A stretch of 32,000 nt of DNA from the NCBI GenBank assembly GCA_031316235.1, contig JALDRA010000001.1, positions 3,510,001 through 3,542,000 on the forward strand, written 5' to 3'. The notes beneath the pieces were generated by a model. The model had not been told where the DNA came from and made no database searches. It was given only the letters and a program-made list of their open reading frames with translations. This document shows, piece by piece, positions 1 to 32,000 of this stretch. The stretch's first letter is position 1. Each line of letters starts with the position of its first letter. The position numbers and the translations under genes are program-made. Source of the stretch: Candidatus Scalindua sp. (GTDB lineage Bacteria; Planctomycetota; Brocadiia; Brocadiales; Scalinduaceae).

Positions 1-254
1 AAGATACCGGACGGGGAATAAAAAAAGATGATTTGCCAAAGCTTTTCAAAGAATTTGGGCAGTTGGCAACAGGGAAGGAGAGAGAAACGGGTAGCACGGG
101 GCTCGGACTGGTAATTTCCAGGGAGATAATTGAAAAGCATAACGGGAGAATGTGGGCAGAATCAGAATATGGCCAGGGGTCTACCTTCGTCTTTATATTG
201 CCTGTTAATGAGCGGAGAGATGAGAGATTACTAAGCAGTTGTGTGCAAGATTAA
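1..254 (+). CDS. Sensor histidine kinase, C-terminal fragment (HATPase_c); 5' end outside window
   Basis: Frame is open from the window edge to TAA at 252-254. GSTGLGLVISREIIEKHNGRMWAESEYGQGSTFVFILP is the G2-box/ATP-lid end typical of histidine kinases. Confidence 0.8.
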   Translation, partial: DTGRGIKKDDLPKLFKEFGQLATGKERETGSTGLGLVISREIIEKHNGRMWAESEYGQGSTFVFILPVNERRDERLLSSCVQD

Positions 255-652
255 TTGCTCATGTTCCGGGAAAGAACCTTTTTTTCAGTATGGGTTTTTA
301 TCACCGTTAGAATTTCATTTATGCTATAGGGTTTTGCAAGCATGACGTTACCGCCCGTAACCTGGCTGTTCTTCTTTTCCTCATCCTTTGAGAGTAAGGC
401 GGTGAGAAAAATGATCGGGATATTTTCTGTTTCTGGACTTTCTTTAATCATTTTGGCGACTTCACCACCATCAATGTCCGGAAGGCAGATGTCCAGCACA
501 ATCAGGTCAGGTTTATGGGAGTGTGCAAGTTGGATGGCATCAGTACCATTTACTGCTGAAACCACATCGAATCCCTTTACTATGAGCCACTTTTCAAGCA
601 CTGTAAGCATATCTCTTTCGTCGTCAACGATCAATATCTTCTTTTTTTTCAT
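251..652 (-). CDS. Stand-alone response regulator receiver (CheY-like)
   Basis: 133 aa. KKKILIVDDE, DLIVLDICLPDIDG and LAKPY give the REC acidic pocket, the phospho-acceptor Asp and the conserved Lys. No output domain. GAAAGG lies upstream of the ATG at 650-652. Confidence 0.85.
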   Translation of the reverse strand: MKKKKILIVDDERDMLTVLEKWLIVKGFDVVSAVNGTDAIQLAHSHKPDLIVLDICLPDIDGGEVAKMIKESPETENIPIIFLTALLSKDEEKKNSQVTGGNVMLAKPYSINEILTVIKTHTEKKVLSRNMSN

Positions 653-690
653 GACTGATACCTTTCAAGTTTCATCTAATAAATCTTTTG

Positions 691-1071
691 TTATAGGTAC
701 TTTTCTATAACTCCGAGTAAATCTTCAAAATTATATGGTTTGGTAAGTATTGCACTGTTGTTTAACAGTGTGTATCTCTCTGAGTTATTGGGTGCTGACA
801 ATAGCGCACTTAAAAATATTACCGGGATATCCTTGGTTTTCGGATCTTTTCTTAACCTGGTTGCAACCTCTTCTCCCTGAATGTCTCCGAGTACCCTGTC
901 AAGTATCAGAAGGTCAGGATGTTTTGTTCTTGCAGAAGTGATACCATCATGTCCGTTATCAGCCGTAATAACAGAATATCCTGCCGCGGATAGTCCTTTT
1001 TCAAGGATTAAAAGCAGGTCTTTTTCATCATCAACAACGAGGATTTTTTTCTTTTCCATGACACGGCTCAA
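691..1071 (-). CDS. Stand-alone response regulator receiver (CheY-like), paralog of the neighbouring gene
   Basis: 126 aa by the ORF track (TTG start). An ATG at 1057-1059 (MEKKKILVVDDE) is the more likely start. The REC motifs DD, LILDRVLGDIQG and LTKPY are present. Confidence 0.8.
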   Translation of the reverse strand: MSRVMEKKKILVVDDEKDLLLILEKGLSAAGYSVITADNGHDGITSARTKHPDLLILDRVLGDIQGEEVATRLRKDPKTKDIPVIFLSALLSAPNNSERYTLLNNSAILTKPYNFEDLLGVIEKYL

Positions 1072-1302
1072 TTTTCACAAAAGTATGACAGTCTTTTATC
1101 GCATTCATTATCGTCGTTTTGTGGTAATTCTTTGGAAACAATTTCAGAGAACCGGACGGAAATGTCCTGGAAATGGAGTTAATCGAAGACCTGCACTGCA
1201 TAGAGATTATTTCAGGTCATACATTGTGATCACTCAAGTTTGATGCATCTGTTTGGCAAACGGAAAACAAGAATACGCTTTAAGGCAGGAAATATATCAG
1301 AA

Positions 1303-1445
1303 TATACTCATCTTATACTGGATTTCGGATAAAATCCGGGGAAAAACGGAGCGGGTAAGCTCCTCGGTGCCTGGTTTTGTCCGGGGATACCATTAACCAG
1401 GATCTGGTTTTTAGAAAAAGCTGAAACCAAATCAGTTGTAGTATA
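1303..1445 (+). repeat. Dispersed intergenic repeat, copy A (longest, with duplicated 3' tail)
   Basis: Starts TATACTCATCT and contains the hairpin GGATTTcggataAAATCC and the stem TCCTCGG...CCGGGGA. Ends GTAGTATA. Aligns with the copies at 2881, 4128, 4705 and 8646. Confidence 0.8.
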
Positions 1446-1593
1446 TGACAATGATTGCAGGTCTGGAGTGTCACACCTTTGACAACTCGATGCATGAGCA
1501 ATTTCAATGAATAATACCCTTCGACTCCGCTCAGTGTTCTGTCATTCCGAACGGAGTCGAGAGGCTGACTTCTTCTTCACACAATCTCAAGGG

Positions 1594-2553
1594 TTAAGCA
1601 AAGCCTCTGGTCGTAAGCCATCTTTCTGCTTCGAGAGCTGACATACACCCTGTACCTGCAGCAGTAACGGCCTGCTTATAATAGGAGTCCATAACGTCTC
1701 CGGCCGCAAAAACACCTTCAACACTTGTTGCAGTCCTCCAGGGTGTAGGAGTTGCGATAAAGCCCTTCTCATCCAATTTGACCTGGCCGTTCAAAAAAGC
1801 TACATTTGGGGTATGGCCGATTGCTATAAACAGGCCTCCGCAGTTTAAGCTTGACACCTCTTTGGTTTCCGTATCCTGAAGTTCGACACCGGAAATTAAT
1901 TTGTCCCCTAATACATCAGTGACGATAGAGTTCCATTTGAATTCTATTTTAGGGTTTGTTCTGGCACGTTCCTGCATTATGGGGCTTGCCCTGAGTGTAT
2001 CACGACGATGTATGAGAATGACTTTACTTGCAAATTTTGTCAGATATATACTCTCTTCTATTGCAGAGTCACCGCCACCGACAACAGCAAGAACCTTGTC
2101 TCTATATGCGGGAAGAGCCCCGTCACAAATGGCGCATGCACTCACGCCTCCTCCGGAATGTGCAAGTCTCTGCTCGTTAGGGAGATTGAGCCAGTTTGCC
2201 ATGGCGCCAGTTGCAATAACAACGGCTAACGTCTCTACTTCTTTATCATCTGAAGATTTCAGGTGAAAGGGGTGAGATCCGAAATCAACAGATGTAATAT
2301 CCGCCGAATGGACCCGTGTTTGAAAGTTTGTTGCCTGTTTTCGAAGGAGATCCATAAGATCTGGTCCCTGAACCCCTGAAGGAAACCCGGGGTAATTCTC
2401 CACTTCGGTAGTGAACATGAGCTGTCCACCAGGAACCATCGCACGTGAAGGTTCACCCTCGTAAACAATGGGGTTCATGTTTGCTCGTGCCGCATAAATG
2501 GCAGCAGTCCATGCTGCCGGTCCAGAACCTATGATTACCAGTTTTTCTGTCAT
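1594..2553 (-). CDS. trxB: Thioredoxin-disulfide reductase
   Basis: 319 aa with the FAD fold IIGSGPAAWTAAIYAARA, the redox-active CAICDG, a second dinucleotide fold VVGGGDSAIEE, and a C-terminal GVFAAGDV. Confidence 0.92.
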   Translation of the reverse strand: MTEKLVIIGSGPAAWTAAIYAARANMNPIVYEGEPSRAMVPGGQLMFTTEVENYPGFPSGVQGPDLMDLLRKQATNFQTRVHSADITSVDFGSHPFHLKSSDDKEVETLAVVIATGAMANWLNLPNEQRLAHSGGGVSACAICDGALPAYRDKVLAVVGGGDSAIEESIYLTKFASKVILIHRRDTLRASPIMQERARTNPKIEFKWNSIVTDVLGDKLISGVELQDTETKEVSSLNCGGLFIAIGHTPNVAFLNGQVKLDEKGFIATPTPWRTATSVEGVFAAGDVMDSYYKQAVTAAGTGCMSALEAERWLTTRGFA

Positions 2554-2880
2554 AATCGATCTCCAAAAATTTTGTTGTAAGATTTAATGAATAAAGCCTG
2601 CTCTTTATTTGATCCGGCAAACCGCTCTCTACGTAACGGTGAGAGAACCAGGCACTTTTACAAGTTGATACGTAATCACCTCATTCCCCTGTGACGTGGG
2701 CAACTGATGTTCGTTTCTCAAGATAGTATCATGAGTGGTCAGGAAAATCAATTAAGGAAATATATGTCTGCAGATATGATCAGGAACACTGATCCCTTTT
2801 TTCCGGCATCCTCATGGGCATAACGGGTGAATCATTGATACGGACGGCAGAAGAGGGCCTGCTCCGTATAAAAAAGAGAG

Positions 2881-2964
2881 TATACTGAAACCAAATCTTG
2901 GTGAAGGTATGCTCGCTCAATTTTATCTCGGATTTTATCCGAAAACCAGTATGAGATGAGTATA
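2881..2964 (-). repeat. Dispersed intergenic repeat, copy B (inverted orientation, internal about 25 bp stem missing)
   Basis: The reverse complement reads TATACTCATCTCATACTGGTTTTCGGATAAAATCCGAGATAAAATTGAGCGAGCATACCTTCACCAAGATTTGGTTTCAGTATA. Confidence 0.8.
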
Positions 2965-3111
2965 TTCCGATTGGTTCTGGTAAGCTGATTCCTATTCTGT
3001 ACTAAATGCCGGATTTCTCTTCCCGGGGAGCCTGCATCGATTCTGATATGTATTGACAAATTCTCAGCTATTTGTTAGTTTGGCACTTTTAATGTAAGGC
3101 GCGCTTTTCGC

Positions 3112-4122
3112 ATGAAAAGATTTATCATATCATTCACCAACAGCAGAATCACAAGATTATTTATTTTCACCCTGTTTATATTGCTGCTGGGGGCACTGGG
3201 TCTCAGCCATTTTGAGAATCCGCCGCACATAATCGATGCACTGTGGTGGAGTTTCGTAACGATTACAACCGTTGGATATGGCGATATAGCTCCGTCAACA
3301 ATTGGTGGAAGAATTACCGGCATTATCGTTATGGTGTTTGGCATCGGCATTCTCGGGATGTTTACTGCAACAATAGCAAGCGCCTTTGTAGCAGGAAAAC
3401 TTAAAGAGGGGAAGGGAGTTATTAGCGTAAAGGTTAAGGATCATTTTCTTATCTGTGGCTGGAGTTATAAGGTAAAAGAGATTATTGCCGAGTTGAGGGC
3501 AGATAAAAAAGTAAGGGACAAACCAATAGTGCTGGTGGCAGATATTCCGGAAAAACCATTCGAAGATGAAAATACCTTTTTTATTCAAGGTGATGTGAAC
3601 GCTGAGACTGCAGAAAAAGCCAACCTGAAAGCTGCTTCAGTCGTCATAATATTGTCGGATGAGAGTCTTGATTCGTACTCCAGGGATGCTAAGGCAGTAT
3701 TGAACACCCTTACAATACGTACACTCAATCCGGACATATATGTCTGTTTAGAAATTTCTGATGCAAAAAACATGCAGCATGGCAGGCTGGCGGGAGCAGA
3801 TGAGATCATTGTTGTGGGTGAACTAAGCAGCAACCTTCTTGTCCAGGCAGCCCTGGATCATGGCATAACCCAGATTATCACCGAGCTTGTCAGCAATCAA
3901 TTTGGTAGCGCATTGTATAAGATACCAGCCCCAGAGAACATTATTGGTCAACGTTTTGTTGATGCATTAACATTTCTTAAAAGTGAACATAACGCAATTA
4001 CCCTGGCAGTTGCGTCGCTGGGGGAAAAGAAATTTATGGCGAATCCCGACATGGACTATATTGTTCGAGCAGGAGACCAGTTAGTCGTAATTGCTCAAGA
4101 ACGGCCGCACTTAGGGTCATGA
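3112..4122 (+). CDS. Two-TM K+ channel with cytoplasmic RCK/TrkA domains (MthK-like)
   Basis: 336 aa. Two hydrophobic helices flank the TTVGYGD selectivity filter. An RCK-N Rossmann start (FLICGWSYKVKEII) and a TrkA-C-like end (YIVRAGDQLVVIAQ) follow. Confidence 0.85.
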   Translation: MKRFIISFTNSRITRLFIFTLFILLLGALGLSHFENPPHIIDALWWSFVTITTVGYGDIAPSTIGGRITGIIVMVFGIGILGMFTATIASAFVAGKLKEGKGVISVKVKDHFLICGWSYKVKEIIAELRADKKVRDKPIVLVADIPEKPFEDENTFFIQGDVNAETAEKANLKAASVVIILSDESLDSYSRDAKAVLNTLTIRTLNPDIYVCLEISDAKNMQHGRLAGADEIIVVGELSSNLLVQAALDHGITQIITELVSNQFGSALYKIPAPENIIGQRFVDALTFLKSEHNAITLAVASLGEKKFMANPDMDYIVRAGDQLVVIAQERPHLGS

Positions 4123-4127
4123 AAACA

Positions 4128-4184
4128 TATACACATCTTCTGATGGTTTTCGGGAAAATCTAAAACCAGATCGGTTTTCGTAGA
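4128..4184 (+). repeat. Dispersed intergenic repeat, copy E (57-bp internally deleted mini-copy)
   Basis: TATACACATCTTCTGATGGTTTTCGGGAAAATC joined to TAAAACCAGATCGGTTTTCGTAGA matches the 5' and 3' parts of copies B and C. It starts 6 nt after the channel stop and is followed by T8 at 4186-4193. Confidence 0.6.
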
Positions 4185-4288
4185 GTTTTTTTTCTGAATC
4201 CTGAGTGTGAAAGTTATTACTGTTTATTGAGAAAAGAAAAAAGGTAATTATGGAAAAACTTTTTATGCTTTAAGGAGGAAGTATAACG

Positions 4289-4684
4289 ATGTCTGAGAAT
4301 CTTGAGAAGGTAAAGACCTATTTAGATGAATTAGGATTTGCTCTGTCCAGTGAAGATACTGAACAGGAATTGGTTATCATTGATGATGAAGATCAGGGGA
4401 TCAAAAATCTCGTAATAGACTGTGAGTATCCAATCTTGGTGCTTGAACAGGTGATTATGAACGTCCCGCAGGAGACTGGAGACCTTTACCGGCGATTGCT
4501 GCAGATGAATCGTACCCTGGTTCACGGGGCGTTTACGTTAGACGAGGAAGGGAAGAGGGTTATTTTCAGGGATACGCTGCAGCTTGAGAATCTCGATAAA
4601 AATGAGCTGGAAGGATCTATTAATGCCTTGAGCATTGCTCTGGCAGAGTTTGCAGGAGAACTGATAGCGTTCAGTAAAGTATGA
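4289..4684 (+). CDS. Small acidic YbjN-like / PspA-associated protein (YjfI/DUF2170-like)
   Basis: 131 aa with a strong AAGGAGG RBS. Size, acidity and position immediately upstream of a PspA gene resemble E. coli yjfI. The family assignment is from memory of the fold pattern, not from a search. Confidence 0.5.
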   Translation: MSENLEKVKTYLDELGFALSSEDTEQELVIIDDEDQGIKNLVIDCEYPILVLEQVIMNVPQETGDLYRRLLQMNRTLVHGAFTLDEEGKRVIFRDTLQLENLDKNELEGSINALSIALAEFAGELIAFSKV

Positions 4685-4704
4685 TATACCGGCTGCTGTT
4701 AATT

Positions 4705-4814
4705 TATACTCATCTCATGCTGGATTTCGGATAAAATCCGAGATAAAATTGAGCGAGTAAGATCCTCGGTGCCTTTTGTCCGGGGATACCAGCAACCAAA
4801 TCGGTTTTAGTATA
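4705..4814 (+). repeat. Dispersed intergenic repeat, copy C (full length, 110 bp)
   Basis: Runs from TATACTCATCTCATGCTGGATTTCGGATAAAATCCGAGATAAAATTGAGCGAG through TCCTCGGTGCCTTTTGTCCGGGGATACC to AATCGGTTTTAGTATA. It ends 31 nt before the pspA ATG. Confidence 0.85.
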
Positions 4815-4845
4815 AAACATATTTATCAAAAGAAGGAGAGTTACC

Positions 4846-5553
4846 ATGGCAAGTATATTTCGCAGGATGTTTAAGGTCGGGCAGTCCCATGCACACAGTG
4901 TGATGGATAATTTTGAAAATCCCATCAAGATGACAGAACAGGGGGTAAGGGACCTGAAGAAAGATCTGCAGGGGACCATGAGGAGCCTGGCAGAAGTAAA
5001 AGGTGTGGCAATACGACTGAAAAGGGAATCTGAAGATAACAAAAGGCTTGCTGCAGATTATGAGCGTAAGGCCATGATGCTGCTTCAGAAGATGAAGGAG
5101 GGGGTACTCGACCCTGCTCAGGCAGAGAGGTTGGCAGCCGAAGCATTAAATCGGAAGGATGAGTGCAGTCAAAAGGCCGTAAGCTTGATCCAGAACTGGG
5201 AACAGCAGGATAAGATGGCTGCACAATTGCAGGCAAACGTAAATAAGTTGAGATCAACTGTTTCATCGTATGAGAATGAACTCATTACCCTCAGGGCGCG
5301 GGCAAAGACCGCAGCTGCGACCCGGAAGATTAACGAGCAGATGGCACGGGTAGATTCTTCAGGAACGATAGCTATGCTGGAGAAGATGAAGGCCAAGGTG
5401 GAAGAGGATGAATCTCTCGCACAGTCTTACGGAGAACTGGCATCGGCAGAGGAGAGTGTTGATGAAGAAATCAATGCTGTCCTTGCGAGCGGCCAATTGG
5501 TCCCCTCAAGTAATAAACTGGCCGAACTGAAGGCAAGGATGGGGATACAATAA
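4846..5553 (+). CDS. pspA: PspA/IM30 family envelope-stress protein
   Basis: 235 aa with an AAGGAG RBS. The N-terminus MASIFRRMFKVGQSHAHSVMDNFENPIKMTEQGVRDLKKDL, the long heptad-rich coiled coil and the C-terminal LAELKARM match the PspA/IM30 pattern. Confidence 0.85.
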   Translation: MASIFRRMFKVGQSHAHSVMDNFENPIKMTEQGVRDLKKDLQGTMRSLAEVKGVAIRLKRESEDNKRLAADYERKAMMLLQKMKEGVLDPAQAERLAAEALNRKDECSQKAVSLIQNWEQQDKMAAQLQANVNKLRSTVSSYENELITLRARAKTAAATRKINEQMARVDSSGTIAMLEKMKAKVEEDESLAQSYGELASAEESVDEEINAVLASGQLVPSSNKLAELKARMGIQ

Positions 5554-5645
5554 CTGGTAAGGTGTAAAAGAGACGGAATATTTTTCTCACATTACGTTTC
5601 GTTTACGACGGCAAAATATTTTACAGCCTAGCGAGGACAGGAAAG

Positions 5646-6188
5646 ATGGTCTGGAACAGGATGTTCGGGAAAAAGAAAAAAGATGACACGCCGGATCCTT
5701 TTCAGGATCTGGTATTATCTAAGCTCAAGGTAGGTTTTCTGGTAGATTATGACATGAAGACGTGGGAGGTTACTGAGTATAATATCTATGATTGGGATGA
5801 TGGTGAATACAGTCATGAATGGGAACTCACGTCTGGTAATCAGGTTGTATATCTGGAGCGTGAGGAGGATGATGAGGTTGAGTGGGTCTTAACAGAGCGA
5901 ATCCCTTTTAAAAGTTTGGGGGAGGGGTTATCAAAATATATCAGACAAAATGAAGAACCTCCCCATGAGCTGAAGTATGAGGGCGTAACGTATTATCTTG
6001 ACGAGGGAAGCGGGGGGTATTTTTGTAAAGGCGGCGGAAAACAGAGGATAGAATTCCTTTACTGGGAATTCCTCGATGAATCAGAAGAAAAAGTACTTAC
6101 CATCGAACAATGGGCGGAGGACAAGTTTGAGGCGTCTGTGGGCATCTATGTTGAGGAGTATCAATTTATCAATATTCTGCCGAAGTAA
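5646..6188 (+). CDS. DUF4178-like protein
   Basis: 180 aa. LKVGFLVDYDMKTWEVTEYNIYDWDDGEYSHEWELTSG..VYLERE resembles the DUF4178 beta-rich signature and lies downstream of pspA, as yjfK does. Assignment from memory. Confidence 0.55.
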   Translation: MVWNRMFGKKKKDDTPDPFQDLVLSKLKVGFLVDYDMKTWEVTEYNIYDWDDGEYSHEWELTSGNQVVYLEREEDDEVEWVLTERIPFKSLGEGLSKYIRQNEEPPHELKYEGVTYYLDEGSGGYFCKGGGKQRIEFLYWEFLDESEEKVLTIEQWAEDKFEASVGIYVEEYQFINILPK

Positions 6189-6546
6189 AATTTCAGTTTA
6201 TCTGCTTTTTCATCCTGCTTACTACCGCTCCATTTCCTGCCAGATACCACATTTGCAAAAATCAAGTGAAACGATGTTTGCCACGCACCTCATAATCAGT
6301 TAACGGTTGATGCTTTCTGGAGAATGTCCTGAGACGGGTAAAGAGGGAGGTAAAAGTGTCTGGTTCAACTCGATAATAATAAAAATTACTTTGATTTAGA
6401 AAGTTATTGCTTTAGAATCAGGTTGATACAGTATGTTTTTTAATTGGATGCTTTTTATTGGAAATAAAACTTGCATCCGGTTTAGATCCCCGCCGGCCGG
6501 ATTTCATGAACGGTGCATGGGGGCTGGTTGAAAGGAGCTACGGTCT

Positions 6547-7497
6547 ATGGAATATAGGGTTTTAGGAAAAAGCGATTTGTCTGTATCCGTTATCGGTTAC
6601 GGTGCATGGGGGATAGGGGGCGCACCTTTCTGGACAACAGAGGGTGAAGAGAAATCTATAAACTCAATTGAAAAGGCACTGGCCGTGGGTATAAACTTCT
6701 TTGATACTGCACCGGTTTACGGATTTGGATACTCTGAAGAATTACTGGGAAAGGTACTGTGTAAGAGGCGTAAGGATGTCATTATTGCAACAAAGTGCGG
6801 TTTGAGGTGGGAGAAGAAAGATCTTCAGTCTTTGAGAAAGGACGCTACTGAAAAGTCAATATTCTATGAGATCGATGCAAGCCTCGAGAGACTGAAGACT
6901 GACTATGTCGATTTATACCAGGTGCACTGGCCTGATGTAGATACACCGATTAAGGAAACAATGGAAGCCCTCTTAAAGATTCAGAAGGCTGGTAAGATCC
7001 GTTATATCGGTGTCAGCAATTACAATGTCGAATTGATGAAGGAGAGTCTTAAATACGGACAGATTGTTTCACTGCAACCCATGTACAGTATGCTGGAACG
7101 GGACATCGAGAAATCGATCCTCCCCTATTGCAGGGAAACTGATATCGGCGTAATCTGTTACAGCCCGCTTGCTTCAGGGGTATTGACAGGTAAGTATGAT
7201 GAAAATACAAAATTTAAAGACTGGAGAGGCAAGGATATTATCGGTCATTTTACGGATGATGTATATCTGTCCCATGTAGAAAAGGTGAAGGAAATCTCTA
7301 AAATTGCGAAGAAGCTGGGCAAGACAACTGCCCAGCTGGCCATAAATTGGCTGCTTCACCAAAATGGTGTTACGACAGCACTGGTAGGAGTGAAGAATCC
7401 AGGGCAGGTGGAACAAAACAGCAGTGCTGTAGGGTGGAAAATCCCGGATGAGGATTTAAATACGATTATGAATGTTTTGGAAGAAAGGAGATTATAG
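6547..7497 (+). CDS. Aldo/keto reductase
   Basis: 316 aa. Contains LGKSDLSVSVIGYGAWGIGG, FFDTAPVYGFGYSEELLGK, ATKCG, VDLYQVHWPD and IRYIGVSNY (AKR catalytic Asp/Tyr/Lys/His context). Confidence 0.88.
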   Translation: MEYRVLGKSDLSVSVIGYGAWGIGGAPFWTTEGEEKSINSIEKALAVGINFFDTAPVYGFGYSEELLGKVLCKRRKDVIIATKCGLRWEKKDLQSLRKDATEKSIFYEIDASLERLKTDYVDLYQVHWPDVDTPIKETMEALLKIQKAGKIRYIGVSNYNVELMKESLKYGQIVSLQPMYSMLERDIEKSILPYCRETDIGVICYSPLASGVLTGKYDENTKFKDWRGKDIIGHFTDDVYLSHVEKVKEISKIAKKLGKTTAQLAINWLLHQNGVTTALVGVKNPGQVEQNSSAVGWKIPDEDLNTIMNVLEERRL

Positions 7498-8025
7498 ATG
7501 GCAAAAGCTGCAAAGCAGAGTTATTCATTAAACGATTTAGATAAAATGTCTTCTGATGAGGCACACAAGCTCCCCTTTTCGGCAAGAGACAAACTTCTTG
7601 ATCTGCTGCTTGCCGACAGCAGGAAGGTTGGAGGAAAACAACCAGCCCGTCAGGTTGGATTGATGTGTGACTGGTTTGAGGAAGATCTTGCTCGTCTTCA
7701 GAAACTTAAGGCAGTAAAGATCTGTTGTGGGGGCTTTATTCCCGTAGATTCAAGCGGAGAAGTTCCTACACTGGATCCCAAAGGACAATTCAAATTAGTC
7801 TTTGATAACATAAAGGCTTCTATCAGCAAAGCCGGTTCAAATATGAACAGAGTTGTCAATTGCCTTATATTCATGAAGAATATTGATTATTGGGGACAGA
7901 TGAATGATGTCTATAAGAAGTACATCAAGTGTTCACCAACTCGTGCAGCGATTGGTTGTCAGGATCTGAACAAGACGTATCAGATTGAAGTAGTCAACCT
8001 GGTAGCATATAAGGTTGCGAAATGA
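7498..8025 (+). CDS. RidA/YjgF-like domain protein with about 75 aa N-terminal extension
   Basis: 175 aa. The C-terminal 100 aa (QFKLVFDNIKASISKAGSNMNRVVNCLIFMKNIDYWGQMNDVYKKYI..PTRAAIG..L....IEV) follows the RidA pattern. The ATG directly abuts the AKR stop (TAGATG). Confidence 0.6.
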   Translation: MAKAAKQSYSLNDLDKMSSDEAHKLPFSARDKLLDLLLADSRKVGGKQPARQVGLMCDWFEEDLARLQKLKAVKICCGGFIPVDSSGEVPTLDPKGQFKLVFDNIKASISKAGSNMNRVVNCLIFMKNIDYWGQMNDVYKKYIKCSPTRAAIGCQDLNKTYQIEVVNLVAYKVAK

Positions 8026-8077
8026 TTATTGTATGTGGGTTTTATTAAATTGTGGTAATTTTGAAAGGAGTTTTATC

Positions 8078-8470
8078 ATGTTTCGATATTTAAGAGTGAG
8101 TTTTACCTGTCTGTCAGCAGCTGTAGCCTGTACACTGCTATTTTCATATTCTGTGCTGGAAGCATCTGATAATGCCTGTTGCAGCTCATCAAAGAGTGAG
8201 AAGGTGTGCGAAGCCGGGGATGGGGAAATAAAACAGGTATCAACAGCTGAAGACGCTACCAAAAAAGTGGTCTTAAGCATAGAGGGTATGACCTGTGGAG
8301 GCTGTGAAGGCAAGGTCAAGAGTGTGCTTACAAAGTGTCCTGGAGTTAAGGACGTTCAGGTAGATCACAAAAGCGGCAAGGCTGTTGTAGAAGTTGAGAG
8401 CGGAAACGCAGATACAGAAGCTCTCATAAATTCTGTCAAGAAACTGGGATATACGGTATCTGAAGGATAA
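8078..8470 (+). CDS. Secreted heavy-metal-associated (HMA) domain protein
   Basis: ATG at 8078 lies 8 nt after GAAAGGAG. Signal-like N-terminus MFRYLRVSFTCLSAAVACTLLF, a Cys-rich linker NACCSSSKSEKVCE, and an HMA fold with GMTCGGCEGKV. Confidence 0.75.
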   Translation: MFRYLRVSFTCLSAAVACTLLFSYSVLEASDNACCSSSKSEKVCEAGDGEIKQVSTAEDATKKVVLSIEGMTCGGCEGKVKSVLTKCPGVKDVQVDHKSGKAVVEVESGNADTEALINSVKKLGYTVSEG

Positions 8471-8645
8471 GTTGGCCATCACTGCCGGAATTAAAGAGGT
8501 ATAAAATAGTAATGTGCGTGTGATTTGCCTGTCTGATGCAGTTTATGCCCGGGCAGGCAATACACAAGCACAAACCAGCCGGTTTCCCCGCTGCTGACAC
8601 TCCCGTTTCATGAAAAAACAGGTAGAATGGTTGCCTGTGCTGATG

Positions 8646-17308: not shown

Positions 17309-18130
17309 ATGGAAATCCTGCTCTATCAGATTGATGCCTTTGCATCTGAGGTCTTTCAGGGGAATCCGGCAGCCGTCTGTCCGCTGGAGGGCTGGCTGCC
17401 GGACACCGTTCTTCACAAAATCGCCGGGGAGAATAATCTCTCGGAAACCGCATTTTATGTTCCTGCCGCATCCGGTTTTCATCTGCGCTGGTTTTCACCT
17501 GCGGGAGAGGTTGATCTGTGCGGTCATGCAACGCTGGCAGCGGCATTTGTTATTTTTCATCTCATCGGCTGTGAACTGCCTCAAATCAGGTTCGAAACAA
17601 GAAGTGGCGGCCTGGTGGCAGGCCGTGATGGAGAGAATATTATCATGGATTTTCCCATCCGCCGGGTAAAGGTGTGCACTCCGCCGGATGCCTTGATTAG
17701 TGGTCTCGGGAGAGAACCCATTGAGGTGCTTGCCTCTGATGATTATGTTGCAGTGTTTGATAATGAGGAAGATATTGTGTCCCTCGATCCCGATTACGAC
17801 GCATTGCGCAAACTTGATCTGCGGGGAGTTGTGGCAACCTCACGGGGAAAGAGCTTCGATTTCGTCAGCCGTTTTTTTGCTCCAAAGATAGGGATCAACG
17901 AAGATCCGGTAACCGGATCTTCTCACTGCGAACTTGCGCCTTACTGGGCAGACAAACTGAGAAAGACAAAACTGAAGGCGAGGCAGCTCTCTCAAAGGGG
18001 CGGGGAGATAGGCTGTGAGTTAAGAGGAGACCGTGTCCTCCTCTCAGGAAGGGCGGTTAAGTATATGGAGGGACGCATAACACTGGGGAGAGCTGTCAGG
18101 AAAGATCGCCAGAGAGATAAAACCATTTAA
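17309..18130 (+). CDS. PhzF-family isomerase-like protein
   Basis: The ORF is open from 17270. The ATG at 17309 gives MEILLYQIDAFASEVFQGNPAAV. Also LRWFSPAGEVDLCGHATLAAA and DPVTGSSHCELAPYW. Confidence 0.85.
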   Translation: MEILLYQIDAFASEVFQGNPAAVCPLEGWLPDTVLHKIAGENNLSETAFYVPAASGFHLRWFSPAGEVDLCGHATLAAAFVIFHLIGCELPQIRFETRSGGLVAGRDGENIIMDFPIRRVKVCTPPDALISGLGREPIEVLASDDYVAVFDNEEDIVSLDPDYDALRKLDLRGVVATSRGKSFDFVSRFFAPKIGINEDPVTGSSHCELAPYWADKLRKTKLKARQLSQRGGEIGCELRGDRVLLSGRAVKYMEGRITLGRAVRKDRQRDKTI

Positions 18131-18159
18131 ACCGTTCAAACAGCTTAAACTAATTAAAC
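18124..18159. repeat. Four degenerate 9-bp units related to the downstream YGYTTRAAC tract
   Basis: CATTTAAAC CGTTCAAAC AGCTTAAAC TAATTAAAC. It overlaps the phzF-like stop codon and lies immediately left of the four-helix-bundle gene. Confidence 0.4.
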
Positions 18160-18180
18160 AATTTCACAAAGGGGGATTCA

Positions 18181-18627
18181 ATGTCCGTAAAATATTTTGA
18201 AGATTTGGAGATCTGGATACTTTCAAGGGAATTGACGAACAAAATCTATTCTGTAAGCAATGACGGCAGATTCGCGAAGGATTACGGACTCCGTGATCAG
18301 ATAAGAAGGGCAGCTGTTTCTATTATGTCGAACATTGCGGAAGGTTATGAAAGAGGTGGTAATCAGGAATTTATACAGTTTCTCTCAATAGCCAAAGCGT
18401 CATGCGGTGAAGTCCGGTCACAATTATATCTTGCAATGGACCAGTGCTACATTACGAAAACCGAATGTGAACAATTAATAGATACCTTCAAGAAACTCTC
18501 CATCATGATTAACAACTTCATCGAATACCTCAAAGGCAGTGGATATAAAGGGGCAAAATACAAGATGCCGAAACAGAAAAGCACAAAAGAAAAACTGGAA
18601 GAGATAATAAAAAAAATTAATGTTTGA
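18181..18627 (+). CDS. Four-helix-bundle protein (23S rRNA intervening-sequence protein family)
   Basis: 148 aa. [64 protein letters not shown] is the family signature. Confidence 0.85.
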
Positions 18628-18873
18628 ACCGTTTAAACTGTTTAAACCGCTTGAACCGTTTAAACTGCTTGAACCGTTTAAACCGCTTAAACCGCTTGAA
18701 CTGTTTAAACTGTTTAAACCGTTTAAACTGCTTAAACCGCTTGAACTGTTTAAACCTGTTTGAACTGCTTAAACTGTTTGAACCGTTTAAACTGTTTGAA
18801 CCGCTTAAACCGTTTGAACTGTTTAAACTGTTTAAACTGTTTAAACCGTTTGAACCGTTTAAACTGCTTAAAC
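18621..18873. repeat. 28-unit tandem repeat, 9-bp unit YGYTTRAAC
   Basis: Counted unit by unit. Only positions 1 (C/T), 3 (C/T) and 6 (A/G) vary, and all 8 combinations occur. One unit (18756-18765) has an extra C. 13 units contain the palindrome GTTTAAAC. Confidence 0.95.
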
Positions 18874-18890
18874 GGTTAATCTTCCCCCCG

Positions 18891-19265
18891 GCATGCTCCT
18901 TCTCCACTTTGACTTCTGTCTCTATCGGCGGTCCAAGGCAGTGCGGAAAAACAACATTTGCCAGAGAGATTATGAAGGTTTATCCTTACAAAGAAGAGCG
19001 AAAAGGCATTTACTTTAACTGGGATGACGATGAAGATAGACGACGGATAATCGGCAAGCTATGGGGTGATCCAGATGAACTTGTTATTTTTGATGAATTA
19101 CATAAATTTCGACGATGGAAATCATGGATAAAGGGGATCTATGATACGTCAGAATCAAGATGCAGATTCCTTGTGACTGGTAGCTTCAGGGTTGATGTCT
19201 ATCGGAGAGGTGGCGATTCACTTATGGGAAGATATCACTATTGGCGCCTTCATCCCCTTAATTGA
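18891..19265 (+). pseudogene. AAA ATPase (AAA_14/DUF4143-type) fragment truncated at both ends
   Basis: Walker A GGPRQCGKTT, Walker B LVIFDELH, and GDSLMGRYHYWRLHPL. Only about 10 codons precede the P-loop before the frame dissolves into the 9-bp repeat. The stop comes at about residue 125, where family members continue for about 250 more residues. Confidence 0.55.
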
Positions 19266-19281
19266 AGTAACGTACAACAAA

Positions 19282-19638
19282 ATGGAAATCTCAAAACCTC
19301 TTCAATACTACAGTGAAAGGCTGCAACCTGAAAAGGCAACCAAAATAGTGGCTACGCTAAAAAAACCATACTCTAAAGGCAAGCTCAGGGGAGAAGGACC
19401 GCTGGAAAGCTTAACCCGCTATCCCTGGAAACAGGTAAGACGCTGTATTCATATCCTGGACTACGAAACAATAAGGAATTATGTAATACGTTATAAAAGC
19501 GGTGGACTAAAAGCTCTATTGAACGATAATCACAAAGGATATAGTAGTGAGTTATCCAAGTCAGAAACAGGGCAGTTAGATAACCATCTCGATGGAAATA
19601 CTACCAAAGAATTCAAGAAATCACACTCTGTTTCTTAA
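19282..19638 (+). mobile_element. IS630-like transposase N-terminal HTH fragment (no DDE domain)
   Basis: ETIRNYVIRYKSGGLKALLNDNHKGYSSELSKSETGQLDNHL resembles the winged-HTH region of IS630-family transposases (..W..RY...G...L.D....G....L). The ORF ends after 118 aa without a catalytic domain. Confidence 0.4.
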
Positions 19639-19698
19639 GTACTATGCTGATCAGCAACAACCAACAAAATATAGGCATGTTTTCAAGGGGAGGATGTA

Positions 19699-19853
19699 TT
19701 GAAAAGAAAACATTTTGCTCATAGCGTGGTAGGCAGACCGGTTGATGAGTGGCATTTGCTTGATGAGCTTTTAATGGACACGGCAAACCTTGCGAGATCA
19801 TTTGCGGATGCATAGACTCAGGGGAATGCGCTTATTTGGCGGGGTTGTGGCAT
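19699..19853 (+). pseudogene. Decayed 5' stub of a second cas3 (HD-domain N-terminus)
   Basis: GGGGAGG-N9-TTG followed by KRKHFAHSVVGRPVDEWHLLDELLMDTANLARSFADA then a stop at 19813-19815. After a frameshift it reads DSGECAYLAGLWH. This matches the Cas3 N-terminal pattern (AHS....W.LL..HL...A.LA..FA....A.LAGL.HD.GK). Confidence 0.55.
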
Positions 19854-19897
19854 GTTTCTAATTGCCAACTTATCTGGTATGTGGGGAGGTATGCATA

Positions 19898-22204
19898 TTG
19901 ACGAGATTTTACGCCCATAGTGTTAATAAAGTCGGTAGAAAACATGATATCAAAGAACATCTGTCTTCTGTCAGAAACATAATATGCGACTTTCTACCAG
20001 CTTCTCGTCTTACAGAAGAAGCAAGTTTAGCAGGATTATTGCATGATTTCGGCAAGTATGGTGATTTGTTTCAGGATAGACTAAAGGGTAAAGCGCATGG
20101 AATAGATCACTGGTCAATAGGTGCTTGGCTGGCACTCTTTGAATTTAGAGCAATAGCTGCTGCTTTGGCTATCGAGGGGCACCATATTGGTCTACAACAT
20201 CTCAATAAAAACCACCTAAACGCTATCAATCCAATGCAGCTTGTAACAAACCATCCGCTGCAACTCCGGTTAAGCGAAGTCAATCTTGATATTCTAAAAT
20301 CTCGACTGACTATTGATGGGATAAAACCAGAAACTAACCATACATTGTTAGGCAACGAATTGAATAGTACTATCAGTACTATGCTGGATGTTCGTATGTT
20401 ATTTTCCACTCTTGTTGATGCAGATTTTCTGGATACCGAAGCACATTTTAGCGGAACAACAGAAGGAAAACAATATCGTCAACTAGGATCTGAATTACAG
20501 GAAAAACGTGCATTGGAAATACTGTTAGAGCATATAAAAAGAGTGCAAGACCAAACACGAGCAGCACCAGAAGTGACAGAGGTACGCACCACATTGCTTA
20601 ATAACTGCCTGAAAGCGGCAGATTCAACAACAGGCTTGTTTACCCTTACTGCTCCAACTGGCAGCGGCAAGACACTGGCAATGTTGGCATTTGCTTTAAA
20701 ACATGCAATTGAGCGGAGTTTGAGACGAATAATAATCGTACTTCCATATCTTTCAATCATCGAACAAACAGCGTCAATTTACAGAAGTATTTTTGAATCT
20801 CGATTCGGACGACACTATGTCTTGGAACATCATTCACTTGCGGGAGTCGGGGTTGAAAAGGCAGAATCCGATAGCGAAGGTAAACCGGAAGAACTTGTGA
20901 CGGCTGAAAGGCAGAGACGCTTGCTTGCCGAGAACTGGGATGCTCCCATAATTGTAACTACAAGCGTACAGATGCTTGAATCGCTTTTTTCAAACCGTCC
21001 TTCAGCGTGTAGAAAACTTCATCGGTTGACACGTTCCGTAATATTATTTGATGAAGTTCAGACCTTGCCAGCAAGTCTTGCGGTACCGACACTTGCGGCA
21101 TTATCCCATCTTGCCTATAGTTATGGTTCAAGCGTAGTTTTTTCTACGGCTACTCAGCCGGCTTTTGAGCATCTGCACGAAACTATCAAGTCACATTCTA
21201 CAACCGGATGGCAACCACATAAAATTGTTTCTGAATCTCAATTCCTTTTCGACAATATGAAGCGCACACGCGTTTCATGGGGCAAACCTGACGAAGGTGT
21301 GGAATGGGATGATTTAGCTGGCCGCCTAAAGGAACATGAACAGGCATTATGTATCGTAAACATTAAACGTCATGCCAGGGTTCTCTGGGAGAAAGTCGGT
21401 GAGGAAGCATTTCATCTCTCTACAAATCTCTGTCCGGCTCATCGCAGAGTTGTTTTGGAGACAGTATGTAACAGGCTGCTTAGCAAAGAACCAGTACATC
21501 TTATTGCAACTCAATGTATCGAGGCAGGAGTAGATGTGGACTTCCCTGTAGTCTATAGAGCATATGCGCCGATTGAATCAATCATTCAGGCTGCTGGCAG
21601 ATGTAATCGTGAAGGTAGGCAGGAGAATTTCGGTCGAGTTCATATTTTTAAGCCTGTGCTTGGAAACAATGAAAAAGAATTTCCTGACCCCGGTTACGAG
21701 CAGGCCGCGCAGGTTACAAAGATGCTTTTCAGACGACATGGGTCGGCTAATATGCTACTCGATGATCCTGGCTTTATAACAGCATACTATCGTGAGCTTT
21801 ACGATATAAGCAAACCTGAAGAGATGAAAAAAACCCAAAGACTATTTGAATACGTTACGGCTGGAAGTTTTCCAGATATAGCGAATGAATATCGTTTGAT
21901 AAAGCAGGATGTCATCAATGTTCTTGTACCTTACCAATTGTACATTGAGGAATTTCGTAAGCTAAACGATGATGCAAACAAAATCGGACTAACTGCCGCC
22001 TGGATAAGGCGCGCCCGTCCGTTAACAGTTAGTCTTTATCGCCCAAAACCTGAAGATACTATTTGGGATTCTCTTATTACCGTGAAGGTGGCGGGAAGAA
22101 AGCAGCGTGAACAAAACGACTGGTTTATTTACATCATAGAGAAAGATTATCATCCTGTGTTGGGACTAACCCCTTCGGGTTCACTCAATACATGGATTGG
22201 ATGA
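19898..22204 (+). CDS. cas3: Cas3 HD nuclease / SF2 helicase
   Basis: The ORF is open from 19862. TTG at 19898 lies 8 nt after GGGGAGG. HD motifs are YAHS, LAGLLHDFGKY and IEGHHIGL. Helicase motifs are motif I TAPTGSGKT, motif II LFDEVQ, and QAAGRCNREG. Confidence 0.93.
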   Translation: MTRFYAHSVNKVGRKHDIKEHLSSVRNIICDFLPASRLTEEASLAGLLHDFGKYGDLFQDRLKGKAHGIDHWSIGAWLALFEFRAIAAALAIEGHHIGLQHLNKNHLNAINPMQLVTNHPLQLRLSEVNLDILKSRLTIDGIKPETNHTLLGNELNSTISTMLDVRMLFSTLVDADFLDTEAHFSGTTEGKQYRQLGSELQEKRALEILLEHIKRVQDQTRAAPEVTEVRTTLLNNCLKAADSTTGLFTLTAPTGSGKTLAMLAFALKHAIERSLRRIIIVLPYLSIIEQTASIYRSIFESRFGRHYVLEHHSLAGVGVEKAESDSEGKPEELVTAERQRRLLAENWDAPIIVTTSVQMLESLFSNRPSACRKLHRLTRSVILFDEVQTLPASLAVPTLAALSHLAYSYGSSVVFSTATQPAFEHLHETIKSHSTTGWQPHKIVSESQFLFDNMKRTRVSWGKPDEGVEWDDLAGRLKEHEQALCIVNIKRHARVLWEKVGEEAFHLSTNLCPAHRRVVLETVCNRLLSKEPVHLIATQCIEAGVDVDFPVVYRAYAPIESIIQAAGRCNREGRQENFGRVHIFKPVLGNNEKEFPDPGYEQAAQVTKMLFRRHGSANMLLDDPGFITAYYRELYDISKPEEMKKTQRLFEYVTAGSFPDIANEYRLIKQDVINVLVPYQLYIEEFRKLNDDANKIGLTAAWIRRARPLTVSLYRPKPEDTIWDSLITVKVAGRKQREQNDWFIYIIEKDYHPVLGLTPSGSLNTWIG

Positions 22205-22218
22205 AAGGAGGAAATGTT

Positions 22219-22956
22219 ATGCGTGGTAAAACTCATTGTCTGGAAGTATGGGGCGATTTTGCCTGTTTCACGCGCCCAGAGATGAAAGTTGAGCGTTTCA
22301 GCTATCCTGTCATTACGCCGTCAGCAGCGCGAGGGATATTTGATGCCATCTACTGGAAAAGGTCTTATGGTTTCTACTGGCAGATTGAAAGAGTAGAAAT
22401 TCTATTGCCGCCTCGATATATAGCACTACGGCGTAATGAGGTAAAGGACAAAGTCCCAAGTGAACGCACAATACTTGCGTGGAAAAATGGAACAACTGAA
22501 ATAGAACCGTTATGGGCAGATGGAGGTAAAGACTTCCTTGGTACTGATCAAAAAGGGCGCACACAGCGACAGACAATGGCATTGAAGGATGTTCGCTATC
22601 GTCTTTATGCACATCTTGCATTCCGTGGTATCGATCAGAATACAAAAACCTTTGATGCCCAATTTGAACGACTTTCAAGTCATGGCAAGTGTTTTTACCA
22701 GCCGTATTTCGGGTGCAGGGAGTTTCCGGCATATTTCGAATTAGTAGATAGTGATTCTAAACGTCAGCCTCCAATCAATTTAGATTTGGATCTTGGTTGG
22801 ATGCTTTATGATGTATTTGATCTTAGCCGAACAAACGATGAAAATGCCTCTCCACGCATAAGCGTTTTTCATGCACGTATTTCAAATGGTGAAATGAAGG
22901 TGCCGGAATACAACGACACTATAGTCAAAAAAGTTGAGGAGGTACCGCATGCTTGA
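22219..22956 (+). CDS. cas5: Cas5c (Cas5d) subunit / pre-crRNA endoribonuclease
   Basis: The ATG follows AAGGAGG. CLEVWGDFACFTRPEMKVERFSYPVITPSAARGIFDAIYWK is the Cas5 type I-C signature. Position is between cas3 and cas8c. Confidence 0.92.
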   Translation: MRGKTHCLEVWGDFACFTRPEMKVERFSYPVITPSAARGIFDAIYWKRSYGFYWQIERVEILLPPRYIALRRNEVKDKVPSERTILAWKNGTTEIEPLWADGGKDFLGTDQKGRTQRQTMALKDVRYRLYAHLAFRGIDQNTKTFDAQFERLSSHGKCFYQPYFGCREFPAYFELVDSDSKRQPPINLDLDLGWMLYDVFDLSRTNDENASPRISVFHARISNGEMKVPEYNDTIVKKVEEVPHA

Positions 22957-24712
22957 TGCAGTTTTAAAGAAGGCAGGAAAAACAGAACCTGGTTTTACAC
23001 ACAAAATTGTAAAATGGGCTATTACCTGTACAAGAAATGGACACTTTACTGGTATTGTTCCGCTTGCCGAAGGTAGGGGACGAGAATATCCGCATTGTCC
23101 GAACCTCAGTCAGCCCGAACTGGTAGGTGGAGAGGAAGCACGGTCACATTTTCTATCAGAGAGTTTGGCAACAGTAGCACTCTACTGGAAAGATAATCTG
23201 GAGCAAAAAGAACAGGAAAAGTTTTGTGCAAAACATGAATATTTCTGTAAATTACTTAAGGATGCTGCACATGTTGCCCCATACTTAAGCGCTGCGTCAA
23301 AAATATTGGCTGATAAAAATATTCTTGAAGCGATTCGCTCTGATTTAAAACAACAAAAAGCGAAACCTACTGATGCATCAACTATATTAATAGATAACAT
23401 TAATCCTCTAGAGCAAGAGGATTGGCACGATTGGTGGCGTGAATTTAGGATAAGCATAAGGGCAAAGCCTAAAAATAACGCTCCTAAGATGAGGTGTTTA
23501 GTTACAGGAGATTTGGTTGTGCCAGCAATTACGCATCCCAAAATCATTGGATTAGCAGGTGTTGGAGGATTAGGTACTGGCGATGTTCTGGCAGGATTTG
23601 ATAAACAGGCATTTCAATCTTATGGTCTGGAGCAGGCAACTAATGCAGCTATGTCCGAAAATACTGCTACAGCATATGCGGAAACCCTTAAACAGTTAAT
23701 CAGAGAGAAAAGAGTAAAACTTGGCGGCACAATTTCTACTTACTGGTTTCTTGAGACAATTCCTGATGAAGATGATCCGTTGGCATGGCTTACTGAACCA
23801 CCGGAGCAGACGCAAACATTTGCCGAACTAAAAGCGCGAGAATTACTTAGCGCAATACATGAAGGAAAACGACCCGACCTTGCAAATAACCGCTATTTTA
23901 CCATCATGTTATCTGGAGCTTCTGGACGAGTCATGGTACGCGAAATCATGCAGGGTACTTTTGAAAGCCTCGCGTCTAATATTGATAAATGGTTCAGCGA
24001 TCTATCAATAGTTTGCCGTGAAGGCACAGGAATCGCAAGGCGACCAAAGTTCTTTTCAGTCGTAAAAGCCATTGAGTTTTTATCAAAGGAGGGCAAGATT
24101 CTGCGGAACATTGATGATGTGCCACCTCCCTTAATACGTGAACTATGGCGGTCTGCTATTACAGGTGGGAAGCTTCCTTCATCTGCTATGAGTCGTACAC
24201 TTATTCGAATCAGATCAGATATTGTTTCAGATATGCCTCCGATGGATTCTCGTTTTTCAATATTAAAATCTTATCTATTAAGGAAAGGAGACGACAATAT
24301 GCAACCATACTTAAATCCAGAACACCCAAATCCTGCTTACCATTGTGGCAGATTGCTTGCAGTGCTTGCCCGTTTGCAGCGTGCCGCGCTTGGCGATGTA
24401 GGGTCGGGAGTTGTACAGCGTTATTACACTGCGGCAAGCCAAACACCAGGACTTATTCTTGGGCGACTTGCTGCCAATGCCAAAAATCACCTTGGTAAAT
24501 TGGAAGGTGGTTTAGTTTATTGGTATGAGGATCAAATTGCTGAGATAATGAGCCGTATCAAAGATACCGTTCCTCGTACACTGACATTAGAGGAGCAAAG
24601 TCTTTTTGCCCTCGGCTACTATCAACAACTTGCTTCACTTAATACTGGCAAAGCTGGTAAACGGAAAAGTATTGATAACAATAATCTCGAAAAAAAGGAG
24701 GAAAACGAATGA
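22949..24712 (+). CDS. cas8c: Cas8c (Csd1) large subunit
   Basis: ATG at 22949 follows GAGGAGG and overlaps the cas5 stop. About 587 aa. The C-terminal [38 protein letters not shown] is Csd1-like. It sits between cas5c and cas7c. Confidence 0.88.
24299..24712 (+). CDS. Predicted Cas11c small subunit from an internal in-frame start within cas8c
   Basis: AAGGAAAGGAG ends at 24290, and an in-frame ATG at 24299 follows after 8 nt. The product is 137 aa and covers the helical C-terminus of Cas8c. Internal translation of Cas11 from the large-subunit gene is established for type I-C. Confidence 0.45.
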
Positions 24713-25719
24713 GTATACAAAACCGCTACGAATTTCTTTATTTGTTTGACTGTGAGAATGGTAATCCTAATGGCGACCCTGACGCCGGTAATGCTCCACG
24801 TATAGATCCTGAAGATATGAGAGGATTAGTGTCCGACGTAGCTCTTAAGCGCCGAGTGCGCAACTATGTGCAGATAGCACAAGGGAATGTTGCTCCGAAT
24901 GCAATCTTTATTGAGCATGCAACAAATTTGAATCGTCCCATTACCAAAGCTCATGAAGAGACAGGTGGTGTGCCTGAAAAAAGCGCTTCAAAAGGCAAAG
25001 TAAAAGAAGCTCGTAAATGGATGTGCAAGACCTTTTATGACGTGCGCACCTTCGGCGCAGTAATGAGCACAGGACCCAACGCCGGACAAGTTCGTGGACC
25101 AGTGCAATTTTCCTTTGCTCGTTCGCTTGATCCTGTTCTGCCTCTCGATATTTCTATTACACGTATGGCTGTTGCAGAGAATGTAAAAGGAGTTAAGACG
25201 TCAGATGGCTATCTCAAATGGGAGAGTGAACAAGAGGAGGACAAGCTTCGTACAATGGGGCGCAAAAATCTTATTCCTTATGGATTGTATGCAGCAAAAG
25301 GATTTATCAGTGCACATCTTTCTGATGATGACACAGGCACAGCCTTTTCTGAAAATGATCTTACACTGTTATGGGAAGCTCTGGCTAATATGTACGATCA
25401 TGATCGTTCTTCAAGCAAGGGATATATGGCTCGACGTGGACTATATATTTTCAAACATATCGGTACGGATAATAATCCTGAACAAAGGGCAAGACAAGCT
25501 AAGCTTGGCTGCGCTCCTGCACAAGCATTGCTTGATCTCGGCAAGGTGATAGATATTCAAAAAAATGAAGAGGCCATGAAAAATGATCACGTCATTTCTC
25601 CTCGAAGTTTGGAGCATTATAGCGTGCAGATTCATGCAGACCATATTCCTAACGGCGTGGAGCTGTGGATTTGGGATGATACAACTGAGGGGCTGGTGAG
25701 GGAACATCCCGTTGCTTAA
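24709..25719 (+). CDS. cas7: Cas7c (Csd2) backbone subunit
   Basis: ATGA overlap with the cas8c stop and an [40 protein letters not shown] and [10 protein letters not shown] are Csd2 signatures. Confidence 0.92.
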
Positions 25720-26374
25720 AAAATTAGTAGAGAGATTTGATGAAGACAACCTCATTCATCTTGCGTCTGTGAACCAATATGCTTACTGCCCGCGAAGATG
25801 CGCCCTTATCCATATTGAGCAGTTATGGAGCGAAAATATGTTCACTGCAGAAGGCAGGATCATGCATGACAAGGTTGACACGGCAAAGCAGGAAAAACGT
25901 AGGGATGTCCGTGTTGAATATGGCGTACCTCTAAGGTCGCTGCGGCTTGGCCTGATTGGCAAAGCTGATGTTGTGGAGTTTCACAGGAAAGGTAATAAAT
26001 GGCATCCATTTCCCGTGGAATATAAGAGAGGCAAACCCAAAAAGGACAACTGCGATAAAGTCCAGCTCTGTGCACAGGCAATGTGCCTTGAGGAAATGTT
26101 GAATTGTTCTATTACCGAGGGGGCGCTGTTCTACGGGACAACCAGGCGAAGAGAGGACGTTGTGTTTGATGCAGCATTGAGAATCGAGACGGAAGAGACG
26201 GCAAAGAGAGTTCATGAGCTTATCAGTTTGGCCATTACTCCTAAACCGGAGTATTCAAAGAAGTGTAAAAGTTGTTCACTCTACGAATTATGTATGCCGG
26301 AGACGTGCGGCAAAAAGGGAAAGGCGAGCGCGTATCTTTTGGCGTTAAGGGGTGAAGAAGAGAATAATGTGTAA
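25712..26374 (+). CDS. cas4: Cas4 RecB-like exonuclease with Fe-S cluster cysteines
   Basis: 220 aa with a TTG start overlapping the cas7 end. N-terminal [10 protein letters not shown], the nuclease motif [12 protein letters not shown], and the C-terminal cluster [10 protein letters not shown]. Confidence 0.9.
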
Positions 26375-26500
26375 TAAAATTCTCACGCAGAGCCGCAAAG
26401 AACGCTAAGAAAATGAAATAAGAGTTGATATTTACCCTTTGTGTGAGGATTAGTCGTTTATCATTATCGTGAAAACTGGTATAAAAAAGCATAACATAAC

Positions 26501-27532
26501 ATGAAAAGACACCTTAATACATTATTCGTCACGACACAGGGAGCATATCTCGCAAAAGAGGGAGAGACAGTTATCGTTAAGGTAGATAATGACATCCGCC
26601 TGCGTCTTCCGGTGCATACAATTGGGGGAATTGTCTGTTTCGGACAGGTATCATGCAGCCCCTGGCTCATGGGATACTGCGCGGAGCAGAATGTGGCGAT
26701 AAGTTTCCTGACTGAGTACGGTCGATTTCTTGCAAAGGTACAGGGTCCGGTATCGGGGAATGTTCTATTACGGCGTGAACAGTACCGTCAGGCTGATAAT
26801 CCTGAAACATCGGCTGCAATTTCAAAGGCAGTCTTGACCGGCAAGATAGCCAATTGCCGTATAGTGCTTGAACGGGTACTGCGGGACCATCCAGATAAGA
26901 TTGAAACAAAGTCAGTGACCATGGCTTCACAGAAGCTTGCAAATTCACTAAGAAGGCTGCAATCAGAATTACCACTGGATATTTTGCGCGGAATCGAAGG
27001 AGAAGCCGCATTGACCTATTTCGGGGTATTCAACCATCTGATTACTTCACAGAAAGAAGATTTTGTATTTCATGACCGAAACCGCAGGCCTCCTCTCGAT
27101 ACGGTGAACTGTCTCTTATCATTTATCTATACAATTGTTATGCATGATGTCAGGTCGGCGTTAGAGACTGTCGGCCTTGATCCAGCAGTCGGCTTCCTCC
27201 ATAGAGACCGTCCCGGACGGCCCAGCCTCGCCCTTGATATGATGGAGGAGTTCCGCCCATTCCTTGCAGACCGCCTTGTACTTTCACTGATCAACCTCGG
27301 CCAGGTGAAGGGCAAGGGGTTTGAAATCAAAGAAAACGGTGCGGTACTGATGGATGATGAAACAAGAAAAACCGTGCTTACCGCTTATCAGACAAGAAAA
27401 CAGGATGAGATTGTGCATCCATTCCTCAATGAGAAGGTGACGATAGGGGTTTTATTCCATGTGCAGGCAATGCTTATGGCCCGTTATCTGCGCGGTGACC
27501 TGGATGCCTATCCGCCATATGTGTGGAGGTAA
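26501..27532 (+). CDS. cas1: Cas1 integrase
   Basis: 343 aa. LNTLFVTTQGAYLAKEGETV, GIEGEAALTYF, RRPPLDTVNCLLSFIY and GFLHRDRPGRPSLALDMMEEFR. Confidence 0.95.
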   Translation: MKRHLNTLFVTTQGAYLAKEGETVIVKVDNDIRLRLPVHTIGGIVCFGQVSCSPWLMGYCAEQNVAISFLTEYGRFLAKVQGPVSGNVLLRREQYRQADNPETSAAISKAVLTGKIANCRIVLERVLRDHPDKIETKSVTMASQKLANSLRRLQSELPLDILRGIEGEAALTYFGVFNHLITSQKEDFVFHDRNRRPPLDTVNCLLSFIYTIVMHDVRSALETVGLDPAVGFLHRDRPGRPSLALDMMEEFRPFLADRLVLSLINLGQVKGKGFEIKENGAVLMDDETRKTVLTAYQTRKQDEIVHPFLNEKVTIGVLFHVQAMLMARYLRGDLDAYPPYVWR

Positions 27533-27541
27533 GAGAGAACA

Positions 27542-27829
27542 GTGTTTGTACTAGTCAGTTATGATGTTGCTTCGGAAGATAATGGTCAGCGGAGGCTGCG
27601 CAGGGTGGCAAGGGCATGTCAGGACTACGGCCAGAGGGTGCAGTATTCAGTCTTTGAATGCATTGTTGACCCCGCACAATGGACGGTCTTGCGCAATAGA
27701 CTAATTGATGAAATTGATCCAGAAATAGATAGTTTGAGGTTTTACTTCCTGGGTTCAAACTGGAAGCATCGGGTAGAACATGTTGGTGCTAAAAAGTCTT
27801 TAGATCAGGACGGGCCATTGATCGTTTAA
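27542..27829 (+). CDS. cas2: Cas2
   Basis: 95 aa with a GTG start. FVLVSYDV......RRLRRVARACQDYGQRVQYSVFEC. Confidence 0.92.
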   Translation: MFVLVSYDVASEDNGQRRLRRVARACQDYGQRVQYSVFECIVDPAQWTVLRNRLIDEIDPEIDSLRFYFLGSNWKHRVEHVGAKKSLDQDGPLIV

Positions 27830-28010
27830 GTGGTAGTGCGAACCCGGAGCCCACATTCATTCCCAGTCAGGTTCGCAAGTCGATAAAGCATTATTATTGT
27901 ATATGTTATGCACAATGTTCTTTGACAAACTAATGACTAACTGTGCAGAATTGAAGGGTCGCAAAAAGTAGTGAATAAGCTCTTTATTATTAATGGCTTA
28001 TAAATGAGTA
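27830..28010 (+). promoter_or_regulatory. CRISPR leader (AT-rich, between cas2 and the first repeat)
   Basis: 181 bp and AT-rich toward the array. Contains an 8-bp inverted repeat (TGCGAACC at 27837-27844, GGTTCGCA at 27870-27877) and a TTGACA hexamer at 27922-27927. No promoter could be pinned down with confidence. Confidence 0.65.
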
Positions 28011-31000
28011 GTCGCTCCCCGTGCGGGAGCGTGGATTGAAACTGCACCAGAGGTAAAAGCTATCGATGCAGGTAAGTCGCTCCCGTGCGGAGCGTGGATT
28101 GAAACGATAATTTCGGACGAATAAGCCTTCAATTGTACTCGTCGCCCCCGTGCGGGAGCGTGGATTGAAACATCAAATCTCTTCAGAGGAGCAGTCAATA
28201 TTTAGTCAGAAAGTCGCTCCCCGTGCGGGAGCGTGGATTGAAACTCTAATGTTTTACAAATAAAGTATTGCGAAATAGTCGCTCCCTCGTGCGGGAGCGT
28301 GGATTGAAAACCTTAACTTGGCGTTTCTTCCGCTACGTCGCTCCCCGTGCGGGAGCGTGGATTGAAACCAATCATTGCAATTACAATCATTGAACATACG
28401 TCGCTCCCCGTGCGGGAGCGTGGATTGAAACTTGTCCTGAGTAAGAAAAGTACAAGAGTATAAGTCGCTCCCCGTGCGGGAGCGGATTGAAACGGGCAAG
28501 AGGCTTCTAGGCTACACTGACAAAGAAATGAGTCGCTCCCCGTGCGGGAGCGTGGATTGAAACACATTATGATTAACTACCGAATACGGAGTTATATAGC
28601 TCGGTCGCTCCCCGTGCGGGAGCGTGGATTGAAACTTAATATCGCTCTTTCTTCTCGTATGGCTACACGTCGCCCCCTCGTGCGGGAGCGTGGATTGAAA
28701 CTGGGACTAGACTCAACTATGTATGGTCAGCAAGTAGTCGCTCCCCGTGCGGGAGCGTGGATTGAAACTTACGATAAGCCTTTCAATTGTACTTCAAGTC
28801 GCCTCGTGCGGGAGCGGGATTGAAACGCCAAATCATAAGCATGTGAAGAATCCGGTCGCCCCCCGTGCGGGAGCGTGGATTGAAACAAATAAATATCGGT
28901 TTAGATCCGATTCACCGTCGCCCCCTGCGGGAGCGTGGATTGAAACTTAGAAGTATTGGACACCAGGCTAGGTGATGTCGCTCCCCGTGCGGGAGCGTGG
29001 ATTGAAACCAGGAAAAGTTTACAATAGTAATAGGTTTTGGGCGTCGCTCCCCGTGCGGGAGCGTGGATTGAAACACAAACCTACTACTATTATCTGGCAA
29101 TTTTGTCGCTCCCCGTGCGGGGAGCGTGGATTGAAAACTTCGCTTAATTTTTTAATTTTTAGATCAGCTTGTAAGTCGCTCCTCGTGCGGGAGCGTGGAT
29201 TGAAACACTTGAGATAACCGGGGTCCCACAAGGCAGTAGGTCGTTCCCTCGTGCGGGAGCGTGGATTGAAACTCTGTGCAATCAGCCAAAGCATATGCTA
29301 CACGGCAGACACAGGTCGCTCCCCGTGCGGGAGCGTGGATTGAAACTTGACTAAAGGAAAAGGCGTTGAGACTCTGGAGAAGTCGCCCCCGTGCGGGAGC
29401 GTGGATTGAAACAAGGCAATTGCTCACATACGGCCTTAATTTCTTTGTCGCTCCCCGTGCGGGGAGCGTGGATTGAAACAACGAACAACCATCATGAGCA
29501 CATGGCCGAGTTTGTCGCTCCCGTGCGGGAGCGTGGATTGAAACGCAACTGTAGTTCCGGTGCAGGCGCACATGGGATCGTCGCTCCCCGTGCGGGAGCG
29601 TGGATTGAAACTATATAGTCAGTCTCTTCTTTGTGTACGGCAAGTCGCTCCCCGTGCGGGAGCGTGGATTGAAACCTGTCATCACCATCACCGAACCCCG
29701 ATTATCGCGTCGCTCCCCGTGCGGGAGCGTGGATTGAAACTTTAAATGACAAACAAAACCAACTTATAACTGGTCGCTCCCGTGCGGGAGCGTGGATTGA
29801 AACTTGTCACTAAGGTTTCCGGAGTGAAATTATTATGTCGCTCCCCCCGTGCGGGAGCGTGGATTGAAACATGCCCTTTAACCTTCCCTCCGGCTATGGT
29901 TTTAGTCGCCTCGTGCGGGAGCGTGGATTGAAACAATTTACCCACTATACCATTAAACAGTAGAAAAGTCGCTCCCCGTGCGGGAGCGTGGATTGAAACA
30001 AATATAAAATTGGAGATTTCAATGATCTTTGAGAGTCGCTCCCCCGTGCGGGAGCGTGGATTGAAACATGACACTGGCGGGCATCTCCTGAAGATTTTGA
30101 TGTCGCTCCCGTGCGGGAGCGTGGATTGAAACTCTCATGATGTACTAGAGGTAGGTAATGATCAGGTCGCTCCCCGTGCGGGAGCGTGGATTGAAACTTC
30201 GTAGACAATCCCGGATTCTGCCAGATAGTGAACGTCGCTCCCCGTGCGGGAGCGTGGATTGAAACGATTCTGGTGCCAGCCGTCAATGTCGCAGTAGTAG
30301 TCGCTCCCCCGTGGAGCGTGGATGAAACCCTTTGCCTTTGTCTGTTTTACTCTCAGGGGCTTTACGTCGCTCCCCGTGCGGGAGCGTGGATTGAAACTTG
30401 CTGCAATTGCAACGGGAACGTATACAGTTGACGTCGCTCCCCGTGCGGGAGCGTGGATTGAAACGTTCTTGTTCCTCTGTCATGTCTCCTGGGTAATGTC
30501 GCTCCCCGTGCGGGAGCGTGGATTGAAAACGTTTCAGTGCTCAAGGATTCCGAATCCTATAACTGTCGCTCCCCGTGCGGGAGCGTGGATTGAAACATAA
30601 CAGGAATAATATATCTATAAACCAAACTTGGTCGCTCCCCGTGCGGGAGCGTGGATTGAAACATGAATGAAATAGAGAAAACACGGGTGGCAGAGAGTCG
30701 CTCCCCGTGCGGGAGCGTGGATTGAAACATAAACAAATTCCTTTCTATTGTTGGTTGCCAAAGTCGCCCCCGTGCGGGAGCGTGATTGAAACTTACCGGA
30801 AAGGGCTCTGGTGCAGGCGATACGAAAGCTAAAGGTCGCTCCCGTGCGGGAGCGTGGATTGAAACTATTGAACCTCAATGATAAACTGTGATTGCTCGGT
30901 GCGTCGCTCCCTCGTGCGGGAGCGTGGATTGAAACGGATAATCCGCGCTTTGCAAAATTCCACTCGACAACGTATTAGTCGCTCCCCGTGCGGGAGCGTG

Positions 31001-32000
31001 GATTGAAACTTGGATTTTATTCAGGAGGCATAGGGGTGAGAATACGAGGGGATGACGCCCCCCGTGCGGGAGCGTGGATTGAAACTTACTCCAGAGGCAT
31101 GAGTTAATTATTAAGGATATTAGGTCGCTCCCCGTGCGGGAGCGTGGATTGAAACGCAGTGGAAGTCATATACTTTGATTAGTGTCAGAGGAAACCGGTC
31201 GCTCCCCGTGCGGGAGCGTGGATTGAAACTTACGATTGCTAAAAACGCTGAATGCTAAGTCCCACCATCCAGTCGTCCCCCGTGCGGGAGCGTGGATTGA
31301 AACGCAACCCCTCTTCGAGATCGGGCAGGCTAAATTCTGGAGGCGCGTCGCTCCCCGTGCGGGAGCGTGGATTGAAACTTACCTCAGAATATAATGCGAC
31401 ACACTGATGACTCGATTAAGGTCGCTCCCCGTGCGGGAGCGTGGATTGAAACCTAGCAAACCAGGTCTCCAGGCTTTTAAGGCAATGGGTTAATTCCGCG
31501 TCGCTCCCCGTGCGGGAGCGTGGATTGAAACGTATCCAAATAGAGCAAGCCAAGACTGGAGCAGCGACTTTGAAGTCGCCCCCGTGCGGGAGCGTGGATT
31601 GAAACATCTTGTGCATCACTTGAATTTCCGCTTAATTAAAATATCCTTGTCGCTCTCGTGCGGGAGCGTGGATTGAAACATCGTAAGAAGGCGGCATTGT
31701 TGAGCACGGCGATTAAGCAATAGTCGCTCCCCGTGCGGGAGCGTGGATTGAAACTTCGTGTCAACCGCAACTCTCTGATTGCCCAAACAACCCTATCGTC
31801 GCTCCCCGTGCGGGAGCGTGGATTGAAACTTGCAATTGCCTAGGCAATGGCGTTTCCAGAGGTGAAGCTGGTCGCTCCTCGTGCGGGAGCGTGGATTGAA
31901 ACACCTATGTTGCACAGGTAGAGATAAATGAGCGTTTGATGTCGCTCCCCGTGCGGGAGCGTGGATTGAAACTTATCAAATGACATCTTATTTCGCAGGA
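28011..32000 (+). CRISPR. CRISPR array, type I-C repeat GTCGCTCCCCGTGCGGGAGCGTGGATTGAAAC; 59 repeats, 58 complete spacers, continues beyond window
   Basis: Repeats were located one by one (first at 28011-28042, last at 31941-31972). The repeat has a 7-bp stem CGCTCCC/GGGAGCG and a 3' ATTGAAAC handle. Orientation matches the cas operon. Confidence 0.98.

Follow-up and report, generated by a model that had tools for sequence, protein, structure and literature searches.

A type I-C CRISPR array in Candidatus Scalindua with successive blocks of distinct spacer length beside resident-type adaptation genes

The window, the whole 32,000-nt stretch of Candidatus Scalindua DNA that was analysed, carries on its forward strand a complete type I-C gene set, followed by a leader and a CRISPR array that extends past its end. 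All of the genes scored above curated cut-offs: cas3 (start at 19862 or 19898, end at 22204; generic Cas3 core and HD models), cas5c (22192-22956; NCBIfam Cas5c, 136 bits), cas8c (csd1, 22934-24712; NCBIfam Cas8c, 266 bits), cas7 (csd2, 24709-25719; NCBIfam Csd2, 299 bits), cas4 (25712-26374; TIGR00372, 160 bits), cas1c (26501-27532; TIGR03640, 528 bits), and cas2 (27542-27829; TIGR01573). The leader (27830-28010, forward strand) is homologous to those of the related Scalindua loci L005-L007 and L092 and contains a promoter-like site, TTGACA-18-CAGAAT at 27922-27951, recognized by consensus match only. No Rfam family reached its gathering score between positions 17000 and 29000.

Just upstream of cas3 lies a stub of a former resident cas3 (19680-19854, forward strand), which retains ∼52 codons of the N-terminus, as far as the HD-motif GLWH, and in three-frame translation shows a stop and a frameshift. 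Its protein is 63-67% identical to the cas3 N-termini of L005-L007, and by blastn it is 75-80% identical to L005-L007 and L092, with the match ending at 19854. The intact effector cassette that follows (19862-25719), assigned by type I-C NCBIfam models above cut-off, encodes proteins that share just 24-47% identity with their counterparts in Scalindua relatives vs. 65-80% with those of a Syntrophorhabdales MAG (L060), and nucleotide homology to this Syntrophorhabdales-like donor spans 19906-25571. Nucleotide homology to Scalindua is confined to 19680-19854 and 25784-28010, resuming at 25784-25808 inside cas4, which is chimeric, its first ∼25 codons being imported and the remainder resident. 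Downstream of this junction, identities to Scalindua relatives are 79-82% for most of Cas4, 93-95% for Cas1, and 94-97% for Cas2; cas1, cas2, most of cas4, and the leader together match Scalindua loci with 33-36 nt arrays at 80-89% (nucleotide) and 79-97% (amino acid). By these alignments, the stub is the remnant of an effector-cassette swap only, covering cas3 to cas7 and about 25 codons of cas4. The leader, cas1, cas2, and the remainder of cas4 are resident, Scalindua-type, and intact; the adaptation genes were not replaced. Comparative genomics has established that effector and adaptation modules shuffle during CRISPR-Cas evolution, and this locus is alike in that the effector cassette was exchanged and cas4 (3′ part), cas1, cas2, leader, and array were retained; its left junction, a cas3 5′ stub ending at the HD motif, is distinct. 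Stubs of this kind recur in anammox and related loci, with three stacked in L103.

The array (28011-32000, forward strand) was parsed by fuzzy matching with the repeat consensus GTCGCTCCCCGTGCGGGAGCGTGGATTGAAAC, the repeat coordinates being those of the first-pass annotation, and comprises 59 repeats, 58 complete spacers, and a cut 59th spacer after the last repeat, which ends at 31972. The 32-nt repeat belongs to the same family as in 46 related loci and folds on the forward strand as ..(((((((.....)))))))........... (-13 kcal/mol), a 7-bp hairpin followed by an 11-nt tail ending ATTGAAAC; the 5′ hairpin, the 3′ tail, and transcription away from cas2 are all as in type I-C. This fold and the homology of the cas2-side leader to those of relatives confirm the array orientation, and with it the earlier placement of the leader at the cas2 side and of the leader-distal spacers as the older ones. 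Toxin-antitoxin genes come after the array trailer, the array being bounded by Cas2 (MEZ6157084.1/MDR4506059.1) on one side and a RelE/ParE toxin (MEZ6157085.1/MDR4506060.1) on the other. The exact Cas2 and the trailer-side toxin were also found on short Logan contigs, in which the array is collapsed to one repeat; a homologue of the toxin in Scalindua sp. AMX11 has no array adjoining it.

Spacer lengths fall into three blocks, as the first-pass annotation had proposed. Spacers 43-58 (30793-31940), which are leader-distal and therefore the oldest in the window, are 37-47 nt (mean 41.9, median 42, sd 2.5), with a mode of 42-43 nt and 11 of 16 at 42-44 nt. Spacers 21-42 (29347-30762) are 32-37 nt (mean 34.05, sd 1.2) and canonical, matching those of relatives, whereas the newest, spacers 1-20 (28043-29314), are irregular (26-42 nt, mean 33.5, sd 4.4), seven being ≤31 nt and three 40-42 nt (spacers 3, 9, and 20). 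An unsupervised two-change-point model of mean and variance placed its boundaries exactly after spacers 20 and 42, and a single change point fell after spacer 42 (permutation p = 5e-5). The two older blocks differ in length (Mann-Whitney p = 2e-7) and the two newer ones in variance (Levene p = 3e-4). Giving an extra A of the repeat's A-run to the repeat changes lengths by 1 nt (spacer 5, 25/26; spacer 18, 36/37; spacer 39, 34/35). The pattern is not simply one of old and long vs. new and short, since spacers 3, 9, and 20 are long and the undersized spacers also lie in the newest block. Internal duplication of the array was ruled out, spacers 2 and 12 being the only overlapping pair, as was a longer repeat hidden in the long block, where only a partial TT/TTAC at the spacer starts is conserved beyond 32 nt.

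About half of the repeats carry indels, whereas short-read (Illumina) contigs match the flanking DNA at 100% identity (23290-27968 and 26778-28042), so the array is unpolished, error-prone long-read sequence. The length pattern could be an assembly or consensus artefact of such a region, possibly over a mixed population. The 50 small edits, distributed over 29 of 59 repeats, amount to 2.6% per nt, at least 94% of repeats are perfect in related arrays, and the most irregular block is also the newest and most strain-variable. However, net repeat length varies with an sd of 0.96 and by 3 nt at most, noise and edit rate are similar in all three blocks, and spacers 21-42 still have an sd of 1.2. 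Spacer lengths here are reliable to about ±1-3 nt, and typical noise of about ±1 nt could by no means stretch 34 nt to 42-43 nt. A related array, L105, served as a control: with 9.4% repeat errors, 3.6 times more than here, its 85 spacers are unimodal at 27-38 nt and none is ≥39 nt. Nor could random error lengthen 16 consecutive spacers by 8-9 nt with the repeats staying at 32 nt. An artefact is thus a most improbable source of the long block; the irregular newest block could partly be a consensus over a heterogeneous population.

The lengths were compared with those of 46 arrays adjoining Cas1 relatives (69-94% identical), containing 1,032 spacers. None of these was ≥39 nt, vs. 13 of 16 in the long block (Fisher p = 2e-27), and only six were ≤31 nt, vs. 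seven of 20 in the newest block. Spacers of Scalindua relatives are 33-36 nt and the empirical range over all relatives is 27-38 nt; in the array studied here, only spacers 21-42 have the length of about 33-36 nt expected of type I-C. The initial view that 42-43 nt is long for type I-C thus stands. The long block lies well outside the output of this lineage's type I-C integrase and therefore points to non-canonical sizing of those spacers. In its gene set, its 32-nt hairpin repeat with an 11-nt tail, its cas2-side leader, and its middle block of 34 ± 1 nt, the locus resembles canonical type I-C Cas4-Cas1-Cas2 systems of the Desulfovibrio vulgaris/Bacillus halodurans type, but it differs in its contiguous 42-43 nt block and its irregular newest block, neither of which occurs in the 46 related arrays.

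The first-pass annotation had read the shift mainly as replacement of the acquisition genes, or gain or loss of Cas4, at the transition from long to short spacers, with the cas3 stub pointing independently to a former cas operon. Altered acquisition, in the sense of non-canonical sizing, is upheld by the related arrays, and the stub does mark a former operon at the locus; furthermore, the right swap junction lies inside cas4, so ∼25 N-terminal Cas4 residues changed. A change of cassette or of Cas4 is nevertheless improbable as the cause: only cas3 to cas7 are foreign, whereas the leader, cas1, cas2, and the greater part of cas4 have orthologues in Scalindua loci with 33-36 nt spacers, and similar stubs lie upstream of canonical-length arrays in L092, L005, L103, and L105. 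Being left by replacement of the effector cassette only, the stub is not independent evidence of changed acquisition. In Cas4, residues C26, D86, E103, K105, C185, C188, and C194 are invariant in an alignment with eight relatives (alignment A1), the D...E-x-K nuclease motif and the four Fe-S cluster cysteines all being kept; judged by these catalytic and Fe-S residues, an inactivated Cas4 was ruled out as the cause. Experimental effects of Cas4 on spacer length are also small: its removal shifts length by about 1 nt, or skews or broadens it, in type I-D of Synechocystis (PMC5896167) and in types V-A and V-B (PMC9419969), and the effect in type I-A of Sulfolobus is likewise about 1 nt or a skew (bioRxiv 10.1101/486738). 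These experiments are alike in showing that length depends on prespacer-end processing besides Cas1-Cas2, but the Scalindua array differs in its 8-9 nt shift, its sharp peak, and a cas4 that is present and, by its sequence, intact.

We tentatively favor, at a probability of roughly 0.4, the reading that this is a genuine type I-C array in which at least two spacer-sizing modes have operated on one leader and repeat, changing over time, with the long mode arising by a non-canonical route in the same cell. The canonical mode would give 34 ± 1 nt, as made by the resident Cas4-Cas1-Cas2 and by all relatives, and the long mode a peak at 42-43 nt. The latter would have been dominant during acquisition of spacers 43-58, absent for the next 22 acquisitions, and sporadic again (spacers 3, 9, and 20) together with undersized spacers. 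Two routes to it may be envisaged: (a) a second Cas1-Cas2 elsewhere in the genome might accept the same leader and repeat, or (b) the resident Cas1-Cas2 might integrate prespacers left untrimmed by Cas4 and host nucleases. In favor of two modes, relatives whose spacers are 33-36 nt have an orthologous adaptation module and leader, and only the effector cassette is foreign. The long block also has a 5′ TTAC signature of its own, detailed below, which points to different end-processing. The 40-42 nt spacers also present in the newest block indicate, therefore, that the long mode is not limited to an imported or ancient segment. Against this reading, no second integrase was seen in the 32-kb window.

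All other natural arrays in which type I-C repeats were found to flank 40-42 nt spacers lack an adjacent cas4, and they offer a supporting analogy for the long mode. In L090/L085, a Cas1c-Cas2 pair without Cas4 lies beside a CARF gene of type III style, and spacers are 32-42 nt; in L089, the array comes immediately after cas7, and the three spacers nearest its upstream end, presumably the leader end, measure 41, 42, and 37 nt. L090/L085 are alike in repeat family (GTCGC...GTGGATTGAAAC), type I-C-class Cas1, and spacers of up to 42 nt, but they differ in belonging to another organism and in their broad length range and missing cas4, the Scalindua window having both Cas4 and a full Cascade. Against two modes, the Cas4-less arrays in L090 are broad and have no sharp 42-43 nt peak, and published Cas4 removal gave only the small shifts or broadening described above. 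A precedent for one integrase with several spacer sizes comes from type I-B of Haloarcula hispanica, where size heterogeneity among newly acquired spacers is reported (PMC5416893); as reported, these are new acquisitions, not successive blocks along one array as in Scalindua.

A strong rival to two modes in one cell, albeit one we consider somewhat unlikely, is array fusion or import: an integrase with a longer ruler would have built spacers 43 onward elsewhere, in another array of the genome or of a relative, and recombination between identical repeats would have joined them to the resident array. The contiguous run of 16 long spacers fits such an import equally well, the boundary between spacers 42 and 43 is abrupt, and the locus is recombination-prone, as seen in the effector cassette swap here and in serial cas3 stubs in many relatives. 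The long block also has a higher GC content (44.5% vs. 38-41%) and its own 5′ signature, TTAC, with which four of its 16 spacers begin, whereas three do so in the reference set of 1,046 (p about 1e-7). However, the junction repeat R43 (30763-30792) is like the other repeats, with two deletions of the array-wide kind, no insert, and no leader remnant, although the missing scar is weak evidence because recombination between identical repeats need leave none. Nor did a search of metagenomes turn up a donor type: type I-C repeats enclosing at least two 40-46 nt spacers in succession were retrieved on just six contigs, none with a 42-43 nt run, and three of these were false positives in which a longer repeat was mistaken for spacer (spacers ending CTGT or CCTCA). 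Nor would import account for the leader-proximal spacers 3, 9, and 20, at 40-42 nt.

The spacers yielded little on targets. A check of the expected TTC PAM and of strand bias had been proposed, but no protospacer was found: BLAST of the array against phages gave repeat matches only, the concatenated spacers gave none against plasmids, and of seven spacer cores compared with IMG/VR, six had no match and one had an 18-nt chance match with unfitting flanks. An IMG/VR scan for the repeat itself gave nothing usable, and neither the window nor the loci retrieved for comparison contained a self-match to the spacers. The only hint of a TTC PAM is at nt 7-9 of spacer 2, right after which the overlapping spacer 12 begins. 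Two explanations of the extra length were rejected: a PAM kept inside the long spacers (TTC at nt 6-9) was absent on reading the listed spacers, and the extra 8.5 nt fits neither a 6-nt Cas7 nor a 10.5-bp helical quantum.

By the usual view, each CRISPR subtype has one fixed spacer length, which the Cas1-Cas2(-Cas4) complex determines. A further, unlikely reading is that an ordinary, intact type I-C Cas4-Cas1-Cas2 runs discrete size settings (about 43 nt, 34 nt, and loose) and has moved between them as this one array grew. On that reading, Cas1-Cas2 geometry would not by itself fix the ruler of Cas4-containing systems; an exchangeable factor would set it, for which a host nuclease, the stoichiometry of Cas4, or a second integrase using the shared leader would be candidates. 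A sharp change of 8-9 nt in the absence of any change in the array's own adaptation genes would amount to a natural experiment on the ruler, and the array would be informative on cross-talk among adaptation modules with a common repeat. The crRNAs handled by Cascade would be 8-9 nt longer than usual, an increment that does not divide into 6-nt Cas7 steps. In practice, the array also shows that spacer length can mislead, even inside one array, when it is used to assign subtypes or to predict PAMs or targets.

The host is Candidatus Scalindua, an anammox planctomycete; the Cas1 encoded in the window shares 94% identity with its Ca. S. rubra counterpart and 93% with the Ca. S. sediminis and Scalindua sp. 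OFTM1 proteins. A complete type I-C operon, with all genes scoring above the NCBIfam cut-offs, lies upstream of the array and comprises cas3 (19862/19898-22204), cas5c (22192-22956), cas8c (22934-24712), cas7 (24709-25719), cas4 (25712-26374), cas1c (26501-27532), and cas2 (27542-27829), followed by a 181-nt leader (27830-28010) with a promoter-like site at 27922-27951. The type I-C CRISPR array occupies 28011-31972 on the forward strand, is cut by the window end at 32000, and, when matched approximately against the consensus GTCGCTCCCCGTGCGGGAGCGTGGATTGAAAC, yields 59 repeats and 58 complete spacers. The repeat forms a 7-bp hairpin with an 11-nt tail, UGGAUUGAAAC, on its 3′ side; this orientation has array transcription running away from cas2 and bears out the placement of the leader on the cas2 side. 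Beyond the window (L002 1452-3436, and L093), the array terminates in a perfect repeat, followed by toxin-antitoxin genes, specifically a Gp49/RelE-ParE toxin with an HTH partner, a DUF3768 protein, and RelE with an MqsA-like antitoxin; the NCBI accession of the post-array toxin is the next number after that of Cas2. Immediately upstream of the CRISPR locus is a junk zone, in which a 9-nt tandem repeat, TGTTTAAAC, of ∼28 copies (18621-18877) starts an open reading frame with a truncated AAA_14 ATPase domain, followed by a fragment with a transposase-like HTH_29 domain (19192-19638). A few kb upstream, a cluster at 10067-15590 encodes a DUF2760 protein and two Hsp70-like proteins of 614 aa and 951 aa, the latter with a C-terminal DUF3731 (DnaK-related) domain.

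Spacer lengths revealed three blocks: spacers 1-20, the newest, with a mean of 33.5 nt (sd 4.4, range 26-42); spacers 21-42, with a mean of 34.05 nt (sd 1.2, range 32-37); and spacers 43-58, the oldest in the window, with a mean of 41.9 nt (sd 2.5, range 37-47), 11 of the 16 being 42-44 nt. Two change points, placed freely by the model, fell exactly after spacers 20 and 42, and re-parsing of the array reproduced the coordinates and block lengths of the first-pass annotation, which had described a length switch from the sequence alone and attributed it to changed acquisition machinery or a fusion of two arrays. A single change point after spacer 42 was strongly supported (permutation p = 5e-5), as were the length difference between the second and third blocks (Mann-Whitney p = 2e-7) and the variance difference between the first and second (p = 3e-4). 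Long spacers also occur in the newest block, where spacers 3, 9, and 20 are 41, 40, and 42 nt.

Small edits relative to the consensus affect 29 of the 59 repeats (24 deletions, 9 insertions, and 17 substitutions, 50 in all; 2.6% per nt), mostly in C and G runs and at similar rates across the three blocks. In contrast, short-read contigs match the window at 100% identity along a 4,679-bp stretch running from cas8c into the leader and along 1,265 bp reaching as far as the first repeat, the first and last repeats are perfect in those contigs, and at least 94% of repeats in related arrays are perfect; the array therefore appears to be a long-read stretch left unpolished, seemingly a recurring weakness of polished long-read MAGs. 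An artefact of such errors would be a trivial source of the length classes, yet the 32-nt repeats deviate in net length by no more than 3 nt (sd 0.96). A far noisier array served as a control: in a Brocadiaceae MAG (L105, GCA_031316145.1; Cas1 87% identical), an 86-repeat array at 11514-17028 carries 9.4% edits per nt in its repeats, 79 of which are imperfect, and the adjoining cas genes are called full length, so the errors are confined to the CRISPR region. Its 85 spacers are nevertheless unimodal (mean 33.9, sd 1.85, range 27-38), with none ≥39 nt. Noise does not produce the 42-43 nt class, and its share in the scatter of the newest block is small at most; spacer lengths can be trusted to within a few nt, and an artefact is very improbable.

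Spacers of the long class lie outside the repertoire of this integrase lineage. Among 46 arrays beside Cas1 relatives (69-94% identity), drawn from 80 loci of species-representative genomes, all 1,032 spacers fall within 27-38 nt, 34 nt being the commonest length, and none is ≥39 nt, which upholds the earlier remark that 42-43 nt is long for type I-C. Arrays of the Scalindua relatives have 33-36 nt spacers, and two Scalindua-type loci found later (L092, L108) behave in the same canonical way. The whole metagenome collection was scanned for pairs of successive 40-46 nt spacers bounded by GTCGC-N17-GGATTGAAAC repeats; six contigs were returned, none containing a run peaking at 42-43 nt, and the confirmed switch is truly rare. 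Three of the six were false positives: each has a repeat that is in truth longer by 4-5 nt, and its apparent "spacers" share a CTGT or CCTCA ending. Two represent one locus (L085 and L090), where a frameshift-split Cas1 of type I-C class and Cas2 (L090 8642-9992), without cas4, are flanked by arrays at 2362-4105 and 10180-10844, whose repeats are type I-C-like and whose spacers measure 32-42 nt, and are neighboured by WYL regulators and a CARF/Csx1-type gene. In contig L089, a type I-C array directly after cas7 (849-2042) has spacers of 41, 42, and 37 nt nearest its upstream, presumed leader, side, all three beginning with ATGC, whereas the remainder are 31-38 nt. With type I-C repeats and without Cas4, L090 and L089 are the nearest natural analogues of the long mode in the window.

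Per-gene identity to the Scalindua relatives is sharply bimodal, at 93-95% for Cas1, 94-97% for Cas2, and 79-82% for Cas4, but only 24-47% for Cas3, Cas5, Cas8c, and Cas7, whose nearest relatives (65-80%) are in a Syntrophorhabdales MAG (L060). Nucleotide homology is split likewise, being confined for Scalindua loci to 19680-19854 and ∼25784 to 28010, and extending over 19906-25571 for L060. Together, these comparisons show that an effector cassette of ∼5.9 kb, spanning cas3 through cas7 and about 25 codons at the 5′ end of cas4, replaced the resident one. What remains of cas4, together with cas1, cas2, the leader, and the array, belongs to the resident lineage, and the adaptation genes are intact. 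The stub at 19680-19854 encodes the first ∼52 Cas3 residues up to GLWH of the HD motif, contains a stop and a frameshift, and is 63-67% identical to the cas3 N-termini of Scalindua relatives but only ∼36% to the adjacent downstream cas3. Similar stubs precede different effector cassettes in L092 (1948-2121), L005 (2434-2589), L105 (2894-2989), L012, L032, and L054, with three in a row in L103 (21-184, 1020-1154, and 2031-2183). Spacer lengths are canonical in L092 and L105, L005 has only two spacers (34 and 36 nt), and the L103 contig has a single repeat; the stub, which had been taken to point to a former cas operon and cited in support of a changed acquisition machinery, is thus evidence of effector-module turnover and not of a ruler change. 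Across anammox and related type I-C loci, the stubs end at or near the GLWHD (HD) motif immediately upstream of divergent effector cassettes, and the 3′ part of cas4, cas1, cas2, and the leader are conserved, a pattern that resembles a fossil trace of effector cassettes exchanged again and again at one constant left junction.

Replacement of the adaptation genes, or gain or loss of Cas4, would change the ruler directly, as the first-pass annotation proposed; it was right that the canonical ruler did not make the long spacers, but this cause is improbable, since Cas1, Cas2, and most of Cas4 are resident-type and only the effector cassette is foreign. The right junction of the swap lies inside the 5′ end of cas4 (25712-25800), making Cas4 chimeric: up to residue ∼25, immediately before C26 as the first cluster cysteine, it is of the YCPRR type, as in L092 and L024, whereas the Scalindua relatives L005-L007 have FCERQ at this site. 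The altered N-terminus may or may not influence trimming and, through it, the irregular newest spacers. In alignment, Cas4 keeps all residues invariant in eight relatives, including the D...E-x-K nuclease motif and four cysteines. Published effects of Cas4 on length are modest, namely, for type I-D, a mode of 35 instead of 36 nt (PMC5896167); for type V-A, a skew toward longer spacers although the mode stays the same (PMC9419969); and, for Sulfolobus type I-A, slightly shorter spacers or an altered distribution (bioRxiv 10.1101/486738). Loss of Cas4 is not known to lengthen spacers by 8-9 nt in a tight peak.

The old block also differs in content. Seven of its 16 spacers begin with TT (16 of 58 over the whole array, compared with 9.8% in related arrays) and four begin with TTAC, compared with 3 of 1,046 reference spacers (p ∼1e-7); the cut spacer after the last window repeat also begins with TTA. 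These starts could be a PAM-side processing signature. Spacers of the old block have a somewhat higher GC content, 44.5% as against 38-41%. Spacers 2 (28106-28140) and 12 (28769-28797) overlap on the same protospacer region with an offset of 9 nt; spacer 2 has TTC at its nt 7-9, and spacer 12 begins directly after, the only hint of the expected TTC PAM. Spacer 12 starts with TT where spacer 2 has GG, and the pair differs by three homopolymer indels, from read errors or different phage variants. Searches of phage, plasmid, and IMG/VR data yielded no protospacers for window spacers. The 32-nt repeat itself occurs as a lone exact copy in each of three IMG/VR viral contigs, at L100 4212-4243 (reverse strand, in that orientation), L102 3375-3406, and L101 3055-3086; in L100 and L102 it lies directly downstream of a promoter-like stretch, TTGACA...TATGGTAAT. 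The examined parts of these contigs match no window spacer, and the repeats could be phage-borne units producing decoy RNAs against type I-C.

A foreign block imported or fused through recombination between repeats would fit the contiguity, GC content, and 5′ signature of the old spacers, but it requires a donor type found nowhere in the searches and leaves spacers 3, 9, and 20 unexplained, and we consider it a serious but less probable reading. Because long spacers recur near the leader, we slightly prefer, at a probability of roughly 0.4, a long mode that is still available in the cell. A second Cas1-Cas2 sharing the leader and repeat may make the long spacers, or the resident Cas1-Cas2 may integrate prespacers whose trimming departs from the canonical Cas4-guided course. 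We infer that at least two sizing modes fed this Scalindua array, their use shifting over time.
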